Source of the DNA: Candidatus Latescibacterota bacterium
GTDB lineage: Bacteria; Latescibacterota; UBA2968; UBA8231
DNA length: 64,000 bases
Assembly (NCBI GenBank): GCA_965197905.1
Contig: CBDAOB010000005.1
Location: 896,001-960,000 of the forward strand
Reading direction: 5' to 3'
Shown: positions 1-64,000 of the stretch, one piece after another
Numbering within the stretch: the first letter of the stretch is position 1
Layout: every line of letters starts with the position of its first letter
Translations under genes and position numbers: made by a program
Notes under the pieces: generated by a model
Seen by the model: the letters and a program-made list of their open reading frames with translations, nothing else
Told to the model about the DNA's origin: nothing
Database searches by the model: none

Positions 1-80
1 GCGATATCGAGCTGGACCCCCAGGAGATCGTCGTGCCCGAGCTGAACCTTCAGGAGCTGGTGTTGCTGAAGCTTGGTTAG
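1..80 (+). CDS. 3' end of a gene running in from the left edge (partial, ...DIELDPQEIVVPELNLQELVLLKLG*)
   Basis: Open frame from position 3 to TAG at 78-80 with GC3-rich codons; converges on the next gene. Confidence 0.5.
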   Translation, partial: DIELDPQEIVVPELNLQELVLLKLG

Positions 81-107
81 CCCGGTGCTGTCGATCGGTC
101 CAGCGAT

Positions 108-2186
108 TCAAGGCGGGTCCTGCCGTTGTCGCACCAGCCAGGGGCCTGGAGATTCTGCCAGGGCGGACTCCAGCTTGGAATGTGCTAGGTCCCGTTGGCT
201 CTGCGACCGTGAGAGGTCGAAGAGTTCCACCGTGTCCTCGATCGGGAACAGCGCGTCCCCGAGATCGTTCGCGTTCAAGCGACGACGATGTGCCGGCATT
301 CCGTCGTTCATAGCGACGATCAACACGTAACGCACGGAAGCGCTGCCGGCGGCGGCCAATCGATAATCACCCGATACGGATACGCTGAAGCGTCCGCTCC
401 CGCCGAACTTGCCCAGCCCATCCTTACTTGCGAACAGGAGACTGTTCAAGCAGCAGGTTACGTGATACGCCGGCCGCGGGTTGGATAGACGGTCCAAAAG
501 TCCGTGGCTTACATCGTTGGTGCGGTCGAGATCCACGAACGGCGACAGGAAGATGCGCAATCCTGGGCTCAGGGCCGCGGCAAAAATCGCTGCTGCAGTC
601 CTGTCGGCGTGCGCCTGCTCGTCGGTGCCCGGCAACTCGACCACCAGGTCGAATCCCTTCACCTGGTTTAACGGTAATGATCGAGCGATGACCGCCACCG
701 CTTCAGGAGGGTCGCCGCTGTCATCAAGGTGACACAGCGCTCGATCCAGGATGCTCTGATGGGTCCGCAAGTGCGCGTCCAGCTGCGGCAGCTCCTCGGG
801 GCGATACCCGATGCGCGCCCGCGGATGATACGTGGCGGGACTCACCTCCCGCGCGAGGTAAGGGGCCAGGACGATCTCCTTGCCGAGGGTTTCCCGGCAT
901 TCGCTCAGCGCCTCCAAACATCCCTCGCTGGGCCACAGGTCACCCGTAATCTGTACCTCGATGGTATCCACCATCTCCTCATGCGGTTGCGTCAGGTGGT
1001 TTAGCGGCAGTCCCTCGCGCCACAGCCAGAACGCGGAGATGCGCACCCCTTCCTGGCGCAGCAACTGCAGTCGTTCCCGCTGCAGAGTACTGGTTAGATC
1101 CGCCGCGGGGATCCGCACATGACCCAGTCCCGCTTCGGTGCAGGCAAGAAAGGGATGATCGTCCCGTACCCGCTGACGCAGGGCGCTGGGCCACGCCACG
1201 GCACCTTCATCCAGGTGTGCCAGGGGCCGGCGCAGATAGGTGCCGACTGGCGATGCCAACTCCTTCGAAGTCAACGTCAGCAGACGTTCTTGGCGTGTGG
1301 GGCGATCCGTGTCCGGGAGTTCAGTGCGGATGAAGTGGGTGGTGCAATCCTTCTCGTGTACCCTGACCAGGTAGAAACCGAGCTTCGCCCGGTCGTTGCG
1401 TCCCTGCTCCTCGGGCGGAGAAACGGAAAAGGCTTCGTAGAAACCTGCTCTCGAGGTGGTGGTGGAAGCGCAGACTCGAAACTGCGTAGCGCCCAACCGG
1501 TTGAAGACACGAAAGTGGGTGTGGCCGCAAAAAACCAATTCCACACCATAGATTTCCATCTGTTCGAGCAACCAGCTACGGGCGGGCTCGTCGAGACTGT
1601 TGTAGAAGCCGCGGTCGGGTTCGTTGCGATCCACGAAAAACGGCGGCAGGTGCATGAAGAGAAAGATTCGTTTGCCGCGGCTTTCATCCAGGTCGCTTTC
1701 GAGCCACGAGGTCTGTTCAGCGGCCGCCGGCAAGCGCCCGTTCATGATCTGGGTGTTCAACACGACGAAATGCATGCCGTGACGATCAAAGCTGTACCAG
1801 GAGGGTCCGACCTGCCGATGGTAGATATCCAGGGTTTCCTGAGACACCCAATCGGCGAACATGGTGGCATCTGGTTTGTCCCCTATGTCCATGTTTCCGG
1901 GCACGTGTTTAGGTTGAAGGCCACTCTTGCGGATCTGCTCGAGCGCGTTCTTGCGGGCTTGAGGATGTTCGGTCTTGGGGGGATTCTCCTCGGTCAGGTC
2001 CCCGAGGTGCACCGCAAATTCCGCTCCCAGTACCGCCGCTTGTTCCAGGGCGCGCTCAACCCGAGCGGGCCACTCTCGCACCGAGCTGAACTCAACGGCG
2101 TACGGTTCCGGATTCAAGATGTAGTGGGTGTCGCTGATAACGACGAACTCGAAGAGAGCGGGGGGTAGCAGGTGACGATCGAACAT
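108..2186 (-). CDS. Calcineurin-like metallophosphoesterase with ~400-aa C-terminal extension of unknown function
   Basis: Motifs ISDTH, HLGDL, PGNMD, MHLP and CGHTH occur in the canonical order in the N-terminal ~280 aa. Confidence 0.85.
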   Translation of the reverse strand: MFDRHLLPPALFEFVVISDTHYILNPEPYAVEFSSVREWPARVERALEQAAVLGAEFAVHLGDLTEENPPKTEHPQARKNALEQIRKSGLQPKHVPGNMDIGDKPDATMFADWVSQETLDIYHRQVGPSWYSFDRHGMHFVVLNTQIMNGRLPAAAEQTSWLESDLDESRGKRIFLFMHLPPFFVDRNEPDRGFYNSLDEPARSWLLEQMEIYGVELVFCGHTHFRVFNRLGATQFRVCASTTTSRAGFYEAFSVSPPEEQGRNDRAKLGFYLVRVHEKDCTTHFIRTELPDTDRPTRQERLLTLTSKELASPVGTYLRRPLAHLDEGAVAWPSALRQRVRDDHPFLACTEAGLGHVRIPAADLTSTLQRERLQLLRQEGVRISAFWLWREGLPLNHLTQPHEEMVDTIEVQITGDLWPSEGCLEALSECRETLGKEIVLAPYLAREVSPATYHPRARIGYRPEELPQLDAHLRTHQSILDRALCHLDDSGDPPEAVAVIARSLPLNQVKGFDLVVELPGTDEQAHADRTAAAIFAAALSPGLRIFLSPFVDLDRTNDVSHGLLDRLSNPRPAYHVTCCLNSLLFASKDGLGKFGGSGRFSVSVSGDYRLAAAGSASVRYVLIVAMNDGMPAHRRRLNANDLGDALFPIEDTVELFDLSRSQSQRDLAHSKLESALAESPGPWLVRQRQDPP

Positions 2187-2263
2187 GCTCGTGCCAGGGA
2201 TTTAGAGGATACAGGCGATTTTCTGCGGCGCCGTGCTACAATCTCGGTAAGTGTACCCACAGA

Positions 2264-3136
2264 TCAAAGCGTCAGCTCGCTGACCTCCAGCGCCAGGAAC
2301 AAGACGATCGACACGACGAACAACGCGGTCCAGCGAAGGTTCAGATCCGGACGGGCACACATGAACAGAATACCGAGAAGTGCGAAAAACGAGAACTCTG
2401 GCCGCACGAGAAAGGTCCCCCAGAGAAAGAGCAGCATGAGGAGCGGCATCAGACGGTGTTTGAACGCGCGGTGCCACGCGAGGGCGAGGAACAGGCCGAC
2501 TTCGAACAGCAGAATCGAAACGGCGGCTCCTCGAACCAGGAGAGAAAAGCCGGCCATTGGAAGCTCGATGGGCAGCTGGCTGCCGACCAGCGCCGGATCG
2601 CTGGATATCAGATCGAACTGATGCTCGAACGCCCGCGTTGCGCCATCGAGTCCTTCGTAGATCCAGGCAAGCGGCCAGTAAAGGGTCCCGCCGGTTAGAA
2701 CGTAGTCCGCCATCAGACGGCCGCTGAGGAAATAGGGTGAGATCGCTTTTTGCAGGATGGCGAGACCGAACACGACGATCAGCAACGCCCTGGGCAGGTT
2801 GAAGGCAAGCTCATCGCCCCGTGATCTTCGATACGTCTCCAGCGCCAGAATGGCGAGGGCGTAGATCGTCAGGTAGTAGTGGTTTGCGGCGTGGGCGTAG
2901 CTGTAGAGGAGATCAGCTGCGAGAAGAAGGGTGACGGCGAGCCAGTAGGCCGGCCACCGGGTCACCGGCGGTACGACGATGGCAAACAGACTCAGAAAGG
3001 CGACGCCGAACCTTACCACATTGGAGATGCCGTCGTGAGTCGCCACCAAAACCACCAGATAAACCCAGGTGCCGGCGCGCGCTACCATGCCGGCGTTTAC
3101 CCGTTCCCACTCGAAGATCTGGTGCAGATGTTTCAC
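2264..3136 (-). CDS. Polytopic membrane protein, HTTM / vitamin K-dependent carboxylase-like membrane domain
   Basis: About 8 hydrophobic segments. AANHYYL and LAILQKAISPYFLSG resemble the HTTM/GGCX motifs NNHSYL and AGxxKLxxDWxxG. Confidence 0.6.
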   Translation of the reverse strand: MKHLHQIFEWERVNAGMVARAGTWVYLVVLVATHDGISNVVRFGVAFLSLFAIVVPPVTRWPAYWLAVTLLLAADLLYSYAHAANHYYLTIYALAILALETYRRSRGDELAFNLPRALLIVVFGLAILQKAISPYFLSGRLMADYVLTGGTLYWPLAWIYEGLDGATRAFEHQFDLISSDPALVGSQLPIELPMAGFSLLVRGAAVSILLFEVGLFLALAWHRAFKHRLMPLLMLLFLWGTFLVRPEFSFFALLGILFMCARPDLNLRWTALFVVSIVLFLALEVSELTL

Positions 3137-3627
3137 AGCGGCCGCCGCGCAACTGCATGGCAGCGCAGGCTGCGCAAATCCTCCGATATTAGAATCTCCA
3201 CGATCTGCAGCTCCAGATTCGCGATGGGAAGAAGCCCGGCAACAGATTCCTCGCCCCCATGGTCGTCCAACAGCTGTCGATATGATTCCGCAAGATCGGC
3301 GAGCTCGGCCCCTGCGGGCCAGTCTCGGCTTTCGTATGCATCGTCGCGCAGGCGCCGTAGGGAGAGCTGCAGATCGGTCTCCCGGCGATTGCGATCGTAG
3401 ATTCGATCGTCCGGTGGATAGAGCCGGACGGCCGCCCTTTTCTCGCTGACGGAACCGGTGACCCAGACGAAGCGGCTATGCCTGGGGTGGGAATCGGCGT
3501 ACATGCCGAACCCGCCGCCGCGCCAGCTGGTTAGATCGGAATACTGGGAACGGAGGATCTGGACGGTGGCTACTGCCAGCGGTATCAGCAGCAGCAGGGT
3601 TTCCAGCTGGAACAGCTTGTTCTTCAC
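3133..3627 (-). CDS. Small membrane-anchored protein with LTSWRGGGFGMY motif; partner of the HTTM-like gene
   Basis: Probable GTG start at 3627 (MKNKLFQLETLLLLIPLAVATVQIL, one TM segment). Its stop overlaps the next start (GTGA, 3133-3136). Confidence 0.65.
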   Translation of the reverse strand: MKNKLFQLETLLLLIPLAVATVQILRSQYSDLTSWRGGGFGMYADSHPRHSRFVWVTGSVSEKRAAVRLYPPDDRIYDRNRRETDLQLSLRRLRDDAYESRDWPAGAELADLAESYRQLLDDHGGEESVAGLLPIANLELQIVEILISEDLRSLRCHAVARRPL

Positions 3628-3775
3628 GATCTCGATTCCAGGGTTCGGTTTCTGCAATCGCCAAACGTTGATCCTGTCAGGCAACGAAAGCTTACCCGTT
3701 TGAGTGGTTCTGCTCAAGACAGTCGCCGAGAGTTGACCGTGACCGTGACCGTCGCCGTCGTTACTTCTCGCCTCT

Positions 3776-4972
3776 ATGCAACATCCCCTTTCTCCCGGCG
3801 AGGTGGAGTTCTGGCAGGGTGTCCGCAAGGAGTTCTACCTGCGGGACGACATCACCTACCTGCAGGGGGGTACCGTCGGTCCGTCGGCGCGACCCACCAT
3901 CGAGCGAGTTGCCGAGCTGCTGCGGAAGCTCGAAGAAGATCCTCTGCACCATCGATACAGCGGTCTGCTCCCCGAGGCCCGAGAGCGCTCGCGGGAGAAA
4001 CTGGCCAGGTTTGTCGGTGCGCGACCGGAACGGATCGCCTTGGTCCTCAATACCACCATGGCCATGAACATACCCGCGCGGGGTCTTCAGTACGAGGAGG
4101 GTGGGGAGATCTTGATGAGCGATCAGGAATACTCCTCGACGCGCAACATCTGGGAAGTGACGGCACGACGGCACGGTCTGTCGGTTCGTTTCGCCGAGCT
4201 GCCCATGATGCCAGCCGACCCCGAAGAGATCGTCGATGCCTTTGCCGGGGGCATAACTGGAAAAACCGAAGTGGTGTTGTTCAGTCACGTCTATTTTACC
4301 ACCGGCCTGGTGGCGCCGGTCAAAAGCTTGACCGAGCTGGCGCACGAGAAGGGTGCGGTAGCAGTCGTAGACGGTGCACATGCAATCGGTATGGTGCCTC
4401 TCGAGTTGGATGAATGGGACTGTGATTTTTACGGATCCAGCTGCCACAAATGGCTACTGGCGCCGAAAGGAGTTGGCATGGCGTACGTCGCCGAGCGCCA
4501 CGCCGGCAACATGGAACCGCCGCTGCTCGGTTATCCGTTGAAGGAGTCGACCGACGCAGACCGTTTTGAGGTGCCCGGTGTCAGCGATTGGACCCACGCG
4601 GCGGCGTTGGAGACCGCTCTCGATTTTCAACTGCAGATCGGGTGGGAGGACCGCATCCGGCCCTATTGCCTGGCGCTGGCCCGGTATCTGAAGGAACGAG
4701 TCTTGAGCGAGATTCCCGAAGCACACCTGACTGTCCCGTGGGACGACGAGATGTCCGGTTTCATCACCAGTTTTTTCGTCGAAGGTTTCGATGCTGAAAA
4801 GGTGTGTCGTCATTTATGGGAAGAGTGCCGTATCGAAGTCGTGAACACCAACGCTTACGGACACAGCTGTTTTCGGGTATCGACCCATTTTTACGCCTCA
4901 TTTGCGGACCTAGACCTTTTCCTCGAGGCGCTCAAGGACACGTTGAAACGCACGGATATGAAACTCGCGTAG
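3776..4972 (+). CDS. Class V PLP-dependent aminotransferase (isopenicillin N epimerase / cysteine desulfurase-like)
   Basis: VDGAHAIG, SSCHKWLLAPKG (PLP lysine), RVSTHFY. Confidence 0.9.
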   Translation: MQHPLSPGEVEFWQGVRKEFYLRDDITYLQGGTVGPSARPTIERVAELLRKLEEDPLHHRYSGLLPEARERSREKLARFVGARPERIALVLNTTMAMNIPARGLQYEEGGEILMSDQEYSSTRNIWEVTARRHGLSVRFAELPMMPADPEEIVDAFAGGITGKTEVVLFSHVYFTTGLVAPVKSLTELAHEKGAVAVVDGAHAIGMVPLELDEWDCDFYGSSCHKWLLAPKGVGMAYVAERHAGNMEPPLLGYPLKESTDADRFEVPGVSDWTHAAALETALDFQLQIGWEDRIRPYCLALARYLKERVLSEIPEAHLTVPWDDEMSGFITSFFVEGFDAEKVCRHLWEECRIEVVNTNAYGHSCFRVSTHFYASFADLDLFLEALKDTLKRTDMKLA

Positions 4973-4978
4973 AAGTCT

Positions 4979-6397
4979 GTGCCGATACGGCCGCCACGCA
5001 AGAACCTGGAAAGAGTGACTATCTACGATCTGAGATTCGAACCCGCAAACGGTGATCGCCAGCTGTTTCTAGACGACCACGGGATTCAACACATCGAGAA
5101 TCTCGTTCGCACGTTACATCCTCCCGCTAAGAAGGGAGCCGTCATCCGTCCCGTCCTCGGGATCGATCCCCCATGTCTCCAGATCCGTTCGGCGCCGATC
5201 TGGGATCCCGAAAAGGAACGGTTCCGCTTCTGGGGCGGTGGTTCGGTGCGAGAGAGCACGGACGGCCTCAACTGGAGTATCGTCGCACCGTATTCAGGTC
5301 CGGCTCTGGTGGTCTACGACGGCGATGATCCCGACCCCGGTCGGAGATACAAGGCATTCTCGCCCGGCCATCGGGCGGTATCTCCAGACGGAGACACCTG
5401 GAGAACCCTTGATCTGCCTCCGGTTCCCAGCCAGGACGAGCACAACTTCTCCTTTGACCAGCGCAAGAGACTGTTCATCGCGACGGTCAAACATGCCGGG
5501 CCCCACGGGCGGTCTGTCTGGCTCTCCACCAGCGAGGATTTCGACACCTGGACCGAACCGGAGCTGATGTTCCATGCCGATGAGGTGGATCAGCTGATGG
5601 GTCGTGAGCGCATACAGGAGCGATTCGCCGATCCCAATCTCGCCTCTCCGTTTTTCGATTTTCCACCGTTCTACAACGTCGACATCTACAACATGTCGGT
5701 CTTTCGCTATGAGAGTGTCTACCTCGGTTTTCCGATGATGTATTGCCAGACCGGCAAGGTAAGCGGAAGCTGGCCCGACTTCGCCAACTGGGAGCTCTCG
5801 GAGGAGATGCGATCCATATTCCAGCGCGACGGGGACTGGACCGGTTTTCATCCCGTCCAATTCGCCTGGAGTCGGGACCTTCGACAATGGGCGCGTCCCC
5901 CTGAAAGGAACCCGTTCATCGACCTCTCACTACTGGGAGGCGGCGACCTCGATCTCACTTCAGTGACCCCACCCTCATTTCCCCTGGTGCGCGACGATGA
6001 ACTCTGGCTCTACTACAACGGCGGCAGACAGTACGGTGGACCGGAACCGAAGCGGGGGGTGGACCAAGAGATGTGCGGTACCTGCCTGGCGGTGATCCGC
6101 CGGGACGGATTCGTCTCGCTGGACGCTGGAGCCGAAGAGGGCGTACTGATTACCAAGCCGTTTCGATTCGCGGGAGAGAGCTTGTTTCTCAATACACAGG
6201 CACCTGTCGGGGAGGTTCGGGCGGAACTGCTCGCAGCCGACGGCACGGCCGCATGCACCTCTGAACCGCTCTCGGGTGACCTCCCTAACGCAGCTTTTCA
6301 ATGGCGGCAGGGGGACCCGGTGACCGTCCGTGATCAGGAGGTCACGCTGCGTCTGGCAGCGCGGGATGCACAGCTGTTCTCCTACTGGATCGAATAG
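4979..6397 (+). CDS. GH32/GH43-like five-bladed beta-propeller plus beta-sandwich protein (paralog 1)
   Basis: RQLFLDD, Asp-box-like S-x-D-G-x-x-W repeats, RRDGFVSLDAG, terminal LFSYW. Clearly homologous to 50443-51987. Confidence 0.65.
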   Translation: MPIRPPRKNLERVTIYDLRFEPANGDRQLFLDDHGIQHIENLVRTLHPPAKKGAVIRPVLGIDPPCLQIRSAPIWDPEKERFRFWGGGSVRESTDGLNWSIVAPYSGPALVVYDGDDPDPGRRYKAFSPGHRAVSPDGDTWRTLDLPPVPSQDEHNFSFDQRKRLFIATVKHAGPHGRSVWLSTSEDFDTWTEPELMFHADEVDQLMGRERIQERFADPNLASPFFDFPPFYNVDIYNMSVFRYESVYLGFPMMYCQTGKVSGSWPDFANWELSEEMRSIFQRDGDWTGFHPVQFAWSRDLRQWARPPERNPFIDLSLLGGGDLDLTSVTPPSFPLVRDDELWLYYNGGRQYGGPEPKRGVDQEMCGTCLAVIRRDGFVSLDAGAEEGVLITKPFRFAGESLFLNTQAPVGEVRAELLAADGTAACTSEPLSGDLPNAAFQWRQGDPVTVRDQEVTLRLAARDAQLFSYWIE

Positions 6398-6463
6398 TAC
6401 CTGCTGCGGAAAGCTGAATAGGGTTGAGCGGAGTGCTTGAGTTTGCGGACGTTGTGCCGCCGG

Positions 6464-7519
6464 TTAGGCGAAGCTGGGAGCGTCTGAAGGAACCCGATAG
6501 CCGACGCGACCGCTGACCAGATCTGCCACCTGCACCAGCTCACCACCCCGCTCCGCCGATAGATTCGCCCCTAAAACTGCCGCCAGGGTATTGATTCCAT
6601 CCCCATAAGGACTGAGAGTCTTCGCCGGGTCCCCGCTGCGAACTGCTGCGACGAATGCCCTGGCCTGCAAGGCAAACGCACTATCGGTCCGGTCAGATTC
6701 CCACACGGTCTCACCGTTCTCCACCACCTTGCCACGGCCCCACTCGATCAGGCAGTCGTCGCCAACAACCAGCAGCTGGCGCGATGAAGCGCCGCTTTCC
6801 AGCATCACTCGCGAGGTCGTCGCATTCGCCGTGATGCCGTTGGTCAAGCGGTAATTCACGTTGTAGACATGGGGCAGGTTCATCGGTTCTGGACCTTCGC
6901 CCTTCTTGCGGACCACGTAGAACGCGGAGGTCGCCTCGAAGTCGGCGGCGGTCAGATAGCGCAGCAGATCTATTCGGTGGATGGTATTTTCGACAAAGGA
7001 TCCGCCGCAGAGCTCGTAGCGGCTGGTCCAGTAGCGCTGCGGTTTGCCACTATAGATTGCGTGGATCAACGCGTGGCGCACCGTGCGCTCCCGTAAGAGT
7101 TCCCGTGCCACGTGGGCGGCGGGCTCGTAGCGAGTGACGAAACCAACCTGGGTGATGATGCCCGCTTTCTGCACGGCCGCGTTGTACTCCAGCGCCGTGG
7201 ACATATCCAGGCTCTGGGGCTTCTCCACGAACACCGCTATACCCTTGTCGGCGGCCATCAGCAGCTCGTCGGTGTGGCTCGTCGGTGGGATACACAGGTA
7301 GAGAGCGTCCAGCTCCTCCCTGTCGAGCATTTCGCGATGGTTGCTGTAGACGGTCCGGGGCTTGTAGGTTTTGACTTGCTTGTCGAGCAGCACCTCGTCG
7401 AGGTCGCAAAAGGACTGGAACACCACTTCGTCCTTCTCCACCAGCGGCGCCAACGCCGGCAGATGAGCCAGCGTAGGGATCTGTCCCAGACCAATAAATC
7501 CAAGTCGTACCGGTTCCAT
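6464..7519 (-). CDS. Gfo/Idh/MocA family NAD(P)-dependent oxidoreductase
   Basis: N-terminal GFIGLGQI Rossmann motif, VFVEKP, GGSFVENTIHRID. Confidence 0.92.
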   Translation of the reverse strand: MEPVRLGFIGLGQIPTLAHLPALAPLVEKDEVVFQSFCDLDEVLLDKQVKTYKPRTVYSNHREMLDREELDALYLCIPPTSHTDELLMAADKGIAVFVEKPQSLDMSTALEYNAAVQKAGIITQVGFVTRYEPAAHVARELLRERTVRHALIHAIYSGKPQRYWTSRYELCGGSFVENTIHRIDLLRYLTAADFEATSAFYVVRKKGEGPEPMNLPHVYNVNYRLTNGITANATTSRVMLESGASSRQLLVVGDDCLIEWGRGKVVENGETVWESDRTDSAFALQARAFVAAVRSGDPAKTLSPYGDGINTLAAVLGANLSAERGGELVQVADLVSGRVGYRVPSDAPSFA

Positions 7520-7586
7520 CGCCTCGACCCGTAGAATCCTGCTGGTGCTAGATTACTCCTTGTAATAGCTCGAGCAGGGGAATGTA

Positions 7587-10500
7587 TCAAGCATTCGGAG
7601 GCAGTCCAACAAATTGACGACTGTAGGCATCCAGCAGGGGATCGGACTCGCGTTTGTCGGCGGCGCGTGCGAAGACGACTCCGGGGCAGTTCGCCCGCCG
7701 TGCTCGCGGCAGCAGACCGTAGCCGGAAGGCAGCGCTCGTTCACCCGTTCGCTCCAACTCAAACATCTCTCCCATCACCTCGGCAATGCCCCGTCGAGCT
7801 CCCACGACTCGGGCAAACGCCTCGTGCGGTTCTAACCCCTGCCGCCAACCGTGTCGCGTGGGCACGGTCCTGCCATCGATGTCGGTCGTCGCGATATTCG
7901 GGCCGATCAGCTGGAGGAGCTGCATCGTGTTACCCCTCGCTCCGCTCTTGCAAAGCAGGTTCAGCGGCCCGAATTCGTCGTCGTCGATCTCGTCGCATCT
8001 CGCCAACCAATGCAACGCTTCATCGGTGTAGGACTCCCATTGGTCCCGGTCGTCCTCCTCCGGTGGCGAGGGAAGATCCAGGCTAGTGCCGACGAATGGA
8101 TTCATCGACAGACCAAGGGTTTTGGCTTCTTCGAACCCGCGACGCATCAGGCGTTCGGAGGTCGTAAGGGCCTCCTCCACACCTTTGCGCTCGACCATCT
8201 CGCGCAGCGCATCGACAAGCGGCCGGCGTGTGATGAAGGCGGCACCCTTCTCGATTTTCATGCCGGGGAGTTTTTCGATCTCAGCATGGCCTTCCGGTGT
8301 CATACTCAAGCTGGCCAGTCCCACAACGGCATCCATTCGCGGATCCAGGGAGCTGATCAATTCGGGATTCCGCTCAACCACGGCGCGGATAGATAAGCGC
8401 TGCTCCGCCTCGAGCTGCCCAGCTTTGGTGATCGGGAGAAAAACCGCCATCTGGTCGCCGTCGAAATCCGCGTTCATCAACTCGCAAGCAAGCGGAGGTA
8501 GGCGCAGCGCCCGTCCCGGACACCGAACCGGTCGGAAAGCGAGAAAAGAGGAAATAGGGGAAAGCACCCATCCTGTGTAGACAGTCACCCACGAACCCGC
8601 CAGGAGTTGGTCGAGGGATTCTTCCAGCTCGGGCGTCGGCCTGGTGGGTGCGGTCGAGGGTACGGTTTCGCGAGCGAGCAGCGGGCCGAACAGGGTCCAG
8701 CAGATCTCTTCGGGAAGGCCGATCTGATCGTAGTGCAGTTCAGGCCCAGGGGTGGTAACAGTTCGTCCACTGAACAAGACACTGGCGTTGGGAAGCAAAT
8801 CCTTGGGTTTGACAACCGCATTCAAATAGGCGCCGAGCATCTCTTCGAGGTGTGTCTGCGCACTTTCTATCAAGGCCTTTGGGGCGCTGCTGTCGACCAT
8901 CTGTTGAAGGCGAGAATTGGCCGACTCCAGCTCGGCGTATTCCGGCAGCTCCTCAAGTTGCCCGACCCTCTTCAAACGGTGTTGGCGGAACCATGGGTGA
9001 GGAACGGGAAGCGCAAACTGCAAGCAGGGATTCGGTGGCGACTGGAAGGTCAACCGCAGACATTCCTGTTCGAGGGCAACCTGGATTCCCGCGATCTCCA
9101 GGCGCTGGACGAGTCTTGTAAACGACGGTGCAGGCGGACCTGCCTGTCGCAGCTCTCCCTTGCCGACCTTTTCCGCCAGCGTCTCGGATCCGTCGCGCTC
9201 CGCGGCGCAGGTGTTGAAGAGCTCAGACGCGGTCTCGAGCGCGCCGATGTTCGCCAGCATACCATATTCGTTGGCGCCAACCGTTTGCGGCCGGCCATCT
9301 CCAACCGAGGCATGTATCTTGCCGCGCACATCGTGGATCGTGCGGCCCCAGTAGACCCATCCCGCGGTGCTTGGGCGTTGTAGTCTTTTACCGTTAACGG
9401 TAAGGGTTTCCATGCCGTCGCCGGATATTCCCGCTGTCGTCATTCGCTTGCGGAGCTCCTTCTCGCTCGGCGCCTGAAAAGGAGGCACGATCGCCGGTTT
9501 GCTTTCGGTCTTCGCGATACGACCCATCAACGCTTCCCGTACGACCCCAAAATTCATGCGGGATACCAGGCCGCAGACGCTGTAGATCAGGTCGATGGGG
9601 ACCCCGTTCAGGTGCGGCATCTCTACGTCCGGGAGGATGCACGAGACCACACCCTTCGATCCGTGCCGGTTGGAAATCTTGTCACCTACTTCGATTGGGT
9701 GAGGATCCTGGAAACGGGAAGCCGCCGATTCGCTGAGTACAATCGCATCTTCAAAGGTGTAGCCATCCCAGGAGATAAATGCGGTGAGCAGGTTCCGACC
9801 GCACCAGAATTCCGGGACATCAGGCTCCGCGCCGGTTTGGACCAGAGCCGGTTCTGGTTGCGCCTGGGGGGTCCACTGGCGCATCATATTGGCCCCCATC
9901 AGGAGCCGATTCCCGTCACTGTGTTCGAGAAACGGAATCGCGGAGGCGGACAAACCCAGGTTTGCCGCCGGCGTGTTCTCCACTATTTCCAGGCGACTGT
10001 CCCGAATCTCTGCCCCCTGTGCGATGGTGAGGATGCGTCCGACGTTGGGCCCTTCGGGGGTTTCGAAGGGGCAGGTGCGGCCGAAATGACCGGGGGTGAA
10101 GACCTTCTTGCGCTCAGGAATCGACACCCGGCGCAGATGTACTTGCCGAGATAACCAGTTTATTTCGACCAGTTCCTCACCAAGCTGCTGGAGGAATTCG
10201 CGAACCCAGTCGGTGATCGGTACCCATGCGGCAGCAAGGGTTTCCTCCCATTGCATCTCTTGCGGTGCGTCTCCCAGGCGCTGCTCAACAAAGTGGAACA
10301 ACTGCTCGCCCACACAGCGAATCTCAGCTCGATCGAGATCGTCCTCGGTGGCTTTCGGAGATACAACAAGCCACCGACCGTCCATCTCGAAAACCCCCTC
10401 GTCATTTGGCTCAGGCACATCGTCATGTTCCACCACGACCTCGCCGTCCTTTCCGCGCAGAACCACCTTGACCCGGCACCTATGATGTCCGGCTGCTTCG

Positions 10501-10610
10501 GTATGATATCCCACAAGTGGAATCCGCTCGCTCAGTAATTGCGGCAGCAGTTCCTGGATGAACCGATCCCACGAGGTTTTGTGCCAGGGTGCCCCGTAGC
10601 TCAACTTCAT
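7587..10610 (-). CDS. Miniaturised single-chain fusion of RNA polymerase beta and beta' core segments (1007 aa, two-barrel polymerase family)
   Basis: Collinear RpoB motifs: GRTCPFETPEGPNVG, IPFLEHSDGNRLLMGANMMRQ, WDGYTFEDAI, GDKISNRHGSKG, SRMNFG, KIHA. These are followed by RpoC motifs: PVPHPWF, FSGRTV...QIGLP, NADFDGDQMAV at 8454-8474, SGARG, GARRG. ATG at 10610 has a GGAGG RBS and overlaps the sigma stop codon. Confidence 0.93.
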   Translation of the reverse strand: MKLSYGAPWHKTSWDRFIQELLPQLLSERIPLVGYHTEAAGHHRCRVKVVLRGKDGEVVVEHDDVPEPNDEGVFEMDGRWLVVSPKATEDDLDRAEIRCVGEQLFHFVEQRLGDAPQEMQWEETLAAAWVPITDWVREFLQQLGEELVEINWLSRQVHLRRVSIPERKKVFTPGHFGRTCPFETPEGPNVGRILTIAQGAEIRDSRLEIVENTPAANLGLSASAIPFLEHSDGNRLLMGANMMRQWTPQAQPEPALVQTGAEPDVPEFWCGRNLLTAFISWDGYTFEDAIVLSESAASRFQDPHPIEVGDKISNRHGSKGVVSCILPDVEMPHLNGVPIDLIYSVCGLVSRMNFGVVREALMGRIAKTESKPAIVPPFQAPSEKELRKRMTTAGISGDGMETLTVNGKRLQRPSTAGWVYWGRTIHDVRGKIHASVGDGRPQTVGANEYGMLANIGALETASELFNTCAAERDGSETLAEKVGKGELRQAGPPAPSFTRLVQRLEIAGIQVALEQECLRLTFQSPPNPCLQFALPVPHPWFRQHRLKRVGQLEELPEYAELESANSRLQQMVDSSAPKALIESAQTHLEEMLGAYLNAVVKPKDLLPNASVLFSGRTVTTPGPELHYDQIGLPEEICWTLFGPLLARETVPSTAPTRPTPELEESLDQLLAGSWVTVYTGWVLSPISSFLAFRPVRCPGRALRLPPLACELMNADFDGDQMAVFLPITKAGQLEAEQRLSIRAVVERNPELISSLDPRMDAVVGLASLSMTPEGHAEIEKLPGMKIEKGAAFITRRPLVDALREMVERKGVEEALTTSERLMRRGFEEAKTLGLSMNPFVGTSLDLPSPPEEDDRDQWESYTDEALHWLARCDEIDDDEFGPLNLLCKSGARGNTMQLLQLIGPNIATTDIDGRTVPTRHGWRQGLEPHEAFARVVGARRGIAEVMGEMFELERTGERALPSGYGLLPRARRANCPGVVFARAADKRESDPLLDAYSRQFVGLPPNA

Positions 10611-11203
10611 TCGAATTCCTCCCAGTCTATGCCGAGGGCTTTCCACCTTCTGCCGATCTCCCTGCGGCCGTAATGTAAGCGCGATTTTACGGTTCCCGGA
10701 GGTATGCCCAGTTCCTGGGCGACCTCCTTCACCTCCATCTGGGCGTCGTAGATCAAACGCATCACCTCTCGTTTGTCTTCCGGCAGGTCGTCCACGAGAT
10801 CCTGCAATCTATCGCGTACCTCCTTTCGTTCGAGCAGCGTGTCCGCACCAAGCGCAGCCGCATCGACCAACCACACCGGGACGTCGCTTTCATCCTCTTC
10901 AAGATCGAGCCCGGAAGCTTCCAGCGGCTGCTGGCGGCGGCGACGCACGGTGCGGATATGGTTGAGGGCCAGATTGGTGGCTATGCGGTAGAGCCACGAC
11001 AGCAACGATGAACCGCTCCACTGCGCGGAGTGCGACCAGACCCGTAGAAACAACTCCTGGAGCAGGTCTTCGGCCGCACCTCTGTCGCGCACCATCCGTT
11101 GCAGATGGCGAACTAGATCGGTGGAGTATCGTTGATGGAGCTCTTCGAACGCCTTTTCGTCCCGGCTTCGAATGCGCACCATGAGGTCATGGTCAGTGTC
11201 CAA
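10607..11203 (-). CDS. ECF (sigma-70 group 4) RNA polymerase sigma factor
   Basis: Region 2: AAEDLLQELFLRVW...SWLYRIATNLALNH. Region 4: LPEDKREV...EVAQELGIPPGTVKSRLHYGR. TTG start with GGGAGG RBS. Confidence 0.95.
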   Translation of the reverse strand: MDTDHDLMVRIRSRDEKAFEELHQRYSTDLVRHLQRMVRDRGAAEDLLQELFLRVWSHSAQWSGSSLLSWLYRIATNLALNHIRTVRRRRQQPLEASGLDLEEDESDVPVWLVDAAALGADTLLERKEVRDRLQDLVDDLPEDKREVMRLIYDAQMEVKEVAQELGIPPGTVKSRLHYGRREIGRRWKALGIDWEEFE

Positions 11204-11222
11204 ACAACCTCCCTACTGCTCA

Positions 11223-11249
11223 TGACACCGAATGAAACGGAGGGGTTCA
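11223..11249 (-). promoter_or_regulatory. Putative ECF-type (autoregulatory) promoter TGAACC-N16-TGTCA for the sigma / mini-RNAP operon
   Basis: Minus strand reads TGAACC cctccgtttcattcgg TGTCA about 20 nt upstream of the sigma start. This fits the general ECF pattern of AAC in -35 and GTC/CGT in -10. Confidence 0.55.
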
Positions 11250-11274
11250 AAGAAAAATATAGTATGGTGGGTTG

Positions 11275-11302
11275 TTGACTCTCTGCCTGGCTGCAATATA
11301 TT
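11275..11302 (+). promoter_or_regulatory. Putative sigma-70 promoter for trmB-ilvE
   Basis: TTGACT (11275-11280), 16-nt spacer, TATATT (11297-11302) in an AT-rich intergenic patch. Confidence 0.5.
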
Positions 11303-11323
11303 GACTACTATAGGTAGTTAATA
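11299..11323. promoter_or_regulatory. Inverted-repeat operator TATTGACTAC-N5-GTAGTTAATA, likely bound by the adjacent TrmB-family regulator
   Basis: 10-bp arms with one mismatch, overlapping the predicted -10 and start region of the regulator gene. Confidence 0.55.
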
Positions 11324-11349
11324 ATCAGGCAAAGGAACTGCTCATTCAG

Positions 11350-12136
11350 TTGGGCTTGAGCGAATACGAAGCCGGAGCCTATCTCTCCCTCCTGAGCTGC
11401 CAACCAGCAACGGCATACGAACTTGCCAAGGTATCCGGCATCCCGAGCTCGAAAATCTATGAAACAGCCAACCGCCTGGTAGACAAGAAGCTTATCGAGC
11501 CGGTTACCGCCGATAGTGGACGCGGGCAACGCTACATCGCCGTGGGGGCCGAGGACTTTATCTCCATCAAACGCGAGGAGGTTGCGCGCCAGACAAACGT
11601 GCTTGAGCCTCTCCTGAAGGCCGCCAGCAACGGTATGGAAGCGGACTTTATCTGGCAACTGGACGGGGCCGACGGGCTCGAGGATAAAACGCGCCCAATT
11701 GATTCGGGAGGCAGAAGGAACCGTGTTGGCCTCCCTGTGGCAAGCCGAGTTCGATGCCTATGACGACGATCTGCAAGCCGCCGAGCGGTGGGGTGTCGGT
11801 CTCGCCCTGGTGCACTACGGCGCGCCCGCCAGGCGCTTGGGGGCAACCTTTCACCACCCCGTGGAAGAGACGATCCGGCAGGAACGGGGCGGGCGCGGCC
11901 TTACCCTCGTTGTCGATCAACGCTGCGTGGTCATCGCCACTTACTTCGACGACGGTCGCGTGGAAGGGGCCTGGAGCCGAAATCGGGCGTTTGTCTTTGT
12001 TGCCGAAGACTGCGTCCGGCACGACGTCTATATCACCAAGGTTACGGCAACCATGGATGACGATCTCAAGCGCAACTTCGGGGCGGACTACGAAAAACTG
12101 CGTGATGTGTTTCAAGCGGTGGAGCGGGAGTCGTGA
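11350..12136 (+). CDS. TrmB-family transcriptional regulator, split by a +1 frameshift near 11694-11696 (probable sequencing error)
   Basis: N-terminal LGLSEYEAGAYLSLL...TAYELAKVSGIPSSKIYE wHTH. The effector-binding half (LTLVVD...HDVY) is in the next frame. Removing one C from gcgccc gives ...KTRQLIREAE. Confidence 0.8.
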
Positions 12137-13029
12137 AAGCGTGCTGGCTGAACGGATCGCTCGTCGATCCGAATTTAGCCTCGGTTTCGGTCTTCGATCA
12201 TGGGCTGCTTTATGGTGACGGCGTTTTCGAGGGGATCCGCTTCTACGACAAGGTCCCGTTCCGTCTCGATGCACACCTTCAACGAGTCGAGCGCTCGGCC
12301 CGGGCGATCGCCCTCGAGATACGGTATTCGCGGACCGAGCTGGCCAGCGCCGTAGGCGAGACGGTCGCCGCCGCCGGCGAACAAGGTGGCTACATACGAT
12401 TGGTGGCGACCCGGGGTATCGGAACTCTGGGTGTCGATCCGCGATCCTGCCGGGTCGGAACGGTGTTCATTCTTGCCGACAAGCTCGAGTTGGCTGACCA
12501 GGCGGTGTATCGAAACGGAGCACGGGTCATTCTTTCAGCCACGCGCAGGCTCGGCGCCGACGAAATCGATCCGCGCATCAAATCGCTGAACTATCTGAAC
12601 CAGATCCTGGCGCGCATCGAAGCCAACCATGCAGGTGCGGACGAGGCCATCATGCTCAATCGTGCCGGGATGGTAGTGGAAGGTACAGCGGACAACGTGT
12701 TTGTCGTCGCCAACAACCGGCTGCTGACGCCGCCACTGTCAGACGGGGCACTGGATGGAATCACTCGTCAGGTGGTGTTCGAGCTCGCCGACAGACTTGC
12801 GATCCCCTGTGGGGAGGGGAGTCTCGCCCCCTACGACCTGTACAACGCGGATGAGTGTTTCCTCACCGGTACCGGAGCCGAGCTCATTCCTGTGGCGGAG
12901 GTTCAGGGCCGGCGGATTGGTAGGGGAGAACACGCAATCTTCGAACGCTTGCGGTCCGCTTACAGTGAACTGATCAAAGAAGAGACAACCTTGGATCTTT
13001 GCTCGAAAGATGCTACTGTTCTGTGTTGA
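12133..13029 (+). CDS. ilvE: Branched-chain amino acid aminotransferase (class IV PLP)
   Basis: DHGLLYGDGVFEGIR, YIRLV, IKSLNYLN, EGTADN, LDGITR, FLTGTGAE. GTGA overlap with the regulator gene. Confidence 0.9.
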   Translation: MKACWLNGSLVDPNLASVSVFDHGLLYGDGVFEGIRFYDKVPFRLDAHLQRVERSARAIALEIRYSRTELASAVGETVAAAGEQGGYIRLVATRGIGTLGVDPRSCRVGTVFILADKLELADQAVYRNGARVILSATRRLGADEIDPRIKSLNYLNQILARIEANHAGADEAIMLNRAGMVVEGTADNVFVVANNRLLTPPLSDGALDGITRQVVFELADRLAIPCGEGSLAPYDLYNADECFLTGTGAELIPVAEVQGRRIGRGEHAIFERLRSAYSELIKEETTLDLCSKDATVLC

Positions 13030-13072
13030 TTCGCGAACAGCCGTGTCCTTAGAGAACAGGTCCAGCGTCATA

Positions 13073-14263
13073 TTGATTCGTACCCTCGCCGTCATCGTTC
13101 TACTCCTCGCGGCCCACCGCACGGCATACGCCGTCGAGCCGCCCCGAGAGCCCCGACACGAATTCACCTTCGTCGTTCTCGGCGACAGCCAGTTTCATCT
13201 TCCGAACACCTTCAACAGGCTGATCGACGAGATCGTACATCTCTATCCCTCGTTCGTCATTCAGGTGGGGGATATGATCAGCGGTTACGTCGAAGATCTG
13301 GACGAATTTCGCGCCCAATGGAAGCGGTTTCACGCCCAGATCGCTCCTCTCGGCGAGATTCCGTTCTACCCGGTTCCCGGGAATCATGACGTGCTCGATG
13401 CCAGTCACAAACCCGGCGGCGAAAAGATCTACAAAGAGGTCTGGGGCGACACCTACTACTCCTTCGATTATCGCAACGCGCATTTCATCATCTTGAACAC
13501 CGACGATCGCGATGGAAGCGAGATCACCGGGGAGCAACTGAATTGGTTAAAGAGAGATCTTGGAGGTGCGCGCAAGCAGGATCACATATTCGTCTTTTTC
13601 CACCGTCCGATCTATTCGCTCAAGAACGAGGAAGAGCTGCACAAGCTGTTTGTGGAACACGGGGTGATCGCTGTGATCTACGGACACAGGCATCACTTGC
13701 ACTACCGGGAGCGAGATGGCATTCCATACATGATGACGATGAGCGCGACGAAACTGAGTACCCCGTTTCCCCTCGAAGCAGGAAATATGCATCACATGTT
13801 GCTGGTTACCGTGCGCGACAACACCTTTCGCATTGCTGTCGTTAAGGCCGGATCGGTGCTGCCGCCCGACATCGTTACTCCCAAGGACAACAGCCGGCTA
13901 TACAATCTCCATCGGCGATTTTTCGAGGAGGAGGAAATCGCGTTCGAGAAGCTCCAACGAAAGGACGATGGCTATGAGGTCGTCCTTCGGGTGAACAACC
14001 TGTCCGATCAAGACCTGCTGGCATTCTTCGAATGGCAACTTCCAAATGCCCGCTGGTCCGTGGATCCATCAAAGGGGCGGCGGGTGTCATTGCCTGCTGG
14101 AACAGAAGAGCACCCGATAACCTTTCTCCTGCGGCGCGACAATCCTCATACCCCCGAGGCGTTCCCCTCCTGCGTTGCCAGCTTGTTGTACCTCACCTCC
14201 GCCGGCGACGTCGTCAAACTCGAACATACCTTCGAAATCCTCGCCGAAGTCGAAGAGCGGTAG
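13073..14263 (+). CDS. Secreted calcineurin-like metallophosphoesterase with C-terminal beta-rich domain
   Basis: Signal peptide ending in AYA; motifs GDSQ, VGDM, PGNHD, FHRP, GHRH. Start is uncertain (13010-13073). Confidence 0.85.
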   Translation: MIRTLAVIVLLLAAHRTAYAVEPPREPRHEFTFVVLGDSQFHLPNTFNRLIDEIVHLYPSFVIQVGDMISGYVEDLDEFRAQWKRFHAQIAPLGEIPFYPVPGNHDVLDASHKPGGEKIYKEVWGDTYYSFDYRNAHFIILNTDDRDGSEITGEQLNWLKRDLGGARKQDHIFVFFHRPIYSLKNEEELHKLFVEHGVIAVIYGHRHHLHYRERDGIPYMMTMSATKLSTPFPLEAGNMHHMLLVTVRDNTFRIAVVKAGSVLPPDIVTPKDNSRLYNLHRRFFEEEEIAFEKLQRKDDGYEVVLRVNNLSDQDLLAFFEWQLPNARWSVDPSKGRRVSLPAGTEEHPITFLLRRDNPHTPEAFPSCVASLLYLTSAGDVVKLEHTFEILAEVEER

Positions 14264-14360
14264 CCCGCAACGCACCGTTGCCCTCGGGCTTGGCACTGTT
14301 CATTCCCGCCGTTTGTTTCGTGTTTATGGGGCATTCCCTGAGACCTCGTTTCATTGGCAC

Positions 14361-17300
14361 ATGAAGGCACTTCGCGAATCTCTATTGCCTCGACTCTCCG
14401 TCGAGCGACCCACCGCCGTAATCATGGTGCTCACGGCCTTGCTGGTGGTGGGATTCATCGCCTACACCCGAATCTCGGTGAGCATGTGGCCGGGAGGATT
14501 CGAGGGCAAATGGCTCGGCTTCTGGACCTCGTACGAGAATGCGACCCCTGCCGACGTCGAGTCCACGATCACTCGCCGGATCGAAGAGGCGCTGTCCACT
14601 CTTCCGCGGGTTGAGCGCATCTGGACCGGCAGCTTCCCCGACGGAGTCTGGACCTCCATACGGTTTCTTCCGGGAACCGACATGACCCAGGCCTACGGCG
14701 ACCTGTGGGAGCGGTTGCATCGGGTGGCACCAGAACTCCCGGAAATCAGTCGGAGGTTTTGGGTGCGTCGATGGGACCCCGATGATAATCCCCTGGTCTG
14801 GACCAGCGCAGCGTTTCCGGAAGGCATAGAGCGGCCCTTCGACCTGCTCGACAGGTTCCTAAAGCCTTACCTGTTGCGTGTTGACGGCGTGGCCCAGGTG
14901 GAGATCTGGGGCGCCGGCCATAGGGAGGTCCACGTGCAGATGGACCTGGAGCGCATGCGCCGTCACGGGGTGGAGGCTCCGGAGCTGGTCCGCAGCATGC
15001 AAGACCTGAACCTGGCGATACCCAGCGGCTTCGTGCGCGACGGCGGCCGGAAGCTGTACATGCGCTCCCTGGAAGTGCTCAATTCTATCGAGGAGATACA
15101 GACGACTACGGTCGACTGGGATCATAATCTGAAGCTCGAGGACCTGGCCACCATCGAGCTGGTACAGAAAAACTGGCGCTCCTCCCGGCTCGACCGGAAA
15201 GAGGCACTGTACGTCGTGATCTGGCGCGAGGCGGGGGCCAACATGGTGGAGGTTTCGCGGGCGATACTCGCCGCCATCGATGAGGTCAGAGGCCGCCCGG
15301 AGCTTCGCGGCGCCGACATAAAGGTTCTCGACGATGGGGGCGCCCGGGTCACCGAAGCGATAGACAACCTGAAGTCGTCCGGTCTATGGGGAGGATTGTT
15401 CGCCGCCATCGTCCTCTTCCTCTTTCTGCGCACCATCAGCATGACCCTCGTGATCACAATGGCGATCCCTTTGTCGATCCTCTCGGTGATCGTGGTGCTC
15501 TATTTCCTCGATTGGTCGCTCAACCTCGCGACTATGATGGGCTTGATGCTCAGCCTCGGTCTGGTGGTGGACAATGCCATCGTCATCGTCGAGAACATCT
15601 ACCGCAAGCGCAATCAGGGTGTGGCGCCGAGGGCGGCTTCCGTGGAAGGGGCGGGCGAGGTGGCGATGGCGGTGACCATGGCCACCTTGACGACGATCGT
15701 CGTATTCCTGCCCTTGATCCTGATGAGCGACGACGAACATCTGGCCTTCTGGATGTTACGTCTGGGCATGCCGGTGATCGTGGGCCTGGCCGCTTCCCTG
15801 GTTATCGCGCTGGCGATCATACCTCTCGCTGTTATGCGGTTGCGAGGTACGGACAGGACCGAAGTGAAACTGCTTGCAAGGCTGCGGCGGCGATACGTGC
15901 CCGGTCTCAATTGGGTGCTGCATCACCGATTGGACACCTTCATCGTCGCCGCGCTGGCGCTGGCGAGCATCTGGATTCCGATGGAGGGCCTGAAGAAGAT
16001 GGACAAGGTGCAGGGGTACCAGCGCGACATCTCCATGTGGTTCACAATGCCCTCCGGCCAGTCGAGGGAGCAGGCCCTGGAATGGTTCAAGGCGGTCGAA
16101 GACACCGTCATGAACCACCAGGAAGAATACAACGTGTGGACCATTAGGGGCTGGTACAGCAACAGCCGCGCGCGGGTCATCGCGGTATTCAACCCTCCCA
16201 AGCGGATCGAGTGGTACCAGGTCGCGTTCAACGACCTGTCCATCTGGTTGGGCTTGAAGGAAAAGCCGCATATGACCCCTACGGAGGTCGGCGAGGATCT
16301 GAGGAAGCGCTTGCGGCTGCCTGCCGGTTATCTCATGAGGGTGGACTGGGAGGAGGGTGATAGCCGCCCTTCGGTCAACGTCGATCTGCACGGTGAAGAC
16401 ACACGCGTCTTGAGCGGTCTAGCGATGGAGGTCAGGCGCCGGCTGAAAGCCATTCCCGGCCTCCTCGAGGTGTTCACCGAAATCGACATCGGCGCCCCCG
16501 AGCTGCGGGTCCACCTGGACCAGGACCAAGTCCGCAAGTACGGGCTCGATCCCCGGGAGGTTCTGCGGGATATCACCTACGCCTTTCGCGGAACGGACGT
16601 CGCCGGATTTCGCTCCGAAGAGGGGGTGGACATGGATATGCGCGTGCTTCTGTCGGAGGACGACCGGCAGAACATTCAAAGCTTGCGGGAATTCGCTTTT
16701 CGCACCGCCGAAGGCCAGGAGGTTCCGTTGGAGGCACTGGCGTCGATCTCCCAGACCCGCGGCATGAGCCGCATCGCTCGCTTGGACCGGCAAACCACCT
16801 TACAGATAACGGCGGTTGCCAAAAAAGAGGATGCCAAGAAACTGTTCGAGCAGATCGACGACGCGATGAAGGGGTTCGAGATGCCGCGGGGGTATTCGTG
16901 GGACAAGGGTGCGCGCTACGAACGCATGGAAGAGGCGGACGAGTCCCAGCGCTTCGCCATCATCCTGGCGACTACCTGTGTCTTTCTGCTGATGGGCATG
17001 TTGTTTGAATCCCTGATGCTGCCGCTCTCGGTGATTGTCGCCGTCCCGTTCGCGTTTCTCGGGGTCTACTGGACGCTCTACTTGACCGGAAGCCCAATGG
17101 ATATGCTCTCCCAGATCGGCATGGTCCTGTTGATCGGGGTGGTGGTGAACAACGCCATCGTCATGGTAGATCTGACCAATCGTCTGCGAGCCGAAGGGAT
17201 GGATCGGCACGAGGCGCTCATCGAGGCAGGCCGCCACCGGTTCAGGCCGATCCTGATGACGACCTTCACCACGGTGTGCGGACTGATTCCGATGGCAGTG

Positions 17301-17528
17301 GGCAACGCCAAGGTCTTCGGATGGCAATACGCGCCGTTGGGCCGCACCATTATCGGCGGCATGCTCGTGTCCATGGTGCTGACCCTCATAATCGTGCCCC
17401 TCTTCTACACCCTGTTCGACGATCTTCGTCTGTTGATTCGCCGCGTCGTGGTTCTTGGCGATCATCACCGTCGTCGGGTCGCCAGCGGCGAGGAGCCAAC
17501 ATTGGCCGACGCGAAAAGTCATAGCTAG
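14361..17528 (+). CDS. RND family efflux permease (AcrB/SwrC-like)
   Basis: GLVVDNAIVIVENI, IGVVVNNAIVMVD, RFRPILMTT; two sets of 1+5 TM segments with large periplasmic loops. Confidence 0.93.
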   Translation: MKALRESLLPRLSVERPTAVIMVLTALLVVGFIAYTRISVSMWPGGFEGKWLGFWTSYENATPADVESTITRRIEEALSTLPRVERIWTGSFPDGVWTSIRFLPGTDMTQAYGDLWERLHRVAPELPEISRRFWVRRWDPDDNPLVWTSAAFPEGIERPFDLLDRFLKPYLLRVDGVAQVEIWGAGHREVHVQMDLERMRRHGVEAPELVRSMQDLNLAIPSGFVRDGGRKLYMRSLEVLNSIEEIQTTTVDWDHNLKLEDLATIELVQKNWRSSRLDRKEALYVVIWREAGANMVEVSRAILAAIDEVRGRPELRGADIKVLDDGGARVTEAIDNLKSSGLWGGLFAAIVLFLFLRTISMTLVITMAIPLSILSVIVVLYFLDWSLNLATMMGLMLSLGLVVDNAIVIVENIYRKRNQGVAPRAASVEGAGEVAMAVTMATLTTIVVFLPLILMSDDEHLAFWMLRLGMPVIVGLAASLVIALAIIPLAVMRLRGTDRTEVKLLARLRRRYVPGLNWVLHHRLDTFIVAALALASIWIPMEGLKKMDKVQGYQRDISMWFTMPSGQSREQALEWFKAVEDTVMNHQEEYNVWTIRGWYSNSRARVIAVFNPPKRIEWYQVAFNDLSIWLGLKEKPHMTPTEVGEDLRKRLRLPAGYLMRVDWEEGDSRPSVNVDLHGEDTRVLSGLAMEVRRRLKAIPGLLEVFTEIDIGAPELRVHLDQDQVRKYGLDPREVLRDITYAFRGTDVAGFRSEEGVDMDMRVLLSEDDRQNIQSLREFAFRTAEGQEVPLEALASISQTRGMSRIARLDRQTTLQITAVAKKEDAKKLFEQIDDAMKGFEMPRGYSWDKGARYERMEEADESQRFAIILATTCVFLLMGMLFESLMLPLSVIVAVPFAFLGVYWTLYLTGSPMDMLSQIGMVLLIGVVVNNAIVMVDLTNRLRAEGMDRHEALIEAGRHRFRPILMTTFTTVCGLIPMAVGNAKVFGWQYAPLGRTIIGGMLVSMVLTLIIVPLFYTLFDDLRLLIRRVVVLGDHHRRRVASGEEPTLADAKSHS

Positions 17529-17633
17529 GCTGGCAACCGAGGATGATTTGGGCACCATCGGCGAGATCTTCAACTAAGAGGCCCTGCCCGAACCTGGGCG
17601 CTCGTCGATCGGACCTGGGGGATTGCCTCTAAG

Positions 17634-20594
17634 CTACATCAGCTGATGGAAGTCGGGGAACCCGATAAGAGCGCGGACAAAGAAGGAAAGGGTGTCGAAG
17701 TCGGCAACCTGTCGGGCCGGTGCCTCAAACTTTCTGGCGTCTCGGTGCAGGCCGACAATCGTATAGAGATCGTAGCCGAAGTAGCGCGACGAGTTCGTAA
17801 TGGTAGCCATGAGCGTGCGGCGCTCAAAGTCGTCCAGCTCGCGGGCGTTGTTCCTGAATCGATAGGGTAGCGGACCCCAACCCTGGATGCCAAGTCGTGC
17901 CGTGGTTCTTCGCATTATAGGTAACGTCAGCTGGAGTATTGGCATCGTCTCGTACTCCATGCGCATCACCCGGTCCTGCTCCTGATCAACGAATCTGATC
18001 ATCTGGAACTTGAACTTGGGCTGGATGCTGAAGCGGCCGATCATCCAGGTGTAGTCGATGCGGTTCACCATCGTCCAGTGATCCAAACGGCGCTTGCGCT
18101 CTATGCGGCCAGCCGACTGGCGTCCTCCCTGCTGCCAGTTCAACCGCAGCCGGATTTTCTGGACCAGGTTCAGCGTCGACCAGGGTCGCAGCCAACTCTC
18201 CAGGTAGGACTCGTTAACATAACTATTTTCGTACCAAAGTGGATCCTGTCGCTGGTGGTTGAGGAACGACCGATTACCGTGGTAGAAATGGTGCACGAAG
18301 TACTGGTAGGTGTCCGTGAACTGGCGGTCCTCCGTGAAGACGTTGTACTCGTCCGGAATGGAGTCTTCAACCCTTCGAAAGTGGTTCTCCGCAAAGACTC
18401 GCCGCAAGCGCTCGTTGCCGCTTCGTTCGTAGGTGAGCAGCGCATAGGTGGAACGGTTGTTGCGCCCTCCGGCAATCTCGTCGATGTCGTAGCGGCCCAC
18501 GGCGAACATCAGATTTCGCGTCAGGTTGGTCTGCCCGAAGAGATGGTAACCCCGTTGATCGGGATCATACGGATGGTCGGGAGCCAGGTCGTCTTCCCTT
18601 TGATCCGGCTCATCGTTGTTGTTGCGGTCGAGCCCGTAGGTGTAGTCGTTCGGCTCGACCTCGTACATCAGGAACGGCTCCAGGTAATCCGGCAATGCGT
18701 CGCCGTTTCGATTGACGTCCGGAAACCCGTCGTTGTTCTGATCCTGGGCCAGGTAGACCCCGTCGGCGTCGACGCCGATGTCGTTGCGGTAGATGCTCCC
18801 AGGGGTGTAGCCTGAGCGCTTGTCGGGAAACTGGTCGCCGTCCTCGTTGTCCTGCACCAGATCCCAGTACATGGTCTCGTTCGTCAGCGCCTTTATCACG
18901 CTGCGTCTGTCTGACACAACGCCCTTCTCCTCCCAGATGAAGGTGCGCATGGTGGTGGTGAAATCAGGGTTCATGGTGAAGTACTCTCCCCCGAAACTCC
19001 AATTCTTATACCACCTGGTGGCGTTTACGAAGTAGGCCGAACCGTTGTTGGTGAAGCGCGGACTCTCATTGAAGGCAGGCCGATTCTCGATCTCGGCTGG
19101 GAAACGCCGATACACTCGGGAACGAGCGTACTCACCGTTGATCTCAGCGCCCACGAACTGCAGGTTCAAGTCCGCGCTGTAGGTGAAAATGGAGGTGTCT
19201 TCACCCATCTTGAATCGAACCCGCTTTAAGTTGCTGCCATCCTGCACGTTGCCCCGGGCCCGCAACACCGTCCGATAGAACTCGCTCTTGAAGCGACCCC
19301 CGTACCCCTTGCTCCTTGGACTATCTTCATAGAGCGACGCGACGTCGATCCTGTAGTCGTTGGCGACCGTCGCCTCCACCTCCATCGATACCATCAGGGT
19401 CTCACCAGTCATATCGAACAGGAATGCGAGCTGCCAGTCGCCGTCGGCGTGAAGGATTTCAGTGGGCGATTCCATCGTGAAATGGGCAAGGAGGCCCCGG
19501 AGATTGGCCTCTTTGCTCACGTCGATCCCCGCCTCGTGATCCATCCGGTAGAGGTAGTCGGTATATTTGACGATATCGTTGCGACCTACGAAGTAGGTCC
19601 CGTAGAATTCCCCCCTGGTCTTGAAGTACTGACCTGAGATAAAACCACCAGTGGTTGTTGTTCGCCCGACCTGACTGGATATACCGGAGCGGTTGCGGAT
19701 TACCTGAGGCACGATGTCGGGCCGGCGCTCGCCGTTTACCACCAACACCACGTCCCGCACCATGGCGCCCCCTTTCCCGTCGCGGGGCGAGTCGTCAGAG
19801 AACCGCACCACCACCCAATCGGCCAGGGGCGTCCGCGGACGTAGCTTGCCCTTGATGCTGTTTCCCGGCTCCGTGCTCATATAGGTGTGCACATTGGCGA
19901 GATTCAACCCCAACGTAGCAGCGCCGAGCTCCGCCTGCGCCCGCCCTCCTAGTAGAAGGGAGGATTCGCGCGCGAACATCTTGTTTTCGATATGGTACTG
20001 AGACATGGGGTTGTAGTCCCATCCGCGCGGCGAGTACGGGCGTTCGACGCGACTGGCCAGGGTGGTGAGTTTCAAGCGCGGGGTCCACAGGTCTATCCGC
20101 AGCCCATTGTAGTCTACCTGGGAAAGGGTCAACGGCGTAAAGCGAGCAGTGAGTCCATGGCCGACCATGGCGCCGTACCCCCAATTCCCGTATCCGTCCC
20201 GGGCGATCGCGGTGTAGTTGAACGCCTCAATCCAGGTACCCTCATCGATTTGGATGCTGCTGCCCCACTCCTGACTCGGCTGGCGGGTCTCGGTCCAATT
20301 GAAGAGGTCGAAGCCATGGATAAGGTGATTGCCGAATCCATCATATACCGCCTTGGGATGGTAATTGTCCACAAATTGCGTGCCTTGGGGCAGGACGTGG
20401 TGCAGGTAGTTTGAGTAGCGGCCGAGTGCGAAATTCCTGTAACCGGGCCGTTCGTAGCGCAGCACAGGCCGTGAAGGGAGGACTTGAGGAACGTTGGCGG
20501 TAACCTGCTCAGCCTCGAGTTGAAGCGGTCCAGCGAGGTTGGTCAGCATTCCCATCTGAACAACCAGGGTCAACACACGTTGCGCGTTGTGCAT
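17634..20594 (-). CDS. Large exported / outer-membrane hypothetical protein with acidic Ca-binding-like repeats (paralog B)
   Basis: About 986 aa. DNEDGD, DQNNDGFPD, DRNNNDEPD motifs and amphipathic beta-strand C-terminus. Homologous to 20680-23418. Start uncertain. Confidence 0.7.
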   Translation of the reverse strand: MHNAQRVLTLVVQMGMLTNLAGPLQLEAEQVTANVPQVLPSRPVLRYERPGYRNFALGRYSNYLHHVLPQGTQFVDNYHPKAVYDGFGNHLIHGFDLFNWTETRQPSQEWGSSIQIDEGTWIEAFNYTAIARDGYGNWGYGAMVGHGLTARFTPLTLSQVDYNGLRIDLWTPRLKLTTLASRVERPYSPRGWDYNPMSQYHIENKMFARESSLLLGGRAQAELGAATLGLNLANVHTYMSTEPGNSIKGKLRPRTPLADWVVVRFSDDSPRDGKGGAMVRDVVLVVNGERRPDIVPQVIRNRSGISSQVGRTTTTGGFISGQYFKTRGEFYGTYFVGRNDIVKYTDYLYRMDHEAGIDVSKEANLRGLLAHFTMESPTEILHADGDWQLAFLFDMTGETLMVSMEVEATVANDYRIDVASLYEDSPRSKGYGGRFKSEFYRTVLRARGNVQDGSNLKRVRFKMGEDTSIFTYSADLNLQFVGAEINGEYARSRVYRRFPAEIENRPAFNESPRFTNNGSAYFVNATRWYKNWSFGGEYFTMNPDFTTTMRTFIWEEKGVVSDRRSVIKALTNETMYWDLVQDNEDGDQFPDKRSGYTPGSIYRNDIGVDADGVYLAQDQNNDGFPDVNRNGDALPDYLEPFLMYEVEPNDYTYGLDRNNNDEPDQREDDLAPDHPYDPDQRGYHLFGQTNLTRNLMFAVGRYDIDEIAGGRNNRSTYALLTYERSGNERLRRVFAENHFRRVEDSIPDEYNVFTEDRQFTDTYQYFVHHFYHGNRSFLNHQRQDPLWYENSYVNESYLESWLRPWSTLNLVQKIRLRLNWQQGGRQSAGRIERKRRLDHWTMVNRIDYTWMIGRFSIQPKFKFQMIRFVDQEQDRVMRMEYETMPILQLTLPIMRRTTARLGIQGWGPLPYRFRNNARELDDFERRTLMATITNSSRYFGYDLYTIVGLHRDARKFEAPARQVADFDTLSFFVRALIGFPDFHQLM

Positions 20595-20679
20595 ACTGTT
20601 CACGATTCGGGTTTCAATGGCATGGCAATACCCAAATAATAGGAAGCTTTTGGAAAGGAACCAAACACGAGAGGGACCG

Positions 20680-23418
20680 CTAGATGAGCCGGCCGTATTC
20701 GGTGAACCCGACCAGAGCGCGCACAAAAAACGCTACGGTGTCGAAATTCTCGGATATCCGAGCCGGAGAATCATAGGTGAGACGGTCTTTTTCGAGACCG
20801 ACGATGGTGATCAGGTCATAACCGAAGTAGGTCGAACGCATGGTCACCGATGAGATGGCGGTACGGCGATCGAAGCTCTCCAGCTTGCGGGCGCGGTCGT
20901 CGAAGCGGTAGGGCAGGGGTCCCCATCCCTGCAGGCCGATGCGAAAAAAGGTCCGCGGCATCAGCCGAAAGCTTGCCTGCACGATCGGCAACGTATCGTA
21001 TTCCGAACGAATCAGCTGGTCGGAGCGCTGGTCTACCGCTCGCAGCGCCAGGAATTTGAATTTCGGCTGCACGGCGAGCCGTCCGCGGCGCCAAGAGTAA
21101 TCGACGGCGTGAACCGAGGTCCAGTAATCCAGCCGGCCTTCTCGCGAGCGAAATCCGCCCGGCAGCAGCCCGGGCTGCTGCCAGTTCAGCCGCAGCCGCA
21201 GCTTCTGCACCAGATTTAGGCCGCGCAACGGTTGCAGTCGCGCTTCCAGGTACCCCTCGTTTACGAAGCTGTCCCGGTAGGACAAGGGATCCTTGCGACT
21301 CTTCGGGCGAAAACCTCTGGAACCGTAGGTCATCGCCGTGTGCACCGAGTATCTCCGATATATCGAGCTGAAGCGGCGTTCCTCGGCGATGACGTTGTAG
21401 CGATCCGGGATGTCATCCTTCACTCGCCTGAGATTGTTCTCGAAGAAGAGGGTTTGCAGGCGATCAACGCCCTCGCGCCGATAAGTGAGCAGCGCGTAAT
21501 CTGTTGCGCTTCTTCCGGCGCCCGCCATTTCCTCTGCCTGGTAATGCCCGATGGCCAACGACCAGTGGCGACTGAGATCCAGCTGACCAAATAGATGGTA
21601 CCCTCGTTCATCCCAGTTGTATGGATAATCCGGCTCCCAGTCGTCTTCGCGAAAATCAGGCTCGTCGTTGTTGTTGCGATCGAGACCGTAGGAAAACTCG
21701 CTCGGCTCCACATCGAACATGAGGAACGGTTCGACATAGTCGGGTAGCGGGTCCCCGTCCCTGTTGGTGTCGGGATAACCGTCGCGGTCCACATCCTGAC
21801 CCAGATAGACACCGTCGTTATCGGCAAAGTCCGCTTCGCTGTCTCCGTCGTCGTTGTCCTCTACCAGGCTGTTGAAGTTAGGGTGGATCTTGAAGAGCTC
21901 GGCTCCGAAACGCCCGTGCCCGAACCAGCGGATCAGGTTGACAAAGTATGCATCTCCCGGCCTGGTGAACCGCGGAGAGTCGTCGAGGGTCTTTTCTCGG
22001 CCGACGTGAGCGGGGTAACGGAAATTCTGTGACGAGCGGGCGTACTCTGCGTGCATCTCAAGGCCCAGCATGACCAGACTCATCTCGCCGCTGTAATAGA
22101 AATTGCCGGTAAACTCGCCGATCTGAAAAGACACCCGCCTGAAATTGGAGCCGTCCTGGACATCGCCCCAGGCGCGACGGACGCGATAGTAGGACCGGGC
22201 TTGGTAGCGCTGCACATAGTTGGGATTGCGATCGTTGATCGTTTTTATGGTGGCCCAGCTGAATTCGTAGTCATTCGCTGCCAGGGCTTCCACCGCAACG
22301 GAGATCACGCTCGGTTCCGCAGACAGGTCGAAGATGTAGACCACCTGCTCGTCGCGATCGAACTGCATGGCTTCGACGCTTGAAACCAGGGGAAAGCTCT
22401 TCAGCAACCCGGGCAGGTTGGTGCGATCGCTTACATCCTCACCACGCTCGTGGGCAATGCGGTAGAGATAGTCAGCATGCAGGGGGTTGTGAGCTCCGCC
22501 GATATAGCGCGTCGGTCGGAAGCGTCCGGTTTCCGCCGAAACGTAGCCGATTTGGGTTGCCTCGGCGGCGCGGTGGCGAATGACATACGGAACCAGGTCC
22601 GGCCGCTTCTCGCCATTGACAATGAGCAGCAGATCCTGAACCATTGGTCCGGAGTGACCATCCTCGGGGGAATCGTCCCTGACCCGCACGAAAATCCAAT
22701 CGGCTATTTCGATCTCCCTGTCCAATCGGCCTTTGAGGCTGTTTCCGGGGAGGGTACTGATATATCTGTGGTAGTTCCCCCAGTTGAGTGCGAGCTTCAG
22801 CCCGCCTATCTCGGTCTGCACTCGATTGGCCAGCCATAAGCGCGTACCTCCCCTCCAGTGTCCCCACCGTCGCATATATCCAGTGAATTGCGCCTTTGGG
22901 GTCAGCAAATCGACTCTCAGGCCGGATGTGTTTGCCCGCGAGATGGTGAGCGGGGAAAGGTGAAGCCGCCCCGTCGATCCAGCCAATGCCCGGTAACCCC
23001 ATTTGCCGTAGCCGTCATTGCCAACGATGACACCACTGTCCCGCTGGATGTAGTTGCTGCCGCAAACGGCACCGCGACGGTCTTCGCAGCTCAATCCCGG
23101 CTGTCGCAGCTCCTGCCAATTGAGAAACTCGAAGCCGGTGATCTGCTCGTTGCCTAGGGGACCGTAGAACCCCCGCGGATGGTAGTTGTCGCGGAGGGCC
23201 AGTGCGGTCGGAATGGTGTGGTTGGCATAGTTGACGAAGTGGTTGATGGCGTAGTTCTGGTAGCTGATGGCGTCCCGCCGCATCATCAGCCGCTGTGGGG
23301 TGATCTCCTCCCTTTTTAAGGGTCGCTGTGACGCTGCTCCTGCCGTTTGAACCCACAGCGCGGTCAAGGCCATACACAGTAGGAACGGTTTGGAACGCAA
23401 GACCGGTCGAGGGCGCAT
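20680..23418 (-). CDS. Large exported / outer-membrane hypothetical protein with acidic Ca-binding-like repeats (paralog A)
   Basis: Signal peptide ending in AGA; DNDDGD, DVDRDGYPD, YGLDRNNNDEPD; C-terminal FFVRALVGF. Confidence 0.75.
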   Translation of the reverse strand: MRPRPVLRSKPFLLCMALTALWVQTAGAASQRPLKREEITPQRLMMRRDAISYQNYAINHFVNYANHTIPTALALRDNYHPRGFYGPLGNEQITGFEFLNWQELRQPGLSCEDRRGAVCGSNYIQRDSGVIVGNDGYGKWGYRALAGSTGRLHLSPLTISRANTSGLRVDLLTPKAQFTGYMRRWGHWRGGTRLWLANRVQTEIGGLKLALNWGNYHRYISTLPGNSLKGRLDREIEIADWIFVRVRDDSPEDGHSGPMVQDLLLIVNGEKRPDLVPYVIRHRAAEATQIGYVSAETGRFRPTRYIGGAHNPLHADYLYRIAHERGEDVSDRTNLPGLLKSFPLVSSVEAMQFDRDEQVVYIFDLSAEPSVISVAVEALAANDYEFSWATIKTINDRNPNYVQRYQARSYYRVRRAWGDVQDGSNFRRVSFQIGEFTGNFYYSGEMSLVMLGLEMHAEYARSSQNFRYPAHVGREKTLDDSPRFTRPGDAYFVNLIRWFGHGRFGAELFKIHPNFNSLVEDNDDGDSEADFADNDGVYLGQDVDRDGYPDTNRDGDPLPDYVEPFLMFDVEPSEFSYGLDRNNNDEPDFREDDWEPDYPYNWDERGYHLFGQLDLSRHWSLAIGHYQAEEMAGAGRSATDYALLTYRREGVDRLQTLFFENNLRRVKDDIPDRYNVIAEERRFSSIYRRYSVHTAMTYGSRGFRPKSRKDPLSYRDSFVNEGYLEARLQPLRGLNLVQKLRLRLNWQQPGLLPGGFRSREGRLDYWTSVHAVDYSWRRGRLAVQPKFKFLALRAVDQRSDQLIRSEYDTLPIVQASFRLMPRTFFRIGLQGWGPLPYRFDDRARKLESFDRRTAISSVTMRSTYFGYDLITIVGLEKDRLTYDSPARISENFDTVAFFVRALVGFTEYGRLI

Positions 23419-23445
23419 TCGTCCAGGTAACCCAAGTGGCAGTTG

Positions 23446-24786
23446 CTAACGCTGCATGGTGAGAAAAGCGCTTATTTTGGCGGGTATCCCAGGTTCTGCG
23501 GACTTGGCCTCGGCCTTTAGATAGTTCCAGGCGCCACTGATGAGCGAATGGGTTCCTTCGCTGGCATCGAGGTGACTCTCTTCGTGCACGCTCTGCCAAT
23601 CTTTGGCATTGTGGGAACCGAGCAGGCGCCAGCACAGATCCCCACTCGAGCTTTTGTTGTAGACCTGGAGGTTCTTGTCTCGGTAGCCCCGGGACTCCAT
23701 CGTCGCCCCTTCGACGAAATCGTCACTCGTTGCGCATTCATGAAAGAGGTACCCTTCTTTCTCGCGCCGCTCCGGGATACAGAACGGGTTCATCTCGTAG
23801 ATCATGTTGCGACCCCAATCGGTAACCAGGAAGGTGCCGCGTCTGGTGATGTGGATATAGGTGGGCAGAACGACATTCGCCGAGGCGTTCAGCAGACCCT
23901 CACCGCTGGTGCCCCCGAGATCCCAGATCAGTTCCTTGTCCTGGTTGACGCAGAAGATGCGGGCGCGCTCGTCGACGATAACGGTCATCCCGCCGCCGTG
24001 CTCGTTGCTGCCGTACCTGAGAGCCCGCACCGGGCAGCCGAGGCGGTCGTAGAGATCACCGCCGGTCCCGTTGGCCACGTTGCCCCGGTCTCCGGCGTCG
24101 CCATACGACCATTTCACCTCGCTCGTCGCCGTGTCGATCTCCTGGATGGTCCGATTGCCTCCCCAGAATCCCGCCAGCAGGTCGCCCCCGTAGGAATCGT
24201 TGAAGTCAAACAGCCGCTGCAGATAGAACGGATGGCCATGGGGATCGGTGTCGTAATGCCACGCGATCTCCTGGTCAGCCATGCGGATCTTGTAGATGCC
24301 GCGGGGTTGATCGGAGACCATGATATGCTCGTCGTCCCAGTGGATTGCTTCGAGAGGAGCCTGCATCTTGTCGCAGCACCAGAGGATCTCGCCGCTGTCG
24401 CGGTGGAGGATCATGATCCGGTGGTCTCTCTTCCACTCGGAAACCAGGACGTGGCCGCAATATGGCCCCGACGTGAGAAAATAGGCGGAGTGGGTAGCTT
24501 CCTGGAGGTCGCCGGTGCCGGCTACGCCGCGCTCACCGCGGAGGATGCGGGCTTCTCCAGTGGATCGACTAATCACGAGGACGTCACAGCCGAACTGCTC
24601 GGAGACGACGATTTCGTCCGGATTCAGCGGATTCTCGGCAGCGGTGTGTGGGCCCGCCAGTTCACCGTCACCGAATCCCACATTCCCCGTTCCATAGGAC
24701 CACAGCACGTGCTGATCGAAGAGCGGGACGGTGGACCGCAGCGCCTGCTTACCGGCGTTGGTCTGGGGTAGATGTCCGTTTTCCAT
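23446..24786 (-). CDS. Beta-propeller protein (PQQ-like / arylsulfotransferase-like W-containing repeats)
   Basis: Repeated GEILW, QEIAWHY, SEVKWSY, KELIWDL blade motifs. ATG at 24786 preceded by AGGCAGGA. Confidence 0.6.
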   Translation of the reverse strand: MENGHLPQTNAGKQALRSTVPLFDQHVLWSYGTGNVGFGDGELAGPHTAAENPLNPDEIVVSEQFGCDVLVISRSTGEARILRGERGVAGTGDLQEATHSAYFLTSGPYCGHVLVSEWKRDHRIMILHRDSGEILWCCDKMQAPLEAIHWDDEHIMVSDQPRGIYKIRMADQEIAWHYDTDPHGHPFYLQRLFDFNDSYGGDLLAGFWGGNRTIQEIDTATSEVKWSYGDAGDRGNVANGTGGDLYDRLGCPVRALRYGSNEHGGGMTVIVDERARIFCVNQDKELIWDLGGTSGEGLLNASANVVLPTYIHITRRGTFLVTDWGRNMIYEMNPFCIPERREKEGYLFHECATSDDFVEGATMESRGYRDKNLQVYNKSSSGDLCWRLLGSHNAKDWQSVHEESHLDASEGTHSLISGAWNYLKAEAKSAEPGIPAKISAFLTMQR

Positions 24787-24832
24787 CTGTCCTGCCTTTC
24801 GTCGAAGCAGTCGTAGCGGACCGCTAACCAGA

Positions 24833-25723
24833 TCACATCCCGAACTCGTTGAGCAAACCTCGCAGGTAGTGGGATCCCAATCGCAAGCATTCCTCGTAGC
24901 TGCATCTGTTGCCCCTGTCTTCGAAGACGATCGACATGTTGCCATTGAATCCGACGTCGCGGATGATCGGCATGATGCGGCGGTAGTCGATTACCCGCTC
25001 CTCTCCGCTGTCGACCCGGTAGAGTTTGGACCGTACGTAGGTGGCATGCGGCGCGGTCTGGATCATGTAGGCGTAGAAGTCGACGTCGGGGTCGCCGACC
25101 GCCTCTTTATTGGTGCCTGGCGAACCCCACCACTGACCTGTATCCAGTATATAGGTAGAGTTCTGGCGATCCACTGCTTGCAGGAGGTAGAGTATGTCAT
25201 CGCCGGTCGGGGGCACCGCCGGCGCATGATTGTGCAGACCGATGAAAACCCCTTTGTCTTTGGCATAATCAGCCACCTCCTGGAAACTGGATACGACGAT
25301 CTGCCAAAGTTTATCGCGATCTTCGGATTGATCTGGAACGCCCCCGCCGAAGATGCGAATCAACGGGGTACCCATGAGCACGGCCACGTCCACTGCATCC
25401 TTGGCGCCGGCGATGGTGGCGCGCAGCTCATCCGCCGGGAGCGGTACGCCTACAACCGTCCCCTGGGAGGTCGTCGCCGAACCCAGGAATCCGCCTTCCG
25501 GCGCCACGAAACCGATGGGTAGCCCGTAGCTGTGACACTTGTGTTTCAAGTGTAGCAGGAACTCGGATTCCCGCGACGGAAATCCGCGATAGAGCTGAAA
25601 ATCCACGAAGTCAAGCCGCAGCTCGTGAATGAGATCGACCAGAGTTTCTACTTCGGTGTAGGTGCCCGGGGTGCCGAGCTTGCGCATGGCGTTGCAGCCG
25701 AGCTTGATCATGGGCCACCTCAT
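24833..25723 (-). CDS. Sugar phosphate isomerase/epimerase (xylose isomerase-like TIM barrel)
   Basis: LIRIFGG, GLHNH, ILDTGQW, GFNGNMSIVFE. Confidence 0.85.
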   Translation of the reverse strand: MRWPMIKLGCNAMRKLGTPGTYTEVETLVDLIHELRLDFVDFQLYRGFPSRESEFLLHLKHKCHSYGLPIGFVAPEGGFLGSATTSQGTVVGVPLPADELRATIAGAKDAVDVAVLMGTPLIRIFGGGVPDQSEDRDKLWQIVVSSFQEVADYAKDKGVFIGLHNHAPAVPPTGDDILYLLQAVDRQNSTYILDTGQWWGSPGTNKEAVGDPDVDFYAYMIQTAPHATYVRSKLYRVDSGEERVIDYRRIMPIIRDVGFNGNMSIVFEDRGNRCSYEECLRLGSHYLRGLLNEFGM

Positions 25724-25835
25724 AAATGCGGTTGCAGTGCGGGGTGCGAGAATATATCATTTCTCCTCTCTCGATGCACTGTGTGCACGGTGAATCCGCA
25801 GGCAACACCCACTGCTGCCAAGAGGAAAACACTCC

Positions 25836-26966
25836 ATGGTAAAACAGCTCAACCTGCCGGAATGTTTCGCGCGACTCGGTCTAAAACCAGTGATAAACGG
25901 TTACAGTTGGGTTAGCTTTATGGGGGGCAGTATCATGCCGCCGGAGGTGATCGAAGCGATGTCGGCGGCGGCCAACTGCTATCTGAACGTGCACGATCTC
26001 AATTTGGCGGCGGGCAAGGAGGTGGCTCGTCATACCGGCGCCGAGGCCGGGCTGGTCGTTGCCAGCGCCTGTGCCGGCATGCAGCTGCAGGCAGCCGCAT
26101 GCATGAGTGGCGCTGACCCCGCAAAAGTATCCCGCCTTCCGGATTCAAGCGGCATGCGGAACGAAATCCTGCTGCCGCGCACCCACCACATGGAATACGA
26201 TCGCTCCTATCGCAGCGCCGGCGCCCGATTGGTGGAGTGGGGATCCCCGCGGGAGTGCAAGACCTGGGAGCTGGAGGATGCCATAACCGAACGGACCGCG
26301 GCCTTCGCGTACATCATGAGAAACTGGCGTCATGGAGATCTGCCACTGACGGATCTGGTGGAGGTAGCCCGCCGCCATGACCTCCCGGTGGTGGTAGACG
26401 GTTCGGGCATGATACCGCCGCCGGAGAACCTGACCCGGTACATCGAGGAGGGGGCCGATCTGGTGACCTACAGCGGCGGCAAGGGGCTGGAGGGGCCGCA
26501 GTCCACCGGCATTCTATGTGGTCGCACTGACCTGATTGAAGCGGCTCGGTTGAACATGTCCCCCATGCCGGGGGTGGGTCGGCCCGCGAAGGTGGGAAAG
26601 GAGGAGATCATAGGTCTGTTGGCGGCGCTGGAGAGGTTCGCCAGGTTGGATCACCGCGCTCGCTGGCAGCGCTGGCGGCGTATGGCGCAGACGATCGCCG
26701 ATGCCCTGAGCGACATCGATGGGCTGGCGGTGAACGTGGAAGAAGAGAATCCGCCGCGACAGGGTCCCCAACCGGTGGTTTATTTCGAGCGCGACTGGCA
26801 GGGTCCGAGCGGTCCGGAGGTTCGCGATGCCCTCATCGCCGGGGATCCACCGATCTATATCGGTGCCGGAGGCTATCGGGACGAGCTCTACGTCGCGATG
26901 GTTACGCTGCAGGAAGGGGAAGAGGAGATCGTCGCTCGACGGTTGCACGAGGAACTCACCCGGTAG
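25836..26966 (+). CDS. SelA-like PLP-dependent enzyme (DgaE-like group)
   Basis: PVING...MGGS, ADLVTYSGGKGLEGPQSTG, GRPAKVGKEEIIG. Confidence 0.85.
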   Translation: MVKQLNLPECFARLGLKPVINGYSWVSFMGGSIMPPEVIEAMSAAANCYLNVHDLNLAAGKEVARHTGAEAGLVVASACAGMQLQAAACMSGADPAKVSRLPDSSGMRNEILLPRTHHMEYDRSYRSAGARLVEWGSPRECKTWELEDAITERTAAFAYIMRNWRHGDLPLTDLVEVARRHDLPVVVDGSGMIPPPENLTRYIEEGADLVTYSGGKGLEGPQSTGILCGRTDLIEAARLNMSPMPGVGRPAKVGKEEIIGLLAALERFARLDHRARWQRWRRMAQTIADALSDIDGLAVNVEEENPPRQGPQPVVYFERDWQGPSGPEVRDALIAGDPPIYIGAGGYRDELYVAMVTLQEGEEEIVARRLHEELTR

Positions 26967-29343
26967 CTTGGGGCCGCAGCTCCTGTCTTGTTTCCGCTTC
27001 CGCGGCAATCTGTTTCCAGTCCCAGAGCTGCGGAATATACCCGACGTTCGCCCACGTCTCCGCCTGATCGGCGTAGTGCGGACTCCCGGGGTGACCCGAA
27101 GCCCCCAGGGGTACGATCCACAGCGATCTGGTCCAATCTGACGGGTCGTGGATGTAGCGGTTGACCGACATCCCGGTGGCGGTGAAATCGCCGTCGGAGA
27201 CTCCCCCACCGGACAAGGGGGTATCCCCGCCGCCGTTCATCGAGTAACTGCCCGCCAGAGGGGTATCGCCCCCTCCGTGTACGGCCAGTCCTGGCGGATC
27301 AAGCAGCTTCGCGGCAGCGGCGAAACGAGCCGACAGCGGGTGCCGAGGATCGGTGCGGTGCAGCTGCCCCCAGTGCCAGCTCGACATCTCCACTCCCAGT
27401 CGATCCGCCAGGTAAACAACCGCTTCCTGCAGTGCCTGTGCCGCCAGCTTTTCCCAGGTGATATCAGCGGGCAGCAGCCCGCGATCGTCCTTCTCCAGGG
27501 CCAGGTGCATCTCCAGGGCCAGCTGGCGCAGGTGCACGTCTGCACCTGGTTCATCCGAAAGCAGCAAAGCGGCCGTTTCACCGAAGAGCTCGGACGCCAA
27601 CCACCGGATCATCTTACCTTGAACGACCGCGTAGATGGCGGGAGCCGCCTGTTCTCGGTGCAACCGCATGTCCCATTGGCGGAGGAGATTCAACGCTTGA
27701 GCAGATGCCTCGTCCAAAGGCTCGCAGCGCAACAATACCCGAGTCAACACCTGGGCCGGTATCGATAGCGAATCGGCATGAATTCGTCCCATGGTATCGA
27801 TGTCACCGGCCTCGTCACGAAGCGACAGCAAGTGTGATTGGATGCGCCGTGCGCGAAATTCGAAAGCGAAGATCAGACCCACGTAATACGGGTATTCGCT
27901 GCCCGCTACCCGCTGGTTGCAGGTAACGGCGTAGCCGCACTCGGGATTGATCGCCCGCGGCAGCTCCGCTTGTGGAATGTATCCTTGCCACTCGTGGTTG
28001 CCATCCCAACCGGGTACGGCGCGCCAACCGTTGGCCACCCCGCGGATCGGAATCTTGCCCTCGTGCAGATAGCCGAAACTTCCGTCCACGTCGGCCACGG
28101 CGTAATTGTTGACGCGGTCGGTCCAGCTGCCAAAGGCCGTTTCCAGGGCCTTCACGCTGTCAGCTTTCATCAGCTCGAGAGCGGCATCCAGCCAGGGGGT
28201 ACCCTCCTTGAGGCCGGGATCGCTGATGGCGATACCCCAGCCGTCCCGCGGCCGACCGGCAATCACCGGGCCGTGGTGCGTGATCGTCACCTCCACCTCT
28301 TCGTCGGCGTTGTCGTGAACACGGATAATCTCCGGCAGCACCTGCGCCGGGCGCCAGGTCTGCTCGAACTCATACTCCCTTCCGGTGGCGGTCTCGCGAA
28401 AGCGCTCGACGAACAGGTCCTGGGTGTCGGCGGAGCCGTAGGTCATGCCCCAGGCGACGCGCTCGTTGTGGCAGAAATGCAGCGCCCCTGGAACCCCGGG
28501 CAAGGAGCTGCCGATCACGTGGAGCCCGGGGCAGGACAGGTGCACCTGGTAGTAAACGGAAGGAACGTCGAGGCCGCGATGGGAGTCACCGCAAACCAGC
28601 GGCAAGCCGGACCTGGTGAGCTTGCCCGAGATCGACCATGCGTTGGAGCCGACATCCGTTTCGCGCAGCCAGTTGACTTCGGCGGCGGCTCGGCTGAGCT
28701 CAACGAGCCCCTCTTCGCGCACGCCATCGTACTCTGTTCCCGGCGGAACGGTGAGCAGGTGGCCAGATGGGTATCCACGCAAGATAGTCGCCAGCTCCTT
28801 CGCGTTGCCCATGGCCGACAGGCGGGTGCGGAAGAGCTTCGGCTCGAAGCTGCCGATGAGGGAATTGCGAATCTTGTACACCGCCAGACAATGCCAGCTC
28901 TCCCACGGCTCTGGTTCGGTCTCCAGTAGCCGGTATTCTATTGGAAGCGTTGTGGTCGTACGGATGAAGGCGTTCACGCCGGCACCGTACGCCTCCGCCA
29001 TCTGCCGCGCTTCGTCGCTGCACACCTGGAGGTCGAGCCTGGCGGTGCGGCCCATGCCCGCCGTGCGCAACAGACGATCCCGTTCCAAGCCCGAGCTACC
29101 GACAAACTCCGACCACCGGCCCAACGCTTGATGCCGGTCGGCGTCCATGTGCCACAGGCGGTCCTGGGCAGAGGCGAACCCCTGTGCGCAGAAGAGATCC
29201 CGCTCGTTGGCGGCGGATATGTGGGGGATGCCCCACCTATCCCTGTAGATCGTTACCGCTTCGGTGAGTTCGGGAAAAGCAAGAGTCGAGGTGACGTCCG
29301 GCAGGCAGGCCTGCAGATCAACTTTGCTGGGAGGCCGTCTCAA
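26956..29343 (-). CDS. Penicillin acylase family Ntn-hydrolase (peptidase S45)
   Basis: RDRWGIPHI, QGFASAQDRLWHMD, GSNAW (N-terminal nucleophile Ser), GASGHPGSPHYADQ. No signal peptide. Start overlaps the permease stop. Confidence 0.93.
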   Translation of the reverse strand: MRRPPSKVDLQACLPDVTSTLAFPELTEAVTIYRDRWGIPHISAANERDLFCAQGFASAQDRLWHMDADRHQALGRWSEFVGSSGLERDRLLRTAGMGRTARLDLQVCSDEARQMAEAYGAGVNAFIRTTTTLPIEYRLLETEPEPWESWHCLAVYKIRNSLIGSFEPKLFRTRLSAMGNAKELATILRGYPSGHLLTVPPGTEYDGVREEGLVELSRAAAEVNWLRETDVGSNAWSISGKLTRSGLPLVCGDSHRGLDVPSVYYQVHLSCPGLHVIGSSLPGVPGALHFCHNERVAWGMTYGSADTQDLFVERFRETATGREYEFEQTWRPAQVLPEIIRVHDNADEEVEVTITHHGPVIAGRPRDGWGIAISDPGLKEGTPWLDAALELMKADSVKALETAFGSWTDRVNNYAVADVDGSFGYLHEGKIPIRGVANGWRAVPGWDGNHEWQGYIPQAELPRAINPECGYAVTCNQRVAGSEYPYYVGLIFAFEFRARRIQSHLLSLRDEAGDIDTMGRIHADSLSIPAQVLTRVLLRCEPLDEASAQALNLLRQWDMRLHREQAAPAIYAVVQGKMIRWLASELFGETAALLLSDEPGADVHLRQLALEMHLALEKDDRGLLPADITWEKLAAQALQEAVVYLADRLGVEMSSWHWGQLHRTDPRHPLSARFAAAAKLLDPPGLAVHGGGDTPLAGSYSMNGGGDTPLSGGGVSDGDFTATGMSVNRYIHDPSDWTRSLWIVPLGASGHPGSPHYADQAETWANVGYIPQLWDWKQIAAEAETRQELRPQATG

Positions 29344-30230
29344 ATCTTCTGGCGCGGGTCGAGAGCGTCCCGGAGGGCGTCACCGATGAAATTGATACAG
29401 AGTACGGCCAGCGTTATGGCGAACCCGGGAGGGACCCAGGTCCACCAGTACTTGCGCAATGCCGCGAGACTTTGGGCCGACGCCAGCATGTTGCCCCACG
29501 AAGGCGCTGGAACCTGCACGCCAACCCCCAGGAAGCTGAGGCCGGCCTCGGTCAAGATCATGGCGGCAATGCCGAGGGTGGCGCCTACGATCACCGGTGC
29601 CATGGCGTTGGGCAGGAGGTGTTTGAAGGCCATCGATGGCCAGCCGGCGCCAAGCGCCCGGGCTGCAAGTACGAACTCCCGCTCTCGCAACGAGAGCAGC
29701 TGATTGCGCAGAATACGATATATCCCGGTCCATTGTATGAACCCCAAGACCGCCATCACGGTAAACAGACTGGGGCCGAGAAGGCTCACCAAGGTCAGGA
29801 TGATGATAAACCCCGGAAAACTCATGACGACCTCGGAAAATTTCAACAGTGCGGCATCCACTTTGCCACCCAGGAAGCCGGAGATGGTACCCAATATGAC
29901 CCCGATGGAAACGGCGATGGAAATACCCGCCACACCTACCGACAGCGAGGCGCGCCCCCCATAGAGCAGGCGGGCGAAGACGTCCCTGCCGAGATGGTCG
30001 GTTCCCAGCCAGTGGGCGCTATCGGGAGGAGAGTTCCTGAGCTTGAGGCTGATCTGGTTGGGATCTTGAGGTGCGATCAGCGGCGCAAAGACGACGCTGG
30101 TGATGATCAGAGTGAATATCAGCAAGGCGCCTGTGCCCAGCCGGTGCCGCGCGAGGCGGCGCAGGAAGCGATTGTGTTGCCGCGGCTCCTCCGGCATGAC
30201 CTCGACTACTCTTTGGATATCAGAGGCCAT
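29340..30230 (-). CDS. Peptide/nickel ABC transporter permease (DppC/OppC-like)
   Basis: HWLGTDHLGRD, EFVLAARALGA, KHLLPN, NFIGDALRDALDPR. Confidence 0.95.
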   Translation of the reverse strand: MASDIQRVVEVMPEEPRQHNRFLRRLARHRLGTGALLIFTLIITSVVFAPLIAPQDPNQISLKLRNSPPDSAHWLGTDHLGRDVFARLLYGGRASLSVGVAGISIAVSIGVILGTISGFLGGKVDAALLKFSEVVMSFPGFIIILTLVSLLGPSLFTVMAVLGFIQWTGIYRILRNQLLSLREREFVLAARALGAGWPSMAFKHLLPNAMAPVIVGATLGIAAMILTEAGLSFLGVGVQVPAPSWGNMLASAQSLAALRKYWWTWVPPGFAITLAVLCINFIGDALRDALDPRQKI

Positions 30231-31213
30231 CAGCCGTCCCTCTTGGACTCTAGCCTAACCCGCGGGTCCGCGGTGGCAGTGAGTACGTCCACCAGGATAC
30301 TGGCGGCTAGCACGGCGAACGCCGAAAGCAGCGTCACCGTCATGATGATCGGGTAGTCACGACCGCGTACACCGGCGATGTAGAAGGATCCCATTCCCGG
30401 CCAATCGAAGACAGTCTCAATAACCACCGAGCCGCCAATGAGGATAGGTAGGCGCAAACCCAGGATAACGATCATCGGGATGAGGGCGTTGCGAAACGCG
30501 TGGACCAGGACCACGCGCGGTCCGGGCAAACCCTTGCTGCGTGCGGTCGTGATGTAGTCGCTCTTCAACACCTCCAACAGGCTGGAACGCGCAAATCGCA
30601 TCAGCGCGGCGGTCAGATCGAGACCCAGGATGAGGGCGGGCAGAACGAGATGGTGCAGGCGCGACACGAAGTCCGTGGCGCCGGGTGATACCCGGCCACC
30701 CAGGGGGAAGATGCTCAGCTGAATGCTGAAGACGAACAACGCCAGCAGCCCGATATAGAATGTGGGGGTGGAGATCCCCAGCATGCCGGCGACCGTCAAG
30801 ATATGGTCCGTCGCGGAGTACCGTCGCAGCGCCGAGATCGCTCCCAATGCAACGCCCAGCACCGATGAAAGCAGGAAGGCCGTGATCATGAGCTCCAGGG
30901 TGGGCCCCATACGCAAGCTGATCAGATCGGAGACCGGTCGACGGGTGGCGAGGCTGGTGCCCAGATCTCCTTTACCGAGACCCACGAGCCATTCCAGGTA
31001 GCGCACCGGCGCCGGACGGTCGAGCCCGAGCTCATGACGCAATCTGTCCAGCTCTTCCTGGGAGAATTCTACCTCGCCCTGCTGCACGCGGCTGCCGAGG
31101 ATAGCCGTGGCCGCGTCGCCGGGTGCCCATTCGAGGAAAGCAAACACGATGATGGTTATTCCCAACAGGGTGGGGATCATCGAGAGACTGCGGCGAATGA
31201 GGTATTCCCTCAT
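30230..31213 (-). CDS. Peptide/nickel ABC transporter permease (DppB/OppB-like)
   Basis: GDLGTS, DYITTARSKGL, HAFRNALIP, ETVFDWPGMG, RDYP. Confidence 0.95.
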   Translation of the reverse strand: MREYLIRRSLSMIPTLLGITIIVFAFLEWAPGDAATAILGSRVQQGEVEFSQEELDRLRHELGLDRPAPVRYLEWLVGLGKGDLGTSLATRRPVSDLISLRMGPTLELMITAFLLSSVLGVALGAISALRRYSATDHILTVAGMLGISTPTFYIGLLALFVFSIQLSIFPLGGRVSPGATDFVSRLHHLVLPALILGLDLTAALMRFARSSLLEVLKSDYITTARSKGLPGPRVVLVHAFRNALIPMIVILGLRLPILIGGSVVIETVFDWPGMGSFYIAGVRGRDYPIIMTVTLLSAFAVLAASILVDVLTATADPRVRLESKRDG

Positions 31214-31254
31214 GAATTCCTGGTTTCCGGCGAGTGTGAATCTTCAGCCATCGA

Positions 31255-32859
31255 TCACTCCACCACATCCCAAAGATGCCACCAGGTGGCGACGGGGTGG
31301 TTGTTGTTGGGAGTGAGCGGGCCGGTTTTCAAGCGTTTGCTCTTTGCGAGCAGTGGAATGGTATTCAAAATCGGCATCACCGCAACATCCTCCCAAACGT
31401 ACTCCTGCAACTGGTCATATAGCAAACGCAGCGCTTCGTGATCGAAGGTAGTGTCGATCTGAGCAATGGTGGCGTCCACCCACGGATTGGAATAGCCGAA
31501 CGCCGTCGGACTCGGACTGCCCGTACGGAAACGCAGCAACGTCGTTGGAACCACAGACCCGGTGCCCCCCACGTACAGCATGTACTCCCCCTTGAGTGTG
31601 CGCTCGCTCATGATCGCCCCCTCGACGGCCTCGACCTTGGCATTGAGTCCGATTTGCGTCCAATATCCCTGCACGATGGTGGCGATATCCAGGCGGATCG
31701 TGGCCATGTCGATATCCCGCAGGTTGATCATGAGCTCGGTCTGCATGTCGAAGTTCGCTTCGGCCAACAGTGCCCTTGCCCGTTCGGGATCGTAATCGAT
31801 CGGCCGCAGGTTCTCGTTGCGCCAGCTGATGTGCGGCACCACACCTTGGGGCACCGTGACGTCGGCGTAGGCCCCGAAGGTGGTTTCCGCGATCGTCTTG
31901 CGGTCGATGGCGTGCATCAGAGCGCGTCGAACCCGACGGTCCGACAGCGCCGGGTCTGAGACGTTCACCTGCATGGACGTCAGGTGTATGCTGCGGCCCG
32001 GTACGATGGTCATGTGGGGCATCGCCGCGATCTCGGCCGCCTGTTGGGGAGTGGCGTTAGAACCCAGGTCCAGCTCAAAGTTGCTTGAGGACAGCGCGAT
32101 CTCTTTGTCGTGAATGATAACCTCGTCGATCAATGGCGTCCCAAAGTGGTAGTCATCGTATTTCTCCAGACGAACGAACTGGAACGGAGCCGTCTCAACC
32201 AGCTTGAACGGTCCGGTGCCAGCCGCACCGGGGTCTCGCCATGTCTTGAGACCCTCCACCTTGCTGCTCTCGCCGGCGATCTCCAGCTGGTGTTTGGGCA
32301 GTATGGTGAGGTTGCCGATTGCCCACATGAAGAAGGGGGCCGGATGTGCCAGATAGAATTTGATGGTGTGATCGTCGATCACCTTCAGGCCACTGATTCC
32401 CTTCGCCTTGTGCGTCCGGTAATCGGGGGTGCCCTCAACGGCGAGGAACTGGGCCCTGTACCCGGCGGCCGGTAGATAGCGATCCATGCCGTAGAGAAAC
32501 GTGGTTTCTACATCATATGCGGTAAACCGCTTGCCATCGTGCCAGCGGACGTCGTCGCGCAGATGGAAGGTATACTGAAGACGATCCTCGGAGATATCCC
32601 AACTGTGAGCCAGGTTCGGATACTCAGCTTCGAAGTCGAGGTTGTTCTCGACCAACCGGTCGTAGACGAACCACCACGTGGGCCAGTGACCGTCGTTGCG
32701 ATGGTGCCATGGCGGAGGGGTCCAAACCTCGTTGAGCAGCGCGCAGCGGATGTAGATCCTCTTCTTGGGTGGGTCCTGATCTTCCTCGGAAGAACCGCAT
32801 CCCAAGGTGGTCGCCCAAAGTGCTAAGCCTGAAACGAGTGTTAGTAGGGTTTTGTCCAT
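31255..32859 (-). CDS. ABC transporter substrate-binding lipoprotein, family 5 (DppA/OppA-like)
   Basis: Lipobox TLGC; LAHSWDISED...YTFHLRDDVRWHDG, GTGPF, VRRALMHAIDR. Confidence 0.93.
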   Translation of the reverse strand: MDKTLLTLVSGLALWATTLGCGSSEEDQDPPKKRIYIRCALLNEVWTPPPWHHRNDGHWPTWWFVYDRLVENNLDFEAEYPNLAHSWDISEDRLQYTFHLRDDVRWHDGKRFTAYDVETTFLYGMDRYLPAAGYRAQFLAVEGTPDYRTHKAKGISGLKVIDDHTIKFYLAHPAPFFMWAIGNLTILPKHQLEIAGESSKVEGLKTWRDPGAAGTGPFKLVETAPFQFVRLEKYDDYHFGTPLIDEVIIHDKEIALSSSNFELDLGSNATPQQAAEIAAMPHMTIVPGRSIHLTSMQVNVSDPALSDRRVRRALMHAIDRKTIAETTFGAYADVTVPQGVVPHISWRNENLRPIDYDPERARALLAEANFDMQTELMINLRDIDMATIRLDIATIVQGYWTQIGLNAKVEAVEGAIMSERTLKGEYMLYVGGTGSVVPTTLLRFRTGSPSPTAFGYSNPWVDATIAQIDTTFDHEALRLLYDQLQEYVWEDVAVMPILNTIPLLAKSKRLKTGPLTPNNNHPVATWWHLWDVVE

Positions 32860-33029
32860 TTCTCAAGCCGTCTTCAAACAGCCCCATAGTCTGCTATAGT
32901 TGTCGCAGAAAGACAACGGTCACGCTATTTGTGCGTCGGTAGCGGTTTGCAAGCTTGTCAGAGTCTGCGGCCAGTGTATAGATTTCCCCAGTTTGTCGAT
33001 TAGAGATCTACAGCCCACAAGGGGAAGGA

Positions 33030-35815
33030 ATGCGGATCATGTATCACACAGACAGCAGTAAGCAACGCCAGGGCAGTCTCCTAGCGGTTTTGTTTACCGT
33101 CGCACTGCTCTTCGCCGCCACCTCGCCGGCATTCTCGGAGGTGGTCATAAAAGGGGTGGTAACTGACGCCAAAGCCGGCATTCCCCTTCCGGGTGCCAAC
33201 GTCGCTTTGAAAAACGGTCTCAGCGGCACTATCACTGATGTTGACGGAACCTTCCGTTTGGCGGTCAAGAACCTTCCGGTAACCCTTCTGGTGAGCTACA
33301 TCGGGTACGAACGACAGGAGGTCGAGGTCGGCGAGAATCAGTATTTGAAGGTCGGTCTCGGAGAGATCGAGCTGACGACCGAAGATCTCGTGGTTGTCGG
33401 TTCGCGGTTCGAGCCGCGCACGGTGATTACCTCCCCGGTTCCCGTGGACAACGTCAAGACCAGTGAGCTCGCAGCGACGGGACAGCTCACCTTCGACAAG
33501 ATGCTGACCTACGCGGTGCCTGCCTTCAATTCGACGCAGCAGACTGTTTCCGATGCCACCGCCCATTTCGATCCCGCGGACCTTCGCCGGACACGTCAAG
33601 ACCAGTGAGCTCGCAGCGACGGGACAGCTCACCTTCGACAAGATGCTGACCTACGCGGTGCCTGCCTTCAATTCGACGCAGCAGACTGTTTCCGGCCACC
33701 GCCCATTTCGATCCCGCGGACCTTCGCGGTCTGGGACCCAGCCGGACATTGGTACTCGTCAACGGCAAGCGTAAAAATCCAAGCTCTCTGGTCTACATCA
33801 ACGATACCCCCGGAAAGGGGGAAGTCGGCGTCGACATGAAGAGCCTGCCCACTGCCGCCATCGAGCGCATCGAGGTGTTGCGGGACGGTGCCTCAGCGCA
33901 GTACGGTTCGGACGCTATCGCCGGGGTCATCAACGTGGTGCTGAAGGACGCCGATTCCGGCACCGATGTTCAGGTCTTCACCGGCTCCATGGACGAAGGG
34001 GACGGCGACTTTCGCGGGTACAGCGTCGCCTCCGGATTCAAGCTGGGCAGCAAGGGGTTCCTGCACCTGACCCACAGTTTTTCGGATCACGACGAGACCA
34101 ATCGCGCTGCCAGCCCGGGCGAGGACGTCCTGTTTGGCGTCGGCGCCGACGATCCCTGGATTCAAGAAAATCCCGATCTGGGAATGAGGATCGGGCTTCC
34201 CAACCTTACTACCTCGGATATCTCCTTCAATTCGAAACTGCCCATGGAAAACAACGTCGAGTTGTACGGGTTCGGCGGCTTACAGTACCGCAACGGCCGG
34301 AGCTACGCGATGTACCGGACACCGTACTGGATACCCGATCCGCACAACATCTACCACGACGAGGGCGAGCCGTATAGCGGTTTCCATCCCACCTTCGACA
34401 CGGACGTGTTCGACCGCAACCTGGCGGCGGGCGCCCGCGGTCAAAAGCGGGGTTGGGACTTCGACATCAGTCAGGTATTTGGCAGTAACACGGTAGGTTA
34501 CACGGTGCGCGAATCGCTCAACACGGACATGGGTGCGGATACGCCGACCACATTTCGGGCCGGCGGTTACCGTTTCTCCCACAACGTCACGGATTTGGAT
34601 TTGGCGCGTCGCTTTTACAACGCCAACGTTGCGATCGGCGCCGAATTCCGCACCGAGAGCTTCCGCGCCAAGGCGGGAGAGGAGGCGTCTTACCTGGGCA
34701 GCGGCACCCAGTCCTTCCCCGGATTACAACCGCAGAACGCGATCGATGCCCATCGCTACAACGCGGGCATCTACGCCGAAGTGGCTGTCGATCTGAGCGA
34801 ATCTCTGCTCGTTGGGGGGGCCGCCCGCTTCGAGAACTACAGCGACTTCGGCGACAACACTACCTGGAAACTGAACGGGCGCTACAAGCTCTCAGAAGAT
34901 AAGATTTCGTTCCGCGCCGCCGCTTCCACAGGGTTTCGCGCCCCTTCGTTGCACCAGATCTATCTGAGCAACATTCAAACCCTGGTTTCCGGTGGTTCTG
35001 TATCCAATCAGGGAACCTTCAACAACGAAAGCACCGTACTGCGACTGCTAAAGGTACCTCAGCTTAAGGAAGAGAACGCCTTCAATATCACCGCCGGCGT
35101 CGCTTTGCAACCCTCTTCGTCGTTGTTTGTGTCTCTCGATCTCTACCAGGTGGATGTGGATGACCGCATCGTGTATTCGAGCAGCATCGCGTCGACGGAT
35201 ACCTCGACCGTTCTGGGCCGTATCCTCGAGCAGTCCAACATTACAAGCCTGAAGTTCTTCACCAACGCGGTCGACACGCGCACCCGAGGCGTCGATTTCG
35301 TCACCTCTTACTCGCGGCCAATGGGTCGCGGGCTCATGGAGTTGGACCTGGCGGCAAATCTCACCGATACGGAGATCCAGGGACAGGTCTCCACGCCCGC
35401 TCCCATTGCCGCAACCGACACGGACATCTTTGATCGCAAGGAACAATCGCGCCTGTTGTCTGCCAGGCCCGACAGCAAGGTGCTAGTTGGTCTCGCATAC
35501 GAGCGCGGTCCGCTGAGGGCGAACCTGAACAACACTCGTTTCGGCGAGGTAACCTGGAAACATGCCACCGACTCTGATAAGGATCAGACCTTCGCGGCCA
35601 AGATCATCACCGATCTAAATCTGAACTATCAGATCAACACCGTATTGGGCATCGGCGTTGCGGTAAACAACCTGCTGAACGTCTATCCGGACAAGATAAA
35701 AAGCAAAGGCGACGTGTTGACCGATCTCGGCGGAAGGTTCCAGTACCCTTGGGAGGTCAATCAGTTCGGTTTCAACGGTGTTACCGGAAGTGGCCGACTG
35801 CATGTGAGGTTTTAG
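33030..35815 (+). pseudogene. TonB-dependent receptor with N-terminal carboxypeptidase-regulatory-like domain, interrupted by a 140-bp tandem duplication (likely assembly artefact)
   Basis: Signal peptide, PLPGANV...TDVDG, plug motifs VLVNGKR and IERIEVLRDGASAQYGSDAIAGVIN, terminal Phe. Deleting 33588-33727 restores an 881-aa frame reading DLRGLGPSRTLVLVNGKR. Confidence 0.85.
33446..33727. repeat. Tandem direct duplication (copy 1 33446-33587, 142 bp; copy 2 33589-33727, 139 bp)
   Basis: The copies appear identical except for a 1-nt and a 2-nt deletion in copy 2. Confidence 0.95.
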
Positions 35816-35838
35816 ATTCCCCTCACGACACACGCATG

Positions 35839-36270
35839 TTAGGGCTCCGCCGGTGACCAGTTCTGCGTCGACCCCGTCGAGTCGGTCAAGAGCAATGAAC
35901 CGCTGGCGGTAAGCGCCCAGCTCACCTCGCTCACCGCGCCGGCAAAGAAAGCCCCTCGCAGCACCAGCGACTCATCCTCGACTTCCCAAGAGCCGGGAAA
36001 ACTCACGCTTCCCCCGCTGGAAAGCTCGACTACCATGCGCAGGGTGCCGTCTGCCTCCAATGTCATCACGATCTCCACCTCACCCAAGCGCTCGTGAGTG
36101 CCGGAGGTCTGCCAGGTTCCGACCAGGGGATGAGCGGCTACAACCGGCTCCGGGTTGTTTCCCAAATCCAGCTCGGGCTCTTTTGAGCTGGAATCACAGC
36201 CAGATGCCGCGAGCGAAACCAGCAGCATGACGGCCAAGCCCAACGAAGTCGACGGTTTTCGCATGGTCAC
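35839..36270 (-). CDS. Small lipoprotein (lipocalin-like beta domain)
   Basis: Lipobox ASGC; LVGTWQ and PGSWEV motifs; overlaps the stop of the upstream gene. Confidence 0.7.
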   Translation of the reverse strand: MTMRKPSTSLGLAVMLLVSLAASGCDSSSKEPELDLGNNPEPVVAAHPLVGTWQTSGTHERLGEVEIVMTLEADGTLRMVVELSSGGSVSFPGSWEVEDESLVLRGAFFAGAVSEVSWALTASGSLLLTDSTGSTQNWSPAEP

Positions 36271-38822
36271 CTGGCCCGAAGCCTGCGGGCGAGTGCCTCG
36301 GCCATCTGGGCGCTCTTGGGATCGCCAAGTTCGGAAAATTCTCGGCTCAGGTGAGCGAGGACGTCCGCTCCTGTTCCGGGCAGGCGGGTCTCGAGGAGCT
36401 GTCTATAAACCTTGAGTGCGCTAGATGGGTCATCGAATTCTCTATGGAGTCGCGCCAACGAGAGGTAGGCGTCGACCTGGTCGACGCCCAGGTCGAGGGC
36501 GCGGGAGAATGACTGGAGCGCCTGACTCTCCAAACCGCCGTCGAGGTAGACGCCGCCGAGGTAGACGCCGCCGAGGTTGTGGTGCAGGATCGGATTCACC
36601 GGATCCTGTTGCAAAGCGTGCAAATAAGCGCGTTCAGCTCCCGAAAGGTCTCCAAGGCCTCTGAGGGCCGTGCCCAGGTTGGCATGGGCTCGTGGATCAT
36701 CGGGAGCAAGATGAATCGATTTTTCGTAGAGGGGCACCGCTTTCTTCAGCTCTCCGACGGCGTAAAAGAGATTACCTGCGGTGTAGAACAGCTGGGGGTC
36801 AGGATGTCGCTGTGCCGCCTCCCGGATCATCTCATCAACCCGCTGCCAATTTCCTTCCAAAACCAGCAGCTCCAGCAGCCCCACGCGGATCTCGGTCCGG
36901 TCGGGAAAAGCGAGCACGCCCCTTTGCAGCGAGGCGATACGCAGCTCGCGCTCCTCGGTCAGCCGATATAGGTCGGCAAGCAGCAGATACAGGAAGGGGG
37001 TAGGGAGCACGACCAACGCCCGTTGGCACATCTCGATTGCGGCAACGACATCGCCGGCGGCACGCAACGCCAGGGCAGCCTGATGCAGTGGTCTGCTGTC
37101 GAACGGCGAATCCGCCGACCTTCGGACGGCGATGTCCGCGGCTTCTCGATACCTTTTCAGACCCATGAGGGTCTTATACTTACCCTCCAAGCTGTTGGCG
37201 CGGTCCGGATCGAGCTGCAGTGAACTCTGGAAGGCTTTTAATGCCCTGGCAAGTTTGCCCTCCGACAGAAAGCGGTTGCCCAGATAGTCGAACGCAACGG
37301 TCATGACATGCTTGTAGGTATCCGTTTGCCCCGAGGCCTCAGCGTATCGTTCAAGGCCGGTGATGATCTGAAGGCCCTGACCTCGAACCGCCGAATCCCC
37401 GTCCAGACTCAGAGCGGCGCCAAAAACCGAGTTGAGCTGGGGGTCGTCCGGGAAGACGGCGAGTCCCTCGCTAAGCGGGGTTTGGTAGTCGCCGCCCGAG
37501 ATCAGCGTCGATATCACCAGGGACAGGTAGGAGGCGTTGAGGGGAATGACGTCGGGCCCCCGATCGATGGCCCTGCGAAACTGCTCGCGTGCGGTATTGG
37601 TTTCCTTGATGGAGAAGTAATAGCGCGCTGACGCGTAATATCCTAGGGCTTCCGCCTTCTTGATCCCCACGTAGCTCGAGGCCAGCAGTGCGACACACCC
37701 GACGACGAAGGTCGCCCTGCCTGCTACCGCGTAGCGTGCGCCCACCAAGAAGCAAGCCCTTTGCAGGGCCAGAGCAGTCAAAGCGCAGCTTCCGACGCTG
37801 CCGAAATAGAGATAGCGGGCGATGCCTTCGTGCACCAGAGCCAGCGGCAGGAACGGAGCGAGGAAGAGGAAGGTCCAAAGCGACCAGCGAGAAGCGTGTT
37901 CGACATGTTTCCAGATCGTCCAGGCCAACAGCAGCGCCGCCACCGCTCCCACCATCTTCTCCCACGCCGGTTGCTCGTGAAACGGAAAATTCAGCCAGTG
38001 CGCGGAGGCAGCCAGGCGGCCAAGCAGCCAGAAAAGCGCCCCCGCAAGCTCCTGGGTCAGGGAACCCACATCCTTGGACAAATTGCCCTCGATGGCGATC
38101 CAGGTAGTCGTTCGCACCGACGTCATGGTCGGAACCGCCACGGCGACGGCGGCGCAGATGGCTCCAAGCGGAATTAGCCTGCGCGCGGCTGCCATCAGGG
38201 TTTCTCCTTGGCGCCAGGAGAGGTATACGCAAAACGGTAACAGCATCACCAAGGCTATGTGGGCGAATAGGCTAACGAGGATGGCCAGATGAAAACCGGC
38301 CAACCAGGAGCGGGTGCGGGTGTCGACGAATCGGAGATAGCACAGGACACATGCGAAGGCGAATATCAATGCCAGAGGGTAGTCAAGCGCAGTTATCCAG
38401 CCCACGGTAGCCACGTGGGCCACATTGACCAGGAAGAGCACCCCTCCGAGCAAGCTCAACTCGAGATTCATGCCAAGCTTCCGGCAAGCCAACGCCATCG
38501 AAAGGCTGGCAAGGGTGTGCAGCACCACCACTACCATGTGGTATACGCCCGGATCGTTGCCCCAGATCACGGATGGAAACCATTTAACGAATTCGGGTAT
38601 CGGTCGTCCGGAACCGACCCCTTTTTCTTCGGGTGGGGCGAACAGATACCAGAAGTTCTCACTGGTCTTGATGTTGTCACGGAAGTGATTCTGATCGTCT
38701 ATCTGGAGTAGATGCTCCCGGAGGCTGCCGAAGTTGACTGCCGCCAGGAGAACCACGAAAGAGATGTAGAACACCCACGTGAGGGTTCTGTCTGGTACGC
38801 GGAAATGGCACGAGCTGGACAA
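36267..38822 (-). CDS. Membrane protein with GT-C/TMTC-like N-terminal domain and C-terminal TPR repeats
   Basis: DD motif (QIDDQ) after TM1, about 11 TM segments, RYLY motif, multiple TPRs (AHANLGTAL, HHNLG). Confidence 0.8.
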   Translation of the reverse strand: MSSSCHFRVPDRTLTWVFYISFVVLLAAVNFGSLREHLLQIDDQNHFRDNIKTSENFWYLFAPPEEKGVGSGRPIPEFVKWFPSVIWGNDPGVYHMVVVVLHTLASLSMALACRKLGMNLELSLLGGVLFLVNVAHVATVGWITALDYPLALIFAFACVLCYLRFVDTRTRSWLAGFHLAILVSLFAHIALVMLLPFCVYLSWRQGETLMAAARRLIPLGAICAAVAVAVPTMTSVRTTTWIAIEGNLSKDVGSLTQELAGALFWLLGRLAASAHWLNFPFHEQPAWEKMVGAVAALLLAWTIWKHVEHASRWSLWTFLFLAPFLPLALVHEGIARYLYFGSVGSCALTALALQRACFLVGARYAVAGRATFVVGCVALLASSYVGIKKAEALGYYASARYYFSIKETNTAREQFRRAIDRGPDVIPLNASYLSLVISTLISGGDYQTPLSEGLAVFPDDPQLNSVFGAALSLDGDSAVRGQGLQIITGLERYAEASGQTDTYKHVMTVAFDYLGNRFLSEGKLARALKAFQSSLQLDPDRANSLEGKYKTLMGLKRYREAADIAVRRSADSPFDSRPLHQAALALRAAGDVVAAIEMCQRALVVLPTPFLYLLLADLYRLTEERELRIASLQRGVLAFPDRTEIRVGLLELLVLEGNWQRVDEMIREAAQRHPDPQLFYTAGNLFYAVGELKKAVPLYEKSIHLAPDDPRAHANLGTALRGLGDLSGAERAYLHALQQDPVNPILHHNLGGVYLGGVYLDGGLESQALQSFSRALDLGVDQVDAYLSLARLHREFDDPSSALKVYRQLLETRLPGTGADVLAHLSREFSELGDPKSAQMAEALARRLRAR
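36542..36577. repeat. Perfect 15-bp tandem repeat (CGAGGTAGACGCCGC x2.4), in frame, encoding LGGVY-LGGVY-L
   Basis: Read directly from the sequence. Confidence 0.9.
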
Positions 38823-38896
38823 AAAAGTTCAGGTGCAGCTAGGAGGGGACAGGCAAAGTTCCGTTTGCTGGCTCATTGAATGGCGTCGTGCTCTCA

Positions 38897-40237
38897 TCAA
38901 CACAGCTCGCTCAAAGCGTCCCGCAAGCTCTTGTCGATCAGGTCAGCGAGCTCGTCGATGTCCGCTTCGCGGGCGACGAGCGCTGGACCGACAGCAAACC
39001 AGGTCGGATCTATACGCATAATCAGGCCGTTGCGCAGGGCCGTTCGCTTCAAGGTCGAACCCAATTCTGGAAAGGGTTGCGACGGATCCCCGTCCTTAAT
39101 GAGGTCGACGCCGAGCAACATGCCGCGTCCGCGCACTTCGCCGACTACGCCCAGGTGTCGCAATGCCTCGAGCTTGCCAACCAGATAGTCGCCCAGCCCG
39201 CGCGTTTTTTGCGGCAAACGGTTCTCCACCAGTTCGTCGACGACCGCGACGCCGACCGCACAGCCCATCGGATTGTTGGCGTAGGTGTGCCCATGAGCGA
39301 AATTCAAGCTGTCTTCGGCCCCCCCCTCGAACGCCTTCGCCATACGCTCGTGAGCGATCATGGCGGCCAACGGGATAGCTCCATTGGAGATCGCCTTGCC
39401 GCAACAGATGATGTCGGGGATAATCTCGAAGGTCTGGGCGGCGAACATCGACCCGGTGCGCCCGAAACCGTTGATGATCTCGTCGAAGATCAGGACGACA
39501 TTGTGGCGGTCGCAGATCTCCCGCAGCAACTTGAAATACTCCGATGTAGGGGTGATTACACCGCCGGTCAGTCCGATCGGCTCGAGAATCACGCCCGCCA
39601 CCGTATTCGGGTCTTCGCCGATTATTACATCTTCGACGATCTCGGCGGCAAAACGGTTGCACTCCTCCCAGCTGTCGAAGCGATCCCGGTAATGGGTCGG
39701 GGGAAATACCTTCAAGAACCCACTCATCTGGGGCTCAAAGGGGGCTTTGCGCGCTCCCGTGCCGCTGGCGGCCATGGCGCCCATGGTGCCTCCGTGATAT
39801 CCCTGGTAGCGGCTAATGAATTTGTACTTGCCGGGACATCCGGTCTGCTTGCAATACTGTCGGGTGAATTTCAACGCCGATTCCATCGCCTCCGAGCCGC
39901 CGCTATAGGTCTTCACAAAGTTGAGGCCGGCAGGTGTTACCGATCCAAGCTTCTCGATGAAATCCAGGGCGACGTCCGCGACTCCGTGCATGGGTGGTGC
40001 AAAACTGAGCCTCGACGCCTGTTGTTTCAGGGCGTCAATGACCCGGGGGTGACCGTGTCCGAGGATGGCGACAAAGATGCCACCGATACCGTCGAAGTAC
40101 CGTTTCTGCTCGACGTCCCAGTAGTACAACCCTTCGGCCTTGTCGATGATCAGGGGTTGCTGCAGGAATCGTTCGGTGGGCTGGTAGTCGAGAAAGGTGT
40201 TTCGCAGCAACGAAATCCGGCGAGCGTCTATGCTCAT
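38897..40237 (-). CDS. Class III PLP aminotransferase (omega-amino acid / BioA-like)
   Basis: LGHGHP, SGGSEAME, YHGGT, IFDEIINGFGRTG, PDIICCGKAISNG, HGHTY. Confidence 0.92.
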   Translation of the reverse strand: MSIDARRISLLRNTFLDYQPTERFLQQPLIIDKAEGLYYWDVEQKRYFDGIGGIFVAILGHGHPRVIDALKQQASRLSFAPPMHGVADVALDFIEKLGSVTPAGLNFVKTYSGGSEAMESALKFTRQYCKQTGCPGKYKFISRYQGYHGGTMGAMAASGTGARKAPFEPQMSGFLKVFPPTHYRDRFDSWEECNRFAAEIVEDVIIGEDPNTVAGVILEPIGLTGGVITPTSEYFKLLREICDRHNVVLIFDEIINGFGRTGSMFAAQTFEIIPDIICCGKAISNGAIPLAAMIAHERMAKAFEGGAEDSLNFAHGHTYANNPMGCAVGVAVVDELVENRLPQKTRGLGDYLVGKLEALRHLGVVGEVRGRGMLLGVDLIKDGDPSQPFPELGSTLKRTALRNGLIMRIDPTWFAVGPALVAREADIDELADLIDKSLRDALSELC

Positions 40238-40250
40238 CTCCTGGGAGCTC

Positions 40251-41450
40251 CTACGTTTCGTCGGGAGTGCAAAAGCCTACCGCCGTCAACGCAAATACCT
40301 GCGCCGCGCGCGCGAGTTCAGCGATCGGTACGCATTCGTAAACGGTGTGAGCGCCGGTGCTGCCTGGGCCGTGGGTCAATACGGGGACTCCGGCGAGTTC
40401 GGCATACGTGTTGCCGTCGTCTACAAACGGCTTGCCCGCAAGGGGGAGTGCCTGGCCGCAAACCGTACGGTGAGCATCCTGAAAGGCATGAATGAAAGGG
40501 TTCTCCGGGTTCACGTGGAAGGCGTCGCCGCGAGTGCCGAAATCCACCTCCATACGGGTTTTGGTGCTGGCAGCGACCTCGCGGAGAATTTCATCGATCT
40601 CAGCTTTTGCCATAACCTCGGCTCCGGGCTCGACCCAGCGGCGCGTGCCCTTGAGGTAGCACTCGGTGGCGGCTTGATTGTAGATCTCGCCGCAGCTGAA
40701 CGATCCCAGAAACAGGGAGTCAAGACCGGAATATGGGTGCGAGCGCTTCGCCACTACCGCTCCCAGTTCTCTTAGTCTCCGGGCCAGTTCCACACCGGCT
40801 CCGAGCACGTCGGGCAAACCATCCGGCCGCAGGACCTCGTGTACCGGATCGCCATCGCGGCTAACCGTGAACTCGAGGATTGCCATACCGCGCCCGGCGA
40901 TCGGCAGATGTGTCGACAGGTATTCGGGAAACAGAACGGCGTCTCCGGTGTAGCCCTCCTCGATCAGCGCGACGACCTGGCGGCGATCGCCCCACGGACC
41001 TTCGTGATGATCGTGGGCGGTCAGCAACACGCTTCCCGCCGGCAGGCAGTCGAGGTCGCGCAGCACCCGCATCGCTTCCACGCACGCGGCGAGGCCACCC
41101 TTCATGTCGGCCGCTCCCGAGCCGTAGAGATTCCCTCCATCTTCCCGGGGAGGCACAAACGGCAGATGTACCGTGTCCAGATGGCCGTCGAACTGCATCA
41201 CCTTCCCCGGTTTCCCCGATTTCAGGCGCGCAACTACGGCGGGCGACTCGGGCCAGTTCGCCACCGGACGTTCCACCTGGAAGCCGTCCTGCCGCAGGAT
41301 CGACTCGAGGCGATCGGCGGCCGCCCCGGCACTCAAGGTCGGGCTGGGGATCTCAATTAGAGATGTGGCCGTCTCAACCAGCCGAGCAACATCAATGGCC
41401 TTACCAACATCCTGGGTGGGAAGCCGGTTACTCACAGCGGGACTGCTCAT
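40251..41450 (-). CDS. M20 family metallopeptidase/amidohydrolase (ArgE/DapE-like)
   Basis: DGHLDTV, YGSGAADMKGG, C-terminal GPG...AHTVYE. The usual EE motif reads DHHE. Confidence 0.88.
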   Translation of the reverse strand: MSSPAVSNRLPTQDVGKAIDVARLVETATSLIEIPSPTLSAGAAADRLESILRQDGFQVERPVANWPESPAVVARLKSGKPGKVMQFDGHLDTVHLPFVPPREDGGNLYGSGAADMKGGLAACVEAMRVLRDLDCLPAGSVLLTAHDHHEGPWGDRRQVVALIEEGYTGDAVLFPEYLSTHLPIAGRGMAILEFTVSRDGDPVHEVLRPDGLPDVLGAGVELARRLRELGAVVAKRSHPYSGLDSLFLGSFSCGEIYNQAATECYLKGTRRWVEPGAEVMAKAEIDEILREVAASTKTRMEVDFGTRGDAFHVNPENPFIHAFQDAHRTVCGQALPLAGKPFVDDGNTYAELAGVPVLTHGPGSTGAHTVYECVPIAELARAAQVFALTAVGFCTPDET

Positions 41451-41574
41451 TTGCAAATTGCCACAGGATGGGCAAGTTTATTGGCTCGGTACGTGAATGG
41501 CCGAAAAACGCACTGCAACGGTGCGAATACGAAGCCCTTTTCCGATTATACAGTCAAGTTTTCAGGAGTATTCA

Positions 41575-42633
41575 ATGCCCCAGTTTTCCGCAGAAGAGTT
41601 GGTAGACGCCGCGGCCACCGCGTTGCAAGCCGCGGGTGCTTCACCAGAGAATGCCAGCGTCGTCGCTCGGCTACTGACCGAGGCCAATCAGACCGGTCAC
41701 GATTCCCACGGAGTGATTCGTCTCCCTCAGTACCTGCAGGCGGTTGACGATGGAGATATGATACCAGACGCCGAAATAACCATTCCGCATGAAAATCCGA
41801 TTACCGCCGTGGTCGACGGGAACTGGGGATTCGGACAGGTGACGATGACGCGCGCTGTGGAAATGGGGTTGGAAAAAGCGGCAAAGAGCGGGCTTGCTGC
41901 TGTTGCCGTGCGCGGAGCCAACCACATCGGCCGCGTTGGCAGCTATGCGGACCACTGCGCCCGCGAGGGCATGGTGGCACTGCTGTTCGTCAACGCAGTG
42001 GGGATTCCGGCGTACCGCATGGCACCCTGGGGCGGCACCGAATCGCGTCTGGCCACAGATCCTATGGCTTTCGGCATACCCGCGCCTGGAGGTGATCCGG
42101 TGGTAATCGACATGACCACCACCGTAGTCGCCGAAGGCAAGGTGCGCCTCAAGCGGAATCGTGGCGAGCAAACTCCAGACGGTTGGCTCCAGGATGCCGA
42201 GGGCAATCCCACCACAGACCCGACTGTGCTCTACGAGGCGCCGTACGGCAGCATCCTTCCGCTTGGGGGAACGACCGCCGGCCACAAAGGGTACGGGCTG
42301 AACGTGGCGTTAGAGTTGCTCGGGGGTGCTCTCAGCGGGACCGGCTGTGTCAGTGTCGAGGGTCGCCTGGCCAATGGGGTCTTGCTGGTCCTGCTCGACG
42401 TCGAGCAGTTCATGCCGCTGGACGATTATTTCCGGAGTGCCACTACCTTCATTGAACATGTGAAATCCTCGCCGCCGGCCACCGGAGTGGACGAGATTCT
42501 CCTTCCCGGCGAGATCGAGCAGAAGGTGAAGCGGCAACGGGAAGCCGACGGCATCTACATAGAGGAAGAGACCTGCCGGCAGGTGGCGGAATGGGGGAAG
42601 AAGCTCGGAGTCGAGCTCGGTATGAAGGTCTGA
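41575..42633 (+). CDS. Ldh_2 family oxidoreductase (type 2 malate/L-lactate/ureidoglycolate dehydrogenase-like)
   Basis: GHDSHG, DGNWGFGQ, NHIGR, DMTTT, GHKGYGL, LPGE. AGGAG RBS before ATG 41575. Confidence 0.92.
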   Translation: MPQFSAEELVDAAATALQAAGASPENASVVARLLTEANQTGHDSHGVIRLPQYLQAVDDGDMIPDAEITIPHENPITAVVDGNWGFGQVTMTRAVEMGLEKAAKSGLAAVAVRGANHIGRVGSYADHCAREGMVALLFVNAVGIPAYRMAPWGGTESRLATDPMAFGIPAPGGDPVVIDMTTTVVAEGKVRLKRNRGEQTPDGWLQDAEGNPTTDPTVLYEAPYGSILPLGGTTAGHKGYGLNVALELLGGALSGTGCVSVEGRLANGVLLVLLDVEQFMPLDDYFRSATTFIEHVKSSPPATGVDEILLPGEIEQKVKRQREADGIYIEEETCRQVAEWGKKLGVELGMKV

Positions 42634-42681
42634 CAGGCGGGGCGCCCGAATCGAAATGCTAAAAGGCGGAAAAGTTGAATT

Positions 42682-43584
42682 ATGAGCACCACGATCATGA
42701 GCAACATCTCGGATTACATCGATTGCACCGATCTGCTGGGCCGACCGGAAGTGCTGCGCGAGGCTGCCGGGGAGCGCGGGTACCTCTGCTTTCGGGCGCT
42801 GCTTCCCGCCGAGGACATTCAGCTGGTGCGCCGGGAGGTATTGCAGGTGGCCGAGCGTCACGAGTTCCTGGCACCGGGAACGAAGGCGGAGGAGGGGGTC
42901 GCTCGCCCGGGAGTTTTCATGTCCGAAAACGACCCGAGTCCGGAATTCAGGCTATTCTACAACGACGTGCAGAAACTCAGAAGCTTTCACGAATTCGGGC
43001 AGCACCCGATCATCCTGCAAGTCCTGGATCAACTCTTCGGTGAGACGATTCTGGTTCACCCACGACATATCTGCCACACCGTTTTTCCCGGTGATCGCAA
43101 GCTCACGACACCCCCGCACCAGGATTTCTTTCCGGTCCGCGGCAGCGAGAATACGTGGACGGTGTGGACCCCCATCGGGGACTGCGGTGCAGAGCTTGGG
43201 GGCGGATTGGGATTTGTCGTGGGCTCCAACCGGGCCGAGTTACTGGACCACGAGATGACGATGATGACGTGCGAGGTCGATGAGAAAGCCGAATGGGCCT
43301 GGAGCCCGATGGAATGCGGTGACGTCATCATGTTCAACAGCCTCACGATCCACCAGGCGCGCGACAACGAAACCGATGATCGCATCCGCGTCGCCACCAG
43401 CTTCCGCAATCAAGCGGCCAGTCAACCGGTGGATGAACACACCTTCATACCCCACATGCGCTGGATCGATTGGGAGGAGGTCTACGCTGATTGGCCCGCG
43501 GACGACCCGCTCAGATATTACTGGAAGAAACTGGATCTGGACATTCGTCCGCATTGGCGCGGCCAGGAAGCCGCAAAACCGTAG
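42682..43584 (+). CDS. Phytanoyl-CoA dioxygenase (PhyH) family Fe(II)/2-oxoglutarate oxygenase
   Basis: TPPHQD, TVWTPI, GDVIMFNSLTIH, R in the final strand. Confidence 0.9.
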   Translation: MSTTIMSNISDYIDCTDLLGRPEVLREAAGERGYLCFRALLPAEDIQLVRREVLQVAERHEFLAPGTKAEEGVARPGVFMSENDPSPEFRLFYNDVQKLRSFHEFGQHPIILQVLDQLFGETILVHPRHICHTVFPGDRKLTTPPHQDFFPVRGSENTWTVWTPIGDCGAELGGGLGFVVGSNRAELLDHEMTMMTCEVDEKAEWAWSPMECGDVIMFNSLTIHQARDNETDDRIRVATSFRNQAASQPVDEHTFIPHMRWIDWEEVYADWPADDPLRYYWKKLDLDIRPHWRGQEAAKP

Positions 43585-43586
43585 TC

Positions 43587-44594
43587 CTATTCAGGCCACA
43601 CCTTCTCAAAGAGCCGCAACCAATTTCCACCCAACAGCTTCTTGGTATCTTCCGCAGAATAACCCCTTTTCAGGAGGGCAGCAGTGAGGTTCGGCCACTC
43701 GGCCGGTGTCTCCATCCCTTTGGGCTGAAAGGATTCCTCGGTGTAGCGCATGGACGGGTCGGAGAAGGTGGAGGGAAATTTCGTTCCCTGCTGGCCAGCA
43801 ATGAAGTGCCAGAAAGGGAGCTCCTGGTCCTGAGTCGCATCCGTGCCGACGCCCACCTGATCGATCCCCATTCGCTGCACGAGGTCGTCGATGGAGTCGA
43901 CAAAATCGTCCACCGTGGACGCCGATTTCCGCGGTAGGAACGAAGTGAATGCGCAGGCGCCGATAACTCCGTCGCGCTCGGCCAGCAGCTTCAGCGCGTC
44001 ATCTGTCTTGTTTCGCGGGTGATCGCAGAAGCTGCGAGCGTTTGCATGGGTGATCGCCACCGGCTTTTCCGAACGTTCGATCGTCTCCAGGGTCGTGCGG
44101 TCGCCACAGTGGGACAGATCGATCAGGATACCGAGCTGGTTCATCTCCCGCACCGCGTCTACCCCGAAGTTGCTCAACCCCTCATCCTGTCGTTCCATGC
44201 AGCCGTTGCCCAGCAGGTTGCGTTCGTGGTAGGTTACCTGAATCACGCCCACGCCGAGGGCGCGGAAGAGGCCGAGCCGATCCAGGTCGTTCTCGATGGG
44301 TGATGCGTTCTGAAAGCCGAGGATGATTCCGGTCCTGCCCAGTTCCTTGGCGCGGCGAATATCGCCTGCGTTGAGCACGCGATGGATATCGGAGCGTTCT
44401 CGAAAACGACGAATCCAGGCGGTGACGTCGGCCATGGTTTGATGAAAATTCTCCCAAGTGGCGAGGGTGGCGTTTATGGCCGAAATCCCGCCCGCCTGCA
44501 GGCATTGGAAAACGCGATCACTGTCCCAGTTGCTTACGTTCAGGGCGTCGATGACGATGGCCTCTTGGTGAACAGAGCGGCTGTCCGGGTTCAT
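43587..44594 (-). CDS. Membrane dipeptidase (peptidase M19) family protein
   Basis: GILIDLSH, ITHAN, HPRNKTD, VGVGTD, LLGGNWLR. N-terminus reads IDALN rather than DxHxD. Confidence 0.88.
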   Translation of the reverse strand: MNPDSRSVHQEAIVIDALNVSNWDSDRVFQCLQAGGISAINATLATWENFHQTMADVTAWIRRFRERSDIHRVLNAGDIRRAKELGRTGIILGFQNASPIENDLDRLGLFRALGVGVIQVTYHERNLLGNGCMERQDEGLSNFGVDAVREMNQLGILIDLSHCGDRTTLETIERSEKPVAITHANARSFCDHPRNKTDDALKLLAERDGVIGACAFTSFLPRKSASTVDDFVDSIDDLVQRMGIDQVGVGTDATQDQELPFWHFIAGQQGTKFPSTFSDPSMRYTEESFQPKGMETPAEWPNLTAALLKRGYSAEDTKKLLGGNWLRLFEKVWPE

Positions 44595-44746
44595 GGTCTT
44601 ATCCGTGTTGAGGTGATCTTGAATAGGCAGATGGGGATGGAGTACGGTGGCCTGGGCAGACGGACCCAATGTCCTCGGGGCGTATTACCAGCACTACAGC
44701 GATTTATTCAGAGAACGGAATCACACTGACTGTCTTCGGCCGGCGC

Positions 44747-45658
44747 TCAATCCTCGTAGTTGATCGGCGTCGTCCAGCGCTCTTCTTCGTGGGCGTCCCA
44801 GTAGCTCTGTCGCAACCTCAAGGTAAGCTCTCCTGGCTTACCCGTGCCGACCGGTTTGCCGTCCAGCTTGGTGACCGGCATCACGCCTCCGGCCGTGCTG
44901 GTGATGAATACCTCCTCGGCGTCTAAGAGCTGGTCCCGCTGGATGTCCGTCGTTGCCGTATCCAGGTCTTGTTCCGCGGCCAGCTCCAAGACGGTTCTCC
45001 GCGTAATTCCGTGAAGAACCCCGGATGCCGGTGTTCGGAGCTTACCCTGGTCCCAGACGAAGAGATTGAACCCTGGGCCCTCGGTCACGATTCCCTGCGG
45101 ATCGGTGAGCAGCACCGACTCGCCGCCCCGCTCGTACGCCTCGAACAGACCCCGAACCATATCCCCCCAGTGAAAGTTCTTGACCGTCGGGTCGACCGAA
45201 GACGGAGGAATGCGAAAGGACTCATTGGAGATCACCAGATGTATCCCGGTCGTCTCCTGCGCATCCGGCTTTACCAGCCATACATACGGCACGGCGTAAG
45301 CGTAATACCGATTCTCCATGAGACGGGGATCCCGCACTCCGGGAAGCGCGATCCCCCGGGTTAGAATCATAGCTACATAAGCGTCGCGAATGCCGGTGTT
45401 GCGCACGCACTGAAAGAGAATATCCTGCATCTCGTCAGGGGACATCTTGGGATTCATGTGCAGCGACTTCCAGCTCGCCTCGAAGCGGGCGAAATGGTCG
45501 TCCAGACGGAAGAATTTGCCTTTCCAGACGGCGACCACGTCGTAGGTGACGTCAGATCGGAGGAAACCCATGTCGATGATGGGCACCGTGGCTTCGGTAA
45601 ATGGCATGTAGCTGCCGTCCACCCATGCACATCCGTTTTCGAATCGTTCCTCTCTCAT
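44747..45658 (-). CDS. Class IV PLP aminotransferase, (R)-selective amine transaminase-like
   Basis: GFLRSDVTYDV, AYVAMI, PTVKNFHWGD, TEGPGFN, LHGITR, STAGG. Confidence 0.85.
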   Translation of the reverse strand: MREERFENGCAWVDGSYMPFTEATVPIIDMGFLRSDVTYDVVAVWKGKFFRLDDHFARFEASWKSLHMNPKMSPDEMQDILFQCVRNTGIRDAYVAMILTRGIALPGVRDPRLMENRYYAYAVPYVWLVKPDAQETTGIHLVISNESFRIPPSSVDPTVKNFHWGDMVRGLFEAYERGGESVLLTDPQGIVTEGPGFNLFVWDQGKLRTPASGVLHGITRRTVLELAAEQDLDTATTDIQRDQLLDAEEVFITSTAGGVMPVTKLDGKPVGTGKPGELTLRLRQSYWDAHEEERWTTPINYED

Positions 45659-46027
45659 ACCTCAACTCTTAGCAGGATAGGCGTATGCGCCGTGGTTGAC
45701 TGGTTGCCCGATCTACATGTGATCGCACCAATCAAACAAATTGCCGCTGTTTCGTCGATGTCGGAGGAGGTCGGTAGACGGGTGGGAGTCAGATGTGTAG
45801 AATTGGGCACAAAAAACGCCGACACGCGAAGCGGGATATGATAGAGTGGTCTTCGGGTCGGCGTATTTTGCGACGTATGATCGTCTACTATTAGTTATCG
45901 GCCGATCCGCGAAATCCTTTGTGACCCCGATCACACACGGAATCCAGTTTTGCTTCGCGCCGAAACGCCGGCGGTTTCTCAACAGGCATGGACCTCGCCG
46001 CGGCGATTCTTGGGGAATGGGGCACGT

Positions 46028-47386
46028 ATGAATCTCTACACCATGCTGGCCGCTCGAGCAGAAGAGGGCAACCCGGTTCGGGTCGGGCTCATTGGCGCCG
46101 GTAAATTTGGCACCATGTTTATCGCTCAGGCGCGCCTGATGACGGGGATACACTTGGTGGGGATCGCCGATCTCGATGTGGAACGAGCGAAAGCCAGCTG
46201 CCTGCGCACCGGTTGGTCGGAGGAGCAGATTAAACCCGCATCTATCACAGCGGCCGTCGATTCGGGCGGCACCTGCATTACCGACGATTCAGGCGCGCTT
46301 TTAGATGCGCCGGGTTTGGAGGTGGTGATCGAGGCGACCGGAAATCCAGCTGTCGGCATCGACCACTGCCTCGGTGCGATCGACGCCGGCTGTCACATCG
46401 TCATGGTGAACGTGGAAGCAGATGTGCTGGCCGGACCTGTACTGGCGGCAAGAGCGCAACAGGCAGGCCTCGTGTACAGCCTCGCCTGGGGAGATCAACC
46501 AGCGCTGATCTGCGAACATGTGGACTGGGCGCGCAGCTGTGGCTTTCAGGTTGTATGTGCCGGAAAAGGCACACGCTACCATCCCACCTTTCATCAGTCC
46601 ACCCCCGACACTGTGTGGGACAACTTCCACTTCGACCGCGCTACCGCCGAACGGGGCGGCATGAATCCGAAGATGTTCAACAGCTTTATCGACGGCAGCA
46701 AGTCGGCCATCGAGATGAGCGCGGTCTGCAACGCCACAGGGTTGACGCCACAGCCGGACGGACTGGCATTTCCGCCCTCATCCTGCACTGCCCTGGCGGA
46801 GGTCTGCAAACCCAGAGATGCTGGCGGTACTCTCACTCATTGCGGCACGACGGAAGTGGTATCGTCGTTGAACCGAGATATGACACCGGTGGAGAATGAC
46901 CTGATGATGGGCACCTACGTCGTGGTGGAGGCGGAGAACGAGTACGTGCGCAACTGTTTCGAGGAATACCGGATGTTCCCGGACAGCTCTCGACAATACG
47001 CGGCTCTATATCGCCCCACCCACATGATCGGTTTGGAGCTGGGAATATCGGTGGCGTCCGCGGCGTTGCGCGGCGAACCTACAGGTGCCCCGCGTGGATT
47101 CAAATCCGATATCGTGGCTACGGCCAAGCGCGATCTCCAATCGAGTGAGACGCTTGATGGAGAAGGGGGCTACTGCGTCTGGGGAAAACAGGTGCCAGCC
47201 GAGGTATCACTGAAGGAAGGGTGGTTGCCGCTCGGGCTTTCCCATGATGTCCGTTTGAGGCGGGATCTCGGCGCCGGCGAGCAGGTCGCCTGGAAGGATG
47301 TGGAAATCGACGCCTCAACCACGGCGGTGAAGCTGCGTCGGGAGATGGAGAGCAACTTTGGCACGAGCGCCTCGAAACCTCCTTGA
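46028..47386 (+). CDS. Homoserine dehydrogenase-like NAD(P)-binding oxidoreductase with C-terminal SAF domain
   Basis: GLIGAGKFG, MVNVEAD, GDQPA, DGSKSAIEM, AKRDL...LDGEGG, LPLGL. Confidence 0.88.
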   Translation: MNLYTMLAARAEEGNPVRVGLIGAGKFGTMFIAQARLMTGIHLVGIADLDVERAKASCLRTGWSEEQIKPASITAAVDSGGTCITDDSGALLDAPGLEVVIEATGNPAVGIDHCLGAIDAGCHIVMVNVEADVLAGPVLAARAQQAGLVYSLAWGDQPALICEHVDWARSCGFQVVCAGKGTRYHPTFHQSTPDTVWDNFHFDRATAERGGMNPKMFNSFIDGSKSAIEMSAVCNATGLTPQPDGLAFPPSSCTALAEVCKPRDAGGTLTHCGTTEVVSSLNRDMTPVENDLMMGTYVVVEAENEYVRNCFEEYRMFPDSSRQYAALYRPTHMIGLELGISVASAALRGEPTGAPRGFKSDIVATAKRDLQSSETLDGEGGYCVWGKQVPAEVSLKEGWLPLGLSHDVRLRRDLGAGEQVAWKDVEIDASTTAVKLRREMESNFGTSASKPP

Positions 47387-47408
47387 TTACTCACTGAAGG
47401 AGTAGGCG

Positions 47409-48260
47409 ATGCGAATCCCGATCACCATGTGTCACGGCACACGAGAAGGAGGAAACTATCCGTTGTCGGCGGATTATCTGGATGGTTTGATGTCTATTGC
47501 GGCGGAGCTTGGCTTCGAGTCCATCAACTACGATCAGCTGGATCTCTGGCGCAGCGGAAAGGGCGAACTGCCACCGCGACCGTTCATGTTCGACGTGGAC
47601 CACCCGGAGAGATCGGTGTTTACAGATGTGCAGAAAGTGCTCGACCGCTATGGTTTCAAGGGCAATCTGTTTGTCAATACCGGTCCCATGGATGAGCTCT
47701 ACTCTCGTCCGATGCCCGCCGACGCAGAGCGCACCACCATGACGTGGGACGAAGTCCGAGCATTGATGGCCAACGGGTGGCATCTCGGAGCCCACACCGT
47801 CACCCATCCAAATCTATCGGAGCTCCATGTCGAGGATCCCACCGGCGAGAAGATCGCCGCCGAATTGGACCAGTGTAACGAGACGCTTCAACGGGAGTTG
47901 GGGAACCCTATGCGAGATTTCGCCTTTACCGGCACTTCTTGCAGTAGCTCGGCGGAGCGGGAGGTGATGAAGCGCTACCGGTTCGGCCGCCTCTGGGTTC
48001 GTCAGCTAGATACGCCAGAGCGCCAATCACCTAGCGACTATGAGGTCGACGGCCGGACGATTCGTTACGCCGAGTACGTCGGTTCCGATGAGCCGAACGA
48101 CGCGGATGGTGGACCGCCCATGTCGGTGCGCTACATCACGGAGGAGTCAAATCCGTACCGGTTGCCGGGGATGGAGCTTCAGAGCTCGCTGATGCACGAA
48201 CTCGAGAGTTTCCGCCGCTACTTCGAAGAAGCCCTAGATCCGACACCTCACAGGAGCTGA
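47409..48260 (+). CDS. Polysaccharide deacetylase (CE4/NodB-like) family protein, divergent
   Basis: MTWDEVRAL, GAHTVTHPNL. Motif 1 reads MFDVDH instead of TFDDG. Confidence 0.75.
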   Translation: MRIPITMCHGTREGGNYPLSADYLDGLMSIAAELGFESINYDQLDLWRSGKGELPPRPFMFDVDHPERSVFTDVQKVLDRYGFKGNLFVNTGPMDELYSRPMPADAERTTMTWDEVRALMANGWHLGAHTVTHPNLSELHVEDPTGEKIAAELDQCNETLQRELGNPMRDFAFTGTSCSSSAEREVMKRYRFGRLWVRQLDTPERQSPSDYEVDGRTIRYAEYVGSDEPNDADGGPPMSVRYITEESNPYRLPGMELQSSLMHELESFRRYFEEALDPTPHRS

Positions 48261-48262
48261 AA

Positions 48263-50377
48263 TTGAGTATCCAACGCAAGCTTACCGACCTCTCTCGCGG
48301 TGCAATTAGCACCATCGCCGGTGTCTCGATTCGCGATGGCATCCCGGCACGCGATGCCGATGCCGGTTGGCCCCTCGGCGTCGTGCGCCGACCTGACGGA
48401 GAGCTCATTGTCATTGACTACTACGCCCACAGTATCTGGCGCATCGATGCAGACGGCATCCTGCACCGCTTCGCCGGGGACGGGGTGCCTGGAAATTCCG
48501 GAGACGGCGGGCCGGCTCTGGAGGCCCGATTCTACCACCCCCACGATCTCAACCAGGATGCCAAGGGCAACCTGTATCTCTCCGATCTGGGCAACGACAC
48601 CATCCGCCGCATCGACGTGGAGACCGGCATTATCACCCGCGTCGCTGGCAGCGGCCGGCGGGGGCGCGGTGGCGATGGGGGACCGGCCGTGGAGGCGGAG
48701 CTGGACTGTACCTGCGGCGTAGCAATCGACAAGGCGGGGAACCTTTTCCTGTCCAGCGAGTGGATGAACAACATCCGCCGGGTGGACGCCAACACCGGCA
48801 TCATCGAGACCGTCTACGGACTGAGCGCCCGCCACTATCCTTCGGAGGAGGGGGAGAGCCGGCCTTTCTCCGGACCTGACCTGAGCCTAATGGGTTACCA
48901 TGGAGATGGAGGACCGGCGGCCGAAGCTGGCTTCCGTCATCCCGAACATCTGGCGTTCGACTCGAAGGGCGATCTCCATGTATGCGACAACTCCAACGAC
49001 CGCATCCGCAAGATCGAGGTAGAGACCGGGATGATGTCGACGGTGCTGGGAAATGGCCAGCGCGCCTCCAATGGCGACGGTGGCCCAGCGGTTGAAGCCA
49101 GCACGCTGATGCCGGATGCCCTTTGTTTCGATACCCACGACAATCTGTATGTGGGTGAGAAGTACGGATTCCGGGTGCGAAGGGTGGATGCCGCGTCCGG
49201 GATCGTGACCACTCTGGTGGGAACCGGTGTCCCCGGATTCGGTGAGGAAGGACTGCCCGGTTCGGAGACTCATTGCAACTCTTGCGAGGCCGGCATCTGG
49301 GCCGATCCCGATGGCACCGTGTTCTGGGGTGACTGCTCCGGCCGCCTGCGGCGCTGCGACGGCGAGACCGGCATCGTGACCACGGCCCTGGGGGGCACCG
49401 GCGTGCACGACGGCGAAACGGCCGACCACGCCTTTCTGTGCGGGCCAGGGGGGTTGAGCGTAGCGCCCGACGGCAAGATCTACATCGCCGACACCTGGAA
49501 CCAGCGGATACGCTGCATCGATCCGGAGACCGGGATCATCGAGACCGTGGCAGGCAACGGCGCTCGCGCGTACGGTGGGGACGGTGGTCCCGCCACCGAG
49601 GCTTACCTGGGCAATCCGTACGACGTATCGGTCGATTCACGTGGCCGGGTGGTCATCGCCGACACTCGCCACGGGCACGTGCGGCGCATCGAAGAGGACG
49701 GCACCATTCGCGGCATCGCCGGTGCCGTCTTCCTGTGGGACAAAGGGGACGGCGGTCCCGCCAACTGCGCCTGCCTCATGGCGGTGGAGTCTGTCGCCCA
49801 CGACGCCAACGACAACATCTATATAGGTGATGCGGGCGTCGGGCGCATTCGCCGGGTGGACCATGCCACCGGTCTGATCGAAACCGTCGCCGGCAATGGC
49901 ACGGTGGGCTACAGTGGCGACGGAGGGGACGCCCGAGCGGCGCGTATCGGCGGCCCGCAATCGATCTGCTTCGACGAAGCGGGCAGCATGTATTTCGCCG
50001 ACGCCAAATACCATGTAGTGCGCAAGGTGGATACCAACGGGATCATCAGTACGATGGCGGGTACCGGTGAATTGGGACACTCTGCTGACGGCACTGCTGC
50101 CACAGCGGCGCGTTTGGAGGTGCCGTACGGAGTGGCTGTATCGGCCGAAGGACAGGTCTACTTCTCCGATACGGGTAACAACTGCGTGCGGCGGATTCGC
50201 AGCGATGGAACTCTAGAGACCGTTGCGGGCGGCCGCGAAGGAGGCGACACCGGGGATGGCAATGCTCGCGCCTGCCGATTGAATGCGCCCCAGGGAATCT
50301 GCTTCTACGGTCCCGATATTCTGCTGATCAGCGATCGTTACAACAACAAGATCAAAGCGGTGAAGCTCGAGAAGTGA
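48263..50377 (+). CDS. NHL-repeat protein (about 12 repeats, probably two six-bladed propellers)
   Basis: Repeated GDGGPA...P..vavD..GnlyiaD..n.RIRRID..TGiI.TvAG units; no signal peptide. Confidence 0.9.
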   Translation: MSIQRKLTDLSRGAISTIAGVSIRDGIPARDADAGWPLGVVRRPDGELIVIDYYAHSIWRIDADGILHRFAGDGVPGNSGDGGPALEARFYHPHDLNQDAKGNLYLSDLGNDTIRRIDVETGIITRVAGSGRRGRGGDGGPAVEAELDCTCGVAIDKAGNLFLSSEWMNNIRRVDANTGIIETVYGLSARHYPSEEGESRPFSGPDLSLMGYHGDGGPAAEAGFRHPEHLAFDSKGDLHVCDNSNDRIRKIEVETGMMSTVLGNGQRASNGDGGPAVEASTLMPDALCFDTHDNLYVGEKYGFRVRRVDAASGIVTTLVGTGVPGFGEEGLPGSETHCNSCEAGIWADPDGTVFWGDCSGRLRRCDGETGIVTTALGGTGVHDGETADHAFLCGPGGLSVAPDGKIYIADTWNQRIRCIDPETGIIETVAGNGARAYGGDGGPATEAYLGNPYDVSVDSRGRVVIADTRHGHVRRIEEDGTIRGIAGAVFLWDKGDGGPANCACLMAVESVAHDANDNIYIGDAGVGRIRRVDHATGLIETVAGNGTVGYSGDGGDARAARIGGPQSICFDEAGSMYFADAKYHVVRKVDTNGIISTMAGTGELGHSADGTAATAARLEVPYGVAVSAEGQVYFSDTGNNCVRRIRSDGTLETVAGGREGGDTGDGNARACRLNAPQGICFYGPDILLISDRYNNKIKAVKLEK

Positions 50378-50442
50378 GCACGTTCCGCATGACCTGGCTG
50401 TACTAGTGCCGGTGTCGGTCAGCAATTAGAACGGAGCAAGAT

Positions 50443-51987
50443 TTGACAACATTCTCAGCCCCATATGGCCAGCGGCAGCTTTTTGTAGACGACGTCGGCA
50501 TCGCCCGGATAGAGAACCTCGAACGTTCGATGCACCGCCCGGTGAAGCGTGGCCCGGTGCTGACCGCCGACCGGCCCTGGGACGGTCAGGGCGTACACTC
50601 AGCCTCCGCGCCCATGTGGATCGATGCGGAGAATCAGTACAAGCTTCTCTACGAGATCCGCGACAAGAAAGTAAAACGATACGCTCTCGCTGTTTCCGGG
50701 GACGGCCTGGTTTGGGAGAAACCTGCTCTTGGACAGGTGGAGTTTGGTGGTTCGACCGACAACAATCTTTTCCCGACCCCGGACAACAAACGGATTTGGC
50801 ACGTCGTGTACGATCCGGACGACGCCGACGAGACCCGACGTTTCAAGGGATTCCTTACCGTGAAGAAAGGCCGGATCCCGGTGGTGAGCCCCGACTGCGC
50901 CCACTGGCGCAAGCTGGATGTGGATCCGCTGGCGTTGCGTTCGGGCGATGCCGGCACTCTTACCTACGATCGTTCCCGTCGCCGTTTTCTTGGGCTGCTC
51001 AAACGGCCACGTTCGATCCCCAATCAGACGGCTGTTGGCCGTGCCTACGATGTCACGATCAGCGAAGACTTCGAGCATTGGTCGGAGCCGGCTTTCATAT
51101 TCGGCATGGATACCGAGCGAGACCAGGAGATGGCCCTCGACGTGATTCGACGCCGGCTGGGCGATCAGGCGTTAGCCAAGCCGATGTATGTGGACCCTGA
51201 TCCGGCTATCGGGTGGACACCGCCGGAAGGCAAGAACCACATCGCCACGTGGCAGGCCGAGTGTTACAATTTCGGTGTGTTCCCGTACGAGGGGATCTAC
51301 ATCGGTTTGGCGACGGTGTTCTACCCCACCGGGCAGGGGCTGCCGGACCGGGTCAATACCGACGGTTTCAACACCATCCAGCTGGCGGCCAGTCGCGATT
51401 TAAGACATTGGGAAAGGCTGGGAGATCGGCAGCCGTTCCTGGAAACCTCGCGCCTCGACGCGGGAATGGTAGGGAATTACGACAGACTCCAGCTCGGGTT
51501 CTTTAATCAGGGGGTCGTGCACGGCGATGAGGTTCGGTTCTATTACAACGGCATGAAACGACGGGTGCCGTTTCACGACCGTTACAGCGACGGCACCCCA
51601 CGGGACCCATCAACCCTGTCCGCCGAGGAGCGCGCCGACTGGCTGGAGGATGGTGACTCCGCCATTATGCTGGCGGTGCTGCGCCGCGACGGGTTCGTTT
51701 CCCTCGATGCCGGCGAGAAGGAGGGGCTCGTTTGGACCAACCCGTTTGTTTTGCAGGGGGACAAGATCCTAGCGAACACCGAACTCAGTCCGGGGGGGGA
51801 GTTGCGCTGCGAGCTGCTAGACGCAACGGGCGATGTCCTGGCCGTATCGCTGCCCCAGCGGGGTGATCAGCTGCGCGCCGCGTTGGAGTGGGAAAGCGAT
51901 TGTTTGAACGAACATCGAGGGGAAGAGGTGACCCTTCGCTTCAACCTCTCAAACGGCTCTCTATATTCCTACTGGCTCGAAGATTGA
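50443..51987 (+). CDS. GH32/GH43-like beta-propeller plus beta-sandwich protein (paralog 2)
   Basis: RQLFVDD, SGDGLVWEKP, SRDLRHW, RRDGFVSLDAG, LYSYW. Confidence 0.65.
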   Translation: MTTFSAPYGQRQLFVDDVGIARIENLERSMHRPVKRGPVLTADRPWDGQGVHSASAPMWIDAENQYKLLYEIRDKKVKRYALAVSGDGLVWEKPALGQVEFGGSTDNNLFPTPDNKRIWHVVYDPDDADETRRFKGFLTVKKGRIPVVSPDCAHWRKLDVDPLALRSGDAGTLTYDRSRRRFLGLLKRPRSIPNQTAVGRAYDVTISEDFEHWSEPAFIFGMDTERDQEMALDVIRRRLGDQALAKPMYVDPDPAIGWTPPEGKNHIATWQAECYNFGVFPYEGIYIGLATVFYPTGQGLPDRVNTDGFNTIQLAASRDLRHWERLGDRQPFLETSRLDAGMVGNYDRLQLGFFNQGVVHGDEVRFYYNGMKRRVPFHDRYSDGTPRDPSTLSAEERADWLEDGDSAIMLAVLRRDGFVSLDAGEKEGLVWTNPFVLQGDKILANTELSPGGELRCELLDATGDVLAVSLPQRGDQLRAALEWESDCLNEHRGEEVTLRFNLSNGSLYSYWLED

Positions 51988-52817
51988 CGCAAATCCAGAT
52001 AGCCTACAGCACCTATGGGTTGCGGTCGGTGGATCCGTTCGAAGCGGTCGAGCGGGTCAGCGCCATCGGGTACGAAGGACTCGAGATCAACTGCGGCCAT
52101 GACTGGCCTACCGCGCCGGATCGGTTCAGTGCAGACCACCGCAAGCGATTGAAGGATTCCTTTCAGACGGCCGGCTTTCCGCCGCCAGTCGTTATGAATC
52201 TCATCCATCTTTGCGCTCACGACGAAAACCCCGCCGAGAAGAGGGCGCTACTGGAAGCGACGTGTCGGCTCGCCCGCGATCTCTGTTGGGTCGATCAACC
52301 GTCGATCGTAACCACCACGCTCGGAAAACAGATGGAGATCTGGGAGATCTCTCGCGCGGCGGTTGTGTCCAAGCTCCGGCAGTACGTCGAGATCGCTGCC
52401 GCGCACAACGTGATTCTGGCCGCCGAAGCGCATGTGGGTCAGGAGCTGGATACCCCTGAAAAAGCGAGGTGGCTGGTGGAAACCATCGACCATCCCAACC
52501 TGAGACTCAACTTCGACTACAGCCATTTTCTGGTTCGCGACATCGATCTGCAGCACGCCCTGGACCTGAACGCAGAATACGCCGTCCACGCTCACATCAA
52601 GGATGGGCGTATGGTCGACGGCCAGGTGGTCTTCGCGCTACCCGGCGATGACCAGCTCCAGCTCGAGGATTATCTGCGACAGATGTATGCCTCGGGGCTA
52701 CGAATTCCCATTACCGTGGAGGTCAGCGCCCAGATCTGGAATGCGGAAGGGTACGATCCGTGGCGGACGGCCGAGCATTGCTTCGCGCGAATGGATGCGG
52801 CGAGGCGGGCAACTTGA
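51984..52817 (+). CDS. Sugar phosphate isomerase/epimerase (xylose isomerase-like TIM barrel)
   Basis: GYEGLEI, AAEAH, NFDYSH, HAHIKD, TVEV. TTG start overlaps the upstream TGA. Confidence 0.88.
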   Translation: MTQIQIAYSTYGLRSVDPFEAVERVSAIGYEGLEINCGHDWPTAPDRFSADHRKRLKDSFQTAGFPPPVVMNLIHLCAHDENPAEKRALLEATCRLARDLCWVDQPSIVTTTLGKQMEIWEISRAAVVSKLRQYVEIAAAHNVILAAEAHVGQELDTPEKARWLVETIDHPNLRLNFDYSHFLVRDIDLQHALDLNAEYAVHAHIKDGRMVDGQVVFALPGDDQLQLEDYLRQMYASGLRIPITVEVSAQIWNAEGYDPWRTAEHCFARMDAARRAT

Positions 52818-54454
52818 TGTTTCAGTCAGAAGATCAAAACTTCCACCGGTTCTTTCAGGAGGTTTGCGAACTCGCCCCGCGCGCGCTGGCGTTATCAGCC
52901 GACGGGAAACCTTACACCTACCAGGAGCTTTGGGAAACGAGCGGCTGCCTCGCGAGGTCATTGCTCAAAGCCGGCCTCGATCCCGGTGACCGAGTCGGTC
53001 TCTGGCTTCCCAACAGCGTCGAATACATCCTTGGTCTCTTGGCGGTCTCCCGTGTCGGTGCCATAGCGATCCCCCTCAACACCCGCTTCAGGCAAGACGA
53101 TCTCAGCTTCCTGCTGCAACATTCCAAGATGGCCATGCTGGTGTGCCCCGCGACCTTCCTGCAGACCGATTACCCAGAACTGCTGCGGCGGTTAGCTCCC
53201 GACTTGAAGCCCCGCCCAAATGGGGAATGCAGCACCTCCTATATTCCCTCCCTGAAGCGTATTCTTACTGTCGCCGACACGCCGGCCAAGCCTTTCTGCT
53301 CCTTTTGGTCATTCCTAGAGGACGGCAAAGACGTCCCCGCAGGGCCCACCGAGCAGGCGGAGCAATCGGTTCAACCCGACGATATCTGCATCCTCATGTA
53401 TACCAGCGGAAGCATCGCCACGCCGAAAGGGGTGCTCCTCAAACACGCCTCCTGCGCCCGCAAACCAATCGTACTCGCGGAACGTCTGAAACTGAGAGCC
53501 GACGATCGTTTCTACACGGCCATGCCGCTCTCGCATGCTGCAGGACTGTTCAGCGGGTGGTGGCTCGCCGTTGCCGTCGGCGGCCCGCTCTTCACCCACT
53601 CCCGGTTCGACGCCCGGGAGACCTTGCGAACCCTGTCCGAGGAGGGGATTACGGTTGAGCGCTCATTTCCCACTCTGGTGATGGATCAGCTCGCCGTTGC
53701 CGAGGAGCGGAGGAACGAGTACGACCTCTCCAAACTGCGGACCGGACTTTCCTCGAGCCTCAACACCGAGGTGTTTGAGAAGCTCGAACGGGTCATAGGT
53801 CCTCACGAATACGTCAACAACTACGGCTTCACCGAAGCAACTGGCGTCGTGAGCCTTTCCTATCCTGAAGATCCCCCGGAGCTACGCTGGGAGAAGATGG
53901 GTAAGCCAATAGAAGGCATGGAGGTCCAGATCGTCGATCCCGATAGCGGCCTTGGCTTACATGCCGGAGAAGAGGGTGAAATCCTCGTTCGCGGGTGGGC
54001 AATGATGAAAGGGTACCATGATCCAGGACCTGAAGTCCCTCCCGCTTTCGATGGCAATGGCTGGTACCACACAGGCGATCTTGGGCGAATGGACCGCGAG
54101 GGTTATCTCACCTACCTGGGGCGCGTGGAGGAACGGTTGCGGGTAGGAGGAGAAAACGTAGTGCCCGAAGAGGTCAGCCTGTTTTTGCGCCGGCATCCCG
54201 AGGTCGAGGCAGCCGAGGTGTTTGGAATCCCGGACGAACGCCTGGGTGAGGTCCCGGCTGCCGTGATCCAGCTCAAGCCAGGGGCACGCTTCTCGGCCTC
54301 GGAGGTCCATGCCTATTGCCGGGACCGCATCGCCAGCTTCAAGATTCCCCAGCACATCCGTTTCGTTGACCAGATGCCCATCAGTGCCAGTCACAAGGTG
54401 GATCGCCGCAGGTTGCGGCAGGAGATACTCGAAGGGCTCGGCATCGAGATGTAG
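52817..54454 (+). CDS. AMP-binding enzyme / acyl-CoA synthetase
   Basis: YTSGSIATPKG, YGFTE, WYHTGDLG, GGENV, FKIP, KVDR. TGATG overlap with the upstream gene. Confidence 0.93.
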   Translation: MFQSEDQNFHRFFQEVCELAPRALALSADGKPYTYQELWETSGCLARSLLKAGLDPGDRVGLWLPNSVEYILGLLAVSRVGAIAIPLNTRFRQDDLSFLLQHSKMAMLVCPATFLQTDYPELLRRLAPDLKPRPNGECSTSYIPSLKRILTVADTPAKPFCSFWSFLEDGKDVPAGPTEQAEQSVQPDDICILMYTSGSIATPKGVLLKHASCARKPIVLAERLKLRADDRFYTAMPLSHAAGLFSGWWLAVAVGGPLFTHSRFDARETLRTLSEEGITVERSFPTLVMDQLAVAEERRNEYDLSKLRTGLSSSLNTEVFEKLERVIGPHEYVNNYGFTEATGVVSLSYPEDPPELRWEKMGKPIEGMEVQIVDPDSGLGLHAGEEGEILVRGWAMMKGYHDPGPEVPPAFDGNGWYHTGDLGRMDREGYLTYLGRVEERLRVGGENVVPEEVSLFLRRHPEVEAAEVFGIPDERLGEVPAAVIQLKPGARFSASEVHAYCRDRIASFKIPQHIRFVDQMPISASHKVDRRRLRQEILEGLGIEM

Positions 54455-54605
54455 TCCATCGGCTGGATCCTAGGGGAAACACTGGTCCTGTCTTGCATAC
54501 CGGTGTTTATTTGAGGTGAGAGGACTTCAATGCTCCTGGTGAGCAACCCGCAGCTGCACGTTACCTACGAGACGAGATTCCCCTAAATAGACAGGTGTAG
54601 CAAGC

Positions 54606-55622
54606 ATGGCTGCCGACCACACAGTTTTATTCGTCGACGACGACGAAGCGATAGTTCAACAGTTTGCCGATTTGTTGCAGCGGGAGGACTTCGATGTTGC
54701 CACTGCCACGGGAGCGGAAGCCGGGTTCAACCTGCTCCGCGAGCGATCGATTTCCCTGGCCATCGTCGACGAAAGTATGCCGGAGATACTGGGCGCGGAC
54801 TTCCTCGAGAGAGCGGCCTCCATTTCGCCGGACACGATCCGAATCCTGCTGACCAGTTCCACCGACGAAGAGGAGGCCATCGCCGCTCTCGGGGCCGGCA
54901 AAATCAATCGCTATCTTTCGAAGCCGTGGGATGATCAACAGCTCAAAATGACGATCCGTGAGGCGCTGACCAGGTTTGATCTGGAGGAAAAGAATCGCCA
55001 GCTGACGAGCGAACTGCAGCAAAAAAACGATGAGCTTGAGCGGAAGATTGTAGAAAGAACGAGCGAGTTGCGGGAGCGTTTGAAGGAGCTGGAAGCGAGG
55101 GACCGGATCGCCCAGCACGTTTTGACGATCCACACCTTGAGCGAGACCCTCGATGTCCTTCTGGATATTATGGTGGAGGTGCTGAGATTCGACCGCGCCC
55201 TAATCCTCCTCCTGGAGGACGGTGAAATGCAGCCGGTTGCCGCCATAGGCGTGACTGCACCGCGGATCAGGGTGCCTGCCCGGGAGGTGGGTCAACTGCG
55301 ATTCTCTGGTGCGCTGAAAAACGCTGTAAGTCTCGTACCGAAATCTATGGTTGAGTCGCGCATCGACGACGAAGAGGAAGGTTTCCAGTTCGGTATGGTC
55401 CCCATGCTACGTGGGGGCGAACTGATTGGTGTGATCGAATTCGACAATCACCGCACGGGTGGCGCCATTTCGGACGACGAATTGCAGACCATGACGCGGC
55501 TCGCGCTCCCCGCGGCGGTCGCTATCCATGACGCCCTTATTCATCAGGATGTGGACGACTGGAAGGGGCACCTGGATAAGGTGTTTCTAGAAATGTCAGA
55601 ACTGCGTGATCGGGCCGATTGA
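54606..55622 (+). CDS. Response regulator: receiver domain, coiled coil and GAF-like domain
   Basis: VLFVDDD, IVDESMP, RILLT, YLSKPW; LERKIVERT helix; VPMLRGGELIGVI GAF motif. Confidence 0.88.
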   Translation: MAADHTVLFVDDDEAIVQQFADLLQREDFDVATATGAEAGFNLLRERSISLAIVDESMPEILGADFLERAASISPDTIRILLTSSTDEEEAIAALGAGKINRYLSKPWDDQQLKMTIREALTRFDLEEKNRQLTSELQQKNDELERKIVERTSELRERLKELEARDRIAQHVLTIHTLSETLDVLLDIMVEVLRFDRALILLLEDGEMQPVAAIGVTAPRIRVPAREVGQLRFSGALKNAVSLVPKSMVESRIDDEEEGFQFGMVPMLRGGELIGVIEFDNHRTGGAISDDELQTMTRLALPAAVAIHDALIHQDVDDWKGHLDKVFLEMSELRDRAD

Positions 55623-55675
55623 TCGAGAGGCGCGGCGAAGCAGGCGAATCGAAACTACGGACTAGATAGGCGCGA

Positions 55676-57874
55676 ATGCCGAGAAGGGATCGCAGTTCCA
55701 GGAAGCCGCGGCGGCATCCTTCCAGTTCAGTGTCGATAGATGAAGCGTATCTGGATGCGGTGGAGAAGGACGCTGGTGCGACGGCGGAAGCGCCAGCGGA
55801 ATCTCAGTCCGCTGCCCCGGCAGATGGGCCGGTCGAGGGTAGCCAACGACAAACCTTCGGCAGCGCAGGCGCCGCCTGGATCGATCTCGAGATATCCAGC
55901 GACGGAAACCGAGCCACGCTAAAAGCGGTATCCTTCGCCGGTGACAAGGAAATCGGCTTCGACGATCTGAAAGAGGCACTGGCGCAGCAGTACCACATCA
56001 AGTACGGATTAAACGACAAGCTCGTTCAGCAGTTGGCCGCCCGCGCCGCCAAGGCACCTTACGGAGTCATACGGGGGGATTTCCCCATCGCCGAAGGAAA
56101 ACCGCCGAACCCGGGGGAGGATGGTCGCATCGAGTACCCGTGTCTCGACAAGCTTCCCCAAGATGCGTCGTTGTCCCACACTGAGTTACCGGCCGCGATC
56201 GCCGGATCAGACGAGGCGCCGCCAGACAATCTGCTCACCTTGCTCGTCGCACCGGGAACGGAGGTGGCCAAGCTGTTCCCACCAGGGAATGGGGAACCTG
56301 GCTCGGACATTTTTGGCCAGGCGACCATGCTCGAAGGTGTTAAAGCAGAATTGAAACCCGGCGTAAACGTCTCCGAGTCCGAAGGAGTTATCACTTCCGA
56401 GACCCTCGGCTATCTGCGAATATTGAAAGACGAGATTTCCGTCTTGTCGCCGCTGCGAATCTCGGAAGACAAGATGGAGGCGTGCCTCGTTTTCCTCCCA
56501 GAAGCGCAAGCGCCGCCGCCGCTTGAGACCGACTGGCTGATGCAGATGCTGGAGGCCGCGAACGTCAAGGCGGGGATCCTCGACGCGGCTCTCGAAGGGA
56601 TTTGTCACACCCTTCCCGAAACTCCGTCCATCGTACTGGTGGCGAAAGGAACGCCGCCGCGACCCGGGAAAGATACCCACATCGATTTCGTAGTCGACCT
56701 GGAGAAGAGGTCGGGCAAATTCCGGAAAGACGGATCAGTCGACCTGAGGGAGCGCAACTCCGCTATCGGCGTTACCACCGGTCAATCTCTGGGTCAGGTT
56801 GTGCCAGCGACTGCAGGAAGCCCGGGTACGGATGTCACTGGCACGGAAATATCTACCACCGACGGGACCACGAAAGAGTTTGTCGCCGGTGAGAACGTGA
56901 GATTGGAATCCAAAGGCGACGTTTCGGAGTTCCTCGCCGAATGTGACGGCAATCTCTCCTTCGATGGCTCGACGATAACGGTCAGTCAGATTTTTGCGGT
57001 AAAGGGAGACGTGGACTACGAGGTGGGTAACATTCACGCTCCCGAGGAAGTCCAGATCAGCGGTTCCGTTTGTTCGGGTTTCACGGTAGAGGCCGGCGGA
57101 AGTGTAACCATTGGCGGCGCAATCGAAGCAGGGGCCTACGTAAACGCCCAGGGGGACGTACTGGTTGCTCAGAGCATCGTCGGTGAAACCACCAGGGTGA
57201 TTTCGCTCGGAGACGTTGTCACCAAGTTCATCCAAAACAGCTCGGTTGTCGCCAGACGGGACGTCCTTGTAGGCAGTTACATCTTCAACGCTCATGTTCA
57301 GTCCGGACGCAGGATCGTGGTGGAACAGGGGGGTGGAGCGAGGGGAGGCAGCATCATTGGGGGCGATGTTCAAGCAGCCCAGGAGATCGAAGCGCGGCAT
57401 CTGGGGTCCACTTCAACAGATCAGACAGTGGTCGGGATTTGTCTAGATCCCCAAATCTCGGCGAAGATGAGGAGATTCCGCGAAACCATTGATGCCTGTA
57501 ACGGCCACATCCTGCGGATACTCCGCACGCTCGGTTTGCAGAAGGTCGATGCTGGGCAGATCAAGGAACTGATCAGGAAGACCCCGAAGAGTCGGCGGAA
57601 ACCGGTCGTCGAGATGGTCGAAAAACTGAACGAGCTCTTGATGTCACGGCGCGAACCCCTGAGGATGTTCGACGAACTGGAGAAGCAGAACACCCAAGGC
57701 TTCGAGAAATGCCGCGTGAAGGTGACCGAGAAGGTATTCGCCAATGTCGAAGTCGTCATCGGCGAGCAGAGCAATCTCGTTGCAGACGATCTGGGCGCCT
57801 CCGTGTTCTACAGGACCCCCGAGGGAATTCGGTATCGGCCGCTGCTGGAGGAGGACTCAGCGGAGCTGGAATAG
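55676..57874 (+). CDS. FapA / DUF342 family protein
   Basis: IAEGKPPNPGEDG and VAKGTPPRPGKD, DGSVDLRE, VKGDVDYEVGNI beta-helix, GSIIGG, C-terminal coiled coil. Confidence 0.85.
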   Translation: MPRRDRSSRKPRRHPSSSVSIDEAYLDAVEKDAGATAEAPAESQSAAPADGPVEGSQRQTFGSAGAAWIDLEISSDGNRATLKAVSFAGDKEIGFDDLKEALAQQYHIKYGLNDKLVQQLAARAAKAPYGVIRGDFPIAEGKPPNPGEDGRIEYPCLDKLPQDASLSHTELPAAIAGSDEAPPDNLLTLLVAPGTEVAKLFPPGNGEPGSDIFGQATMLEGVKAELKPGVNVSESEGVITSETLGYLRILKDEISVLSPLRISEDKMEACLVFLPEAQAPPPLETDWLMQMLEAANVKAGILDAALEGICHTLPETPSIVLVAKGTPPRPGKDTHIDFVVDLEKRSGKFRKDGSVDLRERNSAIGVTTGQSLGQVVPATAGSPGTDVTGTEISTTDGTTKEFVAGENVRLESKGDVSEFLAECDGNLSFDGSTITVSQIFAVKGDVDYEVGNIHAPEEVQISGSVCSGFTVEAGGSVTIGGAIEAGAYVNAQGDVLVAQSIVGETTRVISLGDVVTKFIQNSSVVARRDVLVGSYIFNAHVQSGRRIVVEQGGGARGGSIIGGDVQAAQEIEARHLGSTSTDQTVVGICLDPQISAKMRRFRETIDACNGHILRILRTLGLQKVDAGQIKELIRKTPKSRRKPVVEMVEKLNELLMSRREPLRMFDELEKQNTQGFEKCRVKVTEKVFANVEVVIGEQSNLVADDLGASVFYRTPEGIRYRPLLEEDSAELE

Positions 57875-57976
57875 CTCCACTTGATGCGATCCGCTCGATT
57901 TGCCACGCATGGAACCAATCGGATTTGGATGGCCCCTAGTTAGTAGATCGATACTCCAACGTCAGGGAGTGATAGT

Positions 57977-59301
57977 ATGCCGAAGGTCGTCTTCATAGGG
58001 GCAGGTAGCTTCGGGTTTACCCGAAACCTGGTCCGCGACCTGCTTACCTATAAGTCTTTGCGAAGCTCCGAGATCGCCCTGGTCGACATCAATAGGCGAC
58101 GGCTCGATTTCGCTCGTCGCGCGTGCCAAAAGCTGATCGATCAGGGGGGTACGGCGCCACCGTTACAGCGACCACCGAACGTCGCGAGGTTTTGCCAAGA
58201 GCTGACGCCGTGTGTGTGACCATCCGGCGCGGGGCCACAAGTGTCTGGCAACACGACATCCTGATTCCGAAGAAGTACGGCATCGACACCAACGTGGGCG
58301 ATACCCGCGGACCCAGCGGAATCTTCCGTGCCCTGCGCACCATACCGGAGATGTTGGCCATAGCGCACGACATGGAGAAGCTTTGCCCGCGGGCCATCAT
58401 GCTCAATTATACCAATCCGATGGCAATGCTCTGCCACGCCATGCAGCGAGAGACCGATGTCCAGCTGACCGGCCTCTGCCACTCGATGCAGGGAACAGCG
58501 ACGATGATCGAAGGCTGGCTCGGTCTCAAGCCCGGGCAGATGGACTACCAATGCGCCGGCATCAACCACATGGCCTGGTACCTTAAGCTGGAACACCGTG
58601 GCCGCGACCTCTACCCGAAGCTGAAGAGGGTCGTATCAACGAACAAGGAGGTGTACAACCACGAACAGGTCCGCAACGAGATGTTTTTGGCCCTGGGAAG
58701 TTACGTCACCGAGTCCAGCGGCCACAATTCCGAGTACAACTGGTGGTTCCGCAAGCGACCGGATCTGATCCGCCAGTACTGCACCCAAGGGACCGGATGG
58801 AATCCCGGCCGCTACGCTTACATCCTGAACGAATACCGCAAACGAGAGAAGACCTGGCAGGGCTCAGTGAAGGATTGGTTGGCGCAGAGCGAGGTGTCGC
58901 TGGAACGTGGCCATGAATACGCCGCATCGATCGTAAACGCTTTCCTCGGTGGCGAGATCTTCGAATTCAATGGCAACGTGGTCAACGATGGCCTCGTCGA
59001 CAACCTTCCCGAGGGAGCCTGCGTCGAGGTGCCTGTGGTCGCCAGCCGCAAGGGGTTCGAGCCGATTCGCGTTGGCCGTCTACCACCTGCGTGCGCCATG
59101 CTGACGGGCCTGAGTGCCCAGATAGAGATGATGGCAGTGGAAGGGTATTTGCAGGGCGATGCAGACCTCGTGTACCAGGCGATCGCTCACGATCCGTTGA
59201 CGGCAGCGAAGCTCTCGCTGGCAGAAATCCGCAAGATGGTGAAGGAGATGTTCCGCAAGAATCGGAAGTGGCTGCCCCAATTCAAAAACGTGGATTTGTA
59301 G
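57977..59301 (+). CDS. melA: GH4 NAD-dependent alpha-galactosidase/glucosidase, split by a -1 frameshift in a G6 run at 58144-58149 (probable sequencing error)
   Basis: [54 protein letters not shown]. Adding one G gives a 441-aa frame. Confidence 0.85.
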
Positions 59302-59329
59302 CGCCACCTCCAATCGCGAAACGAAAATT

Positions 59330-60358
59330 TTGAGGTACGATTCGGTCCGACACTTCACGGCTTCCTATGGTGCATTTGAGCCGGAATTCGAATTCAGCGC
59401 GCGGACGCGCCCCGAGTTGGAGGAATGGCAGCAGGCCTTCAGGCCGCGGCAGGTTCTGGGCCTGGACAATCTTGCTGCAGACCTCGAGGACCACCAGCCA
59501 ACCGCACAGCGACAGTCGACGGAGGATGTGGGAGATCATATCCGGGACGTTTGGCACATACAGGTCGAACCCACGGTTCCACTGCCGTTCTACCTGCTGC
59601 GTCCCAAAACGATCTCGAATCCGGTGCCGCTTGTTCTAACCCCCCACGGACACAACCACCCCCATCTCTACGCCGGGATTGCGAAGGACGACAAGGAGGC
59701 GGCCGAGATCGAGGAAGGAGAGCGCGATATTGCCGTGCAGGCGGTGCGGGAGGGGTACATCGCGATTGCGCCCACGACGCGCGCCTTCGGGAAAACGCGC
59801 ACCGAAAAGGACAAAGCGGAGAATAGCGGGAACTCCTGTCGTAGCCAGCTCATGCACGGATTGCTGGCCGGCCGCACGCCGATCGGCGAGCGGGTATACG
59901 ATATGGGATGCCTGATCGACTGGGCGGTGGCAAATCTGCCAGTGGACGCGCGGCGCATCGCCATGACCGGCAATTCCGGCGGCGGCACCGTAACCCTGTT
60001 TACCTCCGCCTGTGATACTCGCATCGCCGTGGCGATGCCAGGGTGTTATTTCTGCACGTTCCAAGGCAGCATCGGTCTCATCGCACACTGTGACTGCAAT
60101 TACGTGCCCGGAATTTTACGGTTGGGAGAGATGTATGATGTTGCGGGACTGATCGCGCCGCGGCCATTTTCCGCCATTGCCGGCAAGGAGGATGGGATAT
60201 TTCCGCTCGAGCAGGTGGAATTTGCTTACGAACGGTTGCAGAGGGTCTACACCGTGGCCGGTGCGGCTGATCGCTGCCAGCTATATGTGGGCGAGGGTGG
60301 ACATCGATACTACAAGGATGGCGCCTGGCCCTTTCTGAGAGGGTATTTCTGCCAATAG
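59330..60358 (+). CDS. Alpha/beta hydrolase (acetyl xylan esterase / dienelactone hydrolase-like)
   Basis: PHGH, nucleophile elbow GNSGGG, HCDCNYVPG, LIAPRP, GGH. Confidence 0.85.
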   Translation: MRYDSVRHFTASYGAFEPEFEFSARTRPELEEWQQAFRPRQVLGLDNLAADLEDHQPTAQRQSTEDVGDHIRDVWHIQVEPTVPLPFYLLRPKTISNPVPLVLTPHGHNHPHLYAGIAKDDKEAAEIEEGERDIAVQAVREGYIAIAPTTRAFGKTRTEKDKAENSGNSCRSQLMHGLLAGRTPIGERVYDMGCLIDWAVANLPVDARRIAMTGNSGGGTVTLFTSACDTRIAVAMPGCYFCTFQGSIGLIAHCDCNYVPGILRLGEMYDVAGLIAPRPFSAIAGKEDGIFPLEQVEFAYERLQRVYTVAGAADRCQLYVGEGGHRYYKDGAWPFLRGYFCQ

Positions 60359-60361
60359 GAT

Positions 60362-61099
60362 ATGGCTATCAAAACCTCCGACATCCAACGCCCGCCGCGA
60401 GAGTTGATCGACGCCTTTGCCGCCGTCGGCAGTGCGACCGCCAGCGGCGAGCTCCATAAACTGGGCATCCGCGACCCTCAGCTTCACGGCCTTTCGTCGC
60501 GCATCCCGGGAAAGACGGTCGTTGGTCCCGCCCTGACTCTCCAGTTCCTGCCCAAGCGCGAAGATCTCTACAACGTCGACGAGTACGCCGATCCGGAGCA
60601 GCAGATGCACCGCCACGCGCTCTATCACACCCAGCCGGGAGACGTCGTGGTGGTCGACGCGCGGTCCGACTTGAGCAGTGGTGTCTTCGGCGACATGATG
60701 CTCACCTACTTCAAGGGCCGCGGTGGGATCGGCGTATTCGTGGACGGCTGTATCAGGGATTTCCCCAAGGTTCAGGAGCTTGGTCTCGGGCTTTGGCTGC
60801 GCGGTGTTACCCCGAATTATCATACCCAGACCAACATTTTTCCCAACGCCGTCAACGTTCCGATCGCCTGTGGCGGTACGGTGGTAGTGCCAGGCGATAT
60901 CATCATCGCCGACGACGACGGGGCCGTGGTTGTGCCCATCGACCTCGCGCCAGAGTTGGCGCGCGTCGCCAACGAGCACGCCGAATGGGAGGATTTCAGC
61001 CGTATGAAACTGGCGGAGGGAGGCGATCTGCGCCGCTACTATCCGTTGTCGGAAGAGGCACGGAAAGAGTACGAGGAGTGGAAGAAGGGACAGGCGTAG
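60362..61099 (+). CDS. RraA / HMG-CHA aldolase family protein
   Basis: VGPALT, PGDVVVVD, FGDMM, DGCIRD, PGDIIIADDDGAVVVP. Confidence 0.9.
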   Translation: MAIKTSDIQRPPRELIDAFAAVGSATASGELHKLGIRDPQLHGLSSRIPGKTVVGPALTLQFLPKREDLYNVDEYADPEQQMHRHALYHTQPGDVVVVDARSDLSSGVFGDMMLTYFKGRGGIGVFVDGCIRDFPKVQELGLGLWLRGVTPNYHTQTNIFPNAVNVPIACGGTVVVPGDIIIADDDGAVVVPIDLAPELARVANEHAEWEDFSRMKLAEGGDLRRYYPLSEEARKEYEEWKKGQA

Positions 61100-61876
61100 A
61101 TGCTGGACTTCGATCGTTCCTTCGTCTTCTTCGAATCGGATTTCGAAGCGCATCCTCCCAAGATGGTCTCCGATTTGCGGCAGAATGTGCACAACCGTGC
61201 CCGGATATGCATCGACTGCCACCTGCGCCTCACGGACCAGAGCGGCACCACGACCGATTATTACCTGTCGGAGGCGTGCAAGACGGAAAGGGTGGGGGCC
61301 GACATGGCACTGGGTATTTTTACGCAGCCCAATGCCGATTTCCGCATCATCATGTCAGATGCGGACTCGATCATCATCAAGAGCTGGGACAAAAACGAGC
61401 GGGGCGTCATGCTCGATCCGCCGTCGCTGGGGCCACAGCCAGAGCGGCAGGTCATCCCGACTTCCTCGTTCTGGAAGTACCACTTTCTGTTGAATCGAAG
61501 GAACGTCGACGAGCTCGCAACCCCGGATGCGGTTGTTCAGGCGGTAGACGAGGGATTGCCTGTGGTCGCGCGAACCGAGTACACCTCCAACGGGTATGGA
61601 ATTGTCATCGATTACCCGGTGACAACCATCAACGTCAGCGAGCGGCACAACTTCTACCAGACCGATACAGGCCCGGTCGTTTATGCCGACTTCGCAGCGC
61701 CCGTGGAGTGCTCCGCCGAAGCATTCTGGCTCGCTTTTGCGGCGTTCAACACGACGGACTGGGTCGAGTTCGTCGTCAACCGGCCAACCCCAATCGTTGC
61801 CGGGATCTCGGTGAACCATTACTCCGAGACCGTTCAGATAACAGGCTGCAGAAACACACTCTTCGCCGCAGCGTGA
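61100..61876 (+). CDS. Hypothetical protein
   Basis: 258-aa ORF abutting the upstream stop codon (TAG-ATG), with host-like codon usage and no motif I recognise. Confidence 0.7.
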   Translation: MLDFDRSFVFFESDFEAHPPKMVSDLRQNVHNRARICIDCHLRLTDQSGTTTDYYLSEACKTERVGADMALGIFTQPNADFRIIMSDADSIIIKSWDKNERGVMLDPPSLGPQPERQVIPTSSFWKYHFLLNRRNVDELATPDAVVQAVDEGLPVVARTEYTSNGYGIVIDYPVTTINVSERHNFYQTDTGPVVYADFAAPVECSAEAFWLAFAAFNTTDWVEFVVNRPTPIVAGISVNHYSETVQITGCRNTLFAAA

Positions 61877-62032
61877 CGCGCGCCTAAATCACCGACTCCA
61901 GCAGACGTTCCTCATCGATTTCAATATTGATTTCTGCTTGACCTCCGCCTCACAAATGACCTATATCACCTCTCCATGGTCGCACGCCTCACGGCGTCTA
62001 TTCTCAGACAACCTCCCTGAAAGGAACTATCG

Positions 62033-62314
62033 ATGCCCACAGCCGCAGCTCGCCACATCCTGGTCAAAACTGAAGAGGAATGCAGTCAGCTCAAGGAAGA
62101 GATTGAAGGGGGTGCCGATTTCGCTGCGCTCGCTGCCGAACACTCCCAGTGCCCTTCCGGTAAGGAAGGCGGTGATCTCGGTGAGTTCGGACCTGGACAG
62201 ATGGTGCCGGAGTTCGACAAAGTCGTTTTCAGCGCCGCGGTGGGCACCGTTCAAGGGCCGGTGCAGACGCAGTTCGGTTACCATTTGCTGAAAGTGACCT
62301 CGCGAACCGAGTAG
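62033..62314 (+). CDS. ppiC: Parvulin-type peptidyl-prolyl cis-trans isomerase
   Basis: [47 protein letters not shown]. Confidence 0.95.
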
Positions 62315-62337
62315 CGCGGCTACGGAGGATACCTGAA

Positions 62338-63855
62338 ATGGAAAATACCTACCTCTTTGTTGACTGGGTTCACGTGGATAAAGGTCGGATGGAGGTGACT
62401 CTGGACGCCGACCGATTGTCGGAGGACGGCAAAGCGTTCATAGAGCAGTACGAGCGCGAGTGGGGCATCTGTCGCGACTTATCCGGACACGGGATGAAAC
62501 GGCTAAGGATTCCGTTCGGCGTCCGGATAACCGTGGAGAAAGGGGAAAAATCGGCGCCCTGGCTCGAGCCCGACCAACCCTGGGAGGATGACCTCCACTG
62601 GGTCACTGTGATTCCGGAGGACGGAAAGTTTCGATGTTGGTACACGGCTCCGCTGCCCAAGGAACATGTGGAAGCGACACAAGTGATGGACGGCGAACGG
62701 GGGATGGACCTGGGCGGCACCGCTCTGTGTTATTGTGAGAGCAGGGACGGCACTCTTTGGGAGAAACCCTCCCTCGGCCTTTTCACCTTTGGAGGATCGA
62801 AGGAAAACAACATCGTCTCTTTCTATGGTGATTCATCCAACGTCTTCCGCGACGACGCGTGTCCACCTGAAGAGCGCTACAAGATGTTCGATTGGGATCG
62901 CCTGCACGACGTTCCAGACGATGCCGAACCCCATCTGAAGTATGGCTTGTATGGTTGCGTCTCTCCCGACGGGTACAACTGGAAGCGCCTGCCGGATCCG
63001 CTGCTGCGCTATTTCCACGACACCCACAACATCGGCTGTTGGGATCCCACGCTGAAGAAGTATGTCGCCTTTGTTCGACGCCATCTGAACGGCCGCGCCA
63101 TCGGCCGCGCCGAGACCGATGATTTTCGACAGTGGCCGGATTCCGAAGTGGTCATATGTCCCACGCCGATGGATTCCTCCGCGGATGACTATTACACCAA
63201 TGGTTTTACCTGGTACCCGGACGATCCTTCCGTCAAATTCCTCTTCTCTACGATCTATCACCACGACAGCGATCTGGTGGACACGAGGTTGGCTACCAGT
63301 CCGGACGGCCGCCTGTTCAACTGGGTCTCGCATGAGCCGATCGTCGACAGTGGCAAACCCGGGGACTGGGACGACGGCGGTATGTACTTGTGCCCCAATC
63401 TTGTGCGTTTGCCGAACGGCTCTCTGGGGATGCCCTACCGAGGAATGGGGAAGAGCCACAACGAGAGTTTCAACCGGTTCTACGACGACGTAGAGCCCGG
63501 AACTAAGTTCGCATGGGCGAAGTGGCAGGAGGGAAGACTGGCCGGCATCGAGTCCTCGGACCAGGGGGAGTTCTTCACCCAACGGGTCACACACGACGGC
63601 AGCCAGATCGAGATCAACGCGCGCACGACACGCGCGGGAAGCATAGAGGTGGAGGTCTGGGAAGCGGTAGACCGCTACGTCAGCAAACCAGTCGACGGGT
63701 TCACCTTCGACGAAAACATTCCGTTTCGCGGCGATGAGATCTGGGCCCGGTGTCGGTGGAAAGGCAAGGAGAATCTCGAAGAATTACGTGGAAAAGAGAT
63801 TCAACTCCGGTTTCGTCTGTGCAGTGCCAAGATCTTCGGCTACCGTTTCGTCTGA
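62338..63855 (+). CDS. GH32/GH43-like beta-propeller plus beta-sandwich protein (paralog 3, more divergent)
   Basis: SRDGTLWEKP, SPDGYNW, DTHN..WDP, GDWDDG, LRFRL...IFGYRF. Confidence 0.62.
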   Translation: MENTYLFVDWVHVDKGRMEVTLDADRLSEDGKAFIEQYEREWGICRDLSGHGMKRLRIPFGVRITVEKGEKSAPWLEPDQPWEDDLHWVTVIPEDGKFRCWYTAPLPKEHVEATQVMDGERGMDLGGTALCYCESRDGTLWEKPSLGLFTFGGSKENNIVSFYGDSSNVFRDDACPPEERYKMFDWDRLHDVPDDAEPHLKYGLYGCVSPDGYNWKRLPDPLLRYFHDTHNIGCWDPTLKKYVAFVRRHLNGRAIGRAETDDFRQWPDSEVVICPTPMDSSADDYYTNGFTWYPDDPSVKFLFSTIYHHDSDLVDTRLATSPDGRLFNWVSHEPIVDSGKPGDWDDGGMYLCPNLVRLPNGSLGMPYRGMGKSHNESFNRFYDDVEPGTKFAWAKWQEGRLAGIESSDQGEFFTQRVTHDGSQIEINARTTRAGSIEVEVWEAVDRYVSKPVDGFTFDENIPFRGDEIWARCRWKGKENLEELRGKEIQLRFRLCSAKIFGYRFV

Positions 63856-63865
63856 GGATAATCAG

Positions 63866-64000
63866 ATGGATTTTGCGGCATACAAACCCGGTTTTGACCG
63901 CGATGGTTTCGTCGTGGTTCCGAAGTTCGTGACCGGCGATGACATGGCGGAGTTGACCGGCTATCTCGACCGCTACATTCGCGAGGTCGTGCCGACCCTG
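63866..64000 (+). CDS. PhyH family dioxygenase, N-terminal fragment (runs off the window)
   Basis: MDFAAYKPGFDRDGFVVVPKF matches the typical F.rdGfvv start of PhyH proteins; GAGGA RBS. Confidence 0.6.
   Translation, partial: MDFAAYKPGFDRDGFVVVPKFVTGDDMAELTGYLDRYIREVVPTL

Follow-up and report, generated by a model that had tools for sequence, protein, structure and literature searches.

The window analysed here is a 64,000-nt stretch of the genome of a Candidatus Latescibacterota bacterium (GCA_965197905.1, contig CBDAOB010000005.1, positions 896,001 to 960,000 of the forward strand), and it carries on its reverse strand a gene for an ECF-type sigma factor followed by a gene in which a trimmed RNA polymerase (RNAP) β subunit is fused to a trimmed β′ subunit (Table 1). 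The longest reading of the polymerase ORF is 1019 aa (7587..10646), and counting from the ATG at 10610 gives 1007 aa. This ATG overlaps the TGA of the sigma gene, the junction being GGGAGGAATTCGAATGA, and a GGAGG-type RBS lies 7 nt 5′ of it. The first-pass annotation had described an intact 1007-aa ORF with a GGAGG RBS that overlaps an ECF sigma gene and joins about 510 aa of RpoB-like to about 490 aa of RpoC-like blocks. That observation is confirmed: structural alignment places residues 1-514 on β and 514-1007 on β′, the two catalytic motifs fall exactly at the coordinates it had given, and FED, SRMN and FETPEG are present too.

Table 1. Features of the sigma-polymerase locus, numbered from the first nucleotide of the window.
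Feature	Position	Strand	Basis or remark
Operon promoter, ECF type, TGAAC (-35)-N14-CGGTGTC (-10)	11224..11249	(-)	Contig 907224-907249; ~20 nt before the sigma TTG
ECF-type sigma factor, 198 aa, TTG start, GGGAGG RBS	10607..11203	(-)	Pfam and NCBIfam
Single-chain mini RNA polymerase, trimmed β fused to trimmed β′	7587..10610	(-)	Intact, 1007 aa plus stop
β-like half, aa 1-514	9069..10610	(-)	Structural alignment and hhalign
GDKxxxRHGxKG motif of the β barrel, aa 309-320, GDKISNRHGSKG	9651..9686	(-)	Sequence
β′-like half, aa 515-1007	7590..9068	(-)	Structural alignment and hhalign
Helical hairpin, counterpart of the β′ clamp helices, aa 556-599	8814..8945	(-)	Model and alignment
NADFDGD catalytic Mg-binding motif, aa 713-719	8454..8474	(-)	Sequence
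Bridge helix, aa 928-955	7746..7829	(-)	Helix 928-955 in the model; aligned to E. coli β′ up to residue 798

Parts kept and lost in the polymerase and its sigma factor

In the AlphaFold model of the mini polymerase (pLDDT 94.3, pTM 0.91), the two barrels, clamp helices, switch 2 and bridge helix are all present. With VIA-align, the β half superposes on 6j9e_C (Z 27.7, 510 residues aligned, rmsd 2.6, 31% identity) and the β′ half on 6edt_D (Z 17.2, 476 residues aligned, 26% identity), while the β1 domain matches 3mlq_A and 4kbj_A. Weaker fold matches were found to QDE-1 (Z 12.8), P23-45 gp96 (Z 10.7) and crAss gp66 (Z 6.4); for the phage proteins gp96, gp62 and crAss gp66, Z lies between 6 and 11, against 17-28 for β and β′. 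Pfam detected Rpb2- and Rpb1-type domains in the one chain, all above their cut-offs (Rpb2_3, aa 149-202; Rpb2_6, aa 304-434, E 1.4e-34; Rpb1_2, aa 688-737, E 3.2e-15).

The β-like half retains the β1 domain (aa ~1-149), the fork/FETPEG region, a double-psi β-barrel without its flap, which carries FED and GDKxxxRHGxKG, and part of the C-terminal β clamp. Retained in the β′-like half, which ends in a short C-terminal clamp segment, are the clamp core strands, the clamp helices, switch 2 (aligned to E. coli β′), the NADFDGD barrel, the funnel/F-loop and the bridge helix. Across 105 sequences, G718 and D719 of NADFDGD are invariant and A714, D715, F716 and D717 at least 90% conserved; in GDKxxxRHGxKG, G309, D310, K311, R315 and G317 are invariant and H316, K319 and G320 at least 90% conserved. 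The clamp hairpin, modelled as helices 556-573 and 578-599, aligns to E. coli β′ 267-310 with the pattern N-RL-R-L---AP common to both, and its N565 and P577 are conserved in the same 105 sequences. In canonical RNAP, these helices are the main docking site of sigma region 2. The chain has the features by which a two-barrel RNAP is recognised, namely a β′-type barrel with DxDxD, a β-type barrel with basic residues, a bridge helix and switch 2, and it retains what templated RNA synthesis requires (both barrels, fork region, switch 2, F-loop and bridge helix).

Alignment to the E. coli subunits and the model revealed no β lobe, flap or lineage insertion. Against E. coli β 443-1342, hhalign leaves large gaps at ~585-655, 703-785, 840-1055 and 1123-1177, and the third of these, which comprises the flap and insertion i9, is spanned by ~8 residues of the mini polymerase. 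On the β′ side, aa 556-959 cover E. coli β′ 267-798 and ~50 aa remain after the bridge helix; neither hhalign against E. coli β′ nor the model shows a rudder, trigger loop, SI3 or jaw. Without trigger loop and rudder, catalysis or the handling of the hybrid might suffer, and the flap, with its tip helix, is where sigma region 4 is anchored in canonical RNAP.

The sigma factor matches Sigma70_r2, Sigma70_r4_2 and Sigma70_ECF in Pfam and scores 105.6 bits against TIGR02937, the NCBIfam sigma70-ECF superfamily model (cut-off 42.9); among the matches listed (25 of 87), no equivalog or subfamily NCBIfam model reached its cut-off. It consists solely of sigma2 (aa ~4-91) and sigma4 (aa ~120-189), as ECF (group 4) factors do. 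An alignment of 33 orthologues (mean column identity 59%) shows a conserved family-specific linker, with an acidic run followed by P109, W111, D114 and P120, and the C-terminal tail is likewise family-specific, being acidic-aromatic and DWEE-like. When sigma is modelled alone, AlphaFold places both domains confidently and gives linker residues 96-118 a pLDDT <50; a linker that is conserved yet predicted to be disordered alone is what one would expect if it took shape upon binding a partner. Two sigma copies (G106 and G133) contain an in-frame TGA.

Spread, linkage and selection

The homologue search returned 1023 matches, of which the best 120 are all 1001-1068 aa long with 99-100% coverage, and 65 of the best 150 representatives (50% clustering level) measure 943-1101 aa. 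With more than 1000 homologues of like length and domain order, the architecture is not a lone oddity. Homologues occur in Latescibacterota, Poribacteria, Chloroflexota, Planctomycetota, Myxococcota and other phyla, and a quick tree groups the sequences by phylum. The first-pass annotation had not recognised a characterised family, and we agree: no curated family in NCBIfam or PADLOC and no paper in our literature searches describes it. Among PADLOC defence models, the polymerase matched no family and sigma gave weak HTH-type matches only (E ~4e-4). The carriers seen are mostly metagenome-assembled genomes of uncultured bacteria, which may be a reason why no description was found.

Linkage to an upstream ECF gene, on which the earlier interpretation leaned, is conserved. 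Each of the 19 assessable cross-phylum loci has a sigma orthologue immediately upstream in the same orientation, 20 of 20 in-phylum regions also have one upstream, and at 13 of 24 loci the genes overlap or the stop-to-start gap is ≤25 nt. Within 151 genomes of the phylum, 53 hold the polymerase, 51 the sigma and 50 both (50 of the 54 holding either); in the single sigma-only genome, sigma sits at a contig edge, and in two of the 53 polymerase carriers (G142 and G148) no sigma orthologue was detected, the G148 polymerase being intact. Values of dN/dS are 0.14-0.21 in six pairs (four polymerase, two sigma), not near 1, and both genes are under purifying selection. Canonical rpoB and rpoC are present as well, adjacent to each other elsewhere in the genome, which makes the mini polymerase accessory. 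Those of the checks suggested in the first-pass annotation that could be carried out all turned out in its favour, and its view of an accessory, streamlined paralog of cellular RNAP paired with its own sigma is supported.

Promoter, proposed mechanism and alternatives

Of 14 diverse loci, 12-13 have the promoter motif, whereas 20 shuffles never gave more than 5; spacing is identical in 22 of 24 aligned instances. A conserved bipartite promoter precedes the sigma gene in all phyla sampled, which at the sequence level is the arrangement of an autoregulated ECF gene, and we take its GAAC-type -35 and CG(G)T-type -10 to match the ECF promoter consensus. The operon promoter is the top PWM match genome-wide (25.7; runner-up 20.8). 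Strict and PWM genome scans found no second strong promoter or regulon, only the operon's own promoter standing above control level, and motif counts do not differ between carrier and non-carrier genomes.

We propose, with confidence that is evenly balanced, that an ECF-type sigma and a ~110-kDa single-chain RNAP derived from bacterial β/β′ are encoded here by a self-contained operon of two genes, autoregulated and found in several phyla. Sigma would recognise the TGAAC-N14-CGGTGTC promoter and the operon would thereby switch itself on, the initial rounds of transcription probably being carried out by the host core enzyme. The mini polymerase would be catalytically active and would initiate with the same sigma, whose region 2 would dock on the retained clamp helices and whose family-specific linker and C-terminal tail would substitute for the lost flap-tip contact. 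Together they would make up a transcription machine accessory to the main RNAP and not subject to most of its regulators and inhibitors. We infer two steps in particular: RNA synthesis by the mini polymerase, and a sigma that serves this enzyme and not just the host core. The wider claim, of a second self-contained machine in at least five to seven phyla with its ~110-kDa single-chain RNAP, dedicated ECF-type sigma and dedicated promoter class, is put forward tentatively, at a little under even confidence.

Sigma could instead be an ordinary ECF factor that serves the host core RNAP only and has the operon as its sole regulon, in which case the mini polymerase would be an effector that needs no sigma and, like some single-chain two-barrel enzymes, begins synthesis at nicks, R-loops, single-stranded DNA or RNA templates, for example. 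The promoter's ordinary ECF geometry would be accounted for by the host core enzyme with no involvement of the mini polymerase, which has no flap-tip anchor for sigma region 4 and whose downstream-DNA and RNA-exit channels are opened by the loss of lobe, jaw and flap. An intact polymerase without a sigma orthologue (G148) and the fold likeness to QDE-1 (Z 12.8) and P23-45 gp96 (Z 10.7), far weaker than that to β/β′, would also fit. We nevertheless consider this explanation unlikely, although the most serious of the alternatives, as it leaves unexplained why an otherwise minimal enzyme keeps its clamp helices, why sigma has conserved family-specific linker and tail motifs, and why the two genes co-occur side by side almost without exception across phyla.

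Another possibility is an active enzyme whose products are not gene transcripts but short RNAs (primers, abortive products or signalling oligonucleotides, for instance) made at a fixed site, e.g., its own promoter. The trigger loop, rudder and flap support fast, processive elongation in RNAP, and their absence, along with the single strong promoter in the genome, would suit such a role, but no receptor, effector or replication genes are conserved beside the pair and single-chain YonO is reportedly processive without a trigger loop, so we regard it as quite improbable. Still less probable is a non-catalytic RNAP mimic that titrates sigma, as an anti-sigma-like sink with negative feedback, or other RNAP-binding factors. 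The retained clamp helices would serve it, and no anti-sigma gene is conserved beside sigma: the polymerase is the only conserved neighbour in 21 loci, and a Pfam scan of neighbours brought up no such gene either. However, across phyla there is little or no variation in switch 2, the bridge helix or the catalytic residues of either barrel, and a mere decoy would have no use for them.

The non-phage context claimed in the first-pass annotation stands up to a neighbour scan and to viral database searches. None of 30 neighbours scanned is a phage or mobility gene, the surroundings being unrelated chromosomal metabolic genes, and no α or ω gene was seen adjacent to the mini polymerase. No full-length family member was found in IMG/VR (best matches 22-43% identical over partial spans), none of 23 matches in 50,697 phage records has at least 80% coverage, and PHROGs matches are to generic RNAP β-type families only. 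Independent contigs drawn from public runs span the β/β′ junction and also the overlap of the sigma and polymerase genes, with no sign of a chimeric assembly. The distribution is patchy within genera, and a same-genus genome lacks the 5.6-kb segment that holds the pair, as might be expected of a phage, plasmid or other mobile-element polymerase, an assembly artefact or a decaying pseudogene, but these viral searches, chromosomal neighbours and bridging contigs, the grouping by phylum, the intact ORFs and the low dN/dS make any such origin hardly credible.

Significance and relation to known polymerases

By the textbook rule, a bacterium has one RNAP and changes its specificity solely by swapping sigma factors. 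If the proposed sigma-dependent machine is real, a second conserved and selected polymerase with its own sigma would go against this rule and would be the smallest sigma-dependent multisubunit-type RNAP known, running without trigger loop, flap, rudder, lobe or jaw. It would mark out the least that catalysis and sigma docking require, and would be a small, naturally occurring two-gene transcription system apart from that of the host. The family would amount to a natural deletion experiment, in which those five parts are dispensable and the barrels, switch 2, bridge helix and clamp helices indispensable, a division that bears on RNAP evolution from a two-barrel core, and it makes sigma positioning without a flap tip testable. 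Because many regulator and inhibitor binding sites are absent, the mini polymerase might work while the main enzyme is blocked, and the ~3.6-kb set of polymerase, sigma and promoter would be attractive as a host-independent transcription module.

The whole chain aligns to canonical β and β′, sharing the catalytic motifs, switch 2, bridge helix and clamp helices, and sigma has the sigma2 and sigma4 layout and the promoter elements of canonical ECF systems. Unlike canonical RNAP, whose two chains total ~2700 aa, it is one chain of 1007 aa without lobe, flap or flap-tip helix, rudder, trigger loop, jaw and lineage insertions, and it scores far below the equivalog cut-offs for rpoB (TIGR02013, 166.7 vs 801.15) and rpoC (TIGR02386, 94.6 vs 963.5). 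The Helicobacter and Wolbachia β::β′ fusions (PRK09603, PRK14844) have the same order, β then β′, but they are ~2800-2900 aa long, keep all domains and are the cell's only RNAP; against their models the mini polymerase reaches 154-162 bits, the cut-offs being 5372 and 4632. Single-chain YonO (SPβ), P23-45 gp96, crAss-like gp66 and QDE-1 also have two barrels and no trigger loop (YonO is compared by description only). These enzymes are phage- or eukaryote-encoded, have no sigma partner described in the sources consulted and share little with β/β′ beyond motifs, whereas the mini polymerase matches the Pfam domains directly.

The closest conceptual parallel, likened by description only, is Orf6 of the yeast killer plasmid pGKL2, a 982-aa Rpb2::Rpb1 fusion with about half of each subunit deleted (PMC2919709), likewise a ~1000-aa fusion of the two largest subunits. 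Orf6 belongs to a eukaryotic cytoplasmic linear plasmid, is built from eukaryotic-type subunits and has no known sigma, whereas the mini polymerase is chromosomal, bacterial-type and sigma-paired. Phage multisubunit RNAPs, such as the jumbo-phage nvRNAP and those of a Caudovirales lineage (PMC7481178), have similarly trimmed β- and β′-like subunits, some with their own promoter-specificity subunit, but the reduced phage enzymes are viral, are encoded by separate genes and are 22-28% identical to the mini polymerase family. In IMG/VR locus L169, the only one inspected, two distinct genes encode 902 and 1000 aa.

Structure and conservation of the operon

The polymerase lies in a single open frame on the minus strand (7587-10646), of 1007 aa if started at the ATG at 10610, and the signatures that the first-pass annotation had read in it were all recovered: NADFDGD at aa 713-719, the GDKxxxRHGxKG-type motif as GDKISNRHGSKG at aa 309-320, and FETPEG, FED and SRMN. 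Pfam places Rpb2_3, Rpb2_6 (E 1.4e-34) and Rpb1_2 (E 3.2e-15) in order, all above cut-offs. The upstream gene is of the ECF type, as had been claimed, with matches to Pfam Sigma70_r2, Sigma70_r4_2 and Sigma70_ECF, and among the best 25 of the 87 NCBIfam matches listed, the sigma70-ECF superfamily model was the only one passed. The polymerase ATG does overlap the sigma TGA, and the junction reads GGGAGG, seven bases, ATGA.

Features of the sigma-polymerase operon and its surroundings (window coordinates)
Feature	Position	Strand	Basis or remark
Polymerase ORF	7587-10610	-	open frame, Pfam
Sigma gene	10607-11203	-	Pfam, NCBIfam
Operon promoter	11224-11249	-	motif; ~20 nt before TTG start and its GGGAGG site
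NADFDGD	8454-8474	-	polymerase motif
GDKxxxRHGxKG-type motif	9651-9686	-	polymerase motif
T-rich run (TTTTTC-like)	~11250-11265	-	just upstream of -35 element
Sigma-70-like match	11275-11302	+	TTGACT, 16 nt, TATATT; 10/12 positions
472-aa ORF	4979-6397	+	beside operon
Segment absent from a same-genus genome	7546-13128		contiguous syntenic site

Homologues of the same architecture are numerous: a word-indexed search with 8000 scored candidates returned 1023 matches, the best 120 of which are all 1001-1068 aa long, with 45-100% identity, 99-100% query coverage and the same Pfam domains, and are named at source, where a name is given, as 'hypothetical protein' or simply by their Pfam domains. Cluster records for 10 homologues supplied neither names nor accessions. 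Among 1.84 billion representatives, profile searching recovered 2793 proteins at E up to 1e-30, ordinary beta and beta' included; of the best 150, 65 measure 943-1101 aa and most others are fragments, and nine larger fusions (1613-2794 aa) score much lower. Family members also make up 20 of the 74 loci kept from one-genome-per-species contigs, at 40-92% identity and from Latescibacterota, Poribacteria, Chloroflexota, Planctomycetota, Myxococcales and Hydrogenedentota. The 92% match suggests a Latescibacterota host for the window, and the remaining 54 loci are canonical rpoBC picked up via the NADFDGD pattern. Across 105 aligned sequences, the catalytic positions in both barrels either never vary or are at least 90% conserved, and dN/dS in close pairs is 0.14-0.21 for both genes.

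Within the phylum, the polymerase occurs in 53 of 151 sampled genomes (19 of the 52 high-quality ones), nearly always as a single copy without internal stops, and its presence varies with the genus (for example 20/20, 14/22, 4/9 and 0/15). One same-genus genome lacks a 5.6-kb segment holding the polymerase, sigma, a TrmB-like gene and a class-IV aminotransferase. Frequent horizontal transfer, expected from this patchy distribution, found no support in a quick maximum-likelihood tree of 21 sequences, which omits the partial loci L022 and L029 as well as most loci from within the phylum. Because sequences in this tree group largely by phylum (support 99 for Latescibacterota, 90 for Poribacteria and 99 for a Chloroflexota pair), the history of the family points to old inheritance with losses.

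Retained and missing parts of the polymerase

AlphaFold2 with the family alignment modelled the polymerase at pLDDT 94.3 and pTM 0.91, and the model was aligned structurally with ~48,000 representative chains. Residues 1-514 resemble bacterial beta (6j9e_C, Z 27.7, 510 aligned, rmsd 2.6, 31% identity), with the first ~149 resembling the beta1 domain, and residues 514-1007 resemble beta' (6edt_D, Z 17.2, 476 aligned). Among those ~48,000 chains, phage single-chain enzymes and QDE-1 reach just Z 6-13 against the model, and the top Foldseek matches are likewise bacterial and plastid beta and beta'.

By profile alignment, the family corresponds to E. coli beta 443-1342, with large gaps at ~585-655, 703-785, 840-1055 (flap, flap-tip helix and insertion i9) and 1123-1177, and the beta2 lobe is absent, as the N-terminal domain aligns to beta1 alone. 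Residues 556-959 correspond to E. coli beta' 267-798, and the parts kept from beta' are the clamp helices (with an N-RL-R-L---AP pattern in common), switch 2, the catalytic barrel, the funnel/F-loop and the bridge helix. Past the clamp helices, at the rudder site, the chain is ~25 residues shorter than in E. coli beta', and with just ~50 residues left after the bridge helix it has no trigger loop, SI3 or jaw.

Sigma linkage, promoter and candidate targets

The coupling to an ECF sigma gene, proposed from the window alone, extends across phyla: at all 19 cross-phylum loci with upstream DNA, the polymerase is directly preceded on its own strand by a sigma orthologue (E 2.6e-30 to 6.8e-116). In 20 further regions from 19 phylum genomes, sigma is at most 1.5 kb away in 17, and in the other three, found in larger regions, one gene separates the pair: for two genomes this is an ABC exporter half-transporter (a probable one in G071), for the third an unrelated 381-aa protein. 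Sigma stop and polymerase start overlap or lie within 25 nt at 13 of 24 loci, 73-263 nt apart at seven and 590-1938 nt apart at four, with a GGAGG-like site before nearly all polymerase starts. Sigma was detected in 51 of the 151 phylum genomes (E up to 1e-30), 50 of which hold both genes, and in the only sigma-only genome and one polymerase-only genome the gene lies at a contig edge. Beyond close relatives, no other conserved neighbour was found among 21 loci.

Genus g19 holds several arrangements of the interval. The exporter (ABC_membrane and ABC_tran) is 598 aa in L120 (genome G084), L121 (G071) has a 597-aa ORF of similar size at the same place, L122 (G033) has the unrelated 381-aa insert and L123 (G007) a ~590-nt gap. 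Upstream on the same strand are a 315-aa ORF (no Pfam match in G084) and a ~343-aa ORF (DksA/TraR-type zinc finger in G084), with same-size ORFs in all three genomes.

Two polymerase carriers of genus g7, G142 and G148, both of them one-contig genomes, yielded no sigma orthologue at E up to 1e-30, whether within 8 kb of the polymerase or farther off. The polymerase of G142 (G142:C1 ~718-721 kb, L161) is without ~93 N-terminal residues and that of G148 (G148:C1 ~3661-3664 kb, L162) is full length, and these copies may represent decay or sigma-independent use. Two sigma copies in phylum genomes carry an in-frame TGA. A natural sigma-polymerase fusion, suggested by a 1248-aa 'open frame' in genome G147, was rejected, as the sigma stop lies 12 nt before the polymerase start, and no ~1200-aa form of this kind occurs among the best 150 representatives.

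The 33 sigma orthologues compared have a mean column identity of 59%, a linker in which P109, W111, D114 and P120 are conserved after an acidic run, and in most cases an acidic-aromatic C-terminal tail. Sigma2 and sigma4 are modelled confidently and linker residues 96-118 fall below pLDDT 50; conserved yet predicted to be disordered, the linker looks like a segment that would take up its fold upon binding a partner.

Upstream of sigma, TGAAC followed 14-19 nt on by GGTG, GTGT or TGTC is present at 12 of 14 diverse loci and GGTGTC at 13, compared with at most 3-5 in 20 shuffles. The 24 instances collected align as tTGAAC(C/T)-N-(G/C)CGGTGTC with identical spacing in 22; a few carry GGCGTC or GGAGTC, the motif lies ~125 nt farther upstream in three regions, and no match precedes the second copy in one genome. 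Autoregulated ECF promoters usually look like this. In the window's genome, a PWM scan scored the operon promoter at 25.7 and the next best site at 20.8, with 15 sites vs 3 in controls above score 18 and 3 vs 2 above 20; the lower-scoring sites are near the reversed-sequence control level and mostly intragenic. The strict pattern gave only a few extra sites there, all within ORFs, and 0-14 per genome across the 151 phylum genomes. As other sites are near control level and carriers show no visible difference from non-carriers, the only confident predicted target of sigma in the strict and PWM scans is its own operon; sigma may also act at looser or dissimilar promoters. A second site shared by two genomes of genus g30 was discarded as a target, lying within a long ORF on the opposite strand.

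Other sequences near or matching the motif were also recorded. In G105:C1, an identical 25-nt string matching the pattern recurs at six sites (for example 2131082, 5315065 and 5318194) and is probably part of a repeated element, not a regulon. The T-rich run, seen at 7 of 14 loci, could be an UP-like element or the end of a terminator that lies upstream. The sigma-70-like match is oriented opposite to the operon and faces the TrmB-like gene (11350, +), and one such match is the chance expectation there.

Possible roles and relation to other polymerases

By comparative analysis the two genes form a real module under selection, with a polymerase that appears catalytically equipped and a putative autoregulatory promoter. 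We give about an even chance to sigma being the mini polymerase's own initiation factor, a reading favoured by the clamp helices, which serve docking and not catalysis yet are kept in an otherwise stripped enzyme, by the family-specific sigma motifs and by gene co-occurrence almost without exception. It is possible, if rather unlikely, that sigma works with the host core enzyme alone to switch on a mini polymerase that then acts sigma-free; in favour of this, the mini polymerase has no flap tip although the promoter has ordinary geometry, and the intact polymerase of G148 stands without sigma. A complex prediction of sigma with polymerase aa 206-1007 (the first 205 residues cut), run without controls, scored 0.00 against a mark of 0.32 and speaks neither for nor against binding. 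Use as own factor and use with the host core are not mutually exclusive, and starting the loop would require some host-core use under either. That the mini polymerase is a short-RNA synthase we regard as improbable, and a non-catalytic sigma sink as more improbable still, the active site being invariant.

A mobile-element gene or an artefact is the least probable reading: the 30 flanking proteins are ordinary, unrelated chromosomal genes (oxidoreductases, aminotransferases, transporters, regulators), none with phage or mobility functions, in keeping with the non-phage context first described, and the conserved family argues against an artefact more strongly than contig cover does. No RNA run is listed among the public runs. 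Contigs from such runs, belonging to two studies and including one run that may be the window's own assembly sample, cover the stretch with no sign of chimeric assembly; one of 9.3 kb spans 8445-11400 with two differences, bridging the beta/beta' junction and the sigma overlap, and the only break in cover falls at the NADFDGD codons, where contigs from many organisms collide. The 472-aa ORF, for which Pfam gave nothing at E up to 1e-4, is kept in both same-genus genomes.

The polymerase falls in no curated family, with the NCBIfam models for rpoB, rpoC and fused rpoBC scoring far below cut-offs; PADLOC gave no match to it, PHROGs gave generic RNAP families alone, and IMG/VR and phage records held no full-length family member. 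The one compact IMG/VR relative inspected differs in being a two-gene enzyme (902 + 1000 aa, ~25% identity). In the ESM Atlas, clusters of 1006-1026 aa carry the same Pfam set under the automatic names 'hypothetical protein' or 'DNA-directed RNA polymerase family protein'; Chloroflexota leads among the few members whose taxon is recorded. No description of the family was found in openly accessible full-text literature, supplementary files aside: the accessible parts of PMC2919709, PMC7824862 and PMC7481178 contain none, nor does that of PMC7826278, with 0 occurrences of Rpb, RpoB or RpoC. The closest parallel in accessible print is the yeast killer-plasmid Orf6, a 982-aa Rpb2::Rpb1 fusion that, as far as the accessible part of its source goes, differs in being eukaryotic-type, plasmid-borne and without sigma (PMC2919709). 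The comparisons confirm a conserved but uncharacterised system, a predicted two-barrel RNAP with a sigma factor. Should sigma-dependent activity be demonstrated, the rule of one RNAP per bacterium would have a notable exception.

The mini polymerase is not the cell's only polymerase. The 6.69-Mb, five-contig genome has, as anticipated, a separate canonical rpoB (1262-aa ORF) and adjacent rpoC (1362-aa ORF) on the same contig, ~1.3 Mb off. Further uncharacterised fused beta-beta' clusters of ~1.2-2.8 kaa occur in metagenomes (1221-1787 aa in the Atlas, 1613-2794 aa for the nine representatives), and reduced or fused RNAPs seem, from such sequences, more varied than the two forms usually cited. 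The window's genome also has a third RNAP-like gene outside the window, a 1917-aa ORF (G000:C3:765313-771066 (+), L084:7314-13067) with alpha-type RNA_pol_L and RNA_pol_A_bac, then Rpb2_3/6/7, then Rpb1_2/3/4/5, an apparent single-chain alpha-beta-beta' fusion. By Pfam, no sigma is among 7 adjacent ORFs of at least 150 aa. It shares 35-45% identity with the canonical subunits, and in BLAST the mini polymerase is about as close to it as to canonical beta and beta', which gives no clear sign of a special kinship between the two fused proteins. Its first 500 aa are found in 4 of the 151 phylum genomes, in frames of 990-1999 aa.

Follow-up and report, generated by a model that had tools for sequence, protein, structure and literature searches.

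A conserved pair of an ECF-type sigma factor and a single-chain mini RNA polymerase as a possible minimal sigma-guided holoenzyme

We found that a 64,000-nucleotide stretch of a Candidatus Latescibacterota genome (the whole of the DNA analyzed, here called the window) carries an ECF-type sigma factor gene followed by a gene for a single-chain mini RNA polymerase, a conserved two-gene unit that is apparently undescribed. Both genes lie on the minus strand, the sigma gene at 10607..11203 (198 aa, TTG start) and the mini-polymerase gene at 7587..10610 (1007 aa, beta-derived over residues ~1-520 and beta'-derived over ~530-1007), and the sequence shows an ATGA overlap of the sigma stop and the mini-polymerase start at 10607..10610. 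We tentatively propose that the pair could be a transcription module in which an autoregulated sigma guides an active minimal polymerase, and we favor this minimal holoenzyme over the less probable reading that the sigma is a mere switch acting through the host enzyme.

In 51 of the 52 loci with upstream DNA, the sigma gene precedes the mini-polymerase gene in the same orientation; the junction is −4 or −1 nt for 13 of 46 loci, and the Poribacteria loci have a gap of 64-324 nt. The slot directly downstream of an ECF gene is the usual place of an anti-sigma gene, and the first-pass annotation, made from the sequence, had noted that none was adjacent. This was correct, as the neighbors of the unit are a TrmB-type regulator and a GFO/IDH/MocA oxidoreductase, and no third conserved gene was found across 60 loci. 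The host genome also encodes a normal rpoBC pair, which passes TIGR02013 and TIGR02386 at 1835 and 1766 bits, while the mini-polymerase misses both equivalog cut-offs (166.2 vs 801.15 bits and 94.5 vs 963.5 bits, respectively). Natural beta::beta' fusions (NF011417, NF007172) similarly carry beta and then beta' in one polypeptide, but they are complete, at ~2840-2890 aa, and replace rpoB/rpoC, whereas the mini-polymerase coexists with the rpoBC pair and reaches 162 bits against the full-length fusion family, for which the cut-off is 4632.

Pfam matches in the mini-polymerase were Rpb2_3, Rpb2_6 (E 1e-34) and Rpb1_2 (E 3e-15), and AlphaFold2 gave a model with a pLDDT of 94.5 and a pTM of 0.91. 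Residues 1-518 superpose by VIA-align on the beta chain 8i23_C (Z 29.5, rmsd 2.4, 511 aligned) and residues 514-1007 on E. coli beta' 16-1360 (Z 28.8, rmsd 5.8, 476 aligned), with 24-30% identity to solved beta and beta' chains. The fused cores have been cut down to roughly one third of normal mass: a bacterial core contains alpha2 and omega besides two large chains of together ~2650 aa, while this single chain of 1007 aa has no flap, beta' zinc domain, trigger loop, jaw or beta lobe, and most of the rudder is gone, leaving it shortened. The beta'-derived part begins at the PVxHxW strand, with no cysteine cluster of a zinc domain before it. The bridge helix (residues 928-956, 7743..7829, minus strand), placed by hhalign on the beta' bridge helix and by a helix in the AlphaFold2 model, is followed by just 51 residues before the chain ends (51-59 in the commonest family lengths), which indicates that the trigger loop is absent; the C-terminal tail has a weak match (E 0.09) at the end of beta' region H.

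The family counts more than 1000 full-length homologues (1000-1070 aa). It occurs in at least seven phylum-level groups (Latescibacterota, Poribacteria, Planctomycetota, Chloroflexota, Armatimonadota, Hydrogenedentota and Spirochaetales), its members carry no annotation beyond "hypothetical protein," and neither full-text literature searches nor the ECF reclassification paper (main text and one supplement) yielded a description of it. PADLOC gave no match for the mini-polymerase, and the PHROG matches were partial only, to full-size phage beta and beta' homologues. The heavy deletion relative to rpoB and rpoC, together with split or truncated copies in a few loci (L031, L050 and L055), could suggest a decaying and functionless duplicate of the two genes. 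However, the frame is intact and its AlphaFold2 model is confident, the homologues in their large number are full length, the best matches are 45-59% identical with 50 invariant columns, and the boundaries of the deletions are uniform across the family, a pattern of conservation by which this reading is effectively refuted.

The flap, with its flap-tip helix, is the dock of sigma region 4 in ordinary polymerases. Its loss, which had been claimed from the letters of the sequence, is evident from motif spacing: in the scar at residues 287-311 (9678..9752, minus strand), EDAIVLSE is separated from GDK by 14 residues, as in 111 of 118 relatives (maximum 39), whereas in rpoB of the same genome the ED and GDK motifs lie 261 residues apart. 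As the zinc domain is gone along with the flap, the mini-polymerase offers sigma region 4 no known docking site.

The clamp helices, which in an ordinary polymerase are the docking site of sigma region 2, have been kept. The minus-strand translation of window positions 8823-8939 is YAELESANSRLQQMVDSSAPKALIESAQTHLEEMLGAYL, residues 558-596 of the 1007-aa mini-polymerase, which the first-pass annotation had aligned by eye with beta'. phmmer against PDB chains paired this segment with beta' 269-307 (E. coli-like numbering) in the same alignment, a match that is not significant alone (0.7 bits). A profile comparison of 118 family members with 24 canonical beta' gave one colinear match, mini-polymerase 534-951 to beta' 225-758 (Prob 99.9, E 3e-36), and the 52-column clamp-helix segment alone matched the same beta' columns (E 5.3e-5, score 35.7), with a best score of 19.3 in 30 column shuffles used as a control. 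AlphaFold2 folds the segment as a helical hairpin (helices 556-573 and 578-599), and the hairpin is exactly 40 residues long, with no indels, in all 118 relatives. Residues 556-599 (8814..8945, minus strand) are a true clamp-helix homologue, and the anatomy described at first (clamp helices kept, flap deleted, anti-sigma slot occupied) is borne out by the profile match, the 14 versus 261 residues and the 51 of 52 loci.

The accompanying claim that the basic clamp residues are largely replaced stands only in part. It is right for the equivalents of R270, R271, R275, K280, R293 and R297, which, like that of E295, are lost in the family, and wrong for R278 and R281: the family has arginine at the former in 107 of 118 relatives and lysine in another 10, and arginine at the latter in 108, although the protein in the window has Q570 there, a state shared by only 2 of the 118. 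According to a study of sigma-32 (PMC10216364), D77, E81, I84 and M87 are interface residues on the sigma side; among eight beta' residues listed for the sigma-32 interface, the equivalents of R278, R281, L282 and I291 keep their character in the family, and the changes are R275 to A or V, L285 to S or N, E295 to A or T, and M298 to Q. The hairpin residues N565, R567 and R570 are conserved in the family. Because NusG/Spt5 also dock on the clamp helices, the fact that these helices are kept does not point to sigma in particular.

The mini-polymerase retains the two double-psi barrels and their catalytic residues, together with the fork motif, the bridge helix and the clamp-helix hairpin. In the catalytic NADFDGDQ (residues 713-720, 8451..8474, minus strand), D715 is conserved in 116 of 118 relatives, D717 in 117 and D719 in all, with a changed catalytic aspartate in 3; on the beta side, E287-D288 are present, G309, D310, K311, R315 and G317 are invariant in the same set, and the RHG-KG residues H316 and K319 are found in 116 and 117 relatives. 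Bridge-helix R939 is kept in 116 of 118.

This near invariance argues against a pure decoy, a core mimic that would sequester sigma region 2 from the host core through the clamp helices, acting as a soluble anti-sigma that perhaps lets the sigma go on some signal, which had been offered at first along with a private holoenzyme. Like an ECF anti-sigma factor, the mini-polymerase is encoded directly downstream of an ECF sigma gene, and often coupled to it; no other anti-sigma is present, an autoregulated sigma without one needs some brake, and clamp helices kept in a protein that has lost its region 4 dock would suit such a role. A decoy needs no active site, however, and the barrels, metal aspartates, GDK/RHG-KG, fork motif and bridge helix are nearly invariant among 118 relatives from several phyla. 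In contrast to ECF anti-sigma factors, the protein is cytoplasmic, with ~1000 residues, a costly way to display a 40-residue hairpin, and an intact polymerase active site, and no anti-sigma family of Pfam or NCBIfam, which cover known families, was listed for it at E up to 0.1. In addition, such a sigma would have no output if the operon of its decoy, the one target that can be seen, is all that it serves. As the whole story, we consider a decoy improbable.

The sigma has the regions expected of an ECF factor. Pfam identified Sigma70_r2 (residues 22-88) and Sigma70_r4_2 (residues 131-182, E 1e-12), the score against TIGR02937 was 105.6 bits (cut-off 42.9), and the protein aligned over its full length with AlgU, SigW and E. 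coli sigma-E chains; with regions 2 and 4 only, it is of the ECF (group 4) type. In ordinary holoenzymes, sigma touches the beta' clamp helices with its region 2.2 surface; here the motif of that region, AEDLLQE (residues 44-50, 11054..11074, minus strand), which was said to be kept, is indeed conserved, as D46 and Q49 are invariant in 47 cognate sigmas and E50 is at least 90% conserved. The helix-turn-helix of region 4, the −35 reader (residues 131-182, 10658..10813, minus strand), has L165, P168, G170, T171, S174 and R175 invariant in the same 47. Between the two regions lies a linker motif, VPVWLVD (residues 108-114, 10862..10882, minus strand; consensus P-x-W-L-I-D ... G-P), in which D114 is invariant and P109, W111 and P120 reach at least 90% conservation, whereas according to PMC6372665 the linkers of ECF sigmas usually show no conservation. 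Among the 15 sigma-70-family frames of the genome, the cognate sigma alone has this motif, and it scores 285.8 bits against at most 107 for the other 14. The sigma falls in a separate clade in which the linker is conserved. Between sigma and mini-polymerase, pairwise distances correlate at r = 0.92 (946 pairs from 44 loci), with equal mean divergence (0.45 and 0.46), which points to the two co-evolving as a unit.

Upstream of the sigma gene we read a putative promoter (11224..11249, minus strand) made of TGAAC (11249-11245), a 15-nt spacer and GGTGTC (11229-11224), with a conserved AGTAG 7 nt beyond GGTGTC and a GGGAGG ribosome-binding site before the TTG start. GAAC-N14-17-G[GT]TGT[CA] was found upstream of the sigma in 44 of 47 regions (N15 in 41, N14 in 3), and TGAAC-N15-GGTGTC is conserved across phyla, suggesting that the sigma is autoregulated through this GAAC / GTC-type promoter. 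When its own genome was scanned with a PWM whose training set contained the module's own site, that site was best, at 36.0 bits, and the next had 17.8; no second strong promoter of this type was found there or in four related complete genomes, so with a single strong site per genome checked, no wider regulon is visible. In two independent cases, L037 and L018, a mini-polymerase gene separated from the sigma carries its own copy of the promoter, and the L018 genome keeps the cognate sigma elsewhere, beside a second mini-polymerase copy. With the fixed, ECF-like spacing, the host core could serve this promoter equally well.

The rigid spacing (N15 in 41 of 44) resembles that of ordinary ECF promoters, which is explained most simply by use of the host core. 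In a reading that we consider rather unlikely, the sigma is only a switch that works with the host core at TGAAC-N15-GGTGTC, its regulon is its own operon, and the mini-polymerase acts sigma-free, like YonO, on another template or substrate, its clamp helices being kept for structure or for NusG. This agrees with a sigma that matches ordinary ECF sigmas over its whole length and whose region 2.2 is canonical, with the ordinary geometry of the promoter, with a sole strong site per genome located at the module, with the promoter following the mini-polymerase gene when the genes separate and with the absence of every known region 4 dock from the mini-polymerase. It leaves unexplained the clade linker and QW-G-G motif, which are absent from the 14 other sigma frames, the conserved N565, R567 and R570 on the hairpin, and the frequent translational coupling of the two genes.

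In the minimal holoenzyme that we favor, sigma region 2 would dock on the kept clamp helices through the conserved N565, R567 and R570 and a hydrophobic face, and region 4, with no flap tip to hold it, could be positioned by the family-specific linker or the C-terminal tail. Sigma and mini-polymerase would then be a minimal sigma-guided polymerase, catalytically active but, as it has no trigger loop, probably slow or error-prone. The private holoenzyme proposed at first is supported only in part: a sigma clade with its own linker motif and a co-evolving pair argue for it, and the lack of a regulon beyond the operon's own promoter argues against it. A bolder version, which we find doubtful, is that a 1007-aa chain and a 198-aa sigma make the smallest sigma-guided machine known, with region 4 held by the linker and an acidic W-E-E tail, so that an enzyme that has no RNA exit channel would still read a normal two-element promoter. 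The flap, jaw, lobe and trigger loop are targets of many phage proteins and antibiotics, and a polymerase without them could be an inhibitor-proof back-up or special-purpose enzyme.

Should the two proteins form a working holoenzyme, they would show that sigma-directed initiation can do with a small part of the bacterial polymerase, and they would be a natural test of the contributions of the flap, zinc domain, lid, rudder and trigger loop. Synthetic biology would gain a sigma-polymerase pair that is compact and orthogonal, and structural work a tractable target. If the mini-polymerase works sigma-free, it would be a chromosomal enzyme of its own that is widespread, with members in at least seven phylum-level groups.

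Among known systems, the pair resembles bacterial RNAP-ECF holoenzymes (M. tuberculosis sigma-L and sigma-H, E. coli sigma-E) in its barrels, NADFDGD, GDK...RHG-KG, fork motif, bridge and clamp helices, and in a partner with sigma regions 2 and 4 and a GAAC ... GTC type of promoter. According to PMC2919709, Orf6 of pGKL2, from the cytoplasmic linear plasmids of yeast, is likewise a single chain of ~1000 aa (982 aa, Rpb2::Rpb1) with the second-largest subunit before the largest and about half of each deleted, and the yeast plasmid enzyme is described with two subunits in the abstract of PMC6211774. Orf6 is eukaryotic, of virus-like-element origin and has no sigma, whereas the sequence of the mini-polymerase is far closer to that of bacterial beta and beta'. 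YonO of the B. subtilis SPbeta prophage is another single-chain two-barrel RNA polymerase, of ~100 kDa, described in PMC5467207 as efficient although trigger loop, flap, lid, zipper, rudder and lobe are all missing, a precedent in favor of an active mini-polymerase. YonO barely resembles cellular RNA polymerase in sequence, is prophage-borne and has no sigma link, whereas the mini-polymerase matches beta at E 1e-39 and its family is chromosomal.

The ECF-type sigma gene (10607-11203, minus strand) encodes 198 aa from a TTG start, and its stop codon is overlapped as ATGA by the start of the mini-polymerase gene (mini; 7587-10610, minus strand; 1007 aa). The sigma factor carries Pfam regions 2 and 4, scores above the ECF superfamily cut-off and can be aligned end to end with the AlgU, SigW and E. 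coli sigma-E chains. In mini, the Pfam domains follow the order Rpb2_3, Rpb2_6 and Rpb1_2, that is, beta and then beta'. Its score lies far under the rpoB and rpoC family cut-offs, and a separate, normal rpoB-rpoC pair is present elsewhere in the same genome, so mini is an extra, pruned and fused paralogue. A defence or phage affiliation was rejected, as PADLOC returned no match for the mini enzyme and PHROG gave it partial matches only, with phage homologues of beta and beta' that are full-size. Our literature search found no paper on the family. The ECF reclassification paper does not mention it in its main text or in one supplement, and its other supplements could list the sigma group; in a survey on non-canonical two-barrel enzymes published in 2010, the passages drawn on here cover pGKL2 Orf6 and NCgl1702 and not this family (PMC2919709). 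Positions 7400-11400 of the window are contained in five sequencing runs of DNA or unknown type from two studies, with no RNA run listed. Divergent from the sigma promoter region lies a gene for a TrmB-family regulator (11350-11763, plus strand; Pfam E 1e-15), which is not kept with the module across phyla. Sigma and mini have no anti-sigma gene next to them.

The first-pass annotation had proposed that mini keeps the clamp helices, the dock of sigma region 2, and has lost the flap on which region 4 sits, and this anatomy proved correct. Only 14 residues separate EDAIVLSE from GDK in this mini and in 111 of its 118 aligned relatives, against 261 in the rpoB product of the same genome. Structural superposition places the beta half (residues 1-518) on solved beta chains (8i23_C, span 22-1165; Z 29.5, rmsd 2.4, 511 residues aligned), and this half is the skeleton of beta without lobe and flap. 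The beta' side begins at the PVxHxW strand, without the zinc-binding cysteines, and its rudder region is reduced to about 11 residues. After the bridge helix, 51 residues remain to the end of the chain; the trigger loop and jaw are absent, and the tail has weak similarity (E 0.09) to the last part of region H.

The peptide picked out by eye as a clamp-helix homologue corresponds to mini residues 558-596 (window 8823-8939), and the homology is borne out at profile level. With phmmer, the same alignment to beta' 269-307 was recovered at 0.7 bits, which alone is not significant. A profile of the 118 relatives gave one colinear match to a canonical beta' profile (24 sequences from this genome and relatives), in which mini 534-951 corresponds to beta' 225-758 (Prob 99.9, E 3e-36), spanning the hairpin. 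The 52-column hairpin segment by itself found the same beta' columns (E 5.3e-5, score 35.7), while the maximum score from 30 column shuffles was 19.3. AlphaFold2, run on the alignment of the 118 relatives, predicted helices at 556-573 and 578-599 (pLDDT 94.5, pTM 0.91), and the beta'-derived half, folded separately, superposed on E. coli beta' 16-1360 (Z 28.8, rmsd 5.8, 476 residues). In 118/118 relatives the hairpin measures exactly 40 residues, and its tip proline is invariant.

The interface reported for the sigma-32 holoenzyme involves beta' R275, R278, R281, L282, L285, I291, E295 and M298 (PMC10216364). Measured against it, the earlier statement that the basic clamp residues are largely replaced holds for one half of the positions and fails for the other. 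The equivalents of R275 (A or V in the family), L285 (S or N), E295 (A or T) and M298 (Q) are lost, but R278 (R in 107/118, K in 10/118), L282 (M or L) and I291 (L in 115/118) are kept, as is R281 in the family (R in 108/118), though not here, where Q570 is a residue seen in 2/118. The equivalent of N276, N565, is asparagine in 116/118. A polar and hydrophobic face, reduced in extent but conserved, is left on the hairpin. Sigma W56 was considered as a compensatory change for the altered hairpin and rejected, because a tryptophan is also found there in three other sigma frames of the genome, and inspection by eye of 44 paired sequences showed no clear covariation between the hairpin and sigma region 2.2.

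The catalytic residues are strongly conserved. Across the 118 relatives, D719, GDK, R315 and G317 are present in all, D717 and K319 in 117, and D715 and H316 in 116, and the fork motif and bridge-helix R939 are near-invariant. This conservation is the main argument against mini being a core-mimic decoy and nothing more, a role suggested by the first-pass annotation that conflicts with an intact active site and that we consider improbable. A two-barrel enzyme without trigger loop and flap can be efficient, as reported for YonO (PMC5467207).

The module is widespread. A word-indexed search returned 1023 mini relatives at E ≤ 0.001, a lower bound on the size of the family, and the top matches listed were of 1001-1068 aa, all unnamed or "hypothetical". 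We located 60 family loci in representative genomes of Latescibacterota, Poribacteria, Planctomycetota, Chloroflexota, Armatimonadota, Hydrogenedentota and Spirochaetales, with L001 (Latescibacterota) 91% identical to this mini. A homologous sigma lies upstream on the same strand in 51 of the 52 loci that remain once eight cut at a contig end are set aside, and no third gene is kept with the module beyond close relatives. A mini-type frame occurs in 11 of 25 genomes (this one and 24 relatives). Pairwise distances of sigma and mini correlate (r = 0.92, 946 pairs, 44 loci) with similar mean divergence (0.45 and 0.46), which shows co-inheritance of the two genes and not binding. One Latescibacterota chromosome (OZ240241.1) carries two diverged modules, L004 and L007, each with its own sigma and with minis 48% and 38% identical to ours. 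At three loci (L031, L050 and L055) the mini gene is broken into two or three frames, and the L031 sigma is split too; these copies are possibly pseudogenes or assembly errors.

Among metagenome proteins, no clean case of a natural full-length sigma-mini fusion was found that could serve as Rosetta-stone evidence: P0121 was rejected as a likely frameshifted read-through, and P0131 as a spurious frame that runs into an unrelated sigma at its end. In P0132 (751 aa; a cluster of five members, one contig), about 125 residues comprising sigma region 2 and the linker continue in frame into mini from about residue 415; region 4 and the entire beta barrel are missing, and the clamp helices and NADYDGD remain. 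This protein may have arisen by deletion, or it may hint that region 2 goes with the beta' half.

A different architecture is found in the third polymerase-like gene of the genome (L101:3314-9067, on contig C3, plus strand), a single 1917-aa frame with the alpha N-terminal domains RNA_pol_L and RNA_pol_A_bac at residues 20-197, then beta (Rpb2_3, full Rpb2_6, Rpb2_7) and beta' (Rpb1_2 to Rpb1_5), apparently an alpha::beta::beta' triple fusion. No sigma frame adjoins it, and among the 25 genomes searched the type occurs only here and in one of the same genus (G002). A 1841-aa frame from Vicinamibacterales (L064) may be similar.

Three traits unusual in ECFs unite the 47 cognate sigmas: the region 2-4 linker is conserved (P109-x-W111-L-I-D114 ... 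G-P120), region 2.2 is followed by a QW-G-G motif, and the chain has an acidic W-E-E tail. ECF linkers have been described as non-conserved segments threading the active-centre cleft and RNA exit channel (PMC6372665). Within the genome, the clade profile gives the cognate sigma 285.8 bits vs at most 107 for the other 14 sigma frames, and the linker motif is borne by the cognate sigma alone. We tentatively rank first, at a little under an even chance, the reading that sigma and mini may form a minimal holoenzyme, because the hairpin face is conserved, the sigma linker is clade-specific, coupling is frequent and the active site is intact. Region 2 would dock on the hairpin, and region 4 would have lost its seat. 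NusG/Spt5 also binds the clamp helices, so retention of the hairpin is no proof of sigma docking. A complex prediction of full-length sigma with mini 211-1007 (N-terminal 210 residues removed) scored 0.00 twice, in runs without controls, and is neutral on binding.

The promoter TGAAC-N15-GGTGTC (11249-11224, minus strand) lies 20 nt before the sigma start codon, and 44 of the 47 regions upstream of sigma carry the motif, with N15 in 41 and N14 in 3; it is missing at L007, L044 and L046. Such rigid spacing is ordinary for ECFs and, together with the lack of any region 4 dock in mini, favors the strongest rival to the minimal holoenzyme, namely that sigma is only a switch turning the operon on via the host core while mini works without it, which we hold to be possible though rather doubtful. 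When the 6.69-Mb genome was scanned with a PWM, the module site, itself part of the PWM, scored 36.0 bits vs 17.8 for the next best. The exact core occurs in 4 copies vs 2-3 in shuffles, the three further copies all lying within long open frames. Four related genomes (G016, G020, G023 and G024) have one exact core each, beside the module, and G002 has seven, one of them at the module. The regulon search by PWM, exact patterns and shuffles recovered no site but that of the operon itself, and the visible regulon is therefore sigma and mini only. At L037, a 789-nt insertion parts the two genes and mini has its own second promoter copy. L018 (3930-7168) has no sigma; upstream of its mini is a transposase-like gene, with the motif still immediately before mini; the same genome has a complete module on another contig (L102; cognate sigma 292 bits vs 122 for the next). 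An AGTRG element (AGTAG here, window 11210-11223) follows GGTGTC by 6-7 nt at equivalent positions in 40+ loci; as it is kept with leaders of ~100 nt (L009, L036 and L037), it is not simply a ribosome-binding site and may mark the start site or initially transcribed sequence.

Follow-up and report, generated by a model that had tools for sequence, protein, structure and literature searches.

The window analysed, a stretch of 64,000 nucleotides from a Candidatus Latescibacterota bacterium, carries on its minus strand an open reading frame (7587..10610) for a fusion of the RNA polymerase (RNAP) subunits β and β′, here called mini-RNAP, recognised by the Pfam domains Rpb2_3, Rpb2_6 and Rpb1_2 and by an AF2 model (pLDDT 93.7, pTM 0.91). 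A separate model of the β′ half was poor (pLDDT 72.9) and served for the N-terminal boundary only. The interval 7590..8580, to which the original prediction referred, is the C-terminal third of this ~1,010-residue protein. The probable start is an ATG overlapping the stop of the upstream sigma gene, giving 1007 amino acids as in the database copy; the longest frame begins with a GTG at 10646 and encodes 1019 amino acids, and residue numbers are counted from this GTG. With ~110 kDa, mini-RNAP has ~37% of the bacterial β/β′ length and misses both NCBIfam cut-offs (rpoB, 166 vs 801 bits; rpoC, 94 vs 963 bits). The same genome has normal rpoBC genes elsewhere, of which mini-RNAP is a paralog; in practice, such copies can mislead surveys that use rpoB or rpoC as marker genes in the phyla that carry them. 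A look-up in the ESM Atlas returned automatically named clusters only.

The sigma factor and the promoter of the operon

The gene directly upstream (10607..11203, minus strand; Pfam Sigma70_r2/r4_2) encodes an ECF sigma factor of 198 amino acids. Its region 2.2 is canonical and its linker acidic, and it carries a PxWxx(D/E) motif specific to the family, present in one of the 16 ECF-like matches in the genome. The protein is 38–53% identical to the sigmas at other loci and 89% to that of the sister-species locus L001, and D46 and Q49 (both 106/106), P109 (99/106) and W111 (95/106) are conserved. The sigma stop and the mini-RNAP start share an ATGA overlap, frequent also at other loci, and judging from this arrangement mini-RNAP is translationally coupled to the sigma. 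The pairing is recurrent: the sigma lies directly upstream on the same strand at 19/20 genome loci, the 20th locus beginning inside the gene, and is adjacent at 58/61 metagenome loci whose sequence extends >700 nt upstream. No other neighbour family was found in more than 4/75 metagenome loci, and hence no conserved anti-sigma. Prediction of a complex between the sigma (residues 2–196) and mini-RNAP (212–1016) gave a score of 0.01 with controls that did not fold, and counts neither for nor against binding.

A putative ECF-type promoter, TGAAC(C/T)-N13-CGGTGTC (−35/−10), precedes the sigma gene (11224..11249, minus strand). Within ~330 nt 5′ of the sigma, a relaxed form of this element is found at 81/93 loci and the reversed pattern at 0/93, and the element presumably acts as a promoter. 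Its exact form occurs only once or twice in most genomes searched, chiefly at the mini-RNAP operon, so that the regulated output outside the operon would be thin. In two genomes the same motif also stands 5′ of ABC-2 permease genes; in four, the sigma/mini-RNAP operon contains an inserted ABC exporter. A PWM scan of the genome, circular for the operon's own site, gave other matches of at most 18.2, while scans for sigma70-type promoters and terminators were at chance level.

Architecture of mini-RNAP

The catalytic Mg-binding loop NADFDGD (8454..8474, minus strand) is intact, with D727, D729 and D731 at 8454–8468, as originally predicted. Counted among 280 full-length homologs, which include kin and are thus non-independent, the aspartates are kept at D462 in 278, at D464 in 277 and at D460 in 269, against a median column conservation of 0.60; together with the dN/dS values given below, this supports the earlier argument that the Mg site is under selection. 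On the β side, HMM alignment locates the equivalents of E813/D814 (E299/D300), followed by the deletion point of the β flap, at 9699..9752, and an intact GDKxxxRHGxKG motif with the K1065 and K1073 equivalents, backed by homolog counts, at 9651..9686 (both minus strand). On the other hand, the NRAPTLHR block is indeed replaced by YTGWVLSP (8556..8579, minus strand), R425 becoming T691 and P427 becoming W693. The L001 copy, 92% identical to mini-RNAP, reads YCGWVISP at this position, therefore the loss of R425 is not an assembly error. A contig of sample X1 spanning 8445–11400 differs in two letters and leaves the YTGW codons unaffected, but X1 may itself be the source sample and coverage of the bin by X3/X4 is minimal, so that this contig is not independent support. 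The missing arginine, correctly predicted for this protein and also missing from its sister, is not a family trait: 247/280 homologs keep R425, lost in a two-member sublineage and on some other branches (~15 in total), while D460 is lost on ~6 branches.

For two-barrel RNAPs eight residues are given as invariant throughout, i.e., the three aspartates, β D814, K1065 and K1073, R425 and P427 (PMC2919709). The mini-RNAP of the locus holds six, with T691 and W693 in place of the other two; all eight are found in 205/280 homologs and at least one is missing in 75/280, so that the family largely conforms to this pattern. R1106 is kept in 276/280. Conservation declines stepwise from the residues that we take to serve the RNA side and the i-site (97%), through those presumed to contact the incoming NTP and Mg2 (89%), to those of the bridge helix and downstream template (17%); the register of K334/R339, which adjoins a deletion, is uncertain. 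The F-loop and the upstream template contacts are retained.

Structure matches to β and β′ chains and to isolated DPBB domains identify two double-psi β-barrels. No new domain has been added, and the lobe, flap, lid, rudder, jaw, clamp head and both β′ zinc sites are missing. The flap deletion removes ~824–1053 of E. coli β (model position 309 = β 823 and 312 = β 1054 in the HMM alignment), and its span is 14–15 residues in 90% of homologs. The zinc sites are gone with β′ ~28–98 and ~800–1304; the remaining conserved cysteines are isolated, and there is no conserved cysteine cluster. Thus the second zinc site is missing as predicted, but the first is lost as well. The region of the β MP motif is conserved (M343 and P344, 225/225), and the rifamycin pocket is kept in part (Q513 174/225, H526 205/225, R529 208/225), S531, L533 and D516 being poorly conserved.

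The β′ clamp coiled coil (residues 568–611 = β′ 267–309; 8814..8945, minus strand) is full length according to HMM alignment, AF2 model and homolog counts, although the surrounding clamp head, lid, rudder and zinc domain are deleted. Its positions N276 (257/280), R278 (232/280) and P288 (272/280) are kept, whereas the sigma-binding positions are changed: A302 is found in 45/280 homologs, and R275 and E295, which an E. coli study gives as required for sigma70 binding (PMC8321222), in 0/280.

The bridge helix (residues 940–970; 7737..7829, minus strand), defined by the AF2 model and homolog conservation, begins in register with β′ 766 with a score above all 1000 column shuffles; its N-terminal half is conserved and its C-terminal half is unconstrained (T790 8/280, A791 35/280, Y795 43/280). 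In all 280 full-length homologs, the distance from the arginine of the bridge helix (R780 equivalent) to the C-terminal clamp block is only 25–45 residues, the GEPxTQ motif is found in 0/280, and the counterpart of E. coli β′ ~800–1304 is deleted. The loss of the trigger loop, predicted from this single chain, is family-wide. The connecting chain, originally estimated at ~25 residues from the start of the bridge helix, measures ~33 between GIAE and VVFARA at the locus. Its resemblance beyond this point to the extreme β′ C-terminus is confirmed, since the C-terminal clamp-base block (991–1015 = β′ 1331–1355; 7602..7676, minus strand) reaches a profile score of 24.7 against a mean shuffled maximum of 4.1, with 0/1000 shuffles as high, and matches β′ with an hhalign E of 2e-4.

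Between helix and block lie the deletion junction and a PxG(F/Y)xxLxRA segment (973–989; 7680..7730, minus strand). In P0271, a relative bearing a trigger loop, PKGFLSRAL is located after this loop. Segment 973–989 is most likely, by this comparison, the post-trigger-loop switch-1 segment (β′ ~1305–1314). A cryptic trigger helix was rejected because the segment has no significant register in a 42-sequence canonical β′ profile (P 0.41–0.68) and because of the order of elements in P0271. When E. coli β′ alone is used, the best window is the base of trigger helix 2. The AF2 secondary structure consists of a helix at 940–970, a loop, and helices at 978–984, 988–997 and 1007–1013; 480/494 β′-half residues of this model align to M. 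tuberculosis β′ at 3.2 Å, and as predicted (pLDDT 94) the structure has no trigger-helix equivalent and no space for trigger helices.

Distribution, origin and relatives

The mini-RNAP gene is chromosomal and occurs in many uncultured bacteria, across seven phyla. It is present in 53/151 genomes sampled from one phylum (about a third) and in all 20/20 genomes of one genus. The 280 full-length homologs have common deletions, and most are 32–51% identical to the protein of the locus. In 10/10 pairs of genomes dN/dS is 0.11–0.21, rpoC from the same pairs giving 0.03–0.06; the gene is under purifying selection. One of 55 matches has an internal stop. Among 50,697 phages and 72,556 plasmids no record covers 80% of the query, and a viral collection gave, among the matches listed (80 loci), distant ones only. 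The family is sister to α-β-β′ fusions that retain the trigger loop, found in 4/151 genomes. It is derived from bacterial β/β′ through deletion; longer fusions (1785–5000 aa) bearing the family's C-terminus were not found, which is weak evidence.

Mini-RNAP resembles bacterial β/β′, including the Helicobacter/Wolbachia-type β-β′ fusions, in its two barrels, NADFDGD loop, β active-site residues (ED/K/K/R/H), protrusion, dock, clamp coiled coil, F-loop and bridge helix, and matches a bacterial β chain (Z 27.6) and a β′ chain (Z 17.2) in structure; it differs in lacking the trigger loop, zinc sites, lobe, flap, lid, rudder and jaw. Yeast K2ORF6p is likewise a β-β′ fusion (~970 aa), a large chain without homology to trigger, lid or rudder (PMC2919709, PMC6211774); K2ORF7p supplies the β′ regions missing from it, and there is no clamp coiled coil. 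Unlike K2ORF6p, mini-RNAP has the coiled coil and the C-terminal block in one chain, is of bacterial origin and has an ECF sigma as partner. A single chain of ~100 kDa with the aspartate triad is also found in YonO, crAss gp66, P23-45 gp96/gp64 and QDE-1; however, these phage two-barrel RNAPs and QDE-1 have few residues in common with cellular RNAP, whereas mini-RNAP has long collinear homology to β/β′ and matches them weakly in structure (Z 6.9–10.4). Archaeal PolD, too, is a two-barrel polymerase that functions although it has neither a canonical bridge helix nor a trigger loop of this kind (PMC6355029, PMC8131849), but it is a DNA polymerase with substitute domains, while mini-RNAP keeps RNAP-type ribose and RNA contacts.

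Possible functions of mini-RNAP

Mini-RNAP probably has a task other than ordinary transcription: with the downstream-DNA, RNA-exit and strand-separating elements deleted as well, it is unlikely to transcribe processively in the ordinary way. The slow, non-processive or repurposed active site that had been proposed agrees with these deletions and with the lack of a cryptic trigger helix, but that proposal missed the sigma. Operons of ECF sigma and anti-sigma factors generally have an auto-promoter, the sigma gene first and a translationally coupled partner downstream. The mini-RNAP operon has the same features, the anti-sigma position included (58/61 and 19/20 loci); however, the usual partner is a membrane or zinc anti-sigma, whereas the partner here is an RNAP core remnant whose inhibition of the sigma is hypothetical. 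The co-translated sigma, the auto-promoter and the lack of another conserved partner suggest regulation or sensing no less than synthesis of a product. Our favoured reading, put forward tentatively, is that mini-RNAP is a non-processive core remnant which is still able to bind Mg together with an NTP or the end of an RNA and is the regulatory partner or sensor of the sigma.

According to this reading, the sigma and the host core RNAP would transcribe the sigma/mini-RNAP operon in an auto-regulatory manner; the host core is the likely partner since the conserved −35/−10 pair needs a flap, absent from mini-RNAP. The latter keeps the two barrels, the Mg site, the RNA:DNA-hybrid pocket and the clamp coiled coil, having lost the parts presumably needed for downstream-DNA loading, translocation, strand separation and RNA export. 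Most likely it takes the usual place of an anti-sigma and contacts its cognate sigma by way of the remodelled coiled coil, although it may not bind sigma at all, as R275 and E295 are absent in 280/280 homologs. The open cleft could bind Mg together with an RNA 3′ end, a short hybrid, an NTP or an RNAP-directed inhibitor and thereby control the sigma, and nucleotide addition or hydrolysis, if any, would be a slow side activity. The retained coiled coil, the pairing with the sigma and with no other partner, the repeated loss of R425 and D460, the 75/280 homologs short of an invariant, a dN/dS exceeding that of rpoC, the 17% conservation of bridge-helix and downstream-template residues and the ABC genes that share the motif or the operon in some genomes speak for a regulatory role; the eight invariants in 205/280 homologs and R1106 in 276/280, expected of a working enzyme, speak against it, as does the thin output outside the operon.

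The main rival, which was the main idea of the original proposal and which we consider possible but rather unlikely, is a ribonucleotidyl transferase or hydrolase, slow and non-processive, that exists for the sake of its product: pppNpN or short RNAs made at a bubble opened by the sigma, primers extended on R-loops or single-stranded templates, or trimmed RNA ends. The Mg ligands and both NTP sites, all largely intact, the 205 homologs with all invariants, the F-loop and the upstream template contacts suit such an enzyme, and a Pyrococcus RNAP deleted of its trigger loop extends a scaffold at 0.42 s−1 (~30-fold slower) with normal RNA hydrolysis (PMC3737540). However, the same deletion abolishes first-bond synthesis, initiation failing although open complexes form (PMC3737540), D460N and R425 losses recur in intact sigma-linked genes, and no recurrent neighbour hints at use of a product. 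That sigma and mini-RNAP form a private, promoter-specific holoenzyme, processive by a trigger-loop-independent route, is improbable: the conserved −35 element would lack a flap to position sigma region 4, and lobe, jaw, clamp head, lid, rudder and bridge-helix template residues are absent, despite the strict pairing with a distinctive sigma, a remodelled coiled coil that could shut out host sigmas and a sister family of α-β-β′ fusions with a trigger loop. Yet an enzyme need not have a recognisable trigger loop to be processive, as is seen from YonO, which is processive without detectable trigger-loop homology (PMC5467207).

A trigger loop provided in trans by a separate small subunit has a precedent in K2ORF7p, which accompanies K2ORF6p of the yeast linear plasmid (PMC6211774), and the archaeal A′/A″ split falls between bridge helix and trigger loop (PMC8131849). 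Here, however, the C-terminal clamp block is covalently linked to the bridge helix, unlike in a split, there is no third conserved gene, and the bridge-helix residues facing the trigger loop are unconstrained; genome tblastn found trigger loops only in rpoC and the α-β-β′ fusion (a very divergent donor could escape), the latter in 4/151 genomes against 53/151 for mini-RNAP, and such a subunit is extremely unlikely. The deletion of most RNAP surfaces to which phage factors bind (flap, jaw), the poor conservation of S531, L533 and D516 and a neighbourhood in which resistance or defence genes do not recur make it very doubtful that mini-RNAP is an inducible decoy absorbing RNAP-targeting antibiotics or phage proteins and so shielding the host polymerase, even if the active site and part of the rifamycin pocket (Q513, H526, R529) are retained and ABC exporter genes share the promoter in some genomes. 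A decaying pseudogene or assembly artefact, which the dN/dS above rpoC and the single internal stop might suggest, is refuted by the architecture shared among 280 homologs, by purifying selection in 10/10 pairs and by the presence of the gene in 20/20 genomes of one genus.

To our knowledge, the trigger loop is regarded as universal in cellular RNA polymerases. A description of the mini-RNAP family was not found in full-text searches of the literature, an earlier mention being likeliest in Iyer and Aravind 2012 (J Struct Biol), and a supplementary file of the re-classified ECF groups (PMC7826278) has no mention of Rpb1/Rpb2; the novelty of the family is thus provisional. More broadly, and with somewhat greater reserve than for the regulatory partner as such, we suggest that in a widespread signalling module an RNAP core may have been exapted as an ECF anti-sigma or sensor, whose active-site cleft would read NTPs, RNAP poisons or the ends of RNAs and might also make a short-RNA or dinucleotide signal, as the end point of a reductive series leading from canonical RNAP through the α-β-β′ fusion to mini-RNAP. 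The family offers a natural, selected core without trigger loop, a ready-made reagent for studying catalysis without this element, assembly without α and sigma specificity. If mini-RNAP regulates its sigma, it would represent a new type of ECF control, an RNAP turned sensor; if it makes short RNAs, it would be a new nucleotide-product enzyme.

Deletions in the mini-RNAP chain

The mini-RNAP, a single-chain β-β′ fusion, has its longest frame at 7587-10646 on the minus strand, of which residues ~690-1019 are the region under study. Judged from the sequence, its start is most likely the ATG at 10610, overlapping the upstream stop codon; the database copy is 1007 aa long. Rpb2_3, Rpb2_6 and Rpb1_2 (Pfam) all fall within this chain, and an ECF sigma gene (10607-11203, minus strand; Pfam Sigma70_r2 and r4_2) lies directly upstream. 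Since normal rpoB and rpoC, together with a third RNAP (an α-β-β′ fusion), are present elsewhere in the genome, the mini-RNAP is a dispensable paralog and not the housekeeping enzyme. A Gfo/Idh/MocA oxidoreductase gene (6464-7519, minus strand) begins 68 nt downstream on the same strand; it is syntenic in L001, the sister-species locus, but is no family-wide neighbour. Divergent from the sigma gene, a TrmB-family regulator (11350-12136, plus strand) is broken into two ORFs in different frames; in L001 an in-frame stop interrupts it at a similar position. Farther away, two large tandem ORFs of similar make-up with Asp-rich repeats (1030 and 912 aa; 17634-23418, minus strand) lie downstream of an RND-type transporter gene, assigned by eye.

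Profile alignment to the E. coli RNAP subunits retains β ~119-147, ~445-581, 653-707, 786-823 and 1054 to the C-terminus, with deletion of the lobe (before ~445), the flap (823 to 1054) and part of switch 3. On the β′ side, a short N-terminal strand, ~99-115, the coiled coil (267-309), switch 2, 345-513 with NADFDGD, 586-640 and 720-~800 are kept, while the zinc domain, clamp head, lid and rudder are deleted. The chain then jumps to β′ 1331-1355, which locates the C-terminal resemblance noticed earlier after the bridge helix. The original prediction that the trigger loop and second zinc site are missing is also borne out: ~500 residues are gone, and with them this zinc site, the jaw and both trigger helices; both losses are family traits (the R780 equivalent-to-R981 span measures 25-45 residues in 280/280 members, and GEPxTQ occurs in 0/280).

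A cryptic trigger helix was sought in residues 973-989, which gave no significant register against canonical β′. As P0271, a relative with an intact trigger loop, has the same PKGF..RA segment after that loop, these residues are best read as switch 1 (β′ ~1305-1314). The AlphaFold2 model, built from 120 homologs (pLDDT 93.7, pTM 0.91), has one unbroken bridge helix (940-970), followed by a 7-residue loop and then three short helices. Among 48,161 solved chains, residues 526-1019 aligned with M. tuberculosis β′ over 480 positions at 3.2 Å, and residues 526-972 matched archaeal A′, a chain ending ahead of the trigger loop; no new domain replacing the lost parts was found in this comparison. PMC8131849 places the archaeal A′/A′′ split between bridge helix and trigger loop.

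Conservation across the family

The database search returned 570 matches among 8000 scored candidates, and the 120 listed all measured 1001-1068 aa. Pooled members of 900 aa or more gave 295 sequences, reduced to 280 unique ones with a C-terminus after 15 duplicates or truncated rows were dropped; median column conservation was 60%. The NRxPTLH arginine (R425), predicted to be missing, is indeed lost here (T) and in L001 (C), but not as a family trait: it is kept in 247/280, and this loss is one of ~15 separate ones in a fast tree. When residues are grouped by their roles in RNAP structures, the RNA-side and initiating-site residues are kept at a mean of 97%, the incoming-NTP and second-metal residues at 89% (N458 202/280, R731 219/280, R1106 276/280), upstream template contacts at 87%, and bridge-helix and downstream-template residues at 17%. 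All eight residues that PMC2919709 calls invariant across two-barrel RNAPs are present in 205/280 members, and at least one is missing in 75, D460 among them, which was lost on ~six branches. NFDGD, in which the first catalytic Asp is Asn, occurs on ~three branches (L005, L006, P0094, P0100, P0103, P0106, P0107, P0118); in L005 and L006 the ORFs are intact and adjoin a sigma gene.

The clamp coiled coil is kept at its full length. R275 and E295, whose substitution in E. coli impairs holoenzyme formation according to PMC8321222, are missing in 280/280, and N276, R278, R281 and P288 are mostly kept.

By record titles and names, members occur in Latescibacterota, Poribacteria, Chloroflexota, Planctomycetota, Myxococcales, Hydrogenedentota and Armatimonadetes. 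In the phylum of the window, 53 of 151 sampled genomes carry one (20/20 in one genus), with an internal stop in 1/55 matches; searches of phage, plasmid and viral collections turned up no full-length copy. The mini-RNAP is under selection less tight than that on the real enzyme (dN/dS 0.11-0.21 in 10 pairs, versus 0.03-0.06 for rpoC in 3 pairs).

Sigma partner and descent

A sigma gene precedes the mini-RNAP in 19/20 genome loci and in 58/61 evaluable metagenome loci (absent in three; 14 left out for short flanks); in 25 further loci it lies within 1.5 kb in 24 and 1.9 kb off in the other. Apart from the sigma, each neighbour family turns up in at most 4/75 metagenome loci. These sigmas make up a group of their own, in which region 2.2 is canonical and the linker carries a PxWxx(D/E) motif. 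GAAC-N15-GGTGTC stands upstream of the sigma gene in 81/93 loci (reversed control, 0/93); the exact pattern is found in 48/59 genomes, typically in one or two copies that for the most part lie at the sigma/mini-RNAP operon. In two Poribacteria genomes, tandem ABC-2 permease genes follow a second copy of the motif (L148:3314-6476; L149:3390-6555) and are possible regulon members. Between sigma and mini-RNAP, an ABC exporter is inserted in four genomes (L131, L134-L136) and a 381-396-aa gene in two (L132-L133), all of one genus. One genome, G063, has two divergent sigma/mini-RNAP operons (L139, L140).

In separate β and β′ trees, 37 mini-RNAPs join six α-β-β′ fusions (support 0.97 and 0.94; long branches, fallible), which suggests a sister relationship; the lobe and zinc domain deletions shared with the fusion of the same genome, and the C-terminus of P0271, agree with the trees. 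This fusion, the second extra RNAP (1917 aa, single chain; G000:C3:765313-771066, L151:5314-11067), keeps RAP, NADFDGD, zinc site 2 and the trigger loop; its lobe, flap tip and zinc domain are reduced, no sigma neighbour was seen at its locus, and P0267 and P0271 are relatives. Its dN/dS is 0.22. Being found in 4/151 phylum genomes at a strict threshold, it is not a regular partner of the mini-RNAP. In the ESM Atlas, ranks 3-21 include several more single-chain β-β′-like clusters (1160-1790 aa), some with Rpb1_5.

Possible functions

By fold and descent the mini-RNAP belongs to the bacterial two-barrel RNAP lineage, but on membership tests it falls outside canonical β/β′ as well as YonO-like and yeast ORF6/ORF7-type enzymes. 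Since the putative promoter keeps its -35 element and the mini-RNAP lacks the flap, we infer that the host core would transcribe the operon. The mini-RNAP would fill the position of an anti-sigma, its putative sigma-binding element preserved and its putative RNA/NTP pocket under selection. We tentatively favour a putative sensor that regulates the sigma and whose chemistry would be slow at most. A putative slow enzyme valued for short products is possible, if somewhat unlikely; in PMC3737540, Pyrococcus RNAP without the trigger loop retains promoter opening and intrinsic hydrolysis, with addition ~30-fold slower and initiation blocked, and R423A has moderate effects only.

A putative private processive polymerase has a precedent in YonO, processive without trigger-loop homology (PMC5467207), but is improbable; solved single-chain relatives retain the loop's N-terminal portion (bioRxiv 2022.12.01.518664). 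A putative decoy is still less probable. Complementation in trans by a putative donor is very improbable: PMC6211774 describes a yeast plasmid enzyme whose second subunit supplies the trigger loop, whereas no separate donor was seen in the mini-RNAP's own genome. That the protein is a product of decay is scarcely credible.

No prior description of the family was found in full-text searches of the literature, a coverage outside which one key review falls. The sigma-regulating sensor is our tentatively preferred reading of a real, widespread and apparently undescribed variant, for which the NFDGD members are natural controls for catalysis.
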